Assembly: GCA_965203055.1 (NCBI GenBank)
Contig: OZ241863.1
Coordinates: 2,656,001 to 2,720,000 of the forward strand
From: Spirochaetia bacterium
GTDB taxonomy: Bacteria; Spirochaetota; Spirochaetia; SZUA-6; Bin103
Direction: 5' to 3'
DNA length: 64,000 bases
The notes under the pieces: generated by a model
The model's database searches: none
Seen by the model: only the letters and a program-made list of their open reading frames with translations
What the model was told of the DNA's origin: nothing
Translations under genes and position numbers: made by a program
In this document: in pieces, positions 1 through 64,000 of the stretch
Layout of the letters: each line of letters opens with the position of its first letter
Position numbering within the stretch: position 1 is the first letter of the stretch

Positions 1-480
1 GCGGCTCTTGCCAAACGAAAAAGCGCGATTACCGCTGCCCTGAACCTGCCGGAACATGAACCAGATGAAGAAGAAGCCGAGCACCCACGGCAGAAAGTCG
101 ATGAATACGCGCAGCGGAGATACGTTGCGCGGGCCGCCCGTTATTCGTACCGCCTTCTCCTGCAGCTTGCGCAACAACTCGGGATCGGAATAGGGAATGG
201 TAGTCTTGAAGTACTCTCCCGCCTGGCCTTTGAGCTGCCCCTGAATCTCGTAGCCGTCGATTATCTTGACGGCCTCCACCATGTCCTGGTTGAGGTAATT
301 CAGAAACACGGAATAGGCTATTTCCTGCGTCAATGATCCTTGATTGTAGACGAAGAAGAAGATGAAGAAGACGATCAGTACCAGCAGCGTGATGAGGGCG
401 ACACGATTGTTGAAGTTGAATTTCGGGAACCCCGAGTCGGGGCCCTTCTTCTGCGAGTTGTTGTTGTCGCCGCTACTCAC
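1..480 (-). CDS. ftsH: ATP-dependent zinc metalloprotease FtsH, N-terminal part (runs off window start)
   Basis: Own translation, not in ORF track: GTG at 480 with GAGGA RBS; MSSGDNNNSQ...TM1 (VALITLLVLIVFFIFFF)...EIAYSVF...TM2 (FLPWVLGFFFIWFMFRQ)...GNRAFSFGKSR, a typical FtsH N-terminus; lies downstream of tilS. Confidence 0.92.
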   Translation of the reverse strand, partial: MSSGDNNNSQKKGPDSGFPKFNFNNRVALITLLVLIVFFIFFFVYNQGSLTQEIAYSVFLNYLNQDMVEAVKIIDGYEIQGQLKGQAGEYFKTTIPYSDPELLRKLQEKAVRITGGPRNVSPLRVFIDFLPWVLGFFFIWFMFRQVQGSGNRAFSFGKSR

Positions 481-657
481 GCTCACTCCTCGGAACTCGT
501 CGGCTGGCAGCCCGCCACCGGACATACCGCGGGCCGCCGCGCGGCTGGCCCGCCTGCCTTAAGATAGCGTGTCCGGCGCGGCAGGACAACCGACCGGCCT
601 GACCGTCTGACCGCGGCGCCCGCACCGGGTCCGGCGGCGGCCCGGAGCGCGGCGCCG

Positions 658-1707
658 TCACGCGGCGAGGCGGGTCACCAGAACCTGCCGGCGGTCGCAC
701 GCAATGCGCAGCCCGTGACCGGTAAGCTGCAGATCGCGAAGCGGTCCCCCCTCCCGCAACAAGGGCTGCAGGAAGCGGCGCGGCAGGCGCGGCCGCTCGC
801 TGCGGGAGCTGCGCCCGGGACTGAGGACCGCGTCGCATACTCGAAACAGCGCCGCCTCCCGTACCGGCGCTGCCGCAGCCCAGAACGCCGCCGCGGCAAC
901 GCTGTAGCGCACTCTCCGCCGCGCGTCGCGGCCGTAGCGCCACGGGATCTCGCGCCGCGCGTCCTGTTCGACGCGCTGCCACAGCGCCGCGCTGCCGGCC
1001 GCCAGCCGCGGCAGGTTGCCGGCCATTCCCGGCACCGCGGCCTCCAACGCCGGCACCAGAGCGCGCACCCGGTTGCGCAGCATCTGCGGGTCGCCGTTGC
1101 TCGGGTCCTCCAGCACCGGCAGCCCGGCGGCGGCGGCGTAGCGGCGCAACGCCGCGCGGCGCACCCCGAGCAGCGGGCGCAGCACCAGTCCGCCCTGCCG
1201 CGGGATGCCGCCGCCGCGCAGACTACCCTGCAACGCGCGCATCAGAATCGTTTCCAGGTCGTCGTCGCGGTGGTGGCCGACTGCCACCGCGCAGGCTCCG
1301 CAGTCCGCCGCCACCTCCATCAGAAAGGCGTAGCGCCGCTCGCGGGCGAGCTCTTCCAGACTGCGCCCGGTCGCGCCCCGTTGCCGGCGGAGCTGACCGG
1401 CCGGCAAGCCGCCCTCGCGCAGCGTCAGGCCGAGGCCGCGCGCCTGCCGCCGGACCGCGGCCCGTTCCGCGGCGCAGGACGCGGCGTCGCGCAACCCGTG
1501 ATCGTAGTGCGCCGCAACCACGCGCAGGGTCAGTTCCGGCGCCAGCCGCGTCAGGACCAGCGCCAGCGCCAGCGAGTCGGCGCCGCCGGACACGGCAACG
1601 ACTACGGTGGCCGGGCGCGGCAGCGCGGCCTGCCGCAGCGCCTCCCGCGCCGCGCGTAGCGGGTCGCACGCGGCGCCGCCGCGGCGCCGCTCAGACCGGC
1701 GCGCCAC
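658..1707 (-). CDS. tilS: tRNA(Ile)-lysidine synthetase (short form, C-terminal domains reduced)
   Basis: PP-loop VAVSGGADS, HYDHGLR, EELARERRY, GHHRDD..ET, DPSN...RNRVR; pth-tilS-ftsH synteny. Confidence 0.93.
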   Translation of the reverse strand: MARRSERRRGGAACDPLRAAREALRQAALPRPATVVVAVSGGADSLALALVLTRLAPELTLRVVAAHYDHGLRDAASCAAERAAVRRQARGLGLTLREGGLPAGQLRRQRGATGRSLEELARERRYAFLMEVAADCGACAVAVGHHRDDDLETILMRALQGSLRGGGIPRQGGLVLRPLLGVRRAALRRYAAAAGLPVLEDPSNGDPQMLRNRVRALVPALEAAVPGMAGNLPRLAAGSAALWQRVEQDARREIPWRYGRDARRRVRYSVAAAAFWAAAAPVREAALFRVCDAVLSPGRSSRSERPRLPRRFLQPLLREGGPLRDLQLTGHGLRIACDRRQVLVTRLAA

Positions 1708-2272
1708 GCCGGTTGATCAGGTTCATGGCGCGCCCGTAGTCGCCGTCGAGGAGCACTTCCAGATGGCTGCACACCCGGTCGACGGCCTGGGCCATGGCCC
1801 GCGCGGCGCCGGCCGGGGGCCGGCTCAGAACGTGGTCGATGACCGCCACTCCCGGCAGCGGCCGGCCGACGCCGACGTAGATGCGCTTCACCTGCTCGGT
1901 ATCCAACGCCCGCAGGACCGAGGCCAGGCCCCGGTTTCCCGCCGACGACCCGGCGAGGCGCAGGCGGCTGCTGCCCGGGTCGAGATCCATGGTGTCACAC
2001 ACCACTACGAGATCGTCGACACCGGCGCCGCACTCGGCGAGCACCGGTCGGACCACCTCGCCGGAAGCGTTCATGTAGGTATGGGGCTGCACCAGGGTGA
2101 GGCGCCGGCCGGCTACCAGCGCCTGCGCCGCGGCGTAGTTGCGGCGCCGGCGGCGCTTGAGCTGCGCCCCGACGCGCCGCGCCATGCACTCCACTACCTG
2201 GAATCCGGCATTGTGACGCGTGTGAGCATAACGCCGGCCGGGGTTTCCCAGACCGACGATCACCAGCCGCAC
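1691..2272 (-). CDS. pth: Peptidyl-tRNA hydrolase
   Basis: LVIVGLGNPG..Y..TRHNAGF, PHTYMNASG, GVGRP, HVLS motifs. Confidence 0.95.
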   Translation of the reverse strand: MRLVIVGLGNPGRRYAHTRHNAGFQVVECMARRVGAQLKRRRRRNYAAAQALVAGRRLTLVQPHTYMNASGEVVRPVLAECGAGVDDLVVVCDTMDLDPGSSRLRLAGSSAGNRGLASVLRALDTEQVKRIYVGVGRPLPGVAVIDHVLSRPPAGAARAMAQAVDRVCSHLEVLLDGDYGRAMNLINRRGAPV

Positions 2273-2323
2273 GGCGCTCGAAGGTGACGTCCGCGCTGAC
2301 CGCGGGCGGCGCGGACCCGCGCG

Positions 2324-2941
2324 CTACGCCTCGTCGGGGCCCTCCGCATCGCCCGCCGCCAACTCCTCGTCGTCCGGCTCCTCGTCCGCGGCTTCGACCT
2401 TATGGGCGATCAACGCAACTACCTGCTCCGGCGGCGTGACGAACCGTACCCCCTCCGGCGGAGCAAGGTCCCCCACGTGCAGCGACTGCCCCACGGCCAG
2501 GTTCTCGATATCGACGTCGATCCGCTCCGGCAAGTCCTGCGGCAGGCTCTCGACCTCGATCTCATGCACCAGGAGCTCCTGCAAGCCGCCCTCCCGAACG
2601 CCGATCGGGTTGCCCACGTAGTGCAGCAACACGCGGGCGCGCAGCAACTTTCCGCGCTCGATCTCGAAGAAGTCGAGGTGTTCCAGGCGGCCGACGATGT
2701 TGTTGGCCTGAAAGTCCTTTACCAGCACGTCGTAGGTGGCGCCGCCGGCCGCCAGATGAATGATCGTGCTCTCCGAGATCTGCTGGAACTTGCGCGAGAA
2801 CTCGCGCGCGTCGATGCTCAGCAGAAGTGGTTCGCGGTGGCCGTACATGACCGCGGGAATACGGCCCGCGCGCCGCAGCCGGCGCGCCGCCCCGGTCTTG
2901 GTCTCGGTTCTCAATTCAGCGGTTAAATTTCTATCTGCCAT
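2324..2941 (-). CDS. rplY: 50S ribosomal protein L25/Ctc
   Basis: ARRLRRAGRIPAVMYG, HLDFF, GVREGG, LPERIDVDI; start reassigned to ATG 2941 with AGGAG RBS at 2951-2955, because the longer ORF-track start overlaps the tRNA. Confidence 0.95.
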   Translation of the reverse strand: MADRNLTAELRTETKTGAARRLRRAGRIPAVMYGHREPLLLSIDAREFSRKFQQISESTIIHLAAGGATYDVLVKDFQANNIVGRLEHLDFFEIERGKLLRARVLLHYVGNPIGVREGGLQELLVHEIEVESLPQDLPERIDVDIENLAVGQSLHVGDLAPPEGVRFVTPPEQVVALIAHKVEAADEEPDDEELAAGDAEGPDEA

Positions 2942-2960
2942 GTAGTTATGCTCCTGTTGA

Positions 2961-3032
2961 CTGGGACGGCAGGATTCGAACCTGCGAGTGCCGGTACCAA
3001 AAACCGGTGGCTTGCCACTTGCCGACGTCCCA
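2961..3032 (-). tRNA. tRNA-Gln(TTG)
   Basis: TGGGACG/CGTCCCA acceptor stem (U1-A72), anticodon arm CCGGT-TT-TTG-GT-ACCGG, T-arm GCAGG-TTCGAAT-CCTGC; CCA not encoded. Confidence 0.96.
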
Positions 3033-3074
3033 CGGGAGTGCGGTTGCGCCACAGCGGGCGCGCAGGGTGACCGA

Positions 3075-3103
3075 AGTATAGCGCCGGCGGCAGCCCGCGT
3101 CCA
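3075..3103 (-). promoter_or_regulatory. Putative sigma70 promoter of tRNA-Gln-rplY operon
   Basis: TGGACG-17 nt-TATACT on minus strand, about 40 nt upstream of the tRNA. Confidence 0.55.
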
Positions 3104-3178
3104 GCGGCACGCCGGCCGGCCCGCCGCCGGCGCGGCCGCCGGCGCGGCGCCTGGCCGGGGCAGGCGGCGGCCGGGCCG

Positions 3179-3234
3179 TTGACACGACGGGGCAAGTGGA
3201 ATCTATATTGCACCGGTGCCATTGCACCGATGCC
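3179..3234 (+). promoter_or_regulatory. Putative promoter with tandem operator-like repeat upstream of acidic protein
   Basis: TTGACA (3179-3184), TATATT (3204-3209), then ATTGCACCGGTGCC / ATTGCACCGATGCC direct repeat at 3207-3234. Confidence 0.45.
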
Positions 3235-3303
3235 ACCCGGAGGGATGGTGGCGGACGCCCAGGACTTGGCAGAGAGGAAGGTTTGACTCGATTATTGGCT
3301 GCG

Positions 3304-3651
3304 ATGCCGTATCTCGATTCCGGTAACCCGCTCCCCGTCGCCGGGGACCTTGCCATTACCGACGAGGAGTCGGAAAGCTACGGCAGCGACTTCGACGAGT
3401 TCAAGGACGACGACGACGACCTGGAAGACGACTTCGACGACGATGACGAGCTTGACGACGAATTGGAAGAAGACGACTTCGACGACGATGACGACGATGA
3501 CGATTACGACCCGGCGTTCGATGACGGCGCGGACGACGATGACACACCGTTCGAGGATGACGACGATGACGACGACCTCGACGAGGAGACCAACGGATTC
3601 AGCGACGGCAGCGACGCCGACGCGTCCGACTACGACGAGTTCGATTCCTGA
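3304..3651 (+). CDS. Hypothetical extremely acidic (Asp-rich) protein
   Basis: 115 aa from ATG 3304 (alternative TTG 3283 after GAGGA); 62/115 residues D/E; strong GAC codon periodicity. Confidence 0.7.
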   Translation: MPYLDSGNPLPVAGDLAITDEESESYGSDFDEFKDDDDDLEDDFDDDDELDDELEEDDFDDDDDDDDYDPAFDDGADDDDTPFEDDDDDDDLDEETNGFSDGSDADASDYDEFDS

Positions 3652-3703
3652 CGGCCGGCGCAGGGCGCCGGCCTGAAGCGACTCGTCCTCCCGGCGCAGC
3701 CGG

Positions 3704-4057
3704 TCAGCGCACTACCCGGCCGCGGTACCAGAGCTTTTCCAATTCGTAGAAGGCGCGGGTGTCGCGTTCCATCAGGTGCACGACGATCGGCCCCAGGTCG
3801 ATCAGCAGCCACGGGTCGTCGCGTACCTTCCTGGGCCCGGTAAGGGGTGCGAGCCGCTGGCTCTTGAGATACTCCATCAGGTAGCCGTACACGCCCAGCA
3901 GGTGGGTGGAGCTGCGCACGGTAGCGATCACGAAGTAATCGGCGACGTCGCTGACGGCGCTGATGTCCAGTACCACGGTATCTTCGCAGCGATGCTCGCG
4001 CAGCAGTCCTCGTAGCGCGCGCGCCTGCGCTTCGCCTGCGGAACCGATCTCGGGCAC
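3704..4057 (-). CDS. rsfS: Ribosome silencing factor RsfS (Iojap)
   Basis: VVLDIS...ADYFVIAT..S..H, WLLIDLGPIVVHLM...RAFYELEKLW; start at GTG 4057 is approximate. Confidence 0.93.
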   Translation of the reverse strand: MPEIGSAGEAQARALRGLLREHRCEDTVVLDISAVSDVADYFVIATVRSSTHLLGVYGYLMEYLKSQRLAPLTGPRKVRDDPWLLIDLGPIVVHLMERDTRAFYELEKLWYRGRVVR

Positions 4058-4064
4058 CCTCGGT

Positions 4065-5258
4065 TCAGTCGGTACAACGGCGGCCGTTGAAATCACCTCC
4101 CAGCACAATGGTCACGTCGACCTCGGGATCGACTGCGGTGCCCGGTTCGGCTCCCGCTCCATGGCATTGCATCAGCTCCGCAACCCGCGCCGCAAGCTCC
4201 GGTCGGCCGCGCCGATCGAGCACCCGGGTAGCAGCGTACTCGTGATGATCGGCGTTCCCGATCCGCACCACGCGGTAGCCAAAGCTGCGCAGCAGAGGAG
4301 CGGCCGCGCCCGCCAGCCCGGATACGCTGGTGCCGTTCAGAATCTCCACCGCCACCGCGGCGGCCGACTCGCCCTGTTCGCTGGCCAATGCCTCTACGAT
4401 TTGAGACACCGCCTCGCGCAGCAGGTCATCGTCGTAATGGGGAAACACCAGCGTGCGGCCGTCGACCGTGCGCGGCTGGCCGATGGTGTACTGGAAGATC
4501 AGCCGCTCGCTGTCCACTTCGGCCAGCGTGGCGAGGAGCGTAGCGAACCCGGCCGCGGACAGATTGGTTCCGAGGCTCCGGTGCAGATAGCGCTGCACGC
4601 TGCGATGCCGAACCAGCTCGGCTTGCCGGTCCAGCTCGCGGAACAGGCCCTGATGCAGGCGGTGCAGCCGGCCCGCCCACTCGAGGTGCGACTCCTCCGC
4701 GGCGGAGTAACTCAGGTAGGCGGCGGCCTTGTCGCCGTCGAGGCGCACCGTGCCGGCGGGCAGTCCCGACCCGCCGCCCGGCGGCGGTTCCAGCGGGTCG
4801 GGAATGACTACCTCGGCGCCTCCTATCAGATCCACCAAGTCGATCAGGCGCCCGCCGGTGAGATCCAGGTGAAACCGCGGCTGGACGCCGAGCAACTCCG
4901 CCACCTTGTCGTAGAGCGGATCAGGGGAACCCTCCTCATAGAGGCTCTCCAGCGCGTCCATGCGGCTGGCGATCAATGCCCCGACGTTCCCCGGCATGAA
5001 CAACAGCGCCGCGCGCCGGGTTTCCGGGTCGATCAGCAGCACCTCGAACGCAACCTGGTGGCGCGGGTCGGACACCACCGTGAGCCCGACCAGAAGGTCA
5101 TATTCCCGCAGCCATACGGCCACCTCGTCAGTGCGGAGTTGGGTGACGGCGAACCCCACCGTGGCGCCGATCAGGACCACGATCGCGGCCAACAGCAGAT
5201 AGCTGCGGTCGCGGCGGCCATTGCCGCGGCGACCGCCGCGGCCCGGTCGGCTAACCAT
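4065..5258 (-). CDS. LCP (LytR-CpsA-Psr) family protein with LytR_C domain
   Basis: N-terminal TM, LVDLIGG, LDGDKA..YL; C-terminal VEILNGTSVSGLA...GNAD...DVTIVLGGDF. Confidence 0.85.
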   Translation of the reverse strand: MVSRPGRGGRRGNGRRDRSYLLLAAIVVLIGATVGFAVTQLRTDEVAVWLREYDLLVGLTVVSDPRHQVAFEVLLIDPETRRAALLFMPGNVGALIASRMDALESLYEEGSPDPLYDKVAELLGVQPRFHLDLTGGRLIDLVDLIGGAEVVIPDPLEPPPGGGSGLPAGTVRLDGDKAAAYLSYSAAEESHLEWAGRLHRLHQGLFRELDRQAELVRHRSVQRYLHRSLGTNLSAAGFATLLATLAEVDSERLIFQYTIGQPRTVDGRTLVFPHYDDDLLREAVSQIVEALASEQGESAAAVAVEILNGTSVSGLAGAAAPLLRSFGYRVVRIGNADHHEYAATRVLDRRGRPELAARVAELMQCHGAGAEPGTAVDPEVDVTIVLGGDFNGRRCTD

Positions 5259-5853
5259 CGGCGCACCGGCCATACAGTCGGTGTTCCCGGATATAGGCGG
5301 CGACGGCATCCGGCACCAGGGCGCGAATCACCTGCCCGGCTCGTACCCGCCGGCGCAGTTCCGACGAGGAGACCGGCAACGGATGATTCGTCAACCGGCG
5401 GTGCGGGAACGCGAGCGGAACCGGTTGCGCGCTGCGCCGCGCTACCAGCAGCTCGACCATGCCGAACAGCGTGGCGGCCTCGCGCCAGGTAGTCAGCTCA
5501 GCGCCAAGATCATCCCCCACTACCAGCCCCGGCCGGGTACCCAACGTGCCGTCGCGCTGCAGTTGGCGTACCGTATCGACGGTGTACGAGACCCCGCCGC
5601 GGCGCAATTCCACCTCGGACACGGCCAGCCCCGGCCGCCGGGCGAGGGCCAGACGCAGCATGGCCAACCGGTGGGAGGCCGCCGCCAGCCGCGCCTCCGG
5701 CTTGTGGGAGGGCAGGTTCGCGGGTACCAGCAGCACCTGATCGTAGCAGCCGGTAGCGAGCACCACCTCGGCGACGTGCAGGTGACCGAAGTGTATCGGA
5801 TCGAACGAGCCGCCGAGCAGGGCGACTCGAGGGCGCGGCGTCCGACCGCTCAC
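5251..5853 (-). CDS. nadD: Nicotinate-nucleotide adenylyltransferase
   Basis: GGSFDPIHFGH, PSHK, SYTVDTV, VSSSELR. Confidence 0.93.
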   Translation of the reverse strand: MSGRTPRPRVALLGGSFDPIHFGHLHVAEVVLATGCYDQVLLVPANLPSHKPEARLAAASHRLAMLRLALARRPGLAVSEVELRRGGVSYTVDTVRQLQRDGTLGTRPGLVVGDDLGAELTTWREAATLFGMVELLVARRSAQPVPLAFPHRRLTNHPLPVSSSELRRRVRAGQVIRALVPDAVAAYIREHRLYGRCADG

Positions 5854-6965
5854 GCCGCGCGCGCCAGACGGCTCAACGCCGCGCGCAATTCGGACAAGCC
5901 CGCGCCGGTATGAGCGGACACGGTGACTACCGGGTCCTCCGCGTACCGCCGCCGCAGCCCGATGCTCAACGAACCATCGACATCCAGGTCCTGCTTGGTG
6001 CCCACCACCAGGCGCGGCCGGGCCGCCAGCGCCGGGTCATAGGCGCGCAGCTCCCGTTCCAGCGCCGCGGCGGAATCTCCCGCGGTCAGGTCGATCACGA
6101 AGGCCAGCAGGCGGGCGCGGGCAATGTGGTCGAGGAACTGCAACCCGAGACCGGCGCCGGTAGAGGCTCCCTCCAGAATGCCGGGAATGTCGGCCAGCAC
6201 GATGTCCCGCCGCTCATGCCAGCCGGCGGCCGGGCGCGGGCGCGGCCGCATCGGGGGCGCCGCCGGCGCGGCGGGGGCCTGCGGCCCGTCGTGCGGCGGC
6301 CGGGCCGCGCCGCTGCCCTCGGCGGCGGCCAGCCGCATCATGCCCAACTGCGGAGTGGTAGTGGTAAACGGGTAGGCCGCGATGCGCGGCCGGGCGTTGG
6401 TAAGGGCCGCCAGGAGCGTCGACTTGCCGGCGTTGGGGAAGCCGACGAAACCGACGTCGGCGATGCTCCGCAGTTCGAGCAGCAGCGCCAGCTCGCGGCC
6501 CGGCCGGCCGGGGGTAGCGAAGCGCGGCGCGCGGCGCACCGCGGTGGCGAAGCGCGCGTTGCCGGCTCCGCCCGCGCCGCCGGCAAGGCACAGCCACTCG
6601 GTGTCAGGTTCGGTGAGGTCGCGCAGCACCTGGCCGCCGGCGGCGTCGCGCACCACCGTGCCGGGGGGCACCGGGATGCGTACCGCTTTGCCGGCGGCTC
6701 CGTGGCGGCGCCGGCGGCCTCCGGGCGCGCCGTTCTCGGCGCGAAAGTGGTGCCGCCCGGCAAGGTGGGCCAGCGTGTGGACGTTGCGCCGCACGACGAA
6801 CAGGACGTCGCCGCCGCGCCCGCCGTCACCGCCGTCCGGGCCGCCGCGCGGAACGTACTTCTCCCGCCGGAAGGAAACGGCGCCGTTCCCTCCGCTGCCG
6901 GAGCTTACGGTAAGCGCCGTCCGGTCGACGAACCGGGAGCCGGCCCCCGCGGCGAAGCGCGCCAC
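5850..6965 (-). CDS. obgE: GTPase Obg/CgtA
   Basis: FRREKYVPRGGPDGGDGGRGG, GFPNAGKST, YPFTT, DIPG, TKQD, VSA. Confidence 0.96.
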   Translation of the reverse strand: MARFAAGAGSRFVDRTALTVSSGSGGNGAVSFRREKYVPRGGPDGGDGGRGGDVLFVVRRNVHTLAHLAGRHHFRAENGAPGGRRRRHGAAGKAVRIPVPPGTVVRDAAGGQVLRDLTEPDTEWLCLAGGAGGAGNARFATAVRRAPRFATPGRPGRELALLLELRSIADVGFVGFPNAGKSTLLAALTNARPRIAAYPFTTTTPQLGMMRLAAAEGSGAARPPHDGPQAPAAPAAPPMRPRPRPAAGWHERRDIVLADIPGILEGASTGAGLGLQFLDHIARARLLAFVIDLTAGDSAAALERELRAYDPALAARPRLVVGTKQDLDVDGSLSIGLRRRYAEDPVVTVSAHTGAGLSELRAALSRLARAA

Positions 6966-6974
6966 ACCCCCGGA

Positions 6975-7229
6975 TCAGCCGTGCGGCTCGATGGCGACCA
7001 GCTTCCGCCCGAGCCGGCTCTTGAACACCACGGTGCCGGAGACCTGGGCGTACAAGGTGTGGTCGCGGCCCAGACCGACGTTGTCACCGGCATGGACGCG
7101 GGTGCCGCGCTGGCGCACCAGGATCGTTCCCGCCGTCACCGCCTGGCCTCCGAACCGCTTCACCCCGAGCCGCCTGCCGCGCGAGTCGCGCCCGTTGCGC
7201 GAACTTCCTCCGCCCTTCTTGTGTGCCAT
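6975..7229 (-). CDS. rpmA: 50S ribosomal protein L27
   Basis: [33 protein letters not shown]. Confidence 0.98.
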
Positions 7230-7241
7230 CTTACGCTCTCC

Positions 7242-7568
7242 TCAATCGCGCCCGCCGCCGGCCATGCGCCGCACCGCAACGTGCCGCGGATACTCCGCCG
7301 CCACCCGGGACACGCCCTGCTCCACCATGGCCGTAATGCCGCGCAGCCACTCCCGACGCTGCGCCGGCACCGCGGCGACGCGCAACTGCAACACCCCCGG
7401 GCGCGGCGCCGCGCCGCGGCACTCCAGCGCCGGCTCCGCGGCCAGCAACGCCGCGGCGGTACGGGTCAAGGCGGTGATCGCCGCGCAGGCGAGGCTCGGT
7501 GCGTGGCCGCGCACCTCCAGCCGCCGCAGACAACCGGCGCCGTCGGTGCGCAGCATGACGCTCAGCAC
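7242..7568 (-). CDS. Ribosomal-processing cysteine protease Prp (YsxB/DUF464) homologue
   Basis: GHA...CAAITAL motif; position between rplU and rpmA. Confidence 0.8.
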   Translation of the reverse strand: MLSVMLRTDGAGCLRRLEVRGHAPSLACAAITALTRTAAALLAAEPALECRGAAPRPGVLQLRVAAVPAQRREWLRGITAMVEQGVSRVAAEYPRHVAVRRMAGGGRD

Positions 7569-7590
7569 CGGCCGCTCGCCGCCCCGGAAT

Positions 7591-7920
7591 CTAGGAACCG
7601 ACTTCGATCTTGTCGATGCGCAGCCGCGTGAGCGCCTGCCGGTGCCCCTGTTTGCGCCGGTAATTCTTGCGCCGGCGATATTTGTAGATCACCAGCTTGG
7701 GTCCGCGCGGATGGTCCTCGAGCGTCGCCGTGACCTTCGCGCCGGCCACGTACGGCCGCCCGATCCTGGTTACCTGGTCGCCGCCTTCGGCGTCGTGCGC
7801 CACCAGCAGCACCTGGTTCAACTCTACCGTGTCACCGGCGCCGGCCATGCGCTCCACGGTAACGCGCGTACCTTCACGCACCCGATACTGTCTGCCCTGA
7901 ATTTCTACCAACGCGTACAT
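7591..7920 (-). CDS. rplU: 50S ribosomal protein L21
   Basis: MYALVEIQGRQYRV, IGRPYV, RRRKNYRRKQGHRQ..T. Confidence 0.97.
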   Translation of the reverse strand: MYALVEIQGRQYRVREGTRVTVERMAGAGDTVELNQVLLVAHDAEGGDQVTRIGRPYVAGAKVTATLEDHPRGPKLVIYKYRRRKNYRRKQGHRQALTRLRIDKIEVGS

Positions 7921-8000
7921 CGCTGCAACCGAACTCCGAATCCCGGCCTAAGCTACCACGGCATGACGCGCGGCGTCAAACAGCCAGACAGACTTACGGA

Positions 8001-8870
8001 CTACTGCGCCGCATGGTCGGCCCACAATTCTTCGATGCGGGCCGCCGGCAAGGGGCCGCGGTGAGCAATCAGGCGGTAGCGCAGCCGCAACGCCGCTCCC
8101 GCCGCCAACTCGATGGCGCCGGCAATGGTCGGCGCGGGGTTGATGCCGCGCTGGCCGTCGACCCGCCAGCACGCCGGGTGGCCGGGGTTGGCGGGATGAT
8201 CGCACACCGCGATGCCGGCGCTGACCGGTTCGCCGCCGGTGCGGCTGCCGCCATGCTCCAGCGGCATCCGCAGGTCGATCCAGGTGGCCGGCTGCTGCTC
8301 GGCCTCGGCGTCGCGCCGGCCCGCGGAAGTGACCACCGCGGCGCCCAGGTGAGCGCGGAACGGCATGCGCACGTACAGACCGCCGTACGGATACGGCGCG
8401 AAGGTCACCGCGGGAATCGCCCGCAGGGTCCAGTCCAGATCCAGGAGCAGGAGGCCGCCGGCGGCCGCCAGCGACCACTCCTGGCGCTCGGCCAGCACCT
8501 GGCCGCCGTCGGCCTGCCGCCACAGCGCCTCGAGGATCCAGCGCGGCGGCCCGGCACCGGCCACTACCCGCGGCGCGCCCGGGTCGATCCGGCCCAGAGT
8601 CTGGCCGGGCCGCTGCCCCGGCCAGTGCCAGAAGTCGCTGCCGTTGATCCCCACGAAGCGGGTCTGAATGCCGTGTTGGTGCGGGTGGTGCCAGGGGCTG
8701 TCCTCGGTCAGACAGACGCCGTCGAGGCGCAGCGGATGGATGTAGCACCCCGCTCCGGGGCGCAGGTTATGCTGCAGGATCACGCCGCCCCGGTCGGCGT
8801 CGTCTACGAACAGGCAGTCGTTCCCGGTACGTACCTGCCAGCGGGAAGAATCGTTCATCGCGCCGGTCAT
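8001..8870 (-). CDS. PmoA-like/DUF6807 family protein
   Basis: YIHPL...LTEDSPWHHPHQHG, DFW, YGGL, DHPANP..P..W motifs. Confidence 0.7.
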   Translation of the reverse strand: MTGAMNDSSRWQVRTGNDCLFVDDADRGGVILQHNLRPGAGCYIHPLRLDGVCLTEDSPWHHPHQHGIQTRFVGINGSDFWHWPGQRPGQTLGRIDPGAPRVVAGAGPPRWILEALWRQADGGQVLAERQEWSLAAAGGLLLLDLDWTLRAIPAVTFAPYPYGGLYVRMPFRAHLGAAVVTSAGRRDAEAEQQPATWIDLRMPLEHGGSRTGGEPVSAGIAVCDHPANPGHPACWRVDGQRGINPAPTIAGAIELAAGAALRLRYRLIAHRGPLPAARIEELWADHAAQ

Positions 8871-8976
8871 GGTAGCAGTTTACGAGCGGAGCGTCCGGCG
8901 CCGCCGACTGCGGTTGAATGCCGCAATGCTGGCTGATAGGATCGCCCCTGCCGCTCGTGAAGCGAAGGAAGGAAGG

Positions 8977-9966
8977 TTGCGCGCATACATAATCCGCCGT
9001 CTGCTGCTGATGGTCCCGACCGCGTTTCTGATCAGCGTCATCGTCTTTCTGCTCATGCGTCTGGTCCCCGGCGACACCATCGACGTGATGATCGCGCAGT
9101 TGTCGGAGTCGGCCACGGAGATCGAAATCGACCGGGAGGAGCTGGAACGCAGGTTCGGCCTCGACGCGCCGCTGATCGTCCAGTATGGACGGTTCCTCGG
9201 CATCGCCCCGCAGGTGGACGGCCGCATCAGCGGGGTGCTGCAGGGCGACCTCGGCGCCTCCTGGCGGGAGCGCATGGCGGTGACCGAGCTGCTGTTCAAG
9301 AAGATGCCGGTGACCCTGGAGCTGGGGCTGATGGGCCTGCTGATCGCGCAGCTCATCGCCATTCCGATCGGCGTCTATTCCGCCCTGCGGCAGGATACGT
9401 GGGGAGACTACGTCGGGCGCAGCTTCGCCATCCTGTCGATCTCGGTCCCCGGCTTCTGGCTGGCGACGCTGGTAATCGTCTATCCGTCGATCTGGTGGGG
9501 CTACATGCCCTCCATCTGGCTCATCAAGTTCGCCGACGACCCGCTGGGCAACCTCAAGATGTTCATCGTGCCGGCCATCGTGCTGGCGCTGGCCATGGCC
9601 GGCGGCACCATGCGAATGACCCGCACCATGACCCTGGAGGTGATCCGCAACGACTACATCAGAACGGCGTGGGCGAAGGGGTTGGCCGAAGCCCTGGTGG
9701 TGAGCCGGCATGCTCTCAAGAACGCCTTCATCCCGGTCATCACGATCGTCGGCCTGCAGATCCCGATCCTGATCGGCGGCACGGTGATCATCGAGCAGAT
9801 CTTCATGCTGCCCGGCATGGGGCGCCTCATCGTGGAGTCGCTGCTGGTGCGCGATTACCCGGTGGTGAGCGGCATCATGCTGTTCTTCAGCTTCGGCCTG
9901 ATGCTGATCAACCTGCTGGTGGACCTCACCTACGGCTTCCTGGACCCGAGGATCCGCTCGGCATGA
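8977..9966 (+). CDS. Peptide/nickel ABC transporter permease (DppB-like)
   Basis: YIIRRLL, PGD, DYIRTAWAKGL, HALKNA; TTG start after AAGGAAGG. Confidence 0.9.
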   Translation: MRAYIIRRLLLMVPTAFLISVIVFLLMRLVPGDTIDVMIAQLSESATEIEIDREELERRFGLDAPLIVQYGRFLGIAPQVDGRISGVLQGDLGASWRERMAVTELLFKKMPVTLELGLMGLLIAQLIAIPIGVYSALRQDTWGDYVGRSFAILSISVPGFWLATLVIVYPSIWWGYMPSIWLIKFADDPLGNLKMFIVPAIVLALAMAGGTMRMTRTMTLEVIRNDYIRTAWAKGLAEALVVSRHALKNAFIPVITIVGLQIPILIGGTVIIEQIFMLPGMGRLIVESLLVRDYPVVSGIMLFFSFGLMLINLLVDLTYGFLDPRIRSA

Positions 9967-10937
9967 GCGGGCGCGGGCTGCCGGAGACCGTACGCCGGTC
10001 GGCCGTAGTCACCTTCTTCCGCCGCATCGTCAAGGAGAAACCGCTCGGCGCGGTGGGGGCCGCCATCACCGCTATCCTGCTGCTCGTGGGGCTGTTCGCC
10101 GACGTGCTCGCACCCTACGGGATGAACGAGACCAACATGGAGCGACCGCTCGCCGCCCCCTCCGACAGCAACTGGCTGGGCACCGACGACCTGGGCCGGG
10201 ACGTGCTCACCCGGGTCATCTACGGCGCGCGGGTGTCGGTGATCGTAGGCTTGGCCGGCGCCACCCTGGCCACGCTGATCTCGCTGCTGATCGGCCTCAT
10301 CTCCGGTTACCTGGGCGGCACCTTCGATCTGCTGCTGCAGCGGCTGGTCGATGCCTGGATGTCGCTGCCCGGCCTGATCGTGCTCATGGTGCTCATCTCG
10401 TTCATCGGCGGCGGGATGACGGCCATCATCGTGGTGCTCGGCGTCGAGGGGGGGATCACCGGCTCGCGCATCATCCGCGGCGCCGTGATCAGTACCAAGG
10501 AAGATGCCTACGTGACCGCGGCGTCGGCGATCGGCGGGCGTACCAGCCGGGTGCTGCTGCGCCACATTCTGCCCAACGTTCTGGCGCCGGCGGTAATCCT
10601 GCTCACGCTACGCATTCCGGCGATCATCCTCGCCGAGGCGAGCTTGAGCTTTCTCGGCTTCGGCATCCAGCCGCCGTTTCCCAGTTGGGGCGCCATGCTC
10701 AGCGGGCGCAGCCGCGAGTTCATGTTCGTGGCGCCGTGGACGGTGCTGTGGCCGGGTCTGGCCCTCGCCACCGTGGTGTACGGGACCAACATGTTCGGCG
10801 ACGCGGCGCGCGACATTCTCGACCCCAAGCTGCGCGGCGGCGTGGGCCGCTACGGCGTCAAGGCCGTCCGCAGGATTCTCCGGCCGGCGCAGGCGCCGGC
10901 GCGGCGCGGTTTGACAGGGGCGCGCCGGGACGGGTAG
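9963..10937 (+). CDS. Peptide/nickel ABC transporter permease (DppC-like)
   Basis: LGTDDLGRDVLTRVIYGARVS, RHILPN, AEASLSFLGFG, GDAARDILDP; ATGA overlap with upstream gene. Confidence 0.9.
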   Translation: MSGRGLPETVRRSAVVTFFRRIVKEKPLGAVGAAITAILLLVGLFADVLAPYGMNETNMERPLAAPSDSNWLGTDDLGRDVLTRVIYGARVSVIVGLAGATLATLISLLIGLISGYLGGTFDLLLQRLVDAWMSLPGLIVLMVLISFIGGGMTAIIVVLGVEGGITGSRIIRGAVISTKEDAYVTAASAIGGRTSRVLLRHILPNVLAPAVILLTLRIPAIILAEASLSFLGFGIQPPFPSWGAMLSGRSREFMFVAPWTVLWPGLALATVVYGTNMFGDAARDILDPKLRGGVGRYGVKAVRRILRPAQAPARRGLTGARRDG

Positions 10938-10984
10938 CCTGCGGGCTGGCGGTGAAGTGCCGCCGCATCTCACAGGAGGTATGT

Positions 10985-12700
10985 GTGAACAAGATCTATG
11001 GAATCGCCGCGGCGCTGATCGCCGGGGCGGCGATGATGCTCTCCGCGGCCGGCGAGCAGGACAGCGAGCTGGCGGCGGAGGGGGCCGACGGCCCGCAATA
11101 CGGGGGCACCCTGACTGCGGTCAGCGCCGCCTTCGTAATCGGCCCGGAGAGCCCCGACCCGGCGGACGGCCAGGGCCACTCCACGCTGTTTCTGGCCTTG
11201 ATCCAGGAGCGGCCGCGCATCGGCGACCACGCGCGGTTCGGCCCCAAGGGCAGCAACGACTACCCCTTCACCCTGGTCGGCCCGATGCCTGACAAGTACG
11301 TGCGCGGGCTGCTGCTGGAGAGCTGGGACGTCACCCCCGAGCAGTTTACCTGGCGCCTGCGCGAAGGGATCACGTGGGCCGCGGACAACGTCGACTACAT
11401 GGACAACCGCGAGCTGGTCGCCGAGGACGTGGTCGCCGATCTGAAGTACTACCGCGAGGCTCCCGCCGGGGCGCGCTTCAAGGGAGTGTCCGGCGACATC
11501 TACGCCGCCGACCGGTACACCGTGGTGATCGAGTTCACCGATCTCGACGTCAGCATGATGGACGTGCTCACGCTCGGTTCGACCACCGCCATTTCGCCCC
11601 CGGAAATGGAGGCCGCGGGCATGGACAAGTGGGAGAACCAGGTCGGCACCGGGCCGTTCATGTTCGGTGACTACGAGATCGACTCCCACGTCACCTACGA
11701 GCGCAACCCCAACTACTGGGACCAGACCACCATCGACGGGCAGCAGTATCAGCTTCCGTTCGTGGACCGGGTGATCGTCCCGATCATCGCCGACGAGGCG
11801 TCGATGGTCGCCGCGCTGCGCACCGGCCGCGCCGACATGGCCAGCTCGGTGTTCGCAGTGCACTGGCAGACGCTGGACGAGACGGCGCCCGAGCTGAACT
11901 CGCACCGGTTCCCGATCTCGTTCGGTTCGACGGCCTACCTGAAGACCACCGAACCGCCGTTCGACAACCGCGACGTGCGCCGCGCCATGATGGTGGGCAC
12001 CGACCTGACCGGCTTCCAGAAGCTGCGCCAGGCCGGCGACCTGGAGTTGCCGACCCACTGGTTCCCGGTCGACCCGATCATGCCCTCCTACACGCCGATG
12101 GAGGAGCTGCCGGAAGAGACGCGCATGCTGTACGACTACGACCCGGAGAAGGCGAAGCAGATGCTCGCCGACGCCGGCTACCCGAACGGCTTCACCATCG
12201 ACTACACCACCCTGGGCTGGCCGGAGTTCATGACCGACGGCGCGCTGCTCAAGGATCAGTGGGAGAAGATCGGCGTCACGGTCGATCTGCAGGGCCACGA
12301 GGCCGCGGTATGGAGCGCGCATGCGCGGGAGCGGACCTACACCGGCTCCATCCGCCAGGGACACTGCGGAGGCTGCCCGCTGACCGTGCTGCCGCGCTTC
12401 ACCACCGGGCACACGCGCAACTACGCCGACTGGTCCGACCCCCACTATGACGGGCTGGTGGACCGGCTGGTGCGGGAGCTCGACCCGGACCGGCGCAACG
12501 AGCTGGTCAAGGAAGCCTCCATCTACCTGCTGAACGAGGCGATCGCCATTCCGCAGGCGGTCAAGGTGCAGGGGCGCTTCTGGTGGCCTTGGATCAACAA
12601 CTACTACGGCGATACCTACATCGCGAGCACCAACACCTGGCTGGAAGCGTCGGGGTGGGTGTGGATCGACCAGAACCTGAAGAAGGAGATGGGCTACTAA
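10985..12700 (+). CDS. ABC transporter substrate-binding protein, family 5
   Basis: AGGAGG RBS + GTG; signal peptide; PQYGGTL, VGTGPF, PFDNRDVRRAM, YDPEKAKQMLADAGYPNG. Confidence 0.9.
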   Translation: MNKIYGIAAALIAGAAMMLSAAGEQDSELAAEGADGPQYGGTLTAVSAAFVIGPESPDPADGQGHSTLFLALIQERPRIGDHARFGPKGSNDYPFTLVGPMPDKYVRGLLLESWDVTPEQFTWRLREGITWAADNVDYMDNRELVAEDVVADLKYYREAPAGARFKGVSGDIYAADRYTVVIEFTDLDVSMMDVLTLGSTTAISPPEMEAAGMDKWENQVGTGPFMFGDYEIDSHVTYERNPNYWDQTTIDGQQYQLPFVDRVIVPIIADEASMVAALRTGRADMASSVFAVHWQTLDETAPELNSHRFPISFGSTAYLKTTEPPFDNRDVRRAMMVGTDLTGFQKLRQAGDLELPTHWFPVDPIMPSYTPMEELPEETRMLYDYDPEKAKQMLADAGYPNGFTIDYTTLGWPEFMTDGALLKDQWEKIGVTVDLQGHEAAVWSAHARERTYTGSIRQGHCGGCPLTVLPRFTTGHTRNYADWSDPHYDGLVDRLVRELDPDRRNELVKEASIYLLNEAIAIPQAVKVQGRFWWPWINNYYGDTYIASTNTWLEASGWVWIDQNLKKEMGY

Positions 12701-12717
12701 CCCCAAGCAGTATCATG

Positions 12718-12750
12718 CGGCCACGGGGGCAGCTCCCCCGTGGCCGTTTT
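12718..12750 (+). terminator. Rho-independent terminator/attenuator
   Basis: CGGCCACGGGGG-CAGCT-CCCCCGTGGCCG followed by TTTT. Confidence 0.75.
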
Positions 12751-12786
12751 CTCGGCGCGGTTCACGTCGGTCAAGGAGGTTGAACG

Positions 12787-14133
12787 ATGACAGTCATGGA
12801 AAATTGGAAGTTGCGCGCCGCGGCGGCGCTGGTCGTTGCTGCGGGCGCCCTGCTGGCGGCCCTGCCGGCGGCGGCGGGCGCCGCGGATGAGGCGGCCGCC
12901 GAAGAGCTGCGCATCCCGATGTTGTTCCGGGAGGGCGGCAACGACGCCAACACGGTGATGTACCGCGACTTCATCGACCGGTTCAATGAGCAGTACGACG
13001 GCCGCTACGAGCTGGACATCGAATGGGTTCCCGGCATGGCGGTCGAGATTCGGCAGAAGTTGAAGGCGCTGAACTCGGCCCGCAACCTGCCCGCGGTGGT
13101 CACCAATCTCGGTCCGGAGGCGGCCTTCGCCGAGGCCCTGATGCGCGATGGCCGGCTGATGGACTTGCGGCCCTACTACGACGCCGATTCCGAGTGGCAA
13201 AAGGTGACGTTCCCGGAGAGCGTGGAGTTCAACACCGACGCCGAGGGCAGGATGTTCACCTCCCCCGCCACCGGCGCGCCCTACATCGGCATCTACTACA
13301 ACAAGGAGATGTTCGCCGAGGCCGGCATCGATCACTTTCCGACCACCTGGGATGATTTCTTCGCGGCGTGCGACACGCTCAAGGCGGCCGGCTTCACGCC
13401 GCTGTCGATGCACACCACGGAGACCGGCTGGATCACCAACCTGCTACTCACCACCTACCTGGGCCGCACGCAGGAAGGCCGCGACTTCATGAATATCCGC
13501 TATCCGACCGACGAGTTCACCTCGCAGGCATTCGTCGACGCCGTACGCATGGTCGAACGCCTCTACGAGTACACCACGGCGGACGCGATCGGCGGCACCT
13601 ACGCCCTGGCGGCGAACCACTTCTCGGCCTCCGACACGGCGATGATCGCCAACGGACCGTGGATGATCGCCAGCTTCAGCGACACGCAGTACTCACCCGA
13701 GGGCTTCGAGAACAAGGTGGGCTACGCCCGCTTCCCCAATGACATGATGATCTCCAACCTCGGCCGCGAGTATGGCCGCGGCGTATCGCTAGACCATGAG
13801 CCTGAGGTGCGCGAAGGCGCGGTCGAATGGATCAAGTTCCTTGCCACCCGCGACAACATCGCCAAGCAGGCGGTCTCGCTCGGCCATCTGAGCCATCTCG
13901 TGCCGCTGACCGACGCCGAGAAACAGGATCTCAGCCCTGTCAATCTGGAGTACTTCAACGCGGTCGAGGGAGTCGAGCTGAGCATTCCCTGGTTCCAGGC
14001 GCAGTGGGACCCGATCAACCAGAACGAAACGATCGTCAATCAGCTCCCCGCTCTGCTCTACGGAGAGATTACCGCGCAGGAGTACGCCGCCATGCTCGCC
14101 GCATCGGCCAAGGAGTACCATAAATCGTTGTAG
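12787..14133 (+). CDS. Carbohydrate ABC transporter substrate-binding protein (CUT1)
   Basis: AAGGAGG RBS; signal peptide; IYYNKEMFAEAGI..PTTWDDF, AMIANGPW. Confidence 0.88.
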   Translation: MTVMENWKLRAAAALVVAAGALLAALPAAAGAADEAAAEELRIPMLFREGGNDANTVMYRDFIDRFNEQYDGRYELDIEWVPGMAVEIRQKLKALNSARNLPAVVTNLGPEAAFAEALMRDGRLMDLRPYYDADSEWQKVTFPESVEFNTDAEGRMFTSPATGAPYIGIYYNKEMFAEAGIDHFPTTWDDFFAACDTLKAAGFTPLSMHTTETGWITNLLLTTYLGRTQEGRDFMNIRYPTDEFTSQAFVDAVRMVERLYEYTTADAIGGTYALAANHFSASDTAMIANGPWMIASFSDTQYSPEGFENKVGYARFPNDMMISNLGREYGRGVSLDHEPEVREGAVEWIKFLATRDNIAKQAVSLGHLSHLVPLTDAEKQDLSPVNLEYFNAVEGVELSIPWFQAQWDPINQNETIVNQLPALLYGEITAQEYAAMLAASAKEYHKSL

Positions 14134-14174
14134 CCGTCCGTTCCGCGGTCTGAGCCGCGGCCTCCCAAGCGTCA

Positions 14175-15050
14175 ATGCTCAAACCGGGACGCCTGTGGAT
14201 CGTCCTGTTCCTGCTGCCGGCCCTGGTGATGTTCCTGCTGGTCTACCTGGGGCCACTGGTCACCGCGGTAACGACCAGCTTCACCAAGTGGAACGGGGTG
14301 CAGGAGCCGCGCTTCATCGGCCTCGACAACTACCTCCGACTCATCGCCAGCGACCGGTTCCGGGCGGCGTTCGGCAACAGCGTCAAGTGGGTGCTGGCCG
14401 CGGCGTTGATTCACGTTCCGTTCGGCGTGCTGGTGGCGCTGGTGCTGTTCAAGCGGCCGCGCGGCTGGCGCTTCACCCGCGCCGTGTTCATGATCCCCAA
14501 CGTACTGGGCTGGACCGCGCTCTCCATCCTGTTCATCTTCATCTACCTGCCGGACGCCGGCATCCTCAACGGGCTGATCCAACTGCTGGGGTTCCGCGGC
14601 TTCAACCGCAACTGGCTGTACGATCCGGGCAGCGCCTTCGGCGCGGTGACCCTGATCTGGCTGTTCTTCGCCGCGGTGATCACCCTGATCACGATGTCGG
14701 AACTGATGGCGATTCCCGACTCGCTGGCCGACTCAGCGCGCATCGACGGCGCGAGCCCCCTGCAGATCGACCTCTACGTCAACCTGCCGATCATCTGGCC
14801 GATCGTCGGCACCGGCATCGTCATTGCGGTGAGCGCGGTGCTGAAGGCGTTCGAGATCATCTTCCTCACCACCGGAGGCGGACCGGGCAACCGCACCTTG
14901 AACATCTCGGTGATCATGGTGAACCGCCTGCTCAACAGCCAGGAATACGGCTACGCCAACGCGCTGGCGGTGGTGCTTCTGATCATGGGCATGGCCGCTA
15001 TCCTGCTGGTTCAGTGGCTGTTCCGGCTCGGCCGGAGCTACCGTGAGTAG
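14175..15050 (+). CDS. Carbohydrate ABC transporter permease
   Basis: FIGLDNY, EAA-like loop DSARIDGAS, TGGGPG, GYANA. Confidence 0.9.
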   Translation: MLKPGRLWIVLFLLPALVMFLLVYLGPLVTAVTTSFTKWNGVQEPRFIGLDNYLRLIASDRFRAAFGNSVKWVLAAALIHVPFGVLVALVLFKRPRGWRFTRAVFMIPNVLGWTALSILFIFIYLPDAGILNGLIQLLGFRGFNRNWLYDPGSAFGAVTLIWLFFAAVITLITMSELMAIPDSLADSARIDGASPLQIDLYVNLPIIWPIVGTGIVIAVSAVLKAFEIIFLTTGGGPGNRTLNISVIMVNRLLNSQEYGYANALAVVLLIMGMAAILLVQWLFRLGRSYRE

Positions 15051-15885
15051 CCGGGAACGTATCGCCGCCGGCGCCGCGGCGGCGTTCCGCTACGCGGTGA
15101 TCGGCTTCGTGATCGCCATCTCGGTGCTGCCGCTGGTGTGGGTAGTGATCTCGTCGCTGCAAACCAACAGCGAGATTCTCTCCTCGGCGCTCAACCTGCC
15201 GGCGAACCCGTCGCTCAAGGGCTACGCGACCGCGTTCCGCTTTGCGCGGCTCGACCTCAAGTTCGTCACCTCGCTGATCGTGGCCGCCGCCACCACCGTG
15301 ATCTCGCTGCTGATCTACTCGCTGGCGGCCTACGCCCTGGCGCGGTTCCGCTTCCGCCTGCGCAGCGCGGTGTTCACGCTGCTGATCTCGTCGATCCTGA
15401 TTCCGGTCAACACGATGGTGCAGCCGGTATACGAGCTGGTGCTGCGCCTCGGGCTCTACGACACCAAGGGCGCGCTGATTCTGGTGTATACCGGATTCTC
15501 CATGCCGCTGTGCCTGTTCGTGCTGCGCAGCTACCTGATGCACCTGCCCTACGAGATGGAGGAGTCCGCCTACCTGGAAGGGGCCGGCGTGCCGCGCACC
15601 TTCTGGCGGATCATGCTGCCGCTGGCGCAACCGGCGCTGGTCAGCTCGGCGGTGCTTACCTTCCTCGGATCGTGGAACGAGCTGCTGTACGCGTTGCTGC
15701 TCACCTCCTCCGAACACAACCGCACGCTGCCGCTGGCGATGCGCTACTTCATGCAGCAGTTCACCTTCGACTTCTCGGCGATGTTCGCCGCGCTGGTGAT
15801 CTACGTGGTGCCGTCGATCATCCTCTACGTCGTGCTGCAGGAGCAGATCATGTCCGGCATCGCCGCCGGCGCCATCAACGAGTAA
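15043..15885 (+). CDS. Carbohydrate ABC transporter permease
   Basis: AAYALAR, EESAYLEGAG, FWRIMLPL, WNELL, TLPLA. Confidence 0.9.
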   Translation: MSSRERIAAGAAAAFRYAVIGFVIAISVLPLVWVVISSLQTNSEILSSALNLPANPSLKGYATAFRFARLDLKFVTSLIVAAATTVISLLIYSLAAYALARFRFRLRSAVFTLLISSILIPVNTMVQPVYELVLRLGLYDTKGALILVYTGFSMPLCLFVLRSYLMHLPYEMEESAYLEGAGVPRTFWRIMLPLAQPALVSSAVLTFLGSWNELLYALLLTSSEHNRTLPLAMRYFMQQFTFDFSAMFAALVIYVVPSIILYVVLQEQIMSGIAAGAINE

Positions 15886-15897
15886 CCCGCGCCCCGG

Positions 15898-17058
15898 CTA
15901 CGGCGCGTAGACCGCCTCGCCGGTCTTGTGGGCGTTGATGAAGTCCCAGTCCAGGGGTACGCCGAGACCCGGCTGCTGCGGCACCTCCACGCAGCCGTTG
16001 GCGTCCACCGAGTCGACCTCGTCCATCCATTGGCGGTCGGGGTAGATCGGCGCCTTGGTCTCGCGCACCTTGTGAATGCCGACGCCCAGCTCAAAGTAGT
16101 TGGTGTTGCGGATGGCGGCCATGCAGTGGCGGTGCGCCAGGCCGCCGCCGTGCAACTCGACGTCGAGCCCGCTGGCCTCGGCGAGCGCCGCGATCTTCAT
16201 CACCCCGGTGATGCCGCCGTCCGCCTGGGCGCTGGCGCGCACGTAGTCGGCGGCGCCGGCGTGGATGGTGTCCATCTTCGCCTCCAGCCCGCGCACGTGC
16301 TCGCCCATCAACAGCGGCGTCTTGATCAGTTGGCGCAGCTTGGCATGCGCGAAGCGCGACAGCCCGCCGCCGCGGAAGGCGTCCTCATACCACATGTAGC
16401 GCGCCTCGTCGCAGGCGCGGCCCACGCGCAGCACGTCGTCGAAGGTGCCGAAGCCGCCCGCCGGATCGAGCATCAGGTCGAAGCGGTCGCCGACCGCCGC
16501 GCGCAGCGCCAGCACCGCGGCCACCTCGCGGTGGATCGAGCGGTTCACCCAGCCGTGGATCTTGAATGCCGGGTAGCCGTAGCGCTCCTTGCACAGCAGC
16601 GCGAACTCGGCGTAGTCCTGCGGCGTGGACAGCCCGCCGTTCTCGTCGCCGTGGTAGCTGCTGGCGTAGCACGGCAGCTTCTTGCGCCAGCCGCCGAGGA
16701 GCTGATAGACCGGCACGCCGCAGCGCTGGCCGGCGATGTCCCATAGCGCGATGTCCACCGCCCCCGGCGGCGTGCCGTCCGGCGAACGCCGCGAGCGCTT
16801 CAGGTCGTGCCAGATGATCTCGCGCTGCAGCGGGTCGCGGCCGAGCAGGTAGCGCGCGCTCCTGGCGTCCACCCCGCCGGGCACCTCGCCGCGTATGCCG
16901 GCATCCGTTTCGATGGTCAGAATGCTGCCGCCGGTGCGCAGCCGCGCGCCGGGCGTGTACAGCGTGTCCCAGCCGTAGCGCGGGTCCAGACTCAAGTCGG
17001 CCAGCTCATATTCGTAGTGCGTCACCACGATCCGGGTAATGGTCATTGTCGATGCCAC
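15898..17058 (-). CDS. Mandelate racemase/muconate lactonizing (enolase superfamily) enzyme
   Basis: VDIALWDIAG...PVYQLLGG, FKIH, LMLD, WYED, MGE, GGITG, PGLG. Confidence 0.88.
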   Translation of the reverse strand: MASTMTITRIVVTHYEYELADLSLDPRYGWDTLYTPGARLRTGGSILTIETDAGIRGEVPGGVDARSARYLLGRDPLQREIIWHDLKRSRRSPDGTPPGAVDIALWDIAGQRCGVPVYQLLGGWRKKLPCYASSYHGDENGGLSTPQDYAEFALLCKERYGYPAFKIHGWVNRSIHREVAAVLALRAAVGDRFDLMLDPAGGFGTFDDVLRVGRACDEARYMWYEDAFRGGGLSRFAHAKLRQLIKTPLLMGEHVRGLEAKMDTIHAGAADYVRASAQADGGITGVMKIAALAEASGLDVELHGGGLAHRHCMAAIRNTNYFELGVGIHKVRETKAPIYPDRQWMDEVDSVDANGCVEVPQQPGLGVPLDWDFINAHKTGEAVYAP

Positions 17059-17089
17059 GCGTGCTCCAGTGCGCCGATCATACCGCGAT

Positions 17090-18535
17090 CTACGCGCGTT
17101 CGCCGACGTAGCGACCGGCGCCCTCCGGACGCGGCAGGCCGGCGTGGCGCGCTTGCAGCCGCGCCAGCCGGCCCGCTACCGGCGGCTCCGGGGGGCAACT
17201 GCGGCGGGTCTTCAGGTCCACGTGCAGCAGCAGATGCTCCCCGGTAGCGGCGAGCGCGCCGGCGCCGTTCTCGAGGCGGTGAAACAGATGCAGCTTCCGG
17301 CCCGCGCCGGCCAGGAGCTGAGTGGTCACCCGAATCGATTCGCCGCCGCGCACCTCCTCGAGGTGGCGGAGATGGGTCTCCACCGTGAAGTAGCTGTTGC
17401 CGCCGGCGACGTAGTCGGCGCCGGCGCCGAGCAGTTCCATGGTCCGGTCGCTGGCCTGCGCGAACAGTTCCAGGTAGTGGGCCTCATTCACGTGGCCGTT
17501 GTAGTCGGTCCAGCTCTGCGGGATCTGGCGCGCCGCGGTGACCGGAAGATCGCCGGCGCCGTTCTCCGCCGTCGGCAGGCTGCGCTCATGGGAGGCGATC
17601 GTGCGGCCGGCGCCGTGGTCGTTCTTGCGCAAGGCGCGCATGATGGCCACCAGATTGTCGTCCCGCAGGCGCTCCAACTCCCGTACCCCGCGCCCCCCGG
17701 CCTGGCGGTCGGACTGCTCCGCAATCCGCGCCGCCAACTCCCCGGTCAACTCCGGCACCTCGGTCAGCCGCGACCAGTTCCACTGCAGCGCCGGCCCGAA
17801 TTGCGCGATGAAGTGGGCCATTCCGGCATCGCCGCCGGCAATCCGGTAGGTCTCGAACAGGCCCATCTGCGCCCACCGCAAGCCGAAGCCGAAGCGTATC
17901 GCATCATCGATCTCGCCGGTGGAGGCTACCTGATCGCGAATCAGCCACAGCGCTTCCCGCCACACCGCCTCCAGCAGTCGGTCGGCGACGTGGGCGGCGA
18001 TCTCCTTGCGGATGAGCAGCGGCTGCATGCCGATGCCGCGCAGCAGGGCGACGGCCTGGTCGCGGGTCCGCGCGCAGGTCGCCGCCGAGGCGACCACCTC
18101 GACCAGCGGCAGGAGATATACCGGATTGAACGGATGACACACCAGAATCTGGCCCGGCCGCCGGGCGCCGCGCTGCAGCTCGGACGGGGTGAATCCGGAG
18201 GTGGAGGAAGCCACGATCGCCTGCGCCGGGGCGCGGCGCTGAATCTCGCCCAGGACCTGACGCTTGACCGGCAGCCGTTCGGGCACGCTCTCCTGGATCC
18301 AGGTCGCTTCCGCCACCGCCTCGGCGATGGTGGCGCGGAACGCCAGCGAACCCTCGTTCGGGAGCGCCCGGTCGTACAGCGCGGGCAGGCTGCGGCGGGC
18401 GTTGTCCAGCGCCCGTTGCAAGCGGCCTTCGGCCCCGGCGGCGGGATCGAACACCGCCACGTCCCAGCCGTTGAGCAGAAAGCGCGCCGCCCAGCCGCCG
18501 CCGATCACCCCGCCGCCGATGATGGCGGCGGTCAC
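17090..18535 (-). CDS. lcdH: L-carnitine 3-dehydrogenase fused to C-terminal betainyl-CoA thioesterase
   Basis: GGGVIGGGWAARFLLNGWDV, QESVPERL, HPFNPVYLLPLVE, GLRWAQMGLFETYRIAGG; C-terminal hotdog WTDYNGHVNEAHY. Confidence 0.9.
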   Translation of the reverse strand: MTAAIIGGGVIGGGWAARFLLNGWDVAVFDPAAGAEGRLQRALDNARRSLPALYDRALPNEGSLAFRATIAEAVAEATWIQESVPERLPVKRQVLGEIQRRAPAQAIVASSTSGFTPSELQRGARRPGQILVCHPFNPVYLLPLVEVVASAATCARTRDQAVALLRGIGMQPLLIRKEIAAHVADRLLEAVWREALWLIRDQVASTGEIDDAIRFGFGLRWAQMGLFETYRIAGGDAGMAHFIAQFGPALQWNWSRLTEVPELTGELAARIAEQSDRQAGGRGVRELERLRDDNLVAIMRALRKNDHGAGRTIASHERSLPTAENGAGDLPVTAARQIPQSWTDYNGHVNEAHYLELFAQASDRTMELLGAGADYVAGGNSYFTVETHLRHLEEVRGGESIRVTTQLLAGAGRKLHLFHRLENGAGALAATGEHLLLHVDLKTRRSCPPEPPVAGRLARLQARHAGLPRPEGAGRYVGERA

Positions 18536-19440
18536 TGCGGGGCTCGTTTGGTCAGCTTCAGCCGCCGGCGCACCCGGTCCGGGCCGATCACCGCGGCGCC
18601 GAGGCGCTCGATGATGGTTACGGCGCGCTCGACGAGCTGGGCGTTGGTGGCCAGCACGCCCCGGGAGAGATACAGGTTGTCTTCCAGTCCGACGCGGACG
18701 TTGCCGCCGGCGAGCACGGCCGCGGCGACGTAGGGCATCTGGTTGCGGCCCAACGCGAAGGCGGAGAACACCCAGTCGCGCGGCACGTTGTTGACCATTG
18801 CCAGCAACGTGTTCAGGTCATCCGGCGCGCCCCAGGGGATGCCCATGCAGAGCTGCAGCAGCGGCGGGGGTTCCACGATTCCCTCGTCCACCAGCCGCCG
18901 GGCGAACCACAGGTGGCCGCTGTCGAAGGCCTCGATTTCCGGCTTCACCCCAAGGTCCTTCATCATCTTCCCCATCGCCCGCAGCATGCCGGGGGTATTG
19001 GTCATCACGTAGTCCGCCTCGGCGAAGTTCATCGTGCCGCAGTCGAGGGTGCAGAGCTCGGGCCGGCATTCCACGATCGGCGCCAGGCGCTCGCCGGCGC
19101 CCGCCATGTCGGTGCCGGGATGCGGCGGCAGCGGCCGTTCGGGCGGGCCGAAGATCATGTCGCCGCCCATGCCGGTGGTCAGGTTCAACACCACGTCGAC
19201 GTCCGCGGCGCGAATCCGCTCGGTCACTTCGCGGTAATACTCGGTCTTGCGGCTCGGCTTGCCGGTCTCGGGATCGCGCACGTGACAGTGCACGATCGCG
19301 GCGCCCGCCCTGGCCGCGGCGATCGCGCTGGCGGCAATTTGCCGCGGACTGCGGGGCACGTGCGGACTGCGCTCCTGGGTGGCGCCGGCGCCGGTTACCG
19401 CGGCGGTAACGAACACCTCCCGCGAGCAGGCAAGGGGCAC
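18532..19440 (-). CDS. cdhC: Beta-keto acid cleavage enzyme (BKACE/DUF849), 3-dehydrocarnitine cleavage type
   Basis: TAAVTGAG, HCHVRDPETG, LNLTTGMGGD, LDCGTMNF, RVGLEDN; adjacent to carnitine dehydrogenase. Confidence 0.88.
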   Translation of the reverse strand: MPLACSREVFVTAAVTGAGATQERSPHVPRSPRQIAASAIAAARAGAAIVHCHVRDPETGKPSRKTEYYREVTERIRAADVDVVLNLTTGMGGDMIFGPPERPLPPHPGTDMAGAGERLAPIVECRPELCTLDCGTMNFAEADYVMTNTPGMLRAMGKMMKDLGVKPEIEAFDSGHLWFARRLVDEGIVEPPPLLQLCMGIPWGAPDDLNTLLAMVNNVPRDWVFSAFALGRNQMPYVAAAVLAGGNVRVGLEDNLYLSRGVLATNAQLVERAVTIIERLGAAVIGPDRVRRRLKLTKRAPQ

Positions 19441-19442
19441 GA

Positions 19443-20648
19443 CTAGCTCCCGGCGCCCTGCTCGACCAGCCGCCGCCGCTGCGCCCGCGCCAACATGCGC
19501 AGGCTGGACTCCAGCTCCTCGCGCTCGCTGTAGCAGCCGCGCAGCCAGCGGCGGCCCGAGGTCGGGTCGAAGGCGGTGCGCCCGTGCAGTACGCGGCGGT
19601 TGTCGAAGCAGGCCAGGTCACCGGGGCGCAGCCGCAGGCGGAGCTGGTTGCCGGGGTCGTTCGCCAGGCGCTGAAACCGCTTGAAGGCGGCGTAGAACGC
19701 CTTGATGGTGGCGGTGTCGCCGCTCATCGGGTTGCGCAGCCACCACGTGTAGCGCACCGCGGCAAGCTCGCCGCGGGCATCCAGCTCCAATACCGGGGCG
19801 CGGAAGCGGTGGTCGGAATCACGGTTGCGGGTACCGAACGGCACCGCCACCGTCGCCAGCAGGGTGAAGTCGTCGGGAGACTCGGCCCTGAGCTGCTCGG
19901 CCACCGCGTAGCCGTCGACGAAGATGCTGTCGCCGCCGGCGCAGGAGTTGTGCAGGCAGAACAGAAACTGCAGTCCGGGCACGTACTCGCGGGTGCTGAG
20001 GTCGTTGTGCGCCGCCAGGGCGACGCTGGTAAAGGCGTTGCTGTTGGCGTCCGGGCGGCTCTCCACCTCCCAGACGTCGCCGTAGTTCGAGTTGCGCAGG
20101 CAGCCGACGCGGCGCGGAATCTCCGGCACGATGGCCGGGTCCCGGGGCAGATCCTCGACCAAGCCCAGCCCGTCGACGTGAATGGCGGTCAACCAGGCGC
20201 CGAGAGCCGCTTCGTCGCCGGCGCGGATGGCGGCGCCGGACACCCGCGTGAGCGGCAGGCGCTGCGCCCGGCCCGGCTCCCACAGGCGGCGCGCCGGCAG
20301 CTCCTCCGCGGGCGCCTCGGGGCGGTGCGCCCACAGCCAGCCGGGATGATAGCGGCTCACCAACCCCTCCGGGTGCCAGGTAACGGCGAGGAGGCCGTCG
20401 GGCTGCACCTCCGCGGCCGCGGCGCGCAGCTCATCCGGCAGGTCGACGAGCATGATCAGCTGCTCGCGCGTCACCGGATGAATGGTGCCGAAGTCAGGGC
20501 TGAACTCCCGTAACCACACACTCGGCAGCAAGCTGCCGCTGCCGTCGCTCCAGCGCACCGCCACGTCGCCGTCTACGATGCGCGCCCCGCTGAGCGCCTG
20601 AGCCGCGGGATAGGCATCGTAGTCCGGCACCAACAACGCATCGGTCAT
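19443..20648 (-). CDS. Gamma-butyrobetaine dioxygenase-like (DUF971 + TauD) Fe/2OG oxygenase
   Basis: N-terminal W.DG...WLRE...TREQ, catalytic HND, PGLQFL, FVDG, FDNRRVLHGR, RWLRG; heads the carnitine operon. Confidence 0.85.
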   Translation of the reverse strand: MTDALLVPDYDAYPAAQALSGARIVDGDVAVRWSDGSGSLLPSVWLREFSPDFGTIHPVTREQLIMLVDLPDELRAAAAEVQPDGLLAVTWHPEGLVSRYHPGWLWAHRPEAPAEELPARRLWEPGRAQRLPLTRVSGAAIRAGDEAALGAWLTAIHVDGLGLVEDLPRDPAIVPEIPRRVGCLRNSNYGDVWEVESRPDANSNAFTSVALAAHNDLSTREYVPGLQFLFCLHNSCAGGDSIFVDGYAVAEQLRAESPDDFTLLATVAVPFGTRNRDSDHRFRAPVLELDARGELAAVRYTWWLRNPMSGDTATIKAFYAAFKRFQRLANDPGNQLRLRLRPGDLACFDNRRVLHGRTAFDPTSGRRWLRGCYSEREELESSLRMLARAQRRRLVEQGAGS

Positions 20649-20654
20649 GGCACC

Positions 20655-20728
20655 CTCCGATCAGCACGGCGCGGTAACCGGATGGAGACTTCGCCGACCA
20701 GCTCGACGAGCTCCGATCAGCACGGCGC
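20655..20728. repeat. 18-bp exact direct repeat pair in the leader of the carnitine operon
   Basis: CTCCGATCAGCACGGCGC at 20655-20672 and 20711-20728. Confidence 0.85.
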
Positions 20729-20802
20729 CGTACCAGCCGTCTATACCGTAATAATTACCAATCAGGTTTCGAGGCTGGCAAGGGCTTTGCCAAAAAAACC
20801 AG

Positions 20803-22344
20803 TCAGACGGCGCGCATCCGCCAACCGCGTACGCGGTGCGCCAGCGCGGCGCCGCCGCGGCTGAACAGCTTCACCTGCAGCGCGTCCGGGCGGGTCGGGT
20901 AGATACGTTGCGCGAGGAAGCGCTCGAACTGCCGCGCCCCCGCGCCTGCGCCCGCAAACACCTCCACCACCGAGTGGTCGACGAACACCCGCAACGTCAC
21001 CGGCGCGGCCGGGTCGAACTGCAACGGCGCGCGCTGCACCGGCCGCGCGAGCTTCGCGTCCCAGCGGGCAAAGGCAAGGTCGCGGCGCCGGCTCGCCCTG
21101 CCGAACTCGATCTCGACCGCGCGCTCGGCGGCGTTGAGCGCCACCGCGGTTTCCTCGGCGCCGTCCGGGGAACAGCGCACCTTGAGGCCGCAGACGCCGG
21201 CGCTGCCGGCCGTGATCCGCAACTCGAGCTCCAGCGCGGCGCCGCTGATCTCCGGGAGCTCCACCTCCACTTCGGCCCCGGCGCCCGCGGTAAGCGCAAC
21301 GTTGGCGCGCTCGCTCGGCCGATGCCGCAGCGCCCGCAACTCGGCGACCGGCGCGAAACGTACCGACTGGCCTCCGGGGGCGAGGGTCAGCTCCACCGGC
21401 AGGCTCATGCAGCCGCTCCACCCCGCCGCCACCAGCTCCTCCGCCGGGCGCCGCTCGTTGAGGTTGGCGAACATGATGCGGCGGCCCTGACCGTCGAGCA
21501 GCGCGCGCGGCGCGTGCAGGTTGCCGCCCGGCCAGTTGATGCGGTCGAAGCTGTGCGGCTGGAACTGCCGGTCGCGGTAGCTGCCGAGGTAATAGCGGCT
21601 GCCGCCGGGCGCGTGGTGGCAGAAGTGCAGCAGCATCCAGGTGGCCGCCTCCTCGGGGCCGATGCGGAAGAACTCCGGGCAGGCGCAGTCATCGCCGGCC
21701 GCGGTCCACCTGCGCTGCGACCGGTAGAACTGGTGCACGTACTCCCAGGCCGCGGTGTCGGCGGAGCGCGCGGCCGGCGCCAGCGGGTTCCGGCTGCGGA
21801 ACAGGTGCTGGGCGTCGCCGCCGCGGCGCACGTCGCGGGTACCGGTAAGCAGGTAGCACCACTCGCCCTCCTGCCAGGCGGTGACGTCGTTGTTGCTCGG
21901 GTAGAGCGAGTTGCCTTGCACCGGATGGCGCAGCACCGCGCTTGCCGGGTCGAACCGCCACCGCTCCAGGTCGCCCTCCGGGTTGCTGGCGAAGCAACTG
22001 GCGCCGCCGCCGTCAGGGTGCGGAAAGACGATCATCGGCGTGCCGTTCCAGGAGAACAGGTTGCCGGTCTGACCGCGCGCCACGGCATCGGGGTGGCGCG
22101 CCCAATGCGCCAGGTCGGCGCTGGAGACGTGCGCCCACGCCTTGTAGTTGTAGCCGTCGGAACGTTTCGACGGTCCGGCGGCGGCCCAGGAGTCGTGCAG
22201 GTAGAACAGGTGGTAGCGGCCGGCGTGGAACACCGCGGCGCACGGATCCCACAACAGCCCCTCATCCGGCAGGTGGTGATAGCTTGGGCGGTGGCGGTCC
22301 AGGATCAGTCGATCTCCAGGACTTCGGGGGACAGTTGATACCAC
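20803..22344 (-). CDS. Glycoside hydrolase family 32-like protein (start uncertain)
   Basis: HRPSYH, WDP...YHLFYLH, WAHVSSADL..W, CPEFF, GRRIMF, WSGCMSLP, LRVFVDHSVVEVF, RIYP. Confidence 0.8.
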   Translation of the reverse strand: MVSTVPRSPGDRLILDRHRPSYHHLPDEGLLWDPCAAVFHAGRYHLFYLHDSWAAAGPSKRSDGYNYKAWAHVSSADLAHWARHPDAVARGQTGNLFSWNGTPMIVFPHPDGGGASCFASNPEGDLERWRFDPASAVLRHPVQGNSLYPSNNDVTAWQEGEWCYLLTGTRDVRRGGDAQHLFRSRNPLAPAARSADTAAWEYVHQFYRSQRRWTAAGDDCACPEFFRIGPEEAATWMLLHFCHHAPGGSRYYLGSYRDRQFQPHSFDRINWPGGNLHAPRALLDGQGRRIMFANLNERRPAEELVAAGWSGCMSLPVELTLAPGGQSVRFAPVAELRALRHRPSERANVALTAGAGAEVEVELPEISGAALELELRITAGSAGVCGLKVRCSPDGAEETAVALNAAERAVEIEFGRASRRRDLAFARWDAKLARPVQRAPLQFDPAAPVTLRVFVDHSVVEVFAGAGAGARQFERFLAQRIYPTRPDALQVKLFSRGGAALAHRVRGWRMRAV

Positions 22345-23036
22345 GCCACGGCGCCCGACTCCACGTCGCGGCGAATGCGCTCGTCGAACCGCAGGCCGGC
22401 CACCATGGCAAACGCGCGCCGGCCGGTAAACCGGGTCAGGAACCGCGCGTTGCGCTGGGCGCGCGTGGTGTCGCGGCCGTTGGCCGTGTAGGAGACCTCG
22501 ACCGCCAAGTAGCACTCCTCTCCCGCCGCGTCGGTCGCGCACAGCATGATGTCCGCCAGCCGAAAGCTGCGCATCTCGTGCCTGGAGATGCCGTCGGTGT
22601 CGGACGATCGTACCAGATCCCGAATCTCCTCCCGGTCGAGGGTGCGGACGAACTCGAGGCCCTGCTCCTCAGCCATCAGATCGGCTTCGCGCAGGGCCGC
22701 GGTCCTGGCATGGGCGGCTTTGAGAGGAGCAATGTCAATGCGGATCTGTTGCATTTGCCGCTCCAGCGCTTCGACCCGGCGCTCCAACGCCTCAAGCCGG
22801 CGCTCAATCAGTTCAAGCCGGCGCTCCACCAGTTCAAGCTGGCGCTCCAGCGTATCGAGCCGGCCCTCGACGGCAGCGAAGCGGCGCTCGGCGGCAGCCG
22901 CAAACTCCGCCAGCTTCTGCGGCATCTCCAGCAACTCGCGCGTGAGCAGCCGCCCCCGCAACGCTTCCAGCCACTGCGGGTGCCGATCCAGAACCTGGAC
23001 CAAATCCTCTACCGTTGCTATCTGCGCCGGCTGCAT
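22305..23036 (-). CDS. Coiled-coil heptad-repeat protein with C-terminal PD-(D/E)XK-like domain
   Basis: DLVQVLDRHPQWLEALR..LLTRELLEMP; heptad repeats; ADIML...YLAVEVSYT...DTTRA.RNA. Confidence 0.7.
   Translation of the reverse strand: MQPAQIATVEDLVQVLDRHPQWLEALRGRLLTRELLEMPQKLAEFAAAAERRFAAVEGRLDTLERQLELVERRLELIERRLEALERRVEALERQMQQIRIDIAPLKAAHARTAALREADLMAEEQGLEFVRTLDREEIRDLVRSSDTDGISRHEMRSFRLADIMLCATDAAGEECYLAVEVSYTANGRDTTRAQRNARFLTRFTGRRAFAMVAGLRFDERIRRDVESGAVAWYQLSPEVLEID
22756..22902. repeat. Intragenic 21-bp (heptad) tandem repeats
   Basis: Units such as CGGCGCTCCAACGCCTCAAGC / CGGCGCTCAATCAGTTCAAGC / CGGCGCTCCACCAGTTCAAGC encoding LE.LERR. Confidence 0.85.
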
Positions 23037-23111
23037 CCGCCTCGCCTCACTGCCCAACCTATCCCCCGGCCGCCCCGACCGTCAACACGCCGCGGCGCGG
23101 CGGGTCTGTGG

Positions 23112-24317
23112 TTACTTGACCGCCATGTCGCCGATCGATTGTTCCAGCTCGGCGGCGTATCGGGGGCGGATGCGGGGCTTGGCCGGTACCTCTTCTTCGC
23201 GCAGCACCGGCGGGTGCGCGGTAGGCGGCAGCGGCGTGTCGAACTGATAGCTCGGGTCATGCTGCTGGCGCCGCCGGATGTCCAGCATCTCGCGCCAGGC
23301 GCCCCACAACGTGCGCGGCTGCGGCATGTCATCTTTGATGACCCGGTGCAGCCGGGCCAGATTGTAGCACGGCACCCCGGCGTACATGTGGTGCTCGGTG
23401 TGCCAGTTCATGCCCCAATACAGGAACTCGGAGATCGGATCGAGGGTATTGCTGCGCACGCACATACGGAAATCGGGAACGTTGTCGCGCAGCCCGCAGT
23501 GCATGGGGCCGCCGACCAGCCAGCGCAACCAAGTGCCGATGCCCAGGTGCGCGAGCAGCAGCAACGCCACGATCGGCGCCCCGAGCAGAATGGGTACGGC
23601 GCCCGCGGCCGCCAGGTAGAGCAGGCCCAGGCGCGCCCACCACACCGCCTTGCGGCGGGCGCCCGGCGCATCGCGGTAGAGCGCCTCCATCCAGCCGCCA
23701 TCGTCGTCGCCGCCGCGCCCGGTCGCCGGCGGATACCGGTCCAGCGCCGTGGTCCCGTACTGGCGCAATATCGTCCAGATCCCCGACGACTGGTAGCCGC
23801 CGGTGACGTTCACCGTGAACAACTGCAGGAGGTAGAAGAAGCGCCACGTCGGATCCTGCGGCAGCACCACCTCACGGTCGCCGGCGGGGTGCAGCGTGTA
23901 GCGGTGATGGTAGCTGTGGCTCAGCTTGAAGTCGTAGACGTTGGCGAAGCCGAGCAGGCAGTAGACGCGCATGAACAACCCGTTGAGCCACTTGGTGCGG
24001 AACACGGTGCCGTGGCCGAGTTCGTGAATCGCCGCGCCCTTGAAGAACGAACCGACGGTGCCGTGGGCGACCAGCGCCGCGCCGAACGGTGCCCACAGTT
24101 GCTCGACGAACAGGAGGCAGGCGGCTGTTCCGGTCGCGCCCCACAGCAGCAGATGCCCCACCGACTGCGCCGCGCCGCGCCAATCACTGCGCCGCATCAG
24201 CTCGCGCAACAGCGCGGGATCGATCGGACAACGGTACCACTTGACCCGCAGGGTCCGGCGGACCTCGGCCAGCGGCCGGTACGCGGCCGCCGCGCCGCCG
24301 GTATCGTTCGCCCTCAC
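23112..24317 (-). CDS. Fatty-acid-desaturase-family membrane di-iron oxygenase (MocD-like)
   Basis: His boxes HELGH, HSYHH, HTEHH; GTG start overlapping the upstream stop. Confidence 0.85.
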   Translation of the reverse strand: MRANDTGGAAAAYRPLAEVRRTLRVKWYRCPIDPALLRELMRRSDWRGAAQSVGHLLLWGATGTAACLLFVEQLWAPFGAALVAHGTVGSFFKGAAIHELGHGTVFRTKWLNGLFMRVYCLLGFANVYDFKLSHSYHHRYTLHPAGDREVVLPQDPTWRFFYLLQLFTVNVTGGYQSSGIWTILRQYGTTALDRYPPATGRGGDDDGGWMEALYRDAPGARRKAVWWARLGLLYLAAAGAVPILLGAPIVALLLLAHLGIGTWLRWLVGGPMHCGLRDNVPDFRMCVRSNTLDPISEFLYWGMNWHTEHHMYAGVPCYNLARLHRVIKDDMPQPRTLWGAWREMLDIRRRQQHDPSYQFDTPLPPTAHPPVLREEEVPAKPRIRPRYAAELEQSIGDMAVK

Positions 24318-25201
24318 GGTTCCGACGCTGCGCCTTGGAGCGCGCCGGCGCGGCGGAGCACTTCCCGGGTGCTGGCGTACACGACGCCGAGCGCCTGCTC
24401 CAGGGGCATCGCCTGCAGCCGGGTGGCGGCGGGCTCGAACGGCTCCACCCACACCGGACCCGCGTAGCCCAACTCGTGCAGGGCGCGAATCGCCGCCACG
24501 CTGTCGATGACCCCGGTAGCCAGCGGCAGCTCCCGTTCCAGGTCCTCCTGCTGCTCGCGGGAACGGCCCTTCCAGCCGTCGTTGAGATGCACGCCGACCA
24601 CGCGGTCGCCGCGGCCCAGCAGCTTGATCTGGTCGAGGGTAGCCCCGGACGTATACCAGTGGTAGGTATCGAACTGCACGCCCACCTGCGGCGAGATGGC
24701 ATCGGCCAGCGCCAGGAGGTCCGGCAACGTCCAGATGAACGGGTAGCGAAACGAGTCGCGCAGCGGCTTCGGTCCCAGGAACTCCAGGCCCGCCTGCAGG
24801 CCGTGCGCGCGGGCCGCCTCGAACACCTGGCCGAAGCGGTCCACGCACCAGGCGAAGTTGGCGTCCCGCGCGCGTTCGTTGCTGCCCGGCCAGACGTGGT
24901 TGTAGTAGCGCGGCACGCCGGCCTCCTGCGCCAGATCCATCTGCCGCCGCAGTCGCTCCAGGTCGGCCGCAAACTCCGCGCCGGAGCATTCGCGCAGCAT
25001 GTCGAGGTCCATCGGCATGATCGACCACTGCAGGCCGTGGTCGCTGACCAGGGCGGCGGCCGCCTGCGCCTGCCGGACGCTGCCTATTTCCCGGAGGGGG
25101 AAGGTCACTGCGTCGAAGCCGCACCGCTGAGCCGGCGGCAGGACCGCGGCCAGCGGCACCCGGCCCAGTCCCGACTGGTTGGGGTCGAGGTTGATCTGCA
25201 T
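24314..25201 (-). CDS. Sugar phosphate isomerase/epimerase (xylose isomerase-like TIM barrel)
   Basis: GLEFLGP, DTYHW, VHLND, RELP..TGVID, GYAGPVWVEPF. Confidence 0.85.
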   Translation of the reverse strand: MQINLDPNQSGLGRVPLAAVLPPAQRCGFDAVTFPLREIGSVRQAQAAAALVSDHGLQWSIMPMDLDMLRECSGAEFAADLERLRRQMDLAQEAGVPRYYNHVWPGSNERARDANFAWCVDRFGQVFEAARAHGLQAGLEFLGPKPLRDSFRYPFIWTLPDLLALADAISPQVGVQFDTYHWYTSGATLDQIKLLGRGDRVVGVHLNDGWKGRSREQQEDLERELPLATGVIDSVAAIRALHELGYAGPVWVEPFEPAATRLQAMPLEQALGVVYASTREVLRRAGALQGAASEP

Positions 25202-25217
25202 GCGCGCCTCCGGGCGT

Positions 25218-26057
25218 TCAGCCGCCGCCTTGGCCAAGGTGGCCTTGGAGGAACCGCACGCTGGCCGCGACCTGACGCTCCTCCAGGCCGTGGAGCAGGA
25301 TCGAGCCGCGGTAGCCGGACCGCCGCAGCTCGCCCAGGTAGTGTCCGAAGTCGAGCCGGCCGGTGCCGGCCGCGGCGTGGCCGGCGTCGCCGTCCTGCTC
25401 AATGTCCTTGGCGTGCGCCAGGGCGATGTCGCCGCCGAGCAGATCGATGGCCTCGGTAAGCAGCTCCTGCTGTCTGCTCAGCTCGCCGCGGTGGTAGATG
25501 TTGGCGCCGTCGAACACCACCTTCAGGCGCGGCGACCGCAGTTCGTCCAGGAGCTGCCGCGCCTTCGCGGCGGTGTGGACGACGTTGTTGACTTCCGGCT
25601 CGAACACCAGGGTGACGCCGCTCTCCTCGGCGGCCTCCAGGCAGGCGGCCATCGAGCGCAGCAAGTCGGACCAGGCGCCGGCGTCGTCGTTGGCGTCGTT
25701 CCACCGCCACATGCTGCGCGCATCGCGGCTCCCGGTACAGAGCGCCACCTTGTCGGCGCCGTGCGCCGGGGCGGCGCGAATCAGCCTGCGCAGCCGCTCC
25801 AGCGCGGCGCGGCGCCGCTCCGGTTCCGGGTCGACCAGGTTGGTGTAACCGGCCACCGAGTCCACCGTGATTCCCCGCTCCGCGGCCGCCGTGCGGATGT
25901 GTTCCACCAGCCCTTCATCCAGCATGGCCGGCACCTCCTGCATGCCAATGGCGGTGTAGTTCCACTCCGTGTTCTTCAGGCCGTGAGCCCGGATCGCGTC
26001 GAACACCGCTTCGACGGTCGGGCGCACGAACGTGTACGCGAAGATGCCGAGCCGCAT
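25218..26057 (-). CDS. Sugar phosphate isomerase/epimerase (xylose isomerase-like TIM barrel)
   Basis: LCTGSRD..MW, FEPE, VFDGAN, AHAKD, AGTGRLDF, LHGL. Confidence 0.85.
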   Translation of the reverse strand: MRLGIFAYTFVRPTVEAVFDAIRAHGLKNTEWNYTAIGMQEVPAMLDEGLVEHIRTAAAERGITVDSVAGYTNLVDPEPERRRAALERLRRLIRAAPAHGADKVALCTGSRDARSMWRWNDANDDAGAWSDLLRSMAACLEAAEESGVTLVFEPEVNNVVHTAAKARQLLDELRSPRLKVVFDGANIYHRGELSRQQELLTEAIDLLGGDIALAHAKDIEQDGDAGHAAAGTGRLDFGHYLGELRRSGYRGSILLHGLEERQVAASVRFLQGHLGQGGG

Positions 26058-26062
26058 GTTCC

Positions 26063-27118
26063 TCACAAGGCTCCGGGGTCGATCGGCAGCCAGCGCCGTT
26101 CCGCCGCCGCCTGCGAGATCACTTCCATCACGTAGCTGCGGTAGGCGGCCTCCCGGACGGTTACCAGGTGGCTCCGCTCGCCGCCGCCGACGGCGTCGAT
26201 GAACTGCTCCAGCGGCTGCGGCAGGCGCGCCGGCAGGTCGGTCCACGGTTCCCGGCCGGTGGCTCCGTCGACGGCGGCGGACAGCAGAAACAGCTCGTTG
26301 TCCCAATCGTGGTGCCGCGCGCCGGGAGCGTTGCGCATCACCGCGTGCCCCTGGGTGCCGCTGATCAGCAATGACGCGGGCTCCGCCAGGTCCACCCAGC
26401 TCGCCGCAATGGTGGCGATGGCGCCGTTGTCGAAGCGCAGGATCGCCTCGCCGCATTCCTCACCCTGCGGATAGCGCCGCAGCGGGCGCGAGAAGGCGGC
26501 GGTCACCGCCTCCAGACGGGCCGTGCCGCCCATGAGGAACAGCAGGAGGTCCAGCTTGTGAGTGCCCAGATCGCCGAACCCGCCGAACCCGGCCTGCCGC
26601 GGGTCGGCCATCCACTGCCAATCGGAGTGGAATATGTCATCGATCGCCGCGGCGGTGCCGAACACCAGCCGCAGCCGACTGAGTTCACCGAACGCCGCCT
26701 CGGAGATCAGACGCTTGAGCAACCGGTGCGCCGGGATGGTGCGGTTGAAGTATCCGGTGTGGAAGATCACGCCGGCGGCTTCCAGCGCCTGCATCATCCG
26801 CCTGGCGTCAGCCAGTCCGATGCCCAGCGGCTTCTCGACGAAGCAGTGCTTGTTCGCGCGGGCGATCTGCCGCACCAGCGATTCGTGGCGGTTGGTCTGC
26901 GACAGCACGACCACCGCGTCCAGGTCCGGTATGCCGAGGACTTCCGCGGGGTCGGCTGCCGCGCGGCACTGCAACTTGCGGGCGTATTTCCCGGCGATGG
27001 CCGGATCGGGATCCCACACCGCGGCCACCGCGACGTCGGCGCGGGCCGCCAACACCTCGACGAACCCGGGCGTGTGAATGTGGCTCGCACCGAGCAGCGC
27101 CAACTTCCTGGTCTTCAT
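26063..27118 (-). CDS. Gfo/Idh/MocA family oxidoreductase
   Basis: HCFVEKPLG, GFGGFGDLGTH. Confidence 0.88.
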   Translation of the reverse strand: MKTRKLALLGASHIHTPGFVEVLAARADVAVAAVWDPDPAIAGKYARKLQCRAAADPAEVLGIPDLDAVVVLSQTNRHESLVRQIARANKHCFVEKPLGIGLADARRMMQALEAAGVIFHTGYFNRTIPAHRLLKRLISEAAFGELSRLRLVFGTAAAIDDIFHSDWQWMADPRQAGFGGFGDLGTHKLDLLLFLMGGTARLEAVTAAFSRPLRRYPQGEECGEAILRFDNGAIATIAASWVDLAEPASLLISGTQGHAVMRNAPGARHHDWDNELFLLSAAVDGATGREPWTDLPARLPQPLEQFIDAVGGGERSHLVTVREAAYRSYVMEVISQAAAERRWLPIDPGAL

Positions 27119-27292
27119 GCGGTTTCAGCCATTCTTGGTTGCCATGCGGCCAGTATAGCGGGATTGTCCGCGCCGCGGTACCCGCCGGCCCCGCGGGCCC
27201 GCGGCGGGGCGCGGCCGGTAGATTGACCAATGGCCGCGGTCGTGGAATCATCGAGCTGTCCCATGCCATACGCAACGAAAGGAGCGAAATCG

Positions 27293-29284
27293 ATGAAATG
27301 CAAAGCCTTGCCGGGCCTGATCTCGGCGCTGGCGCTGGCGCTGCCGGCGGCCGCGTTCGCGGGCGGCGATTCGGAGCCGGCCGCGGCGGACGAGAGCGGC
27401 GCCGCGGTGATGGAAGCGAGCGGCCAATACCGCGAGTCGCCGCTGCTGGCGCAACTGGTGGCGAACGGCGAACTGCCGCCGGTGGAAGAGCGGCTGCCGG
27501 TGCGCCCGCTGGTGCTGGAGCCGCTGGCCGCGGCCGGCGAGACCATCGGCCGCTACGGCGGAACGTTGACGGTAACCGGGCTCAACCCGAACGGCGACTC
27601 GTTCGGCGCGGAATGGGGCGACGGCGGCGGGTTCCGCAGCGAAGGCCTGGCCTTCTTCGACATCGCCAGCCGCAGCTTCACCCCCGACATCGCCGAATCG
27701 TGGGAGGTGTCGGACGACTTCACCACCATGACCGTGCACCTGCGCGAGGGCGTGCGCTGGTCGGACGGCGAGTTGCTCACCACCGAGGACGTGGAGTTCT
27801 GGTGGAACGACGTGATGCTCAATGAGTCGCTGACCGCCAAGATCCCCAACTACTTCGCGCCCGACGGCAACGTCATGCAGGTCAACGTCATCGACGACTA
27901 CACGTTCAGCTTTGAGTACGCCGCGCCCTATCTGGCGATCGCCGACCAGATGGACCGCCTGACGCCGTGGAGTCCCAAGCACTACATGCAGCGCTGGCAC
28001 GCCGCCTACAACGAGGATGCCGCCAAGGAGGCGGACGCGGAAGGGTTCGCCGAGTGGTTCGAGGCGTTCCTGGCGCGGCAGGACGACAACTGGGGCACGG
28101 TCTACGCCGAGGAGCGCCCGATGTTCGGTCCGTTCGCCCCGGCCAGGCCGGACTCGGTGGGCAACCGCCTGTCGCCGCGCAACCCCTACTACTGGAAGGT
28201 GGACCCCGCCGGCCAGCAACTCCCCTACGTCGATTATTACGAGGTGATTCTGCTCGGCAGCCGTGAGATCCTGGAGGCGAAGGCGATCTCCGGCGAGTTC
28301 AACATGGGCGGCGCCTGGGCCGATCTGGCCAGCTTTCCGCTGCTGGTGGAGAACGCCGACAAGGCCGGCTATACGGTGCGCATGTACCCCGGCCTGCTGT
28401 GGGGCGGCAGCGTGAGCTGGGCCTACAACTACACCAGCAAGGACCCGGTACTGCGCGACATCTTCAACGACCTGCGCTTCCGCCGCGCCCTGTCGCACGC
28501 CATCAACCGCGAGGAGTTCGCCGAGGTGTTCAACCTGGGACTGACCGAGCCGCGCCAGGCGGCGCCGCCGGCCGACTGGAGCTTCTACGACGAATCGTTC
28601 GGGCGCAAGTATCTGGAGTACGACCTGGAGCTGGCCAACCAGCTCCTCGATGAGATGGGGCTGGAGTGGGACGCCAACCGCCGCCACCGGCTGCGCCCCG
28701 ACGGCAAGCCGCTGATCCTCAACACCGAGATCGGCCAGGAGGGGCACCGCCCCGGCGAGTGGGAATTCATCGTCCGCTACTGGTCCAAGGTGGGCGTCGA
28801 GGTGAAGTTCAAGCAGGTGGACCAGGCGCTCTACGCCCAGCACCTGCTGGCCAACGACCTCGACATCGGCACCTGGGGCGCCGGCGGGCCGCCGGAGTCG
28901 GTCAGCCACGCCATCTTTCCGATCCGCCTGGTGCCGCCGTGGCACTGGCGCACCTGCTGCGCGCTTGGCGGCATGGCGTGGCACGACTGGTGGGAGAGCC
29001 GCGGCGAGCTGGGCGAGGAGCCGCCGGCGCAGATCAAGGAGCTATTCGCCATCCTCGACCAATGGCGGGCCGCGGCGATGGGCACCGAGGAGTACCTCGA
29101 GCTCGGCAAGCAGATGGTGCGCATCAACGACGAGAACATCTGGTACAACGTGGTCACCGGTTCGCCGCCGAGCATCAGCCACGCGGTGGTGGTGAGCGCC
29201 ATCGACGAGAGCGTCATGAACGTGCGCGACCCCGACACCGACTCCGGCTGGTGGATCATCGAGATGCTGTGGATTGACCAGTAA
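27293..29284 (+). CDS. ABC transporter substrate-binding protein, family 5 (ESP.LA..V..GELPPVEERLP subtype)
   Basis: AAAGGAG RBS; FAGG signal; RNPYYWKVDPAGQQLPY, FRRALSHAINR. Confidence 0.9.
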   Translation: MKCKALPGLISALALALPAAAFAGGDSEPAAADESGAAVMEASGQYRESPLLAQLVANGELPPVEERLPVRPLVLEPLAAAGETIGRYGGTLTVTGLNPNGDSFGAEWGDGGGFRSEGLAFFDIASRSFTPDIAESWEVSDDFTTMTVHLREGVRWSDGELLTTEDVEFWWNDVMLNESLTAKIPNYFAPDGNVMQVNVIDDYTFSFEYAAPYLAIADQMDRLTPWSPKHYMQRWHAAYNEDAAKEADAEGFAEWFEAFLARQDDNWGTVYAEERPMFGPFAPARPDSVGNRLSPRNPYYWKVDPAGQQLPYVDYYEVILLGSREILEAKAISGEFNMGGAWADLASFPLLVENADKAGYTVRMYPGLLWGGSVSWAYNYTSKDPVLRDIFNDLRFRRALSHAINREEFAEVFNLGLTEPRQAAPPADWSFYDESFGRKYLEYDLELANQLLDEMGLEWDANRRHRLRPDGKPLILNTEIGQEGHRPGEWEFIVRYWSKVGVEVKFKQVDQALYAQHLLANDLDIGTWGAGGPPESVSHAIFPIRLVPPWHWRTCCALGGMAWHDWWESRGELGEEPPAQIKELFAILDQWRAAAMGTEEYLELGKQMVRINDENIWYNVVTGSPPSISHAVVVSAIDESVMNVRDPDTDSGWWIIEMLWIDQ

Positions 29285-29310
29285 TCCGCGGCCGGCCGCG
29301 GAACCGGCGC

Positions 29311-30357
29311 TCAGGAGAACTGCGACCAGTCCCAGATCAGGAACAGCTCGTCGTACTCCCGGCGCCGGAGGGCGGCGTATACCGCCGCCGCGTCCTGCGG
29401 AGCGGCGCGGCGGATCAGGCCGTCCACCGGAATCTTGCCGGCGGCCAGCCATGCGAGGGCCTTTTCGTAGCCGGAGAACACCGTCTGCGGGGCGAGGTTG
29501 TAGTCCCGGTTGTGGCCGCCGTGCGCGAACTCCCGCCGCCGCGGCGGGAGTTCGTACTCCCAGCCGCTACGCAACGTCAGGATCTTGTAGAACACCGCCT
29601 TGAGCAGTTGGTGCGCCGCGATGTCGGTGCGGCGCACCCACGGCGTTCCCACCAGCACCAGCTCGGCGCCCATGCGCACCACCTCGCAGGCAGCGGCGAC
29701 CGCGGCTTCGTGGCCCGAACATTCCACCACCAGCGCCGCCTTGCCGGCGACCGCCGGGTCGCTGACCGGCAGCGCCGGGTAGACCCGGGCGATGCCGGAC
29801 GCCGCGGCCTGCCGCCGGCGCCGCTCCAGCGGGTCGACCGCCACCACTTCGTAGTTCGAGATGCGGAACAGGTGCGCGGCCAGGTACCCTACCGGCCCCA
29901 GTCCGGTGATCACCACCAGATCGCCCGGCCGCGCCGCGGTGGTCATCAACGTGGTCATCGACACGCCCATCAGGCGCGCCAGCAGCGCGGTCGCGGCGTC
30001 CAGGCCGCGCGGCAGCGGGAGGGTCAGGCGAGGCGCGAACCGCTGCGTGCTGCGGTTGCTGCCCTGACAGAACAGCAGGTCGCCGGGCGCGATACCTTCG
30101 ACCTCGGAGCCGGTCCGATCCACCCGCAACACCGCGGCATGCCCCGGGCGCACGGGGAAGGCGCCCGCTCCGGCGCCGGCCAGCGCGGCCAGGGCCGATC
30201 CCGGGCTGTCGATCGACGCCAGCGTGCGCCCGTGGACCTCGCCGCGGCCGAGCGGCGGGTCGGCGTAGCTGCGCAACTCGACCTGGTCCCGGCGCGGAAA
30301 CACGATTTCCCTCGGTGGTACGCGCTCCCGGCCGGCGGCTGGCAGGGATGTCGGCAT
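29311..30357 (-). CDS. Medium-chain dehydrogenase/reductase (alcohol dehydrogenase-like)
   Basis: C-terminal third of the long ORF-track frame; GLGPVG Rossmann motif, VVECSG, LVGTP; ATG 30357. Confidence 0.8.
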   Translation of the reverse strand: MPTSLPAAGRERVPPREIVFPRRDQVELRSYADPPLGRGEVHGRTLASIDSPGSALAALAGAGAGAFPVRPGHAAVLRVDRTGSEVEGIAPGDLLFCQGSNRSTQRFAPRLTLPLPRGLDAATALLARLMGVSMTTLMTTAARPGDLVVITGLGPVGYLAAHLFRISNYEVVAVDPLERRRRQAAASGIARVYPALPVSDPAVAGKAALVVECSGHEAAVAAACEVVRMGAELVLVGTPWVRRTDIAAHQLLKAVFYKILTLRSGWEYELPPRRREFAHGGHNRDYNLAPQTVFSGYEKALAWLAAGKIPVDGLIRRAAPQDAAAVYAALRRREYDELFLIWDWSQFS

Positions 30358-30525
30358 GACGCCAGCGTAGCGTAGCACACGGCCGCCGGTTCTGCCGCTC
30401 CCGGCTGACGGGGCGGACCGGGCTGACTGGCGGCGTTCCTTGACAGGCGGTAGCAGGGTGGTAGGGTGACTCAAACAGCGCGAGTTTCGCGCGGTCCATC
30501 CCGATGGACCAAGGAGGTAATGAGC

Positions 30526-32352
30526 ATGAATCACTCCCTGGCAAGAGCGGCGTTCGTCGCGCTGCTCGTCATCCCGTTGGCCGCGGTTGGATTGTGGGCC
30601 GCGGGCGAAGCGGAGAGCGGTTCCGCGGCGGATATCGACACCGCGCCGGTGTACGGCGGCAACCTGAACATGGCGCAACGGCACGGCGCCTCGCCGCTCG
30701 ACCCGACCGACCTGCAGCGCGACACCGTCGCCTTCGCTGCGTTCTACGACCTCGCGTGGGTGGTAGATTACCTGAAGGGACCGCGCGGCACCGGTGAGGA
30801 GTCGTATCCCAACCACTGGTTCATCGACATCAAGAAGCAGACCAGTCAGCTCATCGAGTCGTGGGAGTTTCCGGACATCGAGAGCGCCGTGTTCCGGGTG
30901 CGCAAGGGCGTTCGCTTCTGGCGCGCCGAGGACGTGGCGCGCCCCAACCCGGCGCTGGCCGACTACTACGGCACCGAGCTCACCGCGCAGACCATGGTCG
31001 ACCGCTGGAACGTGGACGCCGCGGTCGAAGGCGCCGCCGCGGCGGACCGGGACTGGCAGTGGAGCGTGCGCGCGGATGATCCCTGGGTCATCGACGTCAA
31101 GTTCCCGGCGCCCGACGCCACCAACTGGTTCGTGGTTACGGTGAGCCGCATCTCGTGGTCGCATCCGGCAATGCACACCGCCGAGGGCGTCAATCCCAAC
31201 GACTGGCAGGACGCGCTGGGCACCGGTCCGTGGATCCCGACCGACCACGTGCCCGGCGTGACCACCAAGTTGAAGAAGAACCCCAACTACTGGGACGTGG
31301 ACCCGTTCATCCCGGAGAACGCGGTGCCCTACCTGGATACCAAGGTGATGACCCCGACCGCCGACGACCCGGCCATCACCATCGCCGCGCTGCGCAGCGG
31401 CCAGCTCGACGTGTTCGGGTTCCACGGCCTGCAGCCGGAGGACGTGGCGGCGCTGGAGCGGACCACCCCCGAGCTCGGGCACGTCCCGCAAGGGTCGCTG
31501 CTGCGCGGCTACAACGTGAACCTCAACATTCCCGGCAGCCCGTGGGCGGACCGGCGCGTGCGCTACGCCGCCATGCTGGCGGTCAATCAACAGGAGATGG
31601 TCGACTCGTTCTACTACGGGCTCGCCTATCCCGGCGGCTACCCGGCGCAGTCGCTGCACGGCGACAACTTCATCGGCTACGAGAAGTTGAAGGCCATGGG
31701 GCGCGGCGACCTCGCGGAGCTGTACGAGTACCACCCGGACAAGGCGCGGGCGCTGCTGGCCGAGGCCGGCTATCCGGACGGCTTCGACACCACCATCCTG
31801 GCGATGCACTCGGTGGCCGAGGACGTCGAGCTGTTCGCCGGCTACCTCCGGGAAGTGGGCATCAACGCCGAGCTGGACCTGATGGAGTCGGCCGCCTACT
31901 ACTCCGCCTCGCTGGGCCCGAACCCCGACCCGCGCTTCACCGGGCTGACCTTCATCGATGCCGGGGCGCCGCAGATCGGCCTGATGGGCACGATGAACTT
32001 CCACCACGACCCGCGCGCTTCGCTGGTGTGGTACGGCAACCCGCTGGGCGAGCACGTCACGCCGGAGAACCGCGCCGCGGCGGAGCGGCAGATGGAGCTG
32101 ATCGACGCCGCCAAGACCGCGCGCGACCCGGAGACCTACCGCCGGCGGTGGACCGAGCTGTACCTGCACACCCTGGAGGAAGCGTGGCACATCTCCGGCG
32201 TCACGGTGGAGAATCACGTCTATTGGCAGCCATGGGTGAAGGGCTTCGGCGGCGCCGTGGGCGACCTGAGTTCGCAGGCCAACATCAGCAAGTGGTGGTG
32301 GGTCGACTGCAACGCGAAGCGGTCGAGCAGCGGACGCGCCTGCGCCGACTGA
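30526..32352 (+). CDS. ABC transporter substrate-binding protein, family 5
   Basis: AAGGAGG RBS; GLWAAGEAE signal; LGTGPW, KNPNYW, YHPDKARALLAEAGYPDG. Confidence 0.88.
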   Translation: MNHSLARAAFVALLVIPLAAVGLWAAGEAESGSAADIDTAPVYGGNLNMAQRHGASPLDPTDLQRDTVAFAAFYDLAWVVDYLKGPRGTGEESYPNHWFIDIKKQTSQLIESWEFPDIESAVFRVRKGVRFWRAEDVARPNPALADYYGTELTAQTMVDRWNVDAAVEGAAAADRDWQWSVRADDPWVIDVKFPAPDATNWFVVTVSRISWSHPAMHTAEGVNPNDWQDALGTGPWIPTDHVPGVTTKLKKNPNYWDVDPFIPENAVPYLDTKVMTPTADDPAITIAALRSGQLDVFGFHGLQPEDVAALERTTPELGHVPQGSLLRGYNVNLNIPGSPWADRRVRYAAMLAVNQQEMVDSFYYGLAYPGGYPAQSLHGDNFIGYEKLKAMGRGDLAELYEYHPDKARALLAEAGYPDGFDTTILAMHSVAEDVELFAGYLREVGINAELDLMESAAYYSASLGPNPDPRFTGLTFIDAGAPQIGLMGTMNFHHDPRASLVWYGNPLGEHVTPENRAAAERQMELIDAAKTARDPETYRRRWTELYLHTLEEAWHISGVTVENHVYWQPWVKGFGGAVGDLSSQANISKWWWVDCNAKRSSSGRACAD

Positions 32353-32376
32353 CGGCGGCGGCCGATCGCTGACCTG

Positions 32377-32417
32377 CGGTAACGGGAGGCCGACCCGGGC
32401 GCGGCCTCCCGTTGCCG
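32377..32417 (+). other. Intercistronic stem-loop after the SBP gene
   Basis: CGGTAACGGGAGGCCG / CGGCCTCCCGTTGCCG 16-bp stem (one G-U), no U tract. Confidence 0.6.
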
Positions 32418-32433
32418 GCCAGGCAGGACATAC

Positions 32434-33390
32434 ATGCTGGCCTACCTCGTTCGGCGGCTGCTGCTGATCGTTCCCACCCTGCTGCTCATCACCGTGATCG
32501 TGTTCGCCGGACTGCGGTTCGTTCCCGGCGACGCGGTCGACATCATGGTGACGCTCACCAGCTACAAGACCGGCGACGAGGATCCGCGCGTGGTGTTGCG
32601 GCGCGAGCTGGGGCTGGATCAGCCGATCCACGTCCAGTACGGCCGCTGGCTGGCGGGCGTGGCACGCGGCGACCTGGGCACCTCGTTCTGGTCCAAGCTG
32701 CCGGTGACGCAGCAGATCGTGATCGGGCTTCCGGTCTCGCTGGAAGTAGGCGCGCTGGCGCTGGTATTCTCGCTGCTGCTCGCGCTGCCGGTGGCGATCT
32801 ATTCCGGCATCCGGCCGGACAGCGTTACCGACCAGGCGCTGCGCGCCGTCGCCATTACCTTCATCTGCATTCCGAGCTTCTGGATCGGTACCATGGTGCT
32901 GATCTATCCGCCGATCTGGTGGGGATGGGCGCCGCGCCTGTCGTGGATTCCGTTCACCGCCAATCCGGTGGCGCACACGATCATGGTGGTGATTCCGGCC
33001 TTCATCCTCGGGATGTGGCTGTCCGGGATCACCATGCGGCTGACGCGCAATATGATGCTGGAGGTGTTGCGGCAGGACTACATCAGGACCGCCTGGGCGA
33101 AGGGGCTGAAGGAACGGCTGGTGATCGCGCGCCACGCGTTGAAGAATGCGCTCATCCCGGTGCTGACGATGATCGGGCTGCAACTTCCGGTGCTGGTGGG
33201 CGGCGCGGTGGTGGTGGAGTCGATCTTCAATCTTCCGGGGATTGGCGGCATCATGGTGCAGGCGATGGAGAAGCGCGACTATGCAATCGTCTCGGGCCTG
33301 AACCTGATCGCGGCCACGTTCATCCTGTTCGTGAATCTGATCATCGACCTCAGCTACGCGTGGCTCGACCCGCGCATTCGCTACCGGTGA
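32434..33390 (+). CDS. Peptide/nickel ABC permease (DppB-like)
   Basis: YLVRRLL, GDLGTS, QDYIRTAWAKGL, HALKNAL, LDPRI. Confidence 0.9.
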   Translation: MLAYLVRRLLLIVPTLLLITVIVFAGLRFVPGDAVDIMVTLTSYKTGDEDPRVVLRRELGLDQPIHVQYGRWLAGVARGDLGTSFWSKLPVTQQIVIGLPVSLEVGALALVFSLLLALPVAIYSGIRPDSVTDQALRAVAITFICIPSFWIGTMVLIYPPIWWGWAPRLSWIPFTANPVAHTIMVVIPAFILGMWLSGITMRLTRNMMLEVLRQDYIRTAWAKGLKERLVIARHALKNALIPVLTMIGLQLPVLVGGAVVVESIFNLPGIGGIMVQAMEKRDYAIVSGLNLIAATFILFVNLIIDLSYAWLDPRIRYR

Positions 33391-34337
33391 GCGTGGCTTC
33401 GACCGGCGAATCGGAACGAGTCGCCGGCGCGGCGGCGGCGCGGCGCGGACTCGCCCTCTTCTTCAAGCGGTTGTTCAAGGAAAAGCCGGCCGGCGCCGCG
33501 GGCCTGATCGTGGTGCTGCTGTTCTTCCTGACCGGGGTGTTCGCGCACCGGTTGGCGCCGCACGACTACGCCGACCAGGACGTGCCCCGGCGCCTGGAGG
33601 GACCGTCCGCCGAGTTCCTGCTCGGCACCGATCAGTTCGGCCGCGACTCGCTGAGCCGCATCATCCACGGCGCCCGCATCTCGATGGTCGTCGGCCTGCT
33701 GGCGAGCGCCTTCACCGTCACCACCGCCACCCTGCTCGGCGTGATCTCCGGCTACTGGGGCGGCACGTTCGATCTGATGCTGCAGCGCCTGGTCGACGCG
33801 GTGATGAGCTTTCCGTGGCTGTTCCTGGTGCTGACGGCGATGCTGCTGCTCGGACCGAGCATCCTGTCGATCGCGGTGGTGATCGGCGTGCCATGGGGAA
33901 TCGCCAACGTGCGCACCATTCGCAGCGTGGTGCTGAGCGTCAGGGAAGACGCCTACGTCGTGGCGGCGCGCGCCACCGGCGCCCGGCCGCGGCGCATCCT
34001 CGCCCGGCACGTGCTGCCGCAGACCATCGCCCCGAACATCATTCTGTTCACCGTCACGCTCGGCTCGGCGATCATCGGCGAGGCGACGGTGAGCTTCCTC
34101 GGGTTCGGGATTCCGCCGCCGCAACCGACCTGGGGCGGCATGCTCAGCGCGGAGGGCCGCAAGTACCTGGAGGCGGCGCCGGCGCTGGCCCTGTGGCCGG
34201 GATTGTGCCTGGCGATCGTGGTATTCGCCATCAACATCTTCGGCGATGCCCTGCGCGATCTGCTCGACCCGCGCCTGCGCGGCGGCGCCGGCCGGTTCGA
34301 CCATGCCCGCGGCGGCGCGGCGGGCGCGCAGCAGTGA
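33387..34337 (+). CDS. Peptide/nickel ABC permease (DppC-like)
   Basis: LGTDQFGRD, EATVSFLGFG, GDALRDLLDP. Confidence 0.9.
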   Translation: MSVASTGESERVAGAAAARRGLALFFKRLFKEKPAGAAGLIVVLLFFLTGVFAHRLAPHDYADQDVPRRLEGPSAEFLLGTDQFGRDSLSRIIHGARISMVVGLLASAFTVTTATLLGVISGYWGGTFDLMLQRLVDAVMSFPWLFLVLTAMLLLGPSILSIAVVIGVPWGIANVRTIRSVVLSVREDAYVVAARATGARPRRILARHVLPQTIAPNIILFTVTLGSAIIGEATVSFLGFGIPPPQPTWGGMLSAEGRKYLEAAPALALWPGLCLAIVVFAINIFGDALRDLLDPRLRGGAGRFDHARGGAAGAQQ

Positions 34338-35401
34338 GCGGCCGCGGTGGTGGCAGCGGCGCGGCGGGCGCCGGCGTTCTGCTGGAGGTCAGGAACCTCA
34401 AGACCCACTTCAAGCTGCGCCAGGGGATCGTGCGTTCGGTCGACGGCGTGGACCTGACCATCTACCGCGGCCGGACGCTGGGCGTGGTGGGCGAGAGCGG
34501 CTGCGGCAAGAGCGTCACCGCGCAGTCGATCCTGCGCATCGTGCCCCGTCCCGGGGCGATCGTCGGCGGGCAGATCCTGCTGCATGACAAGGCGGGCGGC
34601 GAGGCGGTCGATCTGGCGGCGCTGCCGCCCAAGGGCCAGCGCATCCGCGAGGTGCGCGGGGGCGAGATCGGCATGATCTTTCAGGAGCCGATGGCGTCGC
34701 TGAGCCCGGTGCACAGCGTCGGCAACCAGATCATCGAGATGGCGCTGCTGCACCGCTCCGGCGGCAAGGATGCGGCGCGCGCCGCGGTGCTCGACATGCT
34801 GAATCGGGTCGGCTTCTCCGCGCCGGCGCGCACCTTCGACGCCTACCCGCATCAACTGAGCGGCGGCATGCGCCAGCGCGCCGTGATCGCCATGGCGCTG
34901 GTCGGGCGTCCCAGTCTGCTGATCGCCGACGAACCCACCACCGCCCTCGACGTCACCACCGAGGCGCAGATCCTGCGTTTGCTGCGCCGCCTGCAGGCCG
35001 AGCTGGGCATGGCGATCATGTTCATCACCCACGATCTGGGCGTGATCGCAAGGATGGCCGACCACGCCGCGGTGATGTATCTGGGCAAGGTGGTGGAACA
35101 CTCCGACGTGGACTCCCTGTTCTACGATCCCCGGCACCCCTACCTGCGCGCCCTGCTCGCCTCGGTGCCGCGCTTCGGCGGCCGCGCGCAGGCGCGGCTG
35201 CAGTCGATCGAGGGCATGGTTCCCGATCCCTTCCACCTGCCGGCGGGCTGCCCGTTTCATCCCCGCTGCCCGGAGTCGATCGCCGGCCGGTGCGAGACCG
35301 AGGCGCCGGTGTACCGCCCGCTGCCGGCGGCGCCGCAGCGCGGCGCCGCCTGTCATCTGCAGGCGGCCGCCGAGGCCGCGGCGCCGGGCGCGGCGCGATG
35401 A
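34334..35401 (+). CDS. Peptide ABC transporter ATP-binding protein (DppD-like)
   Basis: [35 protein letters not shown]. Confidence 0.93.
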
Positions 35402-36456
35402 GCGCCGCGCCCGCGCCGGACGGCCTGCTGCTGAAGGTGAGCGGCCTGCGCAAGCACTTTCCGATTCGACGCGGCCTGTTCGGGCGCAGCGCGGGGCAGG
35501 TGAAGGCGGTCGACGGCGTCGACTTCGCGATCCGCAAGGGGGAGACCCTCGGACTGGTTGGGGAAAGCGGCTGCGGCAAGTCCACCACCGGGCGCTGCCT
35601 GCTGCGCGGCCACGACCTGACCGGCGGCGAGATCTGGTTCGACGACCAGGACCTGGGTTGGGTCGACGTGTTTCGCCTCGACCGCGCCCAGCTCAAGGTG
35701 TTCCGGCGCCACGCGCAGATGATCCTGCAAGACCCGTTTCACTCCCTCAACCCGCGCATGACGCTGCTCGACATCGTCGGCGAGGGGTTGACCATCGCCG
35801 GCGTCAGGGGGCAGGAGCGCAGCGACCGGGTGGCGGCCGCGCTGGAGGTGGTCGGCCTGCGGCGCGAGTACCTGAGCCGCTATCCGCACGCGTTCTCCGG
35901 CGGCCAGCGGCAGCGCATCGGCATCGCCCGAGCGCTGGCGCTCAACCCGCAGTTCGTGGTGTGCGACGAGCCGGTGTCGGCGCTCGACGTGTCGATCCAG
36001 GCGCAGATCCTCAACCTGCTGCAGGACCTGCAGGACCGGTTCCAGCTCACCTACCTGTTCGTCGCCCACCAGCTCAACGTGGTGCAGCACATCTGCGACC
36101 GGGTCGCGGTGATGTACGTCGGGCGCGTGGTGGAGGTAGCCGACACGCAGACCCTGTTTCGGAACCCGCGCCATCCCTACACCGAGGCGCTGCTGTCGGC
36201 GGTGCCGCAGCCGGACCCGCGCCACCGGTCGGCGGAGATCGTGCTGCGCGGCGAGGTGGCCAACCCGGCCGCGCCGCCCGGCGGCTGTTACTTTCACCCG
36301 CGCTGCAACTACACTGCCGAGCAGTGTTCCACGCTGGCGCCGGCGCTGGAAGCGCTCCCGGCCCTTGAAGCGCTTCCGGCGCCGGAAGGGGTTGCCCCGG
36401 AGCACTCCGTGCGCTGCCACCGGGCGGCGGAACTGACCCTGGCGGGAGTCGATTGA
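35398..36456 (+). CDS. Peptide ABC transporter ATP-binding protein (DppF-like)
   Basis: [41 protein letters not shown]. Confidence 0.93.
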
Positions 36457-37445
36457 TGGGCGCCTACGTGATTCGGCGGCTGCTGCTGTTCGTACCGATG
36501 CTGGTCGCGATCAGCGTGCTCGCCTTCGTACTGATCCAGCTCCCGCCGGGGGATTACCTGACCAGCGAGATCATGGCGATGGCCGAGCGCGGCGAAGAGG
36601 TGGACGAGGCGGTGATCGCGGCGCTGAAGCTGCGCTACGGGCTCGACCGCCCGCTGGTGCAGCAGTACTTCCGCTGGATCACCAACATCGTGTTCGAGGG
36701 CGACTTCGGGCGCTCCTTCCACTGGAAGCAGCCGGTGTCGGCGCTGATCTGGGAGCGGCTGCTGTGGACGATCGTGATCTCCTTCGGCAGCCTCCTGTTC
36801 ACCTGGGCGGTGGCGTTCCCGATCGGCATCTACGCGGCCACCAATCAATACTCGATCGCCGATTACCTGTTCACCTTCTTCGGATTCCTCGGCAAGGCCA
36901 CCCCCAACTTCCTGCTGGCGCTGGTGCTGATGTGGCTCGGCTACGTCTACTTCGACTTCAACATGGGCGGCCTGTTCTCGGCGCAGTACCAGAACGCTCC
37001 CTGGAGCCTGGCCAAGCTGGGCGACCTGCTCAGCCACCTCTGGGTGCCGCTGGTGGTGCTGGGAACCGCCGGCACCGCCGACCTGATCCGAACCCTGCGC
37101 GCCAACCTGCTCGACGAGCTGGCCAAGCCCTACGTCACCGCGGCCCGCGCCAAGGGTCTCACCGAACTCAAGCTGATCGCCAAGTACCCGGTGCGCATCG
37201 CCATCAACCCGTTCGTCAGCAGCATCGGCGGCGTGCTGCCGGAGCTGATCTCGGGCGCCGCCATCGTGTCGGTGGTGCTGAGCCTGCCCACCACCGGGCC
37301 GCTGATGCTCAACGCGCTGTTGACGCAGGACATGTTCCTGGCCGGGAGCTTCCTGATGATGCTCACCGCGCTGTCGCTGATCGGCACGCTGCTGTCGGAC
37401 ATCCTGCTGGCGGTGCTGGATCCGCGCATCCGCCAGACGGTGTAG
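36456..37445 (+). CDS. Peptide-family ABC permease (second DppB-like)
   Basis: IQLPPGDY, RANLLDEL.KPYV..ARAKGL, LPTTGP, QDMFLAG. Confidence 0.9.
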   Translation: MGAYVIRRLLLFVPMLVAISVLAFVLIQLPPGDYLTSEIMAMAERGEEVDEAVIAALKLRYGLDRPLVQQYFRWITNIVFEGDFGRSFHWKQPVSALIWERLLWTIVISFGSLLFTWAVAFPIGIYAATNQYSIADYLFTFFGFLGKATPNFLLALVLMWLGYVYFDFNMGGLFSAQYQNAPWSLAKLGDLLSHLWVPLVVLGTAGTADLIRTLRANLLDELAKPYVTAARAKGLTELKLIAKYPVRIAINPFVSSIGGVLPELISGAAIVSVVLSLPTTGPLMLNALLTQDMFLAGSFLMMLTALSLIGTLLSDILLAVLDPRIRQTV

Positions 37446-37461
37446 GAGAGGATCAGCGCGC

Positions 37462-38592
37462 ATGGCGGCCCCTGATCCCGGGCAGAGCAGCCCGGCGTCC
37501 ACCCACCGCACCGAGACCGCGTCGCAGTGGCAGTTGATGCGCTGGCGGTTTCTGCAGCACAAGGCGGCGGTGGTCAGCCTGGCGGTGCTGGTCATCCTCT
37601 ACCTGATCGCCCTGGCGGTGGAGTTCATCGCCCCCTACGCCACCGACCGCTACGACATCAAGTATCTGCTGGCGCCGCCGCAGCGGGTGCGCTTCTTCGA
37701 CGCCGCCGGGCGCTTCCACCTGCGCCCGTTCGTGTACGACTACACCACCACGCGCGACCCCACCAGCCTGCGCATCGTGCAGGTGGTCGACACCGGGACG
37801 CGGCATCCGATCCGCTTCTTCGTGCGCGGCGACGAGTACCGCTTCTGGGGTCTGTGGCGCGGCAACCTGCACCTGTTCGGGATCGACGACCCGGAGGCGA
37901 TGATCCTGTTGTGGGGCGCGGACGACCAGGGCCGCGACCTGTTCTCGCGGGTGATCTACGGCGCGCGGCTGTCGCTGTCGATCGGCTTCGTCGGCGTGAT
38001 TCTGAGCCTGGTGCTCGGCATCCTGCTCGGCGGCATCTCCGGTTACTTCGGCGGGACCGCGGATTTGGTGATTCAGCGCGTCATCGAGCTGCTGCAGGCG
38101 ATTCCGCGCATTCCGCTGTGGCTCACGTTGTCGGCGGCGCTGCCGCGAGACTGGGGCACCGTCGAGGTGTACTTCGGCATCACCATCATCCTGTCGGTGC
38201 TGGGCTGGACCGATCTGGCGCGCACCGTGCGCGGCAAGTTCCTGGCCCTGCGCGAGGAGGACTTCACGCAGGCGGCCAAGTACCTGGGGGCCGGCGAGCT
38301 GCGCATCATCATCCGGCACATGGTGCCGTCGTTCAGCAGCCACCTGATCGCCGTACTCACTCTGCGGGTACCGGAGATGATCCTGGCGGAGACCAGCCTG
38401 AGCTTCCTCGGGCTGGGGCTGCGCGAGCCGGTGATAAGCTGGGGGGTGCTGTTGACCGGGGTGCAGAACATCCGCGCCGTGGCGCTGGCGCCGTGGCTGT
38501 TCCTGCCCGGCGCGGCGATCGTGGTCACCGTGCTGGCCTTCAACTTCGTCGGCGACGGCCTGCGCGACGCCGCCGACCCCTACTCCCACTAG
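37462..38592 (+). CDS. Peptide-family ABC permease (second DppC-like)
   Basis: SQWQLM..RF..HK, GRDLFSR, ETSLSFLGLGL, GDGLRDAADPY. Confidence 0.9.
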   Translation: MAAPDPGQSSPASTHRTETASQWQLMRWRFLQHKAAVVSLAVLVILYLIALAVEFIAPYATDRYDIKYLLAPPQRVRFFDAAGRFHLRPFVYDYTTTRDPTSLRIVQVVDTGTRHPIRFFVRGDEYRFWGLWRGNLHLFGIDDPEAMILLWGADDQGRDLFSRVIYGARLSLSIGFVGVILSLVLGILLGGISGYFGGTADLVIQRVIELLQAIPRIPLWLTLSAALPRDWGTVEVYFGITIILSVLGWTDLARTVRGKFLALREEDFTQAAKYLGAGELRIIIRHMVPSFSSHLIAVLTLRVPEMILAETSLSFLGLGLREPVISWGVLLTGVQNIRAVALAPWLFLPGAAIVVTVLAFNFVGDGLRDAADPYSH

Positions 38593-38619
38593 CCCGCCGC
38601 GCGCCCGGGCTCACGGGCG

Positions 38620-39738
38620 CTAGGCGAGTCGGCTCAGCAGCAGGTGAGCGGGCGCCAGGCGCACGCCCTCGGCCGTGCGCGCGTCCTTGCTCCCGGTAGC
38701 GCTGATCTGCCACGCGTCGGCCGCCGGAAAGCGCTGCTTCAGGTAGCGCAGGCTGCGGTCCACCTTGGCGTCGGCCCACTTCGTCTCCACCAGCAGCGCG
38801 GGCGCGCGGCGGTCAGTCACCACGAAGTCGACTTCGCGGCCGTCCCGGTCGCGGAAGTAGCGCAGGTCCAGCTCCCGGCCCTCGGCGTCCTGCTGCTGAT
38901 GCACCCACTTGAGCAGCGCCAGCGCGACGAGGTTCTCGAACCGCTGCGGGAGCTCCGGCACCTGGGTCCAGTCGAACAGATAGTGCTTCTGCGCCTTCTT
39001 GATGGCGCGGATGGCCGGCGCGCCGAACGGACTCAGCCGCACCACGGCGTACAGCCGCTCCAGCGCCGCGACCCAGCGCTGCACCGCGTCGTGGCTCACC
39101 GCCAGATCCTCGCGCAACGCGTTGATCGACAGCGGCGCGCCCACCAGCTCCGGCAGCCGGAGCGCCAACAGTTCCAGATTGCCAAGATCCACGATCTGTT
39201 CGAGGGAGGTAATCTCCTCGCGGATCAGCAGCGTTCGATAGTCCCGCGACCAGCGCCGCGCGGTGCGCTCGGAGCCGGCGAAGAACGGCTCGGGGAACCC
39301 GCCGAGGCGCAACAGTTCGGGTAACGAGGCAGGATCGCCAAGCTCCGCCACCGACAGCGGATGCAGCCGATGCAGGTGATAGCGCCCCGGCAGCGAATCC
39401 CCGCCGCGCCGACAGGCGTCGAGCCGGGCGCTGCCGGTCACCAGGATGCGCAGGCGGTGTCCGGCGCCGGCGACGGCGCCGTCGTACAGGCCCTTCAGGT
39501 AGTTGCGCCACGACCGGTACTTGTGCAGCTCGTCGAACGCCACCACCGGCACCGGCGGCAGTTCCCCGGTCAGAATCAGTTCGCGCTGGCTGGCGACGTC
39601 CCAATTCAGATAGCCCGCCGGATCGGGCAATATCTCTTTCGCCAGCGTGGTCTTGCCAACCTGCCGCGGGCCCGCGACGAAGACCATCTTGGCGGCCAGG
39701 TCGGCGCGCACCACCGCATCCAGATAACGCCGCTGCAC
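38620..39738 (-). CDS. AAA+ ATPase with DUF4143 domain
   Basis: GPRQVGKTT, FDELHK, VTGSA, GGFPEPF, FENLVA, REVDFVV..LVETK. Confidence 0.88.
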   Translation of the reverse strand: MQRRYLDAVVRADLAAKMVFVAGPRQVGKTTLAKEILPDPAGYLNWDVASQRELILTGELPPVPVVAFDELHKYRSWRNYLKGLYDGAVAGAGHRLRILVTGSARLDACRRGGDSLPGRYHLHRLHPLSVAELGDPASLPELLRLGGFPEPFFAGSERTARRWSRDYRTLLIREEITSLEQIVDLGNLELLALRLPELVGAPLSINALREDLAVSHDAVQRWVAALERLYAVVRLSPFGAPAIRAIKKAQKHYLFDWTQVPELPQRFENLVALALLKWVHQQQDAEGRELDLRYFRDRDGREVDFVVTDRRAPALLVETKWADAKVDRSLRYLKQRFPAADAWQISATGSKDARTAEGVRLAPAHLLLSRLA

Positions 39739-39910
39739 GCACCAAGAATACGGACGTTTCTAGCGGGAGGCAAAATCGTACGCGGACGAATTCGGCGGGC
39801 GCTAGAATCGGCCGCGGTGCCCTACGCTCCGTGCGTGCCGTGCGTGCCGCGCGGGGCGCCGCGCGCAGGCGTGGTTTGACATGAGCGCGCTGGTCCCGTA
39901 CCCCTGGCGC

Positions 39911-40972
39911 ATGGAGAACCGCACCTTCAGCTTCGACTTCGACGCGCACTTCGAGAGCCTGATGGGCGCCTGCGAGGGAGAGTTCCGCTGCCGCGCGGAG
40001 ACGCCGGCGGCGGTGCGGCAGTGGCAGGATCCGTTTCGGGAACGCCTGCGAACGATCCTGGGGCTGACCAACATCGAGCGCGACCTGGCCGGATTCACGC
40101 CCGCCGCGCAGCGCTTCGAGGCGGAGGACCTCGGCTCGTACGTCCGGGAGTCGTGGCGCCTCCTCACCGAACCGACGGTGCCGCTGCCGTTCTATCTGTT
40201 GCGCCCCAAGCACACGACCGGCGCCCTGCCGCTGGTGCTCACCCCCCACGGCCACGGCCAGCCGCACCTCTACGCCGGGATTGCGCGCAACCGCGCGGAG
40301 GAGGCGCAGATCCGCGACGGCGAGCGCGACGTCGCGGTGCAGGCGGCGGCGCAGGGGTACCTGGTGATTGCGCCCACGACGCGGGCGTTCGGCGAGACCC
40401 GCGCCGCGGCGGACCGGGAGAAGCAGGCGCTCTCCTCCTGCCGGCTGCAGCTCATGCACGACCTGCTAGTCGGACGCACCCCGATCGGCGACCGGGTGTG
40501 GGACATGGAGCGGCTGATCGACTGGGCGATTGCGCACCAGGGCGCGGACCCCCGGCGAATCGCGATCACCGGCAATTCCGGCGGCGGCACGGTCTCGCTG
40601 TTCGCCGCCGCCTGCGACCCCCGCATCGCGGTCGCCGTGCCCGGCTGCTACTTCAACACCTTCGCCGGCAGCATCGGCTCGATCATCCACTGCGACTGCA
40701 ACTACGTGCCCGGCATCATGCGCCTCGGCGAGATGCACGACGTCGCCGGCCTCATCGCGCCGCGCCACTTCCTCGCCGTCGCCGGGCGCGAGGATCCGAT
40801 CTTCCCGGTCGCCCACACCAAGGCCGCGTTCGAGCAGCTTTCCCGGATCTACCGGGCCGCGGCGGTCCCGCAGCGCTGCGAGCTGTACGTCGGCGACGGC
40901 GGGCACCGCTACTACAAGGAACGGGTATGGACCTTCGTAGCCGAAGCATTTTCAAGTCTGCTGCCTGACTAG
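39911..40972 (+). CDS. Alpha/beta hydrolase (dienelactone hydrolase/acetyl esterase-like)
   Basis: PHGHG, nucleophile GNSGGG, HCDCNYVPG, LIAPR, DPIFP, GGHRY. Confidence 0.85.
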   Translation: MENRTFSFDFDAHFESLMGACEGEFRCRAETPAAVRQWQDPFRERLRTILGLTNIERDLAGFTPAAQRFEAEDLGSYVRESWRLLTEPTVPLPFYLLRPKHTTGALPLVLTPHGHGQPHLYAGIARNRAEEAQIRDGERDVAVQAAAQGYLVIAPTTRAFGETRAAADREKQALSSCRLQLMHDLLVGRTPIGDRVWDMERLIDWAIAHQGADPRRIAITGNSGGGTVSLFAAACDPRIAVAVPGCYFNTFAGSIGSIIHCDCNYVPGIMRLGEMHDVAGLIAPRHFLAVAGREDPIFPVAHTKAAFEQLSRIYRAAAVPQRCELYVGDGGHRYYKERVWTFVAEAFSSLLPD

Positions 40973-40973
40973 A

Positions 40974-42611
40974 CTAGAAGCGGGATCGGCGGGCTTCGAC
41001 GTTGGCGCGCACGTCGATGAGGACGGTGGTGCCGGCGGCGTTCAGGCGCTGCGCTTCGGCCAGCGCCCGGTGCAGATCGGCCGCGCTGCGCACCTCGATG
41101 CCGCGCGCGCCGAGGGCTTCCGCCAGCGCCGCGTAGTTGCCGCCCATGGCGGACACCCCGGCGGCGCGCGCGGCCGGGCCGATCATGTCCCGCGCCCCGC
41201 TGTAGGTGGCCATGGCGCCGTTGTTGAGCACCACGGTGGTGATGGGGATGCCGGCGCGGGCCGCGGTCTCCAGGTCGAAGCCGGACATGCCGAAGGCGCC
41301 GTCGCCCATCAGGTTGAGGCAGAACTTGTCGGGATGGGCCAGCTTGGCGCCGATCATCAGCGGCAGTCCGAATCCCAGGTGGGTGGTCTTGCCCCAGCCG
41401 ACGTAGCTGTGCGGGACGGTGGCCCGGTAGAACGGCACCAAGCAGTCGCGCGGCGCGCCGGCGTCGTGGGTGACGATGCTGGCGTCGGCGTCCAGCACCT
41501 CGTTCAGGGCGTGCACGACCCGGTAGTAGCTCAGCGGCTGCTCGTCGGCGGTGAGCACTGGGGTCCATTCGGCCAGCCACTGGTCGCGCAGGGCGCCGAC
41601 CCGGGCCGCGGTGGCCGCCACCGCGGCGGCTCCGGCCGGCTGTTGGCCGAGCTCCTCCAGCAGCGCCCGGATGGTGAGCCTGGCATCGCCGGGCAGCGCG
41701 ACCGCGGCGGCCTCGTCCTTGTTCAGGTCGGCGACGTCGACGGTGTTGTGGATGATGCGGATCTCCGGGCGCAGCGCCTGGGCGTAGGGGCTGCGGGTGA
41801 GGCTGCTGCCGAGCGCCAGCAGCACGTCGCATTCCTGCAGCCAGCGGTGCGCCGCCAGCGTAGTGGTCCCGCTGCCGGCCCCCAGGCACAGCGGATGGGC
41901 GTCGGGCAGCGCCGACTTGCCGGGCATGGTGCAGAACACCGGCGCGGCCAGCAGTTCCGCGAGCCGCGCCAGTTCGGCGCTGGCCCCGGCCGCCAGCACC
42001 CCGCCGCCGGCCCACAGCAGCGGGCGCTCGGCGGCGCGCAGCAGCGCCGCGGCGGCGCTCACCTCGGCCGCGGCCGGCACCTGGCGCGCCGGCGGCGGCG
42101 ACCGATAGGTGCGTTCCTCGGGCGGTATCTCCTGGGCGCATACGTCCGCGGTCAGCTCCACCACCACCGGACCGGGCGCGCCGTTGCGCAGGCCGTGGAA
42201 CGCGCGCCGCATTACCGCCCCGAGCTGGTCGCGGCGCAGGACCGGCTCCACCTGCCTGGCCACGCCCCGGTAGGTGAGCGCCGCCTGAAAGTTGGGCCGC
42301 GTCACGGCGGTGCGCGGGTTGCCGGCCGGCAACACCAGCACCGGGACGTTGTCGGCCGCGGCCTGCGCCAACCCGCCGAGCGCGTTCTCCGCGCCGGCCT
42401 GGCTCTGCACCGCCGCCACCCCGAAGCGGCGGCGGCCGCTGGTGCGGCTGTAGCCGTCGGCCGCCATCACCGCGCCGCGCTCGTGGCGGAACGCGATCGG
42501 CCGGATGCCCGCCGCGGCGGCGGCTTCGATCATCGGGGTCTGGGGAAAGCAGGCCAGCCACTGCACCCCTTCGGACTTGAGAATCTGCGCGATGTAGTCG
42601 TATCCGGTCAT
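40974..42611 (-). CDS. Thiamine pyrophosphate-requiring enzyme (acetolactate synthase-like family)
   Basis: RHERGAVMAADG, GDGAFG...NN TPP motif; ATG 42611. Confidence 0.88.
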   Translation of the reverse strand: MTGYDYIAQILKSEGVQWLACFPQTPMIEAAAAAGIRPIAFRHERGAVMAADGYSRTSGRRRFGVAAVQSQAGAENALGGLAQAAADNVPVLVLPAGNPRTAVTRPNFQAALTYRGVARQVEPVLRRDQLGAVMRRAFHGLRNGAPGPVVVELTADVCAQEIPPEERTYRSPPPARQVPAAAEVSAAAALLRAAERPLLWAGGGVLAAGASAELARLAELLAAPVFCTMPGKSALPDAHPLCLGAGSGTTTLAAHRWLQECDVLLALGSSLTRSPYAQALRPEIRIIHNTVDVADLNKDEAAAVALPGDARLTIRALLEELGQQPAGAAAVAATAARVGALRDQWLAEWTPVLTADEQPLSYYRVVHALNEVLDADASIVTHDAGAPRDCLVPFYRATVPHSYVGWGKTTHLGFGLPLMIGAKLAHPDKFCLNLMGDGAFGMSGFDLETAARAGIPITTVVLNNGAMATYSGARDMIGPAARAAGVSAMGGNYAALAEALGARGIEVRSAADLHRALAEAQRLNAAGTTVLIDVRANVEARRSRF

Positions 42612-42667
42612 CGCGTTCAGCGTAGCGCAGGCGCTCCTGGTTGGTCGATCCACACCCGCGCAGGAGG

Positions 42668-42877
42668 TTAGCGGGGCGCGGCCTGCTCCGCGCCGTCGGC
42701 CGAGTCGCGTTTGAAGGCGCGGTAGGTCTGCTCGTCGATGCCGGTGGCGGACCGGATCACCGGCCACCCGAATCCCGCCCGCAGCAGCCCGTCGATGGTC
42801 TCCAGCCGGCCCTTAAGCTCACCCTCTTGCCGGCCCTCCCGGCGGCCTTGTTGCTTGATTTCCTCGAGGTAGTTCAT
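42668..42877 (-). CDS. Putative nested in-frame small protein (RpnS-type antitoxin), 69 aa
   Basis: Internal AAGGAG-5 nt-ATG (RBS 42883-42888, ATG 42877) in frame with rpn, just before the EG-repeat tail. Confidence 0.65.
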   Translation of the reverse strand: MNYLEEIKQQGRREGRQEGELKGRLETIDGLLRAGFGWPVIRSATGIDEQTYRAFKRDSADGAEQAAPR

Positions 42878-43633
42878 CGCGTCTCCTTCCGGTCCCGGTA
42901 TCTGCCGCTGCAGTTCCTTCGCAAATCGCCCCCGCAACGGTTCCCTTTGCGTCGCCAGCACGTACCACACGAACATGCTCTGCTCCCCACCCCCGCGGCG
43001 CGCCAGTTCCGCCAGCAGCGGCAGCGCCCGCTCCAACGCCGGCCATGCCACCGCCGCCCGGTATACCGCCAGCATCATCAGCTGCGCCAGCCGCCCCTTC
43101 AACTTGCCCCGCACCCCTTCCGGATCCGTCTCCGAATGGTCGATCAGCACGTGCTCGAAGCTCGGCAGCCACCGCCACCCGCGCACCTCACGCGGGAACA
43201 ACTCCGAAAACTCGGTCGCGTAGCGCCAGCGTCCGCTTCCCAGATAGAACACCATCGGCACGATCGGGCGCAACTCCGTCTCCGCAGGATAGCGCCGCCG
43301 GTCGCGGTCCCAGATCCGGCAGCAGTACTGCAACAGCCGCAGGCGCATCCAGCGGTCACGGCGCCGCACCGTGGACTGATGCTCCAGCAGCACGTACAGC
43401 CAGGCCGGCGCGCCGCCCGCGCGGCGCCGGATGGAGTACAGCAGATCAGACTCGGTGGCGCGCAGGTCCGGGGCGATGAAGGAGCTGTTCTCGGCGGCCA
43501 GGGTGGACCACTCCAGGCCGTTGGCGATGGCCGGCGGCAGATGCGCGCGCAGCAGGCCGACCGCCTCGGCGGGTTCGCCGAACACGGCGCGGAACAGGTT
43601 GTCGTGCGGCTGCGCCAAGTCGTCGTTCGCCAT
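42668..43633 (-). CDS. Rpn family recombination-promoting nuclease / YhgA-like (Transposase_31)
   Basis: PHDNLFRAVF, SFI..DL..ESDLLYS, LYVLLEHQS, PMVFY.G..W, C-terminal QGRREGRQEGELKG. Confidence 0.9.
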   Translation of the reverse strand: MANDDLAQPHDNLFRAVFGEPAEAVGLLRAHLPPAIANGLEWSTLAAENSSFIAPDLRATESDLLYSIRRRAGGAPAWLYVLLEHQSTVRRRDRWMRLRLLQYCCRIWDRDRRRYPAETELRPIVPMVFYLGSGRWRYATEFSELFPREVRGWRWLPSFEHVLIDHSETDPEGVRGKLKGRLAQLMMLAVYRAAVAWPALERALPLLAELARRGGGEQSMFVWYVLATQREPLRGRFAKELQRQIPGPEGDAMNYLEEIKQQGRREGRQEGELKGRLETIDGLLRAGFGWPVIRSATGIDEQTYRAFKRDSADGAEQAAPR

Positions 43634-44039
43634 GCTTCAGACCAGTTCCCCGCTGCCCGCGGGGCGCGGCCTGCGCCGTGCCCGGGGAGCAATCGCGTCC
43701 GAGACGCCGCGGCGGTGCGAGTCCCGCGGGCCGGCGCGGACGCCGGCGGTGGCCGCCGCGAGACCGGTAAACACCAAGCGGATCAGATAATCGTGGTGGG
43801 GCTGACACAGGAGCGGTATCATCTCTCTGACTGTTACTACGGCGCGGCGTCCGCGCCGCTTTTCTGTTCGGGCGAACTCGTGGAAGGAAAATCGCACGCC
43901 TGCGGCGGCAGGCAGACGGGGACTCCGGTCACTCGCCCCCGCCTACCTGCACCCGAAGCTGCTGGCCGGCCAGGGTCTGGCGCGCCCAGAACAGGTTCTG
44001 GCTCGCGTCGTTGCCGCCCGCCGCCAGGTTCGCGGTGCC

Positions 44040-44960
44040 GGTCGCGTCGGTGCCGCCACTCGGCGCCGCCGTAAAGGTCACGCTCGGGGCGGTCACGTAG
44101 CCGCTCCCCCCGTTGGTGATCCTCACCGACCGGATGACGTATTCAAAGACCGCGGTGCCGACCGCCGTGGTGCCGCCGCTCGGCGCCGCCGAAAAGGAGA
44201 CGGTGGGGGCCGAGGTGTAGCCGCTGCCGGGGTTGGTGACCGTCGCCGTCGGGACGGCGTAGGCCATCACCGCGGTGGCGGTCGCCCCGCCGCCGCCGCC
44301 GCCCGAAAAGGAGACGGTGGGCGCCGAGGTGTAGCCGCTCCCCGCGGTCCCGGCCGTCACCGAGCCGACCCCGTAGGCCATCACCGCGGTGCCGGTCGCC
44401 GCGGTGCCGGACGCCGGCGTCGAAAAGGTCACGGTGGGGGCCGAGGTGTAGCCGCTCCCCCGGTTGGTCACCGTCACCGATCCTGCCCCGTAGACCACGC
44501 TGGCGGTGGCGGTCGCCCCGCTGCCGCCGCCGCCGGAAAAGGAGACGGTGGGCGCCGAGGTGTAGTCACTCCCGCCGTTCGTGACCATCGCCGACGCTAC
44601 GCCGCTTTGCAGCACCGCGGCGCCCCTTGCCTCCCAACCAACGCCGCCCGGCGAGGCTGAAAAGGTCACGGTTGGGGTAGACGTGTAGCCGCTCCCCGGG
44701 TCGTGATCGTCACTCCATCTACCCTGGAGTTCAGCATCACCGCGGTGCCGGCCGCACCGCCGCCGCCGCCGGTAAAGGAGATGGTGGGCGCCTCCGCGTA
44801 GCCGGCGCCGGCGGTCGTGACGTTCACCGAACCGACGCCGAAGCCGCCCGCTACGGCGCCGATTGCCTGCGTCCCGCCGGCCGGCGGCGCCGACAAGGTC
44901 ACGCTGGGCGCCGAAGTGTAGCCACTGCCCCGCTCGGTAATCGTGACCGACTCGACGGTG
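44040..44960 (-). repeat. Eight intragenic repeats of about 40 aa ([17 protein letters not shown]...G..A.ATA)
   Basis: Recurring GGCGCCGAGGTGTAGCCGCT-like DNA motif at roughly 120-bp spacing. Confidence 0.9.
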
Positions 44961-45486
44961 TCCGAGGCGCCCGACTGATCCGGGGCGGTGAGCACCAGCA
45001 CGATCGCGCCCGCGCTCACTTCGGCGCCAACCGTCCACTGCGCGCCGCTGAGGTCGCCCGCGAAGGCCGGCGCGGTCGCCGTGCTCGTGAACGGCAGCTC
45101 GTTGCCGCCAATCGACACGCTCACCTTTTCGCCCTCGACGCCGGTGAGCCCGTCCCAGGCGAACGGCTCGGAGCGGATCGTCAAGGCGCTCGGGTCCGCT
45201 GCGGCGGGCAGCGGCAGCGCCGATGACCAGGCATCCTCCCCGAGGGGCCAGCTCTTCGTGGCCGGCGCCGGAGTCGGGGCTGGCGGAGTCGGGGCCGGCG
45301 TGGTCGGCGACCCGCCATTGCCGCCGGCGCCGGTACCGCCGGTTGCTGGCGGCCGGGCCGCCTGCTGGCACGCCAGCAGGGCGACGCCGGCGACTACCGC
45401 CAGCGCCGGGAGCGCGGCCTTGCAGAATCCTCCTTTGACCTTCGCCGGCGGAAGCTGCCGAGGTCGGCCCGAACTCTTCGGTCTAT

Positions 45487-45496
45487 GGGGGGGGGG
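45487..45496. repeat. G10 homopolymer (C10 on coding strand)
   Basis: Longest mononucleotide run noticed in the window; lies about 10 codons after a GTG start. Confidence 0.9.
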
Positions 45497-45717
45497 TAAG
45501 CGCTAGCTTGTTGTTGTTACCGGTCACTTGAAGTCCTCCGAAACTGAGACAGACGCCGCCAAGGCGGCCCGGCCAACGCCCGCGAGATGGCGGATCAGCG
45601 GCAAAGGCTGGATTCGACGTTCCACCAGTGGAACGCATGCGTTTCAGTATCGGCGTCGGTCGAATCGGTGTCAACGCAGGGTGCGAACGCCGCGCCCGGC
45701 CATGCTATGGTGTAGCG

Positions 45718-46596
45718 ATGAACCGCCTGCTCGCGGCGCTGCGACAGGAGCGCCCGTTGCAGATCGCCGGCGCGGTCAACGCCTACGCCGCGCTGCTGGC
45801 GCAGGACGCCGGGTTTCGCGCGCTCTACCTGTCGGGCAGCGGCGTGGCGAGCGCCTGCTTCGGCCTCCCGGACCTTGCCTTGACCACCCTCTCGGAAGTG
45901 GCCGCGGAGACGCGGCGGATCACCGCGGCGACGGAGCTGCCGCTGCTGGTCGACGCCGACACCGGCTTCGGCGACGGGCTCGGCATCGCGCGCATGGTGC
46001 GCGAGCTGACCCGCGCCGGCGCCGCCGGGGTGCACCTGGAGGATCAGGCGGCGGCCAAGCGCTGCGGCCACCGCCCGGGCAAGGAGCTGGTGAGCGGCGC
46101 CGAGATGGAGGAGCGCATCGCCGCCGCGGCCGCGGCGCGCGGCGGCGGCGGCCTGCTGCTCATGGCGCGCACCGACGCGCTGGCGGTGGAGGGGCTGGAG
46201 GGCGCCGTGGAACGCGCCCGCGCCTACGCCGCGGCGGGAGCCGACGCGATCTTCTTCGAGGCGGCGCGCGAGCTGCGCGACTACGCCCGGGTCGCCGCCG
46301 CGGTAGGGGTGCCGGTGCTGGCCAACATGACCGAGTTCGGGGTGAGCCCGCTGTTCACCCTGGCCCAGTTGCGCGACCATGGCGTGGCGATGGTGCTGTA
46401 TCCGCTCACCGCGTTCCGCGCCATGAGCCAGGCCGCGCAGCGGGTGTATCGGGCGCTGCGGGCGGACGGCGGGCAGCATTCTGTGCTGGACGAGCTGCAG
46501 CCGCGGAGGGAGATGTATCGGGTGCTGAACTACGAGGCGTACGAACGCCGGATGGACGCGCTGCTGCGGCGCCGTCGAGCGGGGGGCGCGCGATGA
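45718..46596 (+). CDS. prpB: 2-methylisocitrate lyase
   Basis: YLSGSGVA...GLPDL, LLVDADTGFG, HLEDQ..AKRCGHRPGK, ARTDA, LANMTEFG. Confidence 0.95.
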   Translation: MNRLLAALRQERPLQIAGAVNAYAALLAQDAGFRALYLSGSGVASACFGLPDLALTTLSEVAAETRRITAATELPLLVDADTGFGDGLGIARMVRELTRAGAAGVHLEDQAAAKRCGHRPGKELVSGAEMEERIAAAAAARGGGGLLLMARTDALAVEGLEGAVERARAYAAAGADAIFFEAARELRDYARVAAAVGVPVLANMTEFGVSPLFTLAQLRDHGVAMVLYPLTAFRAMSQAAQRVYRALRADGGQHSVLDELQPRREMYRVLNYEAYERRMDALLRRRRAGGAR

Positions 46597-47726
46597 GCGG
46601 GAGTAGCGCCGGGCTGGCGGGGGTGACCGCCGGCGAGACCGCGGTCAGCACGGTGGGCAAGAGCGGCGCCGGGCTGACCTACCGCGGCTACGCGATCGAA
46701 GATCTGGCTTCCCGCGCCGGCTACGAGGAGTGCGCCTACCTGCTGATCCACGGCGCGCTGCCGGCGCCGGAAGAGCTGGCGGCGTACCGGCGGCGGCTGG
46801 CCGCGGGGCGGGTGCCGAGCGCCGCAACGCGCGCCATGCTGGAACTGCTGCCCGCCGCCTGCGATCCGATGGACGCGCTGCGCAGCGCCTGTTCCTTCAT
46901 CGGCGCCGAGGCCGCCGCGGCCGGCGCGCGGCCCGCCGCCGGGAACGAGGTCCGGGCGCAGGCCGACGCGCTGCTCGCCGCGCTGCCGGGGGCGCTGCTC
47001 TACCAGCAGGCCTTCGCGCAGCGGCGCGAGCGGCTGGACACCGACACCGGAGAGGGCTCCCTGGCCGCGCACTGCCTGCGCCTGCTGCGCGGCGCCGGCG
47101 CCGCCGGCAGCGAGCAGGTTGCGGCCCTGGATGCGGCTCTGATCCTGTACGCCGAGCACGAGTTCAACGCCTCGACCTTCGCCGCGCGCATCGTGGCGTC
47201 CACGCGCAGCGACTTCCACTCGGCGATGACCGCCGGCATCGGCGCGCTGCGCGGACCGCTGCACGGCGGCGCCAATGAGGCGGCGATGGCGCTGATCGCC
47301 CGCTGCCGCACTCCGGACGAGGCGGAACGGGAGGTGCTGCGGATGCTGGCGCGGCGCGAGCTGGTGATGGGCTTCGGCCACCGCGTCTACCGCGCCGGCG
47401 ATCCGCGCAGTCCGATAGCGCAGCGCTGGGCGCAGCGGCTGATCTCGAATGCGGCGCAGGAGCGGCACTACGCGGTGGCGCAGCGCATCGAGGCGGTGAT
47501 GCGGCGGGAGAAGGGGCTGTTTCCGAATCTCGACTTCTACAGCGCCCTGCTGTTCCACAACTGCGGCATCCCGACCGCGCTGTTCACGCCGCTGTTCGCG
47601 CTCAGCCGGGTGGCCGGTTGGGCCGCCCACTTCATCGAACAGCGCGAACGCAACCGCCTGATCCGCCCCACCGCGCGCTATACCGGACCGCCGCCGCGGC
47701 GGCTGCCGGACGCCGCCGGAGCATGA
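46593..47726 (+). CDS. prpC: 2-methylcitrate synthase
   Basis: GLAGVTAGETAVSTVG, LTYRGY, YAEHEFNASTF, GPLHGGANEAA, MGFGHRVY, FPNLDF. Confidence 0.93.
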   Translation: MSGSSAGLAGVTAGETAVSTVGKSGAGLTYRGYAIEDLASRAGYEECAYLLIHGALPAPEELAAYRRRLAAGRVPSAATRAMLELLPAACDPMDALRSACSFIGAEAAAAGARPAAGNEVRAQADALLAALPGALLYQQAFAQRRERLDTDTGEGSLAAHCLRLLRGAGAAGSEQVAALDAALILYAEHEFNASTFAARIVASTRSDFHSAMTAGIGALRGPLHGGANEAAMALIARCRTPDEAEREVLRMLARRELVMGFGHRVYRAGDPRSPIAQRWAQRLISNAAQERHYAVAQRIEAVMRREKGLFPNLDFYSALLFHNCGIPTALFTPLFALSRVAGWAAHFIEQRERNRLIRPTARYTGPPPRRLPDAAGA

Positions 47727-49216
47727 CGGCGCCGGCCGCGCCCGATCCGGTCCTGGCGCGGATCGCCGACTACGTGACCGCGCCGCCGGCGTTCGGCGAC
47801 CGGGCATACGACGCCGCCCGCCTCAGTCTGCTCGATTCGCTGGGCTGCGCGGTGCGCGCGCTCGAGGCGCCCGAGTGCCGCCGCCTCCTCGGCTCGCCGG
47901 GCGGCCGCTTCGGGCCGTCCGGAGCGGCGCGGGTGCCCGGCACCCGGCTGCAGCTCGATCCCGTCAGCGCGGCGTTCGACATCGGCGCCATGATCCGCTG
48001 GCTGGACTTCAACGACACCTGGCTGGCGGCCGAGTGGGGGCACCCGTCCGACAACCTGGGCGCGCTGCTGGCGCTGGCCGACGCCCGCTGCCGGGCCGCT
48101 CCCGGCGCCGCGGCGGGCGGCCCGGCGGCCGGCGCCCCCGCCGGCGCGCTGACGGTGCGCGACCTGCTGCGCGCCCAGATCCAGGCCTACGAGATCCAGG
48201 GCGTGCTGGCCCTGGAAAACAGCTTCAACCGGCTGGGGCTGGATCACGTGCTGCTGGTGCGGGTGGCGAGCGCCGCGGTCGCCGCCCGCATGCTGGGCGG
48301 CGATGCCGGGCGCGTGCTGGCGGCGCTGGCGCACGCGTTCCTCGACGGCGGGGCGCTGCGCGCCTACCGCCACGGCGCCACCGCCGGGCCGCGCAAGTCG
48401 TGGGCCGCCGGCGACGCCGCCAGCCGCGGGCTGTGGCTGGCCTGCCTGGCGCTGCGCGGCGAGCCGGGCTGCCCGACCGCCCTGAGCGCGCCGCGCTGGG
48501 GCTTCGAGGACGTGGTGCTGCGCGGCGGCGAGCTGCGGCTGGCGCGGCCGCTGGGCAGCTACGTGGCGGAGAACGTCCTGTTCAAGGTGGCCTTCCCGGC
48601 CGAGTTCCACGGCCAGACCGCGGTCGAGGCGGCCTTGGCGCTGCATCCGCAGGTACGCGGGCGGCTCGACGAGGTGGCCGAGGTGGCGATCGCCACGCAG
48701 GAATCGGCAATGCGGATCATCGATCAGCGGGGTCCGCTCACCTCCCCCGCGGCGCGCGATCACTGCCTGCAGTACATGGTCGCCGCGGCCCTGCTGCACG
48801 GCGAGCTGCGCGCCGAGCACTACCGGGACGCCGCCGCCGCCGACCCCCGCCTCGAGCGCCTGCGGCGCTGCGCCGCGGTGCGCGAGGAACCGCGCTACAC
48901 CCGCGAGTACCTGGACCCGGCCAAGCGCGCCATCGCCAACCGCGTGCAGGTGCGCTTCCGCGACCGCTCGGCCACGCCGGCCGTGGAGGTGACCTATCCG
49001 CTGGGCCATCCGCGCCGCCGCGGCGAGGCGCTGCCGCGCTTGCGCCGCAAGTTCGCGGCCGGCGTCAGCGCGCGGTTCAGCCCGGCGGGCGCCGCGGCAA
49101 TCGCGCGCCTGTGGGACGAACCGGAGCGCACCGACCGGCTGCGCGTCGATCAGCTCGTCGACTGCTTCACCCGCGAGCTGACCGCCGCCGGCGGCGGCGC
49201 GGAGGGTTGCATCTGA
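47723..49216 (+). CDS. prpD: 2-methylcitrate dehydratase
   Basis: IRWLDFNDTWLAAEWGHPSDNLG, RKSWAAGDA, FPAEFH.QTAVE, RDHCLQY, YPLGH.RRR. Confidence 0.95.
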   Translation: MTAPAAPDPVLARIADYVTAPPAFGDRAYDAARLSLLDSLGCAVRALEAPECRRLLGSPGGRFGPSGAARVPGTRLQLDPVSAAFDIGAMIRWLDFNDTWLAAEWGHPSDNLGALLALADARCRAAPGAAAGGPAAGAPAGALTVRDLLRAQIQAYEIQGVLALENSFNRLGLDHVLLVRVASAAVAARMLGGDAGRVLAALAHAFLDGGALRAYRHGATAGPRKSWAAGDAASRGLWLACLALRGEPGCPTALSAPRWGFEDVVLRGGELRLARPLGSYVAENVLFKVAFPAEFHGQTAVEAALALHPQVRGRLDEVAEVAIATQESAMRIIDQRGPLTSPAARDHCLQYMVAAALLHGELRAEHYRDAAAADPRLERLRRCAAVREEPRYTREYLDPAKRAIANRVQVRFRDRSATPAVEVTYPLGHPRRRGEALPRLRRKFAAGVSARFSPAGAAAIARLWDEPERTDRLRVDQLVDCFTRELTAAGGGAEGCI

Positions 49217-49242
49217 GGCCGGGAACGGCGCAGGATCGCGCC

Positions 49243-50091
49243 ATGGCCTACCCGTTCAAGAAGGGCATGATGTATCTGATGCCCACCCACTTCGGCCCCA
49301 TGGCGGGGCCGCGCCAGGGCGCGGACGGCGAACGCTTCGCGTGCCGGGACAATCCCCGCTCGACCAGCTACTCGGTGAGCTTCCTGACCAACGCCGAACA
49401 GCTCGAAGCGCTGCTGCCGGAGGGCTTCGCGCTGCACGGCGAGCCGGTGGTGACCGTCGATCAGACCCACATGAAGGAAATCGAGTGGCTCGCCGGGCGC
49501 GGCTACAACGTCATGGGGGTCACCTTCCCGGTCAGCTACACCGGGACCCGCGACCGCGCGGTCGGTCCGTTCCTTACGGTGCTGTGGGAGAACCTCACCG
49601 ATCCGATCCTGACCGGGCGCGAACAGCTTGGCTTTGCCAAGATCTACTGCGAGCTGCCGGACCCGGCCGTGTGCCGGGGCGAGACCCACGTCACCGCGAG
49701 CTGGCTCGGCTACCGCTTCCTGGACATGAAGCTGCGCGGCATGCAGCCGGTGGCGGCGGCCGACTACCCGACCGCCGCGGCGCCGCCCGCCGGCGGCGCG
49801 CTCACCGGGCAGCTCCATTACAAGTACATTCCCCGCACCGGCGGCGACTGGGATCAGGCCGACGCCGCCTACGCCACCCTTACCCCCGCGGCCGGAGCGC
49901 ACCGCCGCATCACCGCCATGTGGCGCGGCGAGGGGAGCGTGCAGTTCCACCGCGCCCGCTGGGAGGACATGCCGACCCAGTTCATGATCGTCAACGCGCT
50001 GCAGCAGTTGGAGGTCAAGGAATACCGGGGGGCCGCCATTACCCAGGCAGTCGGCGGCAAGGACCTGAGCGACCAGCGCAAGCTGGAATGA
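49243..50091 (+). CDS. Acetoacetate decarboxylase-family protein
   Basis: MPTHFGP, WLAGRGY, LWEN..DPI.TGREQLGFAK (ADC-family G.E..G.PK-like Lys motif). Confidence 0.8.
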   Translation: MAYPFKKGMMYLMPTHFGPMAGPRQGADGERFACRDNPRSTSYSVSFLTNAEQLEALLPEGFALHGEPVVTVDQTHMKEIEWLAGRGYNVMGVTFPVSYTGTRDRAVGPFLTVLWENLTDPILTGREQLGFAKIYCELPDPAVCRGETHVTASWLGYRFLDMKLRGMQPVAAADYPTAAAPPAGGALTGQLHYKYIPRTGGDWDQADAAYATLTPAAGAHRRITAMWRGEGSVQFHRARWEDMPTQFMIVNALQQLEVKEYRGAAITQAVGGKDLSDQRKLE

Positions 50092-52175
50092 CGCCCGCGC
50101 CCGTGGAGCGGCCGCTTGCCCTCGAAGACCTGCTCGCCGCCGGCGCGGAGCGAGCGCAGGCGCATGCCATCCGGGAGCGGGTGAACCGCCTGCCCGCCGC
50201 GGCGGAAACCGGCGCCGGCGGCCAGGCGGCCGCGCAATGCTGCTGGCACGAGCTGGCGCGCACGGTGCTGACGCCCGCCACGCCGTTCGCCGTGCACAAG
50301 CTGCTCTACGAGCGCATCTACCGGCAGCGCGATCCGGCGCCGGCCTGGATTCCCACCGCCGAGGAGATCCGCGCCAGCAACCTGCATGCGCTGATGCGGG
50401 AGCGGGGGTGCGCCACCTATGAGGAGCTGTTCGCCTGGTCGGTGACGCGGCGCATGGAGTTCTGGGGCCACCTCGCGCGGCGGTTGCGCATCCGCTTCGC
50501 CCGTCCCTGGCTCGCCGTCGCCGACCTGTCCGACCTGCGCGCGCCGCGCTGGTTTCCCGGCGCCCGGCTGAACATCGCGGAAAGCTGCTTCAACGCGCCC
50601 GCCGAGGCGGTGGCAATCGTGCACCAGGCGGAGGAGGGCGCCCCGGCCGCGGTCAGCTACGGCGAGCTGCGCGCGTTGGCCAACCGGGTAGCCAACGGAC
50701 TGTATGCGGCCGGATACCAACCCGGCGACCGCATCGCCCTGGACCTGCCAATGACGGCGCAAGCGGTCGCCATCTATCTCGGCATCGTGCTCGCGGGGTG
50801 CACCGCGGTGGGCATCGCCGACAGCTTCGCCGCCGCGGAGATCGGCGTGCGGCTGCGGATTACCGGCGCCAGGGCGATCTTCACCCAGGACGAGATGCGG
50901 CGCGGCGGCAAGGTGCTGCCCCTGTACGCCAAGGTGCTGCAGGCGGAGGCGCCGCCCGCCATCGTGCTCGCGCGCGGCAGCGCGCCGGCCGCGGTCAGCC
51001 GCCGCGGCGACCTGAGCTGGGAGGAATTTCTCAGCGGCGACGCCGACTTCGGCCCGCGGCCGTGCGACCCGGAGGCGGCCACCAACATCCTGTTCTCGTC
51101 CGGCACTACCGGCGAACCGAAGGCGATCCCGTGGACCCACGCCACGCCGCTGAAGTGCGCCGCCGACGGCTGGCTGCATCAGGACATCCGGGCGGGCGAC
51201 GTCGCGGCGTGGCCCACCAGCCTGGGCTGGATGATGGGGCCGTGGCTGATCTACGCCAGTCTCATCAACCGCGCCGCCATGGCGCTGTTCGACGGCGCGC
51301 CCACCGGGCGCGAGTTCGGGGAGTTCGTGCAGCGCGCCGGCGTCACCATGCTGGGGGTGGTGCCCAGTCTGGTGCGGGAGTGGCGCCGCTCCGGCTGCAT
51401 GGAGGGACTGGACTGGCGCGCGATCCGCGCCTTCAGTTCCACCGGCGAGCCTTCCAACGGCGACGATTACCTCTATCTGATGGCCCTGGCAGGCTACCGC
51501 CCGGTGATCGAGTACTGCGGCGGCACCGAGATCGGCGGCGCCTACGTCACCGGAACCGTGGTGCAACCCTCCGCTCCCACCGCCTGCACCACGCCGGCGC
51601 TGGGAATCGACTTCCTGCTCCTCGACGCCGCCGGCCAACCGGCCGCCAACGGCGAGGTGTTCCTGCGGCCGCCCTCCGTCGGCTTGTCCAATACCCTGCT
51701 CAACCAGGATCATCACGCGGTGTACTTCGACGCCGCGCCGGCGCCGGCCGGCACCAGCGCGCCGTTGCGCCGCCACGGCGACCAGCTCGAACGGCTCGCC
51801 GGCGGCGGCTACCGGATCCATGGACGGGTGGACGACACCATGAACCTGGGCGGCATCAAGGTCAGCTCGGCGGAGATCGAGCGCGTGCTCAACAAGGTGC
51901 CGGGCGTCAAGGAGACCGCCGCGGTGGCGGTGCCGCCGGCGGCCGGCGGTCCCGGCCGGCTGGTGATCTACGCCGTGCCGTACCCCGGCGCCGAGCTGCC
52001 GGCGGGCGAGCTGCGCGCGCGCCTGCAGCGCGCCCTCCGCGAGCAGCTCAATCCGCTGTTCCGCATCCACGAGGCGGTGCCGGTGACGGCCCTGCCGCGC
52101 ACCGCATCCAACAAGACCCTGCGGCGGGTGCTGCGCGCCGGCTATCGGGCGGCCGCCGCCGAGCGCCGGCCATGA
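50088..52175 (+). CDS. AMP-forming acyl-CoA synthetase (acetate/acetoacetate-CoA ligase-like)
   Basis: ILFSSGTTGEPKAIPW, WPTSLGWMMGPW, STGE, EYCGGTEIGG, GRVDDTMNLGGIK, LPRTASNK. Confidence 0.88.
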   Translation: MTPAPVERPLALEDLLAAGAERAQAHAIRERVNRLPAAAETGAGGQAAAQCCWHELARTVLTPATPFAVHKLLYERIYRQRDPAPAWIPTAEEIRASNLHALMRERGCATYEELFAWSVTRRMEFWGHLARRLRIRFARPWLAVADLSDLRAPRWFPGARLNIAESCFNAPAEAVAIVHQAEEGAPAAVSYGELRALANRVANGLYAAGYQPGDRIALDLPMTAQAVAIYLGIVLAGCTAVGIADSFAAAEIGVRLRITGARAIFTQDEMRRGGKVLPLYAKVLQAEAPPAIVLARGSAPAAVSRRGDLSWEEFLSGDADFGPRPCDPEAATNILFSSGTTGEPKAIPWTHATPLKCAADGWLHQDIRAGDVAAWPTSLGWMMGPWLIYASLINRAAMALFDGAPTGREFGEFVQRAGVTMLGVVPSLVREWRRSGCMEGLDWRAIRAFSSTGEPSNGDDYLYLMALAGYRPVIEYCGGTEIGGAYVTGTVVQPSAPTACTTPALGIDFLLLDAAGQPAANGEVFLRPPSVGLSNTLLNQDHHAVYFDAAPAPAGTSAPLRRHGDQLERLAGGGYRIHGRVDDTMNLGGIKVSSAEIERVLNKVPGVKETAAVAVPPAAGGPGRLVIYAVPYPGAELPAGELRARLQRALREQLNPLFRIHEAVPVTALPRTASNKTLRRVLRAGYRAAAAERRP

Positions 52176-53359
52176 AGCGTAATCGGGTCGCTCTGATGAG
52201 CGCGGTGCGGACCGCGCACGGCGCGTTCGGCGGCGCCCTGAAGGAGTGTTCCGGGCCGTTCCTGGGCTCGGTGGTGATCCGCGAGGCGCTGCGGCGGGCC
52301 GGCAGCGCCGGGGAGCAGGTGGACGAGGTGATCATGGGCAACGTCTACCAGGCCGGCAACGGGCCGAACCCGGCGCGGGTGGCGGCGGTGAAGGCGGCGC
52401 TGCCCTACTCCGTCCCCGCCATGACGGTCAACAAGGTGTGCGGGTCGGGGCTGAAGGCGATCAGCCTGGCGGCCCAGGCCATTGCCCTGGGCGACGCCGA
52501 CGGCATCGTCGCCGGCGGCATGGAGTCGATGAGCGGGGCGCCCTACCTGATCAGCGCCGGCCGCTGGGGAGCGCGCATGGGCCACGGCACGCTGGTGGAC
52601 GTGATGCTGCGCGACGGCCTGTGGGATTGCTTCGTCGACTGCCACATGGGCACCACCGCCGAGACGCTGGCGGCGCGCTATGAGGTGACGCGCGCCGCGC
52701 AGGACCGCTACGCGCTGCGGAGTCAGCGGCGCTATCAGGCGGCGCTGCAGGCGGATCGGTTCCGCGCGGAGATCACGGCGGTGCCGGTGGGCCGCGGCAA
52801 GGCCCCGCCGCGGGAGTTCAGCGCCGACGAGCCGCCGCGCCCGGACAGCAGCCCGGAGGGCCTCGCCGCTCTGCGCCCCGCGTTCGAGCCCAACGGCACG
52901 GTTACCGCGGCGAACGCCGCCAAGTTGAGCGACGGCGCCGCCGCGCTGGTGGTGACGAGCGAGGCGCGGGCCGCGGCGAGCGGGCGCGAGCCGCTGGCCT
53001 GGGTGGGCGGCTACGCCGCCGCCGGAGTGGACCCGGCGATCATGGGCATCGGACCGGCCTTCGCCATCCGCAAGCTGCTCGCGGACACCGGGCTTACCCT
53101 GGCCGACATCGACCTGCTGGAGGTCAACGAGGCGTTCGCCGGGCAGGTGCTGGCGGTGGGGCGCGAGTTGGGGTGGGACGAGTCACGGGTGAACGTCAAC
53201 GGCGGGGCGCTGGCCATGGGCCATCCGTTGGGCGCCAGCGGCGCCCGCATCGCGGTCACCCTGCTCCACGAGATGGGGCGGCGCGCGGCGCGGCGCGGCA
53301 TCGCCGCCCTCTGCATCGGCGGCGGCATGGGGTTTGCGCTGCTGTTGGAGCGCGGCTGA
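52172..53359 (+). CDS. Acetyl-CoA C-acetyltransferase (thiolase II)
   Basis: NKVCGSGLK, NEAFA, GHPLGASGAR, LCIGGG. Confidence 0.93.
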   Translation: MKRNRVALMSAVRTAHGAFGGALKECSGPFLGSVVIREALRRAGSAGEQVDEVIMGNVYQAGNGPNPARVAAVKAALPYSVPAMTVNKVCGSGLKAISLAAQAIALGDADGIVAGGMESMSGAPYLISAGRWGARMGHGTLVDVMLRDGLWDCFVDCHMGTTAETLAARYEVTRAAQDRYALRSQRRYQAALQADRFRAEITAVPVGRGKAPPREFSADEPPRPDSSPEGLAALRPAFEPNGTVTAANAAKLSDGAAALVVTSEARAAASGREPLAWVGGYAAAGVDPAIMGIGPAFAIRKLLADTGLTLADIDLLEVNEAFAGQVLAVGRELGWDESRVNVNGGALAMGHPLGASGARIAVTLLHEMGRRAARRGIAALCIGGGMGFALLLERG

Positions 53360-54178
53360 GGGCGGCCGGCGCCGCTGGCGCAGCGCCTCGAACAGCAGCG
53401 CGGCGCCCGCCATGGCCACGTTGATCGAATCGGCGCGGCCCAGCAGGGGAATCGATACCGCGGCCGGCGCGGCGCGCAACCAGGCGGCGTCCAGGCCGCA
53501 CTGCTCGTTGCCCAGCACCACCGCGAGCGCGCCGGTAAGGTCATGGTCGGTGTAGCAGCGCGCGGCCGCGGGCGAGGTGACCACGGTGCGCACGCCGCGC
53601 GCGGCCAGCCAGCAGCGGGTGGCCGCGGCCGGGGCCTGCGCCGCCGGCACCGTGAACAGCGTGCCGACGCTGGCGCGCACCACGTTGGGATTGAACAGGT
53701 CGGTGACCGGATCGCAGCAGATCAGTCCGGCGGCGCCCACCGCGTCCGCGGTGCGCAGCAGCGTTCCGAGGTTGCCCGGCTTCTCGAGGGCGGCGGCGAC
53801 CACGTAGAGGGCGTCCGCCGGCGGCGGCGGCAGGTGGTCGAGCGTCCAGGCCGGCAGCGGGGCCACGGCCAGCAGACCGTCCGGGCGGTCGCGGTAGGAG
53901 AGCTTGGCGAACACCGCGGGCGCGGCTTCGATCAGGCGGGCGCCGCAGGCCGCGGCGGCTCGGGCCAGCAGCGCCGGTTCATTGCTGCCCAGGTAGAACG
54001 CCGGACAGTGGTATACCGATTCCAGCGGCAGCCCGGCTTCCACCGCCCGCGACAGTTCACGGTAGCCTTCGATCAGAAACGCCTGCTCGCGGTTGCGCCC
54101 CCGCCGGCGGCGCAACCGCACCGCCCGCTTCACCCCGGCGTTCCGCATGCTGGCGACCGGCTGGGCGACCGGCAGCAT
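53183..54178 (-). CDS. TrmH/SpoU family RNA methyltransferase
   Basis: FLIEG.RE, EKPGNLGTLLRTADA, VRASVG, GNEQCGL, SINVA; 3' end overlaps the thiolase. Confidence 0.88.
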   Translation of the reverse strand: MLPVAQPVASMRNAGVKRAVRLRRRRGRNREQAFLIEGYRELSRAVEAGLPLESVYHCPAFYLGSNEPALLARAAAACGARLIEAAPAVFAKLSYRDRPDGLLAVAPLPAWTLDHLPPPPADALYVVAAALEKPGNLGTLLRTADAVGAAGLICCDPVTDLFNPNVVRASVGTLFTVPAAQAPAAATRCWLAARGVRTVVTSPAAARCYTDHDLTGALAVVLGNEQCGLDAAWLRAAPAAVSIPLLGRADSINVAMAGAALLFEALRQRRRPPSAALQQQRKPHAAADAEGGDAAPRRAPPHLVEQGDRDAGAAGAQRMAHGQRPAVDVHP

Positions 54179-55080
54179 CACGGCAGCTCGACGGGAACCA
54201 CCCCCAGGCCGGCGTCGAGCTGCGCCAGGACGTGGCCGGCGTCGTGCTGGAACAACAGCAGCCAGCGGTGCGCGGCAATCAGTTCCAGGTAGCGGCGGCG
54301 GGTCGCCATGGTACGCCGCGGGTCCACGTCCAGGGCGGGCACGTAGTGCGGCTTGAGATGCGCCGCGAACGGAAACAGATCGGCGGTGAACAGCAGCGTG
54401 CGCCCGCCGCCGGTGACGGTCACCACCTGGTGGTGATCGGTGTGCCCCGGCGCGGCGCGCAGCCACAGCCCCGGAATCACCTCCAGCTCGCCGGCCACCG
54501 GGTCGAGCACCCCGGCCGCGGCCAGCGGTTCCCAGGTCTCCGCCCGGTAGCTCGCCTGACTGCGGCGGTCGGGCGCGCGCGCGTAGGCCAGCTCGCCGCG
54601 GTGAACCAGGTAGCGCGCCGCCGGGAAGGTGGGGCGCGCGCCGGGGCCGGCGCCGCGCACCGCGCCGCCGGCGTGGTCGAAGTGCAGGTGGGTCAGCACC
54701 ACGTGGGTCACCGCCTCCGGCGCCACCCCCAGCGCCGCCAGTTCCGCCAGCAGCCGCCAGGGCGGATCGGCAACGCCGTACAGCTCCCGGAACCGGGCGC
54801 CCGCGGCCAGGTCGCCCAGACCGGTGTCGACCAGCACCAGCGCCGGGTTGCCGGCAGCGTCGCGGCCGCGCACCAGCATGCTGCGCGCGGCCACCGCCAC
54901 CCGGTTGCGCTGGTCCGGCGCGGCGCAGCGTTCCCACATCACCCGCGGCACGGTGCCGAACATCATCCCGCCGTCAAGGCGAAAGGTCACGTCGGCGCAC
55001 ACCAGCACCTCCAGCTCGCCGAAGCGCAACGGCGCGCCGCGGCGGCCCGCGCCGCTCGCTGCGGATTGCGGCCCCGGCAT
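54178..55080 (-). CDS. Metallo-beta-lactamase fold hydrolase (YtnP-like)
   Basis: LDGGMMFG.VP...W, THLHFDHAGG, PGHT..H, ADL, FQHD. Confidence 0.88.
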   Translation of the reverse strand: MPGPQSAASGAGRRGAPLRFGELEVLVCADVTFRLDGGMMFGTVPRVMWERCAAPDQRNRVAVAARSMLVRGRDAAGNPALVLVDTGLGDLAAGARFRELYGVADPPWRLLAELAALGVAPEAVTHVVLTHLHFDHAGGAVRGAGPGARPTFPAARYLVHRGELAYARAPDRRSQASYRAETWEPLAAAGVLDPVAGELEVIPGLWLRAAPGHTDHHQVVTVTGGGRTLLFTADLFPFAAHLKPHYVPALDVDPRRTMATRRRYLELIAAHRWLLLFQHDAGHVLAQLDAGLGVVPVELP

Positions 55081-55221
55081 TGCCCCGGCTACCGCAGCAC
55101 CGACTTCGCAGAATGCCACCCTGTACCTCCCGTGCGGCGCGCATCGTAGCGCGGATCGGCGCCGCGGTCAGCACCCGCGGCGCCGGCGCGCCCGGACGGG
55201 TTGCGGTAGAATGACGGCGCC

Positions 55222-56169
55222 ATGATGACAGCCCGGATGAGCCGCCGCAGCTTCACCTTTCCGAGCGACTACCTCGGCGAGCTGACCGCCAGCGGCGCCG
55301 ACCTCGAGGCGGCCGACTTGCGGCGGCGGATGGAGCGGGACGGCTACCTGCTGCTGCGCGGCTTCGCCGACCGGCAGGCGGTGCTGGCCGTGCGCCGCGC
55401 CATCGTGGAACGGATTGCCGCCGAGGGCTGGCTGGCGGCCGGCAGCGATCCGCCGGCGGCGCGTATCGATCCGCAGCGCAGCGGCGCGCCGAGCGTGGAC
55501 TCCCGGCTGCCGGCCATCGCCCGCTTCTACGACGAGCAGCCGTTCCTGCCGTTCTTCGACCGCTACTTCGCTGCGCCGGCGATGCGCTATCCGAAGATCC
55601 TGACCCGCATCAAGGCGACCGGCGGGCGCACCGGCATCCACTTCGACAACGTCTATATCGGCCGCGGTTCGGCGCGGGTCCTGAGCTGCTGGCTGCCGTG
55701 GGGCGACGTCGAGGTGGCGCAGGGGCCGCTGGCGATCTGCGCCGGCTCCCACCGGCGGGCGGAATTCGAGCGCTTGCGGCGCACCTACGGGCGCCACGAC
55801 CCGGATCGTGACTTCGTGCGGGGGGCGGACAACGCCCCCGGCCACTTCTCGTTCGACCTGCGGGAGGTGACCGAGCGGTTCGGCGGGCGCTGGCTGACCG
55901 CCAACTTCCGCGCCGGCGACGCGCTGATCTTCGGGCGGTTCACCCTGCACTGCGCCTTGGAGAACACCACCAATCGCTATCGCATCAGCTCCGACAGCCG
56001 CTTTCAGCCGGCCGCGGATACGGTCGACCCGCGCTTCATGAGCGGCCCGGAGCCGGAGCGGCTGCTGCGCCACCGGTATCAGGTGCGCGACGGTGCCGTA
56101 GCCGCGGCGACGATGGCCGAGGCGCGGGCCAGGTGGGGCCTGGAGCGGACGCCGCGCGACCGCACCTGA
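55222..56169 (+). CDS. Phytanoyl-CoA dioxygenase (PhyH) family Fe/2OG oxygenase
   Basis: DGYLLLRG, HFD (HxD), W.PWGD, GSH, GDALIF..TLH, RISSDSRFQ. Confidence 0.85.
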   Translation: MMTARMSRRSFTFPSDYLGELTASGADLEAADLRRRMERDGYLLLRGFADRQAVLAVRRAIVERIAAEGWLAAGSDPPAARIDPQRSGAPSVDSRLPAIARFYDEQPFLPFFDRYFAAPAMRYPKILTRIKATGGRTGIHFDNVYIGRGSARVLSCWLPWGDVEVAQGPLAICAGSHRRAEFERLRRTYGRHDPDRDFVRGADNAPGHFSFDLREVTERFGGRWLTANFRAGDALIFGRFTLHCALENTTNRYRISSDSRFQPAADTVDPRFMSGPEPERLLRHRYQVRDGAVAAATMAEARARWGLERTPRDRT

Positions 56170-56206
56170 TCGGATATTTCCGATATTCTGAGCGCCGAGG
56201 CAACGC

Positions 56207-57214
56207 ATGCAGATCACACCGTTCATCGTGGGCCGCGGCATGTCCGGGCAGGCGATCGCCAAGGCGCTCGCGGTCATCGACCTCATCGATCCCGAGATCA
56301 GCGTCGCACCGCCGGTGCGGCTCGCCCGCGGCCAGCCGCTGGCCGGGCTGGCGGCCGGCCACGACCTGCCGCTGCTCTGCATCGGCAACCCGCACGGCCT
56401 GCACGCCCGCTACGTGCTGGAGGCGCAGCGCGCCGACTTCCGCGCCATCGTCCTCGACAAGCCGCCCTGCGTGAACCGCGCGGAGCTGGCCGAACTGCGC
56501 GCGCTGGCGGACGCGCACGGCGACCGGCTGCAGGTGGCGGTGCTCCACGGCTACCGCCAGATGTGGGGGCCGCAGCGCATGCGGGCGCTGGCGGCGGCCG
56601 GAGAACTGGGCGAGCTGATCGCCATCGAGGGCACCTACTGGCAATCTTCCGCCGCCGAACTCGCGGTGCGGGACCAGCCGCCGGCGGACAAGCCGTGGAA
56701 GAGCGACCCGGCGCTGGGCGGCCCCTACGACTCCTACGTCGACCTGGGCAGTCATTGGGTCGACCTGGTGACGTTCGTGGCCGGGGAACGGCCGCAGGCG
56801 GCGCGGAGCTGGCTCTCCTACGTCAACGCGCCGGCTCCGAACCGCGATACCTACGCGCAGATCTACCTGCAGTTCCCCGGCTGCCGCTCGTTCGGCTCGG
56901 TCGCCAAGGCAGTTCACGGCGCCAATCACCTGCAGCTTGCGGCAATCGGCAGTGAACGCGCGGCGCGCTGGTCGCTCGGCGCGCCGGACCAACTGGAAGT
57001 AGGGCGCGGCGACCGGGTTACCCGCCTGCGCCGCGGCGCGGGCCGCTACGGCTCCCAACAGCCGCCGTTCCACGGCATGGGCTGGATCGAAGGGTACATC
57101 GAGGTGATCCATTGCCTGCTGCAGCGCCTGGCCGGGCGGGACGCGCCGGCGCCGCCCTCGCTGCGCGAGGCGCTCGACGTCATGGACGTGCTGCTGACCG
57201 CGGCCGACCTGTAG
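56207..57214 (+). CDS. Gfo/Idh/MocA family oxidoreductase (divergent)
   Basis: VGRGMSG, NPHGLH, LDKP, DLGSHWVDL. Confidence 0.78.
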   Translation: MQITPFIVGRGMSGQAIAKALAVIDLIDPEISVAPPVRLARGQPLAGLAAGHDLPLLCIGNPHGLHARYVLEAQRADFRAIVLDKPPCVNRAELAELRALADAHGDRLQVAVLHGYRQMWGPQRMRALAAAGELGELIAIEGTYWQSSAAELAVRDQPPADKPWKSDPALGGPYDSYVDLGSHWVDLVTFVAGERPQAARSWLSYVNAPAPNRDTYAQIYLQFPGCRSFGSVAKAVHGANHLQLAAIGSERAARWSLGAPDQLEVGRGDRVTRLRRGAGRYGSQQPPFHGMGWIEGYIEVIHCLLQRLAGRDAPAPPSLREALDVMDVLLTAADL

Positions 57215-57227
57215 CCAGGAGGCGTTG

Positions 57228-58325
57228 ATGGCAGACCCCCGAGACGGTCTCTTCTTCGTGCCGCGCGGCGCGGCGCGCGCGGTGGCGCAGCCCGGCGAGT
57301 TCCCGTTTGCCGCCGCGTTCCTCGATCACGGACACATCTACGGTCAGACCACCGGGTTGCTGCAGGCCGGCGCTACCTTGCGCCGCGTGTTCGACCCCGA
57401 CCCGGCCAAGGTGGCCGCGTTCCGCAAGCAGTTCCCGCAGGCGCAGCCGGCCGCCTCGTTCGCCGCGATCCTCGACGACCCGGCCATCCGGCTGGTCGCC
57501 GCCGCGGCGGTGCCGTCCGAGCGCGCCGCAATCGGCATGCAGGTGCTGGCCGCCGGCAAGGACTACTTCACCGACAAGTCGCCCGTCACCACCCTGCAGC
57601 AGCTTGCCGCGGTGCGCGCCGCGGTGGCCGCCAGCGGGCGCAAGTATCTGGTCTACTACGCCGAACGGCTGCACAACGCCCCCACCTTCTACGCCGGCGA
57701 GCTGATCAGCGGCGGGGCGATCGGGCGGGTGCTGCAGGTGCTGCTCCTGGCGCCGCACAATCTGAATCCGAAGTCACGCCCCGCCTGGTTCTTCGACAAG
57801 GCGCGCTACGGCGGCATCCTCACCGACATCGGCAGCCATCAGTTCGAGCAGTTCCTGTACTACGCCGGCGCCGCCGGCGGGCGCATCAACTACGCCCGCG
57901 CGGCCAATCTGGGGCATCCCGAAACCCCGGGGCTGGAGGACTTCGGCGAAGCCTCCGCGACCCTCGACGGCGGCGCCTCCGCCTACTGCCGCGTGGACTG
58001 GTTCAACCCGGCGGCGTCGCGTACCTGGGGCGACGGCCGCGCCTTCGTGCTCGGCACCGGCGGCTACCTGGAGGTGCGCAAGAACGTGGACGCCGGCAAT
58101 CCCGCCGGCGCGCCGTGCGTGATCCTGGTCAACGACCGCGAGGAGCGGGTGATCACCTTCGATGGCAGCGAACCGTTCCCCTTCTTCGGGCGCATGATCC
58201 TGGACTGCCTGCACCGTACCGAAGAGGCGATGTCCCAGGAACACGCCTTCGCCGCGGCCGAGCTTTCGCTCCGGGCCCAGGCCGCCGCCGACGCCGCCAA
58301 CGCCGGACGCGGCCCTGATGGCTGA
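57228..58325 (+). CDS. Gfo/Idh/MocA family oxidoreductase
   Basis: LDHGHIYG, GKDYFTDK, YGGILTDIGSHQFEQF, WGDGR. Confidence 0.88.
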   Translation: MADPRDGLFFVPRGAARAVAQPGEFPFAAAFLDHGHIYGQTTGLLQAGATLRRVFDPDPAKVAAFRKQFPQAQPAASFAAILDDPAIRLVAAAAVPSERAAIGMQVLAAGKDYFTDKSPVTTLQQLAAVRAAVAASGRKYLVYYAERLHNAPTFYAGELISGGAIGRVLQVLLLAPHNLNPKSRPAWFFDKARYGGILTDIGSHQFEQFLYYAGAAGGRINYARAANLGHPETPGLEDFGEASATLDGGASAYCRVDWFNPAASRTWGDGRAFVLGTGGYLEVRKNVDAGNPAGAPCVILVNDREERVITFDGSEPFPFFGRMILDCLHRTEEAMSQEHAFAAAELSLRAQAAADAANAGRGPDG

Positions 58326-58578
58326 CGGGAACCGCACCCCCGAACAGCTCGCGCGCGACGCCATCGACGCGAAGCTGGAGCAGGCCGGCTGGCGCGACCG
58401 CCCGCTGCGTCAAGCGATCCTGAAGAAGGCTCTTTCCGGTCGGCTGGTGGCGCAGGACCCGAACGACGAGCCCGCAGCGGTCCTCCTGGACCGGATCGGG
58501 GCCGAGCGAAAGCAGGTCGAAAAGCGCAACGCCCGCCGCAGGGCCGGCAAGCGGCCGGAACCGAAGAAAGCCGTATGA
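58318..58578 (+). pseudogene. Chimeric remnant: type I R-M HsdR N-terminus fused to HsdS C-terminus
   Basis: TPEQLARDAIDAKLEQAGW (HsdR start) joined to LRQAILKKALSGRLVAQDPNDEPAAVLLDRI (HsdS end). Confidence 0.8.
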
Positions 58579-60142
58579 CTGCGAAGCTCCCGATCAATCT
58601 TTACGATCTGCTGCGCCAACGTACCATCGAAGGCGAGCGTGTCGAGTACAAGGCCGGCTGGAATCCGCAGAGCGTGCTGCGCACCATCTGCGCGTTCGCC
58701 AACGACTTCCATAACCTCGGCGGCGGCTACGTGGTGCTGGGGGTCGAGGAACGCCACGGGCAACCGCGGTTGCCGCCGGCAGGCATCGCCGCCGGACGAG
58801 TCGAAGCGGTGCAGAACGAGTTGCTGCGTCTGGGGCAATCCGCCATCCAGCCGCCCTACCATCCGCTCACGGGCGTCTACGACGTCGAAGGCCGGACGAT
58901 CCTGGTGTTGTGGGCTCCCGGCGGGGAAACGCGCCCCTACAAGGCCAGAGTCGATCTGACGCGAGGCGGGACGGAGTGGGCCTACTACATTCGCCGGCAC
59001 AGCAGCACGGTGCGCGCGCGCGGCGCCGACGAACGGGAGTTGCTGTCCCTGGCCGCCACCGTGCCGTTCGACGACCGCTATAATCAGTCGTCATCGCCGG
59101 AGGACCTGTCCGATCGGCTGCTCGAGCGGTTTCTGCGGGACGTGGGCAGCGACCTCGCGCGGGAAACGGGGCTTTCGATCGAAGCGCTGGGCCGGCGCCT
59201 GAACATCGTCGGCGGGCCTGCCGAGGCATGCTTTCCGAAGAACGTCGGGTTGCTGTTCTTCAACGAGGCGCCGCACCGCTTCTTTCCCGCCACCCAGATC
59301 GACGTCGTGTGGTTTCCCGACGGCGCCGGCGGCGATCGCTTCGACGAGAAGGAGTTTCGCGGCCCGTTGGCCGTCATCCTGCGCGAGGCCATCGACTTCA
59401 TCGCGCGGAATTATCTCAAGGAGACCGTCGTCAAACATCCCGACCGGGCGGAAGCGGAGCGATTCTGGAATTATCCCATCGCCGCGGTCGAGGAAGCCCT
59501 GGTCAACGCCATCTACCATCGATCGTACGAGGAGCGCGAGCCGGTCGAGGTACGCATCACCCCGCAGGAACTCACGATCCTGAGCTTTCCCGGCGCCGAC
59601 CGTTCGATCCGCATGGCAGATCTGCAGACGGGCGGGCCGTCAGCCGCCGCTACCGCAATCGCCGCATCGGCGAGTTTCTGAAGGAGCTCGACCTGGCCGA
59701 GGGGAGGTCTACGGGGATACCGAGGATCCTGCGCGCGATGCGCGAAAACGGGTCACCGGCCCCGCTCTTCGAAAGCGACGACGACCGTACCTGGTTCCTG
59801 ACCCGTATCCCGGTACACGAACGATCCCACCACCTCGGCCCAACCGAACATGAGACCGAACATGAGACCGAACATGAGACCGAACATGTCGCCAGCGTGG
59901 TGGCCGCCCTGACCGGCGAGATGGGCCGCGCCGAATTGCAGGCCGCCCTGCGAATCACTCACCGCCCCCACTTCATTGCCTCGTATCTCCGCCCCGCCCT
60001 CGAAGCCGGTCTGGTCGAGATGACGCTCCCCGACAAACCGACGAGCCGGAACCAGCGCTATCGGCGCACCGCTGCCGGCGAAGCCCTGGGGCAACAGGCC
60101 AAGGCGCAGCAAGCCGCGGGCCGCACCTCCGAACGCCGATAG
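58575..60142 (+). pseudogene. AlbA_2 (Schlafen-like) DNA-binding / RecG-C-like ATP-binding protein with C-terminal HTH, frameshifted near 59630
   Basis: VEYKAGWN..TICAFAND..GGYVVLGV, EEALVNAIYHRSY in one frame; RYRNRRIGEFLKEL..EGRSTGIP and YLRPAL..GLVEMTLPDKPTSRNQRYR in another. Confidence 0.82.
59843..59888. repeat. 12-bp tandem repeat (ACCGAACATGAG x ~3.8) encoding TEHE linker
   Basis: Directly visible. Confidence 0.9.
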
Positions 60143-60275
60143 CTTCGTTAGTTAGCTTAGCTTAGCCGCCGCAAGGAGCGACTCCATGTGGGTGGTCGTC
60201 AAGCACCCCGACCGGACGGAAGCAGAGCGATTCTGGAACGCGCGGTGCCTTGGTCGCTTCACAATCAATGCGTCG

Positions 60276-60626
60276 ATGAACACTGCCCCGATCGTCTCCA
60301 GAGTCTGGAGATTCTGCACTACCCTGCGCGATGACGGCGTCAGCTACGGGGACTACCTGGAGCAGCTTACCTTCCTGATCTTCCTCAAGATGGCCGATGA
60401 ATACGGCAAGGCGCCCTACCACCGTGACGTAGGTATTCCGGCCGCGTACGACTGGCCGAGCCTGCGGCGCAAGCGCGGCGCGGCGCTCGAACTTCATTAC
60501 GTCACGCTGCTGCGCGAACTCGGCGCCGGGCAGGGAATGCTCGGCCAGATCTTCGCCAAGGCGCAGAACAAGATTCAGGACCCGGCGAAGCTCTACCGCC
60601 TCATCGACACCGGGGGGGCGAGGTAG
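60276..60626 (+). pseudogene. hsdM: Type I R-M methyltransferase HsdM, N-terminal fragment only
   Basis: IVSRVWRFCTTLRDDGVSYGDYLEQLTFLIFLKM...IFAKAQNKIQDPAKLYRLI; breaks off before the SAM-binding and NPP motifs. Confidence 0.88.
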
Positions 60627-61471
60627 CGGGCGGCGAAGCCGTCGACGTTGATGCCCACGCGGCCCGGCAGGTAGCGCTGCGCGACGCGCGCCATACGGTC
60701 GCGGTAGGCCAGGCCGAGGGAGCCGGGCTCCACCGCCGCCATTGCCTGCGGCAGCGTGGTGCGCCGGGTGCGGCCGCCGTCCGCCGAGCCATCGCCCCCG
60801 ATGAAGTGGTCGATCACCACCGCCGACGCGCACTCCGCCACCCGTGCGAAGAAGCGTTCGGGATCGCGGATCGGCAGCAGCGGCGCCACGGTGATCACGG
60901 TTTCGAGGCCGGCGTCGGTCAGGGCGCGGGCCGCCCGGAAGCGCTGCTCCACCGGGCTGGCATGGGGCGGCAGGCCGGGGAACCGCTCGCGGTCGGTCTC
61001 GATGGAAAGATGCACGCGCAGCCGGCAGCGCCGGCTCAGCTCGCGGCACAGATCGAGACAGGCGGTCACCCGGTGGGAATGGGTCTGCAGGATCAACAGG
61101 TCGGGCGGCTCCTCCAGCATGGCGCAGAGCAGCCCGCGGGTCACGCCGTAGCGCGCTTCCTGCGGCAGGAACGGCTCGGTGGAGCTGGACAGGAAGATGC
61201 TGAAGGCGCCGCGCGCCCGTTGCGCCCAGCGCCGCTCGCGCGCCGCGCCGGCGCGGTACGAGGCCGCGGCGTTGGCGCGCACCTCGAGAAACGAGCCCCA
61301 CGGCCGGCCGCGGGTAACGTGGCCGTTGTGGCGCACGTAGCAGCCGACTCCGCACAGCGCGTTGCCGAACGCGCAGCCGCGGTAGGGCTGCAGCGAGTGG
61401 GAGGTCACGGTGCGCAGGAATCCGCTGGTGCGGGTGAGTATGTTGCGGACTTCGGTCACCGTGACGCGCAT
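60593..61471 (-). CDS. Radical SAM protein, spore photoproduct lyase-like family
   Basis: SLQPYRGC......C...CYV, IFLSSSTEPF.PQE, LQTHS, SIETD, VAPLLP. Confidence 0.78.
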   Translation of the reverse strand: MRVTVTEVRNILTRTSGFLRTVTSHSLQPYRGCAFGNALCGVGCYVRHNGHVTRGRPWGSFLEVRANAAASYRAGAARERRWAQRARGAFSIFLSSSTEPFLPQEARYGVTRGLLCAMLEEPPDLLILQTHSHRVTACLDLCRELSRRCRLRVHLSIETDRERFPGLPPHASPVEQRFRAARALTDAGLETVITVAPLLPIRDPERFFARVAECASAVVIDHFIGGDGSADGGRTRRTTLPQAMAAVEPGSLGLAYRDRMARVAQRYLPGRVGINVDGFAARYLAPPVSMRR

Positions 61472-61508
61472 CGTCGGCGCCCTTAGAATAGGCCGGCCGG
61501 AGGTCGAC

Positions 61509-62645
61509 ATGCCACTACGCGCCGGAATCGTTGGCTGCGGCGGCATCAGCCGCAGTCATGCCACCGCCTACGCCCACCTTGGCGCCGCCACCCTGGCCGC
61601 GGTGTGCGACGTCGACCCGCAGCGGCTGCAGGCGCGCGCCGACGAGTTCGCGGTGCCCGGGCGCTATGCCGACTACCGCGAGATGTTCGCCCGCGAACGG
61701 CTCGACCTGGTCAGCGTCTGCACCCACGCCCCGCTGCACGCCGCGGTCACCTGCGCCGCGGCCGACGCCGGCATCCACGTGCTGTGCGAGAAGCCGCTGG
61801 CACTCGACCTGGAGAGCGCCGACCGCATGGTGGCGCACTGCGCCGCGGCCGGCGTACAGCTCGCGGTGAGCCACCAGTTCCGCTTCACTCCGGCGCTGCG
61901 GCTGGCCCGGCGGCTGGTGGCGGAGGGCCGCATCGGCGCGCTGCGCTGCGTGCGGGAAATCGGCAAGGGGCGCCCCGCCGGCTTCGAGCTGATGGAGATG
62001 GGCGTCCACTACTTCGACGAGCTGGCCTTCTTCCTGGACGGCATCGCCTGGATCTTCGCGCGCATCAGCTACCGCGGCCGCGACGCCGGCGCGGGCGACG
62101 TCATGCACAGCAGCGAGCTGTGCAACAGCGACCGGCGCGACAACGGCATGGTGGCGGGCGATACGATGTTGATCCAGGCCGGCGGGCGCGGCGGCGCCGC
62201 GGGGTTGGTGGAACTCTATCCGCGCGCCTCCCGCGACAACTGGATCGCCGGCCCGCACCTGCTGGGGGACCGCGGCCAACTGATGATCAAGGGCAACCCG
62301 CGCAGCTACGACTACGAACTGTGGTACTGTCCGAGCGACGTGTCGTTCGCCGCCCATACGCCGGCCTGGGAGCGAGTCGAGATTCCCGCGCCGGACTATC
62401 TCATCGAGGGCAAGGCGTGGCCCGGGCACCCCTCCATCTGGAGCGTGCGGGACATGCTGCAGGCGCTGCTGGAAGGACGGCCGCCGGAGCTGGGCGGGGC
62501 CAACGCCGGCAACTCGCTGGAGTGCGTCAGCGCGGTGTACGAATCCCACTTCACCGGCGCGCGCGCCACCCTGCCGCTGGCCGAGCGCCGCCACCCGCTG
62601 ACCCGCCGGCTCGCCGCGGCCGGCAACGACGCTTCCGCGCGGTGA
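61509..62645 (+). CDS. Gfo/Idh/MocA family oxidoreductase
   Basis: GIVGCGGIS, VCT....H, HVLCEKPLA, MEMGVH; GGAGG RBS. Confidence 0.88.
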   Translation: MPLRAGIVGCGGISRSHATAYAHLGAATLAAVCDVDPQRLQARADEFAVPGRYADYREMFARERLDLVSVCTHAPLHAAVTCAAADAGIHVLCEKPLALDLESADRMVAHCAAAGVQLAVSHQFRFTPALRLARRLVAEGRIGALRCVREIGKGRPAGFELMEMGVHYFDELAFFLDGIAWIFARISYRGRDAGAGDVMHSSELCNSDRRDNGMVAGDTMLIQAGGRGGAAGLVELYPRASRDNWIAGPHLLGDRGQLMIKGNPRSYDYELWYCPSDVSFAAHTPAWERVEIPAPDYLIEGKAWPGHPSIWSVRDMLQALLEGRPPELGGANAGNSLECVSAVYESHFTGARATLPLAERRHPLTRRLAAAGNDASAR

Positions 62646-62697
62646 CGCGCCCGCCGTTGGTCACGTGCGGTTTGACCTTCGACGCGTGACGTATTGA

Positions 62698-62732
62698 CGT
62701 GATATTGTCACTGGAAGAATGACAATATCACG
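62698..62732. promoter_or_regulatory. Perfect 13-bp inverted repeat (operator-like or bidirectional terminator)
   Basis: CGTGATATTGTCA-9 nt-TGACAATATCACG, preceded by TTGACG. Confidence 0.65.
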
Positions 62733-62840
62733 CGCCCTTCTGCGCGCCAAGCTCACCGAGTCGCTGGCCCTGGCGCCGGCGCGCCTTACGCGCTCGACCT
62801 GCCCGAACCCGGCGCGCTACCGTTCGTGGCGCCGCGGCGT

Positions 62841-63815
62841 TCACTTGTACAGGTAACAGGAAGCGTAGTGGCCGTCTTCTCCGACCTGATAGAGCGGCGG
62901 CCGGCCAAGCTGGCACTCCGCCATCGCGTGGGGGCAGCGGCTATGGAACTTGCAACCCGCCTTGTCATCCTTGCCCAGTTCTTCCGCGGTCGATACCTCG
63001 ATATCTTCTTCCCACTTGAGGGCCGGATCAGGGTTGGGAACGGAACCGATGAGAAGCTGGGTATAGGGGTGCTGGGGATTGCTGATTACCCCGGTGGCAT
63101 CGCCGGTCTCGGACACCGACCCTTCGTACAGAATGAAGATACGATCGCTGATCTGATACGCGGTCGAGAGGTCATGGGTGATGTAGAGGAAGCTGATGCC
63201 GAACTCTTCCTTCAACTTGAGCATGATGTCGAGGATCATCGCTCTGAGTGAGGCATCGATCATCGAAACCGGCTCGTCGGCAACGATCAGCCGCGGTTTG
63301 GGCAGGAAGGCGCGCGCCACGATGATCCGCTGCCTCTGGCCGCCTGAGAGCTGGTGCGGGTATTTTCCCAGAATCTCCTGCGGCCGCAAGCCAACCACCC
63401 GCAGCGCGTCATCGACGATCTCCGCAGCCTCGGCCTTGCTGCGCGCCAGGTTGAATTCCGCTATCGCCATGTGGAATACGTGATCGACCCGGTAGAAGGG
63501 GTTGAACGCGGCGTAGGGATCCTGGAACACGGCCTGGCACTGGCGCCGGTAGAACATCAGTTCCTTTCTCGACATCCGGTGCAGGTCGCGGCCCTGCCAC
63601 AGGATCTCGCCCGAGGTCGGCTTGATGAAGTCGAGAATCAGGCGGGCAAGAGTGGTCTTGCCGCTGCCCGACTCCCCGGCGATCGCCGTAATCATCGGTT
63701 GGTCGTCGTACAGAGTAAGGGAGAAGTCATCGAGCGCTACCGTTTGATGGCGCCTCCCCAAACCGCCGCCGAAGACTTTGGTAAGGTTCCTTACTTCGAG
63801 TAATCGGTTCGTCAT
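62841..63815 (-). CDS. Oligopeptide ABC transporter ATP-binding protein
   Basis: GESGSGKTT, LSGGQRQR, DEPVSMID, THDL, GCKFHSRC. Confidence 0.93.
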   Translation of the reverse strand: MTNRLLEVRNLTKVFGGGLGRRHQTVALDDFSLTLYDDQPMITAIAGESGSGKTTLARLILDFIKPTSGEILWQGRDLHRMSRKELMFYRRQCQAVFQDPYAAFNPFYRVDHVFHMAIAEFNLARSKAEAAEIVDDALRVVGLRPQEILGKYPHQLSGGQRQRIIVARAFLPKPRLIVADEPVSMIDASLRAMILDIMLKLKEEFGISFLYITHDLSTAYQISDRIFILYEGSVSETGDATGVISNPQHPYTQLLIGSVPNPDPALKWEEDIEVSTAEELGKDDKAGCKFHSRCPHAMAECQLGRPPLYQVGEDGHYASCYLYK

Positions 63816-63828
63816 CTTCTCAAGGGTC

Positions 63829-64000
63829 TCAAGGGTAGAGATGGCAGGCTACCATGCGCCCCGGCCTGACCTCGCGATATTCCGGCACTTCCTTGCCGCA
63901 TCGCTCCATCGCTTGCGGGCAGCGCGGATGAAAGATGCAACCCGACGGCGGCGACAGCAGCGTCGGCGGCAGGCCCGGTATTCCCGCCAGCCGCTTCTTC
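63829..64000 (-). CDS. Oligopeptide ABC transporter ATP-binding protein, C-terminal end (partial)
   Basis: Own translation: KKRLAGIPGLPPTLLSPPSGCIFHPRCPQAMERC...VACHLYP*. Confidence 0.85.
   Translation of the reverse strand, partial: KKRLAGIPGLPPTLLSPPSGCIFHPRCPQAMERCGKEVPEYREVRPGRMVACHLYP

Follow-up and report, generated by a model that had tools for sequence, protein, structure and literature searches.

A poly-C tract between a start codon and a lipoprotein signal peptide in a sponge-associated Spirochaetia bacterium: a probable phase-variation switch assembled in the OFF state

Introduction

How can a lipoprotein be made from a gene whose signal peptide lies in a reading frame without a start codon? 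The question arises at a minus-strand locus within a window of 64 kb (the whole stretch of DNA analysed here, whose positions are used for all features of the locus) from the genome of a Spirochaetia bacterium with ~69% GC, a spirochete that is found in sponge and marine metagenomes of seven studies. An earlier note, made from the letters of the window alone, had drawn attention to a run of ten C between a start codon and a lipoprotein signal peptide, and had read it as a contingency locus caught in the OFF state. Here, we describe the anatomy of the locus, the length of the tract in contigs of several sequencing runs and its counterparts in paralogs and related species, and weigh this reading against its alternatives.

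Results

A C10 tract separates a putative start codon from a lipoprotein signal peptide

The 5′ end of the gene is made up of four elements:

45535..45539, minus strand: Shine-Dalgarno (SD) sequence GGAGG, 7 nt ahead of the GTG start
45483..45527, minus strand: leader ORF as assembled, consisting of GTG (45527-45525), VTGNNNKLALTPPP and then TAG (45485-45483)
45487..45496, minus strand: poly-C10 tract (G10 on the plus strand), an exact 10-nt run and the putative slippery element
45368..45484, minus strand: basic linker and lipoprotein signal peptide with the lipobox LLAC, its Cys at 45370-45368

Every part of the arrangement first described, from the GGAGG and its 7-nt spacer to the GTG that reads into a TAG right after the C10 run, is present in the sequence. 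Counted from the GTG, the leader ORF comprises 14 codons (V T G N N N K L A L T P P P) before the TAG, and the tract within it is the sole homopolymer of at least 8 nt in the window. Because the GTG is placed 31 nt ahead of the tract, the in-frame tract lengths are multiples of three (9, 12, 15), and frame translation bears out that C9 or C12 would join the GTG to the frame of the lipobox. This frame (dn2), one base further on than that of the GTG, carries the lipobox at its codon 39 and extends over 272 open codons to the TGA at 44668-44666; it is thus the frame of the ORF listed at 44666..45184, into which it runs without a stop, as had been claimed.

From the tract to the hydrophobic core of the signal peptide, a search of the lipobox frame found no ATG, GTG or TTG, in agreement with the earlier statement that this frame has no start of its own after the tract, and the only in-frame CTG falls within the hydrophobic core itself. 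The position of the start codon is kept among the paralogs, most of which have a GTG (ATG in paralog 2515961), and the GGAGG is identical in paralog 3281683 and present in the weaker form GGAG in other copies. Further upstream, a TTG at 45674 and an ATG at 45638 share the frame of the GTG, leaving the phase logic unaltered.

The tract lies downstream of a predicted promoter

Two further features precede the start codon:

45646..45674, minus strand: predicted sigma-70-type promoter, TTGACA-17 nt-GATACT, 10/12 matches
45617..45636, minus strand: 8-bp hairpin at the 5′ end of the leader, of which the paralogs have a version 38 nt longer

The promoter match, of which 0 were found in 50 shuffles, is retained by the closest paralogs and by the related Spirochaetia metagenome-assembled genome (MAG) G011, and it is the only promoter-like site here. 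If the site functions as predicted, transcription would start near 45638, and since the C10 tract begins 150 nt downstream of the promoter, the tract would be transcribed. This placement outside the promoter led us to reject a promoter-spacer homopolymer switch of the Treponema pallidum tp0126/tpr type for this locus. At two G011 loci (L032 and L034), the tract begins ~15 nt after the -10 box. A structured regulatory leader was likewise dropped, because the leader fold (269 nt) is not more stable than shuffles (z = +0.93) and Rfam, searched over 45300-45800 at E up to 1, returned no match.

The gene encodes a repeat-bearing lipoprotein with a second frame break

Downstream of the signal peptide, the gene continues in two pieces and is followed by a gene of a different kind:

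44669..45367, minus strand: mature lipoprotein part 1, with a Gly/Pro/Thr linker, a conserved N-terminal domain of ~110 aa and the first repeats of ~38 aa
44694..44700, minus strand: second frame break, CCCCGGG on the plus strand with 1 nt missing (also cited as 44697)
43929..44714, minus strand: mature lipoprotein part 2 in the other frame, 261 codons, with more repeats, a conserved C-terminal tail and a stop
42668..43633, minus strand: downstream YhgA-like gene (Rpn family, Transposase_31; PF04754, E = 1.4e-38)

The two pieces correspond to the ends of the intact 783-aa paralog 3281683, part 1 matching residues 17-330 at 66% identity (315 columns) and part 2 matching residues 532-783 at 83% identity. 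The listed ORF ends at 44666 only because of the 1-nt frame break, which sits where ~200 residues of repeats are absent relative to the intact paralog. Sequences of at least 20 nt from the flanks of the break occur only once in the genome. Contigs with one additional G ('+G') that restore the frame there occur in sequencing runs X1 (138.8), X2 (24.4) and X7 (46.1), at depths close to those of the organism's unique regions in the same runs (~100, 20 and 19), where contig depth at the break pools paralogs and relatives and is not a measure of the share of the broken form. The assembled copy, when ON, may give only a truncated lipoprotein of 283 aa, unless the break is a minority or assembly state. 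The YhgA-like gene, which has 96 matches in the genome, has been duplicated along with the lipoprotein paralogs, and a 96% identical copy lies downstream of paralog 3281683.

Lipoboxes are defined by the motif [LVI][ASTVI][GAS]C after a basic n-region and a hydrophobic core, and the LLAC of the locus, which follows both and whose signal peptide aligns with those of the paralogs, was counted as one under this definition. Its distance from the start is unusual. The PROSITE rule for lipoproteins (PS51257) expects the Cys at about residue 15-35 from the N-terminus; counted from the GTG, it would be residue 53 (C9) or 54 (C12), outside that range, close to the positions in the natural in-frame relatives (54 in P0001, a sequence from another assembly, and 55 in the intact paralog). 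In sister copies started at an internal ATG, the Cys is residue 21. The long fused precursor may still be exported; the genome encodes both Lgt (PF01790, 215.6 bits) and LspA (PF01252, 110.8 bits) without internal stops.

The identity of the mature protein was approached by several searches. Pfam and NCBIfam assigned no family to the intact paralog or to either piece in the window, the ESM Atlas gave no usable match and the PDB sequence search yielded a chance-level match only (E = 0.0077). An AlphaFold2 model of the mature N-terminal 234 aa, built from a 24-row alignment, is beta-rich and of low confidence (mean pLDDT 52.1, pTM 0.31).

Contigs from two studies reproduce the OFF length

The G10 is found with 0 differences and 0 gaps in contigs of two studies, from run X1 (depth 98.6) and run X2 (17.9), that bridge the tract with more than 40 nt on each side at the organism's depth. 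Reproduction in two studies argues that the length is not a consensus error, and the plain miscall of a G9 or G12, set beforehand as the outcome that would undo the switch reading, was not seen in these contigs. The locus is OFF in the assembled genome and in the majority sequence of both studies.

Other lengths at the same locus are also out of frame. The X7 contigs carry one additional G (G11, 27.4/27.4 depth); with 4-6 other differences, they may represent a related strain. The only other allele of the exact locus, P0027, implies C11 on a contig with several 1-nt indels and may be noise. An in-frame length (9 or 12) was found at this locus in none of the contigs of the four runs (G10, G10 and G11; for X9, no insertion is listed).

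Tract length varies across paralogs and a related species

The 5′ region of the gene is a conserved cassette of promoter, SD, start codon, a few codons, poly-C and lipoprotein signal. Nine lipoprotein loci of this family (family A) in the genome have a tract at the same place, with lengths of C10, 10, 10, 12, 14, 15, 16, 17 and 20, which puts four in frame with the upstream start and five out of frame. Relatives carry the homopolymer as well, a point that the earlier note had left to comparison: in G011, 8 of 9 paralog loci have the tract, at lengths varying from C15 to C31, with five in frame, two out and one ambiguous. Between the two species, tract length differs in all four pairs compared (14/20, 10/18, 10/15 and 20/18, where long-tract lengths from assemblies may be off by one), and the flanks are 87-100% identical. 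Searches of JGI metagenome contigs gave 0 matches both for the cassette pattern with a variable gap over the tract and for the lipobox region.

The copies fall into sub-types that differ in what follows the tract. Natural in-frame forms of the sub-type to which the window copy belongs likewise have no internal Met: paralog 3281683 (L009:378-2729), with C15, is intact and in frame, and P0001, 76% identical, reads MTGNNNTLALTPPPHKPK...LLAC in frame. Most sister copies instead have an ATG of their own (MSGKAALL...) that gives a canonical 21-residue lipoprotein signal. The lack of a separate start thus holds only for the sub-type of the window copy, as judged from the sequences, and in the copies with an internal ATG the tract may act differently. 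In five of six such copies, one of the OFF leader frames ends in an ATGA overlap with the in-frame ATG before the signal peptide (at 1934289, on the first of two ATGs); in the sixth, the leader ends 5 nt before the ATG. Because these overlaps stem from 'ATG A..' codons common by descent, they represent few independent events. A further sub-type (1848431/L035) has its own SD and ATG directly after the tract, and another (915268/L037/L038) has no alternative start over ~70 codons, with L038 in frame behind AGGAGG-8 nt-ATG.

Long C/G tracts are in excess across the genome

The lengths of C/G runs in the genome are bimodal: 84 runs measure 7 nt, only 8 measure 8 nt, and 41 fall between 9 and 26 nt. 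When the counts at lengths 4-8 are extrapolated log-linearly, 1.66 runs of at least 9 nt are predicted against the 41 observed, and a third-order Markov simulation yielded 16 runs at 9 nt and 5 at its maximum of 10 nt; the long tracts are not a product of chance. Most of them are found at the 5′ end of an ORF that encodes a secreted protein, and Pfam domains found among 16 tract-linked ORFs include SBP_bac_1, SBP_bac_5 (four times), CotH, Peptidase_M30 and He_PIG. Loss of mismatch repair was ruled out as the cause of the tracts, since MutS and MutL are both intact and free of stops, which leaves no repair defect that would raise slippage. A C12 pattern occurs in 27 of 41 relative genomes and 19 of 23 of the same family. 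These counts run too high, because matches overlap and because poly-C stands at the ends of contigs in fragmented assemblies, and they are no more than a hint that long tracts are common in the family.

Discussion

We propose that the locus is probably a slipped-strand contingency switch in a surface lipoprotein gene, caught in its OFF state. Transcription would begin at the sigma-70-type promoter ~150 nt 5′ of the tract, and translation at the GTG at 45527 behind the GGAGG. The ribosome would read 10 codons and then the tract as prolines. With a tract of 9, 12 or 15, it would continue through the basic linker, hydrophobic core and lipobox, so that the repeat lipoprotein would be made, exported and lipidated; with C10 it would meet the TAG at once, and with C11 it would end after 30 more codons. 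Slipped-strand mispairing in replication would frequently add or remove one or a few bases of the tract, giving mixed populations of ON and OFF cells; both the rate of switching and its reversibility are presumed for this locus. The internal ATG retained by most sister genes is gone from the sub-type of the window copy, so the OFF state here should be tight. The core of this reading appears well supported, by comparative rather than direct evidence. The cassette, the variable tracts and the natural in-frame relatives all stand behind the contingency locus of the earlier note, and ON and OFF forms both occur for the family (ON in 4/9 loci in this genome, in 5/8 in G011 and in P0001); against it are the lack of any ON length at the locus itself and the possibility that this copy is decaying.

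Such decay would mean that the family is phase variable and that the window paralog is already a pseudogene fixed OFF, its tract a functionless relic. The second 1-nt break and the lost repeats raise this possibility, and the presence of OFF lengths only in the four runs is compatible with it, as are the decayed cassettes with interrupted tracts elsewhere in the genome (3819396 and 3360938) and a dN/dS of 0.65-0.79 behind the break versus 0.47-0.49 between intact paralogs, a weak hint of relaxed constraint. Among the 19 longer homologues matched, the best at 58% identity, there is also no intact ortholog of the short form. The C10 tract itself is uninterrupted, however, the N-terminal domain shows a dN/dS of 0.29 against the closest paralog, and the 272 and 261 codons are stop-free except through the change of frame. 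Given the unique flanks of the second break, the '+G' contigs near the organism's depth in X1, X2 and X7 indicate that an intact downstream frame exists in populations. On this evidence, we consider a fixed pseudogene unlikely.

The other alternatives concern how, or whether, the tract acts on the frame. It could be part of a 5′ leader or upstream ORF of a gene that starts elsewhere, and modulate transcription, the stability of the mRNA or translational coupling. The canonical signal behind the internal ATG of most paralogs, the ATGA overlaps, the SD and ATG directly after the tract in 1848431/L035 and the tracts shortly after the -10 box in L032 and L034 would all fit such a role. This is very unlikely for the locus in question, which offers no ATG, GTG or TTG between tract and hydrophobic core and has its promoter 150 nt upstream, and the 915268/L037/L038 sub-type is equally devoid of an alternative start. 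Recoding would let the G10 allele be expressed as it stands, by RNA-polymerase slippage or by +1 ribosomal frameshifting on the CCC before the TAG. Polymerases are known to slip on long runs and ribosomes to shift by +1 at CCC-N, and the zero-frame stop immediately after the C10 is what such a site would display; yet the relation of frame to tract is not conserved, sister genes being directly in frame (C12, C15 and P0001) and lengths ranging from 10 to 31, a pattern of mutational switching rather than of a conserved recoding site, and the run is not immediately preceded by an SD-like stimulatory element. Recoding is therefore highly improbable, and a programmed frameshift site of the prfB type was rejected on the same ground, the arrangement of slippery site and stop not being conserved and several homologues being in frame. 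Finally, a plain consensus error would imply a true tract of G9 or G12 and an intact 5′ end. Homopolymers are the commonest site of assembly error, and the second allele, P0027, comes from an indel-rich contig; this explanation is nevertheless already largely refuted by the contigs of two studies that cross the tract without a difference or gap and by the 40 other long tracts in the genome, most at 5′ ends of ORFs, and we give it almost no credence.

Beyond the switch at this locus, we offer a broader and distinctly speculative picture, which we hold to be doubtful. The leader of ~190 nt (promoter, hairpin, SD, start, a few codons, AAGYTAGCGCTTA and poly-C) might be a portable module, three-state in its full form, that underlies a sponge-symbiont phasome of ~40 genes. 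The same leader precedes a non-homologous gene for a 650-aa membrane protein at genome position 4311938, and recombination may have placed the module before unrelated surface genes. In one frame, a long proline leader could be fused to the signal peptide; in the second, the ATGA overlap could pass the ribosome to the gene's own ATG, giving the canonical precursor; in the third, an immediate stop could turn the gene OFF. On this view, loss of the internal ATG would have made the window copy a derived and strictly binary form, and the phasome would control lipoproteins and solute-binding proteins, perhaps as a defence against phages or phagocytosis by the host.

To our knowledge, nearly all known cases of simple-repeat on/off switching are from animal pathogens and commensals whose genomes are small or low in GC. 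A literature search found, among the matches listed, a paper on a shipworm symbiont and no paper that ties phase variation or contingency loci to sponge symbionts. In this genome, ~40 tracts are associated with exported proteins, among them lipoproteins and ABC solute-binding proteins, and are arranged in conserved cassettes that are also present in a sister species. If the switches are live, contingency-locus surface variation would be part of life inside a sponge, with possible roles in evading host recognition or phagocytosis, in escaping phages and in nutrient bet-hedging. Gene callers will systematically miss or shorten such genes in MAGs, and the tracts are ready markers for strain-level population studies.

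The proposed switch has several known counterparts. In the Vlp and Vaa lipoproteins of Mycoplasma and in the opa genes of Neisseria, with their CTCTT repeats, a simple repeat in or before the signal-peptide region sets frame or expression. The locus shares with these a multigene, repeat-rich lipoprotein or surface family with a conserved 5′ region; the repeats there are poly(A) or pentamers in small, low-GC genomes, and no sequence kinship with the present lipoprotein is expected. In Listeria monocytogenes inlA, a frameshift in a 5′ poly(A) tract yields an 8-aa peptide instead of the surface protein (PMC2831843). Here too, the homopolymer falls in the very first codons and the frameshift peptide is short (14 aa), whereas inlA is a single gene with poly(A) in a Gram-positive pathogen and the present tract is poly(C) in a multigene family with a shared cassette. 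Closer in phylogeny, the account of T. pallidum tprE/G/J, tp0126 and tprL describes poly-G tracts of ~7-11 nt that vary within isolates and belong to genes for putative outer-membrane proteins (PMC7864442). Both cases concern a spirochete with G homopolymers tied to putative outer-membrane proteins there and a surface lipoprotein here. In T. pallidum, by contrast, the tract sits within the promoter and affects transcription, whereas here it stands behind the start codon, 150 nt downstream of the predicted promoter, and the proteins are unrelated.

The nearest likeness in mechanism is to the poly-G/C translational phase variation of surface-protein ORFs in Neisseria meningitidis (hmbR, hpuAB), Campylobacter and Helicobacter (PMC3786947, PMC8355987, PMC2823697), which resembles the present case in its G/C homopolymers within the ORF close to its 5′ end, one-base ON/OFF changes, tens of loci per genome and surface or secreted targets. 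The spirochete differs in that its tract precedes the signal peptide in an added leader, that tracts reach 26-31 nt and that MutS and MutL are present. It also differs as a host, being an uncultured, sponge-associated Spirochaetia bacterium of high GC content and not a low-GC animal pathogen. The mechanism is thus a known one, and what is new is its host, a symbiont rather than a pathogen.

A poly-C tract separates the start codon from the signal peptide

The 5' end of the repeat lipoprotein gene in the window contains the following elements, each read from the sequence:
45539-45535, minus strand: Shine-Dalgarno sequence GGAGG, 7 nt before the GTG
45527, minus strand: start codon GTG
45496-45487, minus strand: poly-C tract of exactly ten Cs
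45485-45483, minus strand: stop codon TAG, directly after the C run

From GTG 45527 the codons read V T G N N N K L A L T P P P, followed by the TAG. This is the order that the earlier note had described for 45368-45540, and every element was recovered on re-reading the minus strand. With one C less or two more, the frame stays open for 272 codons and ends at 44666. The post-tract frame was also said to have no start of its own, and indeed 0 ATG, GTG or TTG codons lie in it between the tract and the hydrophobic core. The C10 run is the sole homopolymer of at least 8 nt within the 64-kb window.

The whole genome is a single 4,557,819-bp contig (68.75% G+C), of which the window occupies 2,656,001-2,720,000. 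Its C/G runs number 84 at 7 nt, 8 at 8 nt, and 41 at lengths from 9 up to 26 nt. Extrapolated from lengths 4-8, the decay of run counts in this genome would give 1.66 runs of at least 9 nt, and a 3rd-order Markov simulation yielded 0 runs longer than 10 nt. Contigs from two studies (public sequencing runs X1 and X2) span the window tract at the organism's unique-sequence depth and show no difference and no gap. Since these contigs match G10 (the plus-strand form of the tract) and long runs exceed chance, the window tract is real. In a third study (X7), both contigs bridging the tract carry one G more. At least two studies have G10 as the majority state; X1 is possibly the sample behind the genome assembly and so perhaps not independent.

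The tract belongs to a recurrent cassette

The 5' region of the window gene recurs within the genome, defining a family (family A) of nine lipoprotein genes with poly-C at the equivalent place before a near-identical signal peptide (...AALLALAAVIGIALLAC). Their tracts measure C10, C10, C10, C12, C14, C15, C16, C17, and C20. The closest copies share a predicted promoter, TTGACA-17-GATACT (45674-45646 in the window; 0 in 50 shuffles), and a leader of ~110 nt with a 5' hairpin, Shine-Dalgarno sequence, and start codon at one aligned position, the latter being GTG in most copies and ATG in paralog 2515961. Four of the nine are in frame with the upstream start (3281683, C15; 2515961, C12; 1278063, C14; 1280465, C17), and five, including the window copy, are out of frame. 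The in-frame paralog 3281683 is an intact 783-aa protein consisting of the signal, a Gly/Pro/Thr linker, a conserved domain of ~110 aa, and ~14 repeats of ~38 aa. No relative emerged from Pfam, NCBIfam, PDB, or Atlas searches, and the quality of an attempted fold prediction was too poor for use. Decayed family A leaders at G000:C1:3819396 and 3360938 in the source genome (G000) carry AAGYTAGCGCTYA and then interrupted C runs (TGGCCTCCCCC, TGCCTCCCCCC), with no long tract.

The same cassette (conserved leader, GTG, few codons, C14) is found at G000:C1:4311854-4313903, where the gene behind it (4311938) encodes a 650-aa multi-pass membrane protein non-homologous to family A and without a family in a Pfam scan. 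The switch module is therefore not bound to one gene family. Some 50-100 nt of the leader (hairpin, then ...ctcgcgggcg.tggc...gtctgtctcag...) also recurs intergenically in several relatives (L015-L020, L025, and L029-L031 in G001, G006, G008, and G019-G022), in some cases ahead of ABC-permease operons; for most of these copies a nearby homopolymer is missing. The element resembles a dispersed intergenic repeat and may be the origin of the cassette leader.

In most cases, the remaining tracts of the source genome occupy the 5' end of a long ORF for an exported protein. Nine copies form a second lipoprotein family (family B) with poly-G directly after the lipobox; for this family the protein collection contains in-frame (…PAQGGGGKPPS…) as well as truncated (MGGGGRPPSE…) calls. 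A Pfam scan of 16 tract-linked ORFs returned four SBP_bac_5 and one SBP_bac_1 solute-binding proteins, as well as a CotH-like protein, a peptidase M30, a He_PIG giant protein, an OppC permease, and a methyltransferase. Oriented as poly-C, 22 of the 41 tracts are immediately preceded on the 5' side by TA (within the 4-mers CTTA, TTTA, GCTA, TCTA, CCTA, ATTA, GATA, and TATA), far more than composition predicts; paralogy of families A and B explains part of this excess of the dinucleotide. C/G runs of at least 12 nt occur in 27 of 41 genomes, the source included (own family, 19/23; the order's other families, 7/17); overlapping matches and contig-end poly-C inflate these counts.

Tract length varies in a related genome and in natural alleles

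Among the 41 genomes searched (the source and 40 relatives), strong cassette matches occur only in G011, a related Spirochaetia metagenome-assembled genome. Alignment of the N-terminal region against species-representative genomes gave nine paralogous loci in G011 and one 20-residue match elsewhere. Eight of the nine carry poly-C before the signal peptide, 15 to 31 nt long (five in frame, two out, one ambiguous), and one has no tract. In four locus pairs between the two genomes, the flanks are 87-100% identical over 100 nt per side, and the tract lengths are 14/20, 10/18, 10/15, and 20/18. Differing tracts in conserved flanks mark a repeat whose mutation rate far exceeds that of the neighbouring sequence and which is nonetheless retained.

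Two G011 loci, L032 (tract 1476-1498) and L034 (tract 1440-1462), are missing the long leader, and their C23 tract follows an ATG placed 8 nt after the -10 box; these mRNAs may be leaderless, with the tract forming the second to ninth codons. In the sub-type comprising 915268, L037, and L038, an alternative start is absent over ~70 codons. L038 is in frame, behind AGGAGG-8 nt-ATG, which supports coding use of the tract.

Further alleles come from a 5.8-billion-protein collection. P0001, 76% identical to the window post-tract ORF, reads MTGNNNTLALTPPPHKPKDSGRPRQLSPAKVKGKTCKAALL...LLAC; it has the upstream-codon start and a three-proline stretch and, as in the window copy, lacks an internal Met. 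P0027, 96% identical over the covered quarter of the query, looks like an allele of the window locus itself; it implies C11 plus one extra base ~20 nt on, and carries little weight because its contig has further frame changes.

A putative translational switch

Translational phase variation is the best-supported reading of the window tract, and under it the gene would be expressed in the ON state and tract length would vary within a sample. Replication slippage would alter the length of the C run: lengths of 9, 12, or 15 would couple GTG 45527 to the signal peptide, whereas translation would end at once at the TAG with length 10 and after 30 codons with length 11. The earlier proposal of a contingency locus largely stands, on comparative evidence. 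The tract is real, kept, and length-variable in its family; the ON length of the window locus was not seen in the bridging contigs (G10 in X1 and X2, one G more in X7). MutS and MutL are intact in the source genome.

Most sister genes keep an internal ATG (MSGKAALL...) that would yield a canonical 21-residue signal. It is lost in the window copy, 3281683, and P0001, which makes this sub-type wholly dependent on the upstream start. In five of six internal-ATG copies examined (2515961, 1280465, 1934289, 1848431, and 1278063 in the source genome; L032 in G011), the stop of one OFF frame overlaps an in-frame ATG before the signal peptide, as ATGA; in the sixth, this frame terminates 5 nt short of the ATG. 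Such overlaps would permit re-initiation or translational coupling, and hence a three-state switch, only a lead because the overlaps are shared by descent. The lipobox Cys of the predicted fused precursor lies at residue 53-55, and the usual window for this Cys is nearer the N-terminus. Export of a precursor with so long a leader is putative; Lgt and LspA are encoded in the genome.

A second frame break and the downstream gene

Sister genes are longer than the window copy, whose first 265 residues match 17-330 and whose last 255 residues match 532-783 of the 783-aa paralog. Exactly at this repeat-loss junction there is a one-base frame change (plus strand CCCCGGG, 44694-44700), with flanks that, over 20 nt or more, occur nowhere else in the genome. 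Together, truncation and frame break would fit a family member that may be decaying. Against this, contigs with one extra G restore the frame in all three runs, at depths (X1, 138.8; X2, 24.4; X7, 46.1) near the unique-region depth of each, although depth here sums many repeat-derived contigs and gives no share for the broken form. The dN/dS values are 0.29-0.84 for the N-domain and 0.65-0.79 behind the break, with 0.47-0.49 for intact paralogs. The window copy may instead be a live short variant, the break being a minority or assembly state.

The break resembles frame changes in P0002, P0003, P0004, and P0009, family members from other assemblies in which a 1-nt change within the 'xGSGYT' repeat motif, in its short G/C runs, leads to a wrong-frame end. 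Short G/C runs in the repeats are either a second class of indel hot spots or a site of recurrent assembly error.

Downstream of the lipoprotein gene lies one further feature:
42668-43633, minus strand: YhgA-like gene (Rpn family, Transposase_31; E = 1.4e-38)

It has 96 matches in the genome, roughly 40 of them near full length. Downstream of paralog 3281683 lies a copy with 96% identity, and 2515961 is followed by a distant one. Such genes for recombination-promoting nucleases may move together with the repeat lipoprotein genes or reshuffle them.

Comparison with known systems

The proposed mechanism is that of the classic phase-variable genes of Neisseria, Campylobacter, and Helicobacter (PMC3786947, PMC8355987, PMC2823697). 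Placement of the tract in the first codons is shared with the inlA poly(A) tract, which gives an 8-aa product (PMC2831843). The poly-G tracts of T. pallidum (7-11 nt), likewise a spirochete, vary within isolates, sit in promoters, and act on transcription (PMC7864442), whereas the window tract lies inside the ORF, 150 nt behind the predicted promoter. A literature search found no paper that links sponge symbionts with phase variation or with contingency loci. We regard the window tract, part of a phasome of ~40 tracts, as a switch of a known kind whose host is unusual.
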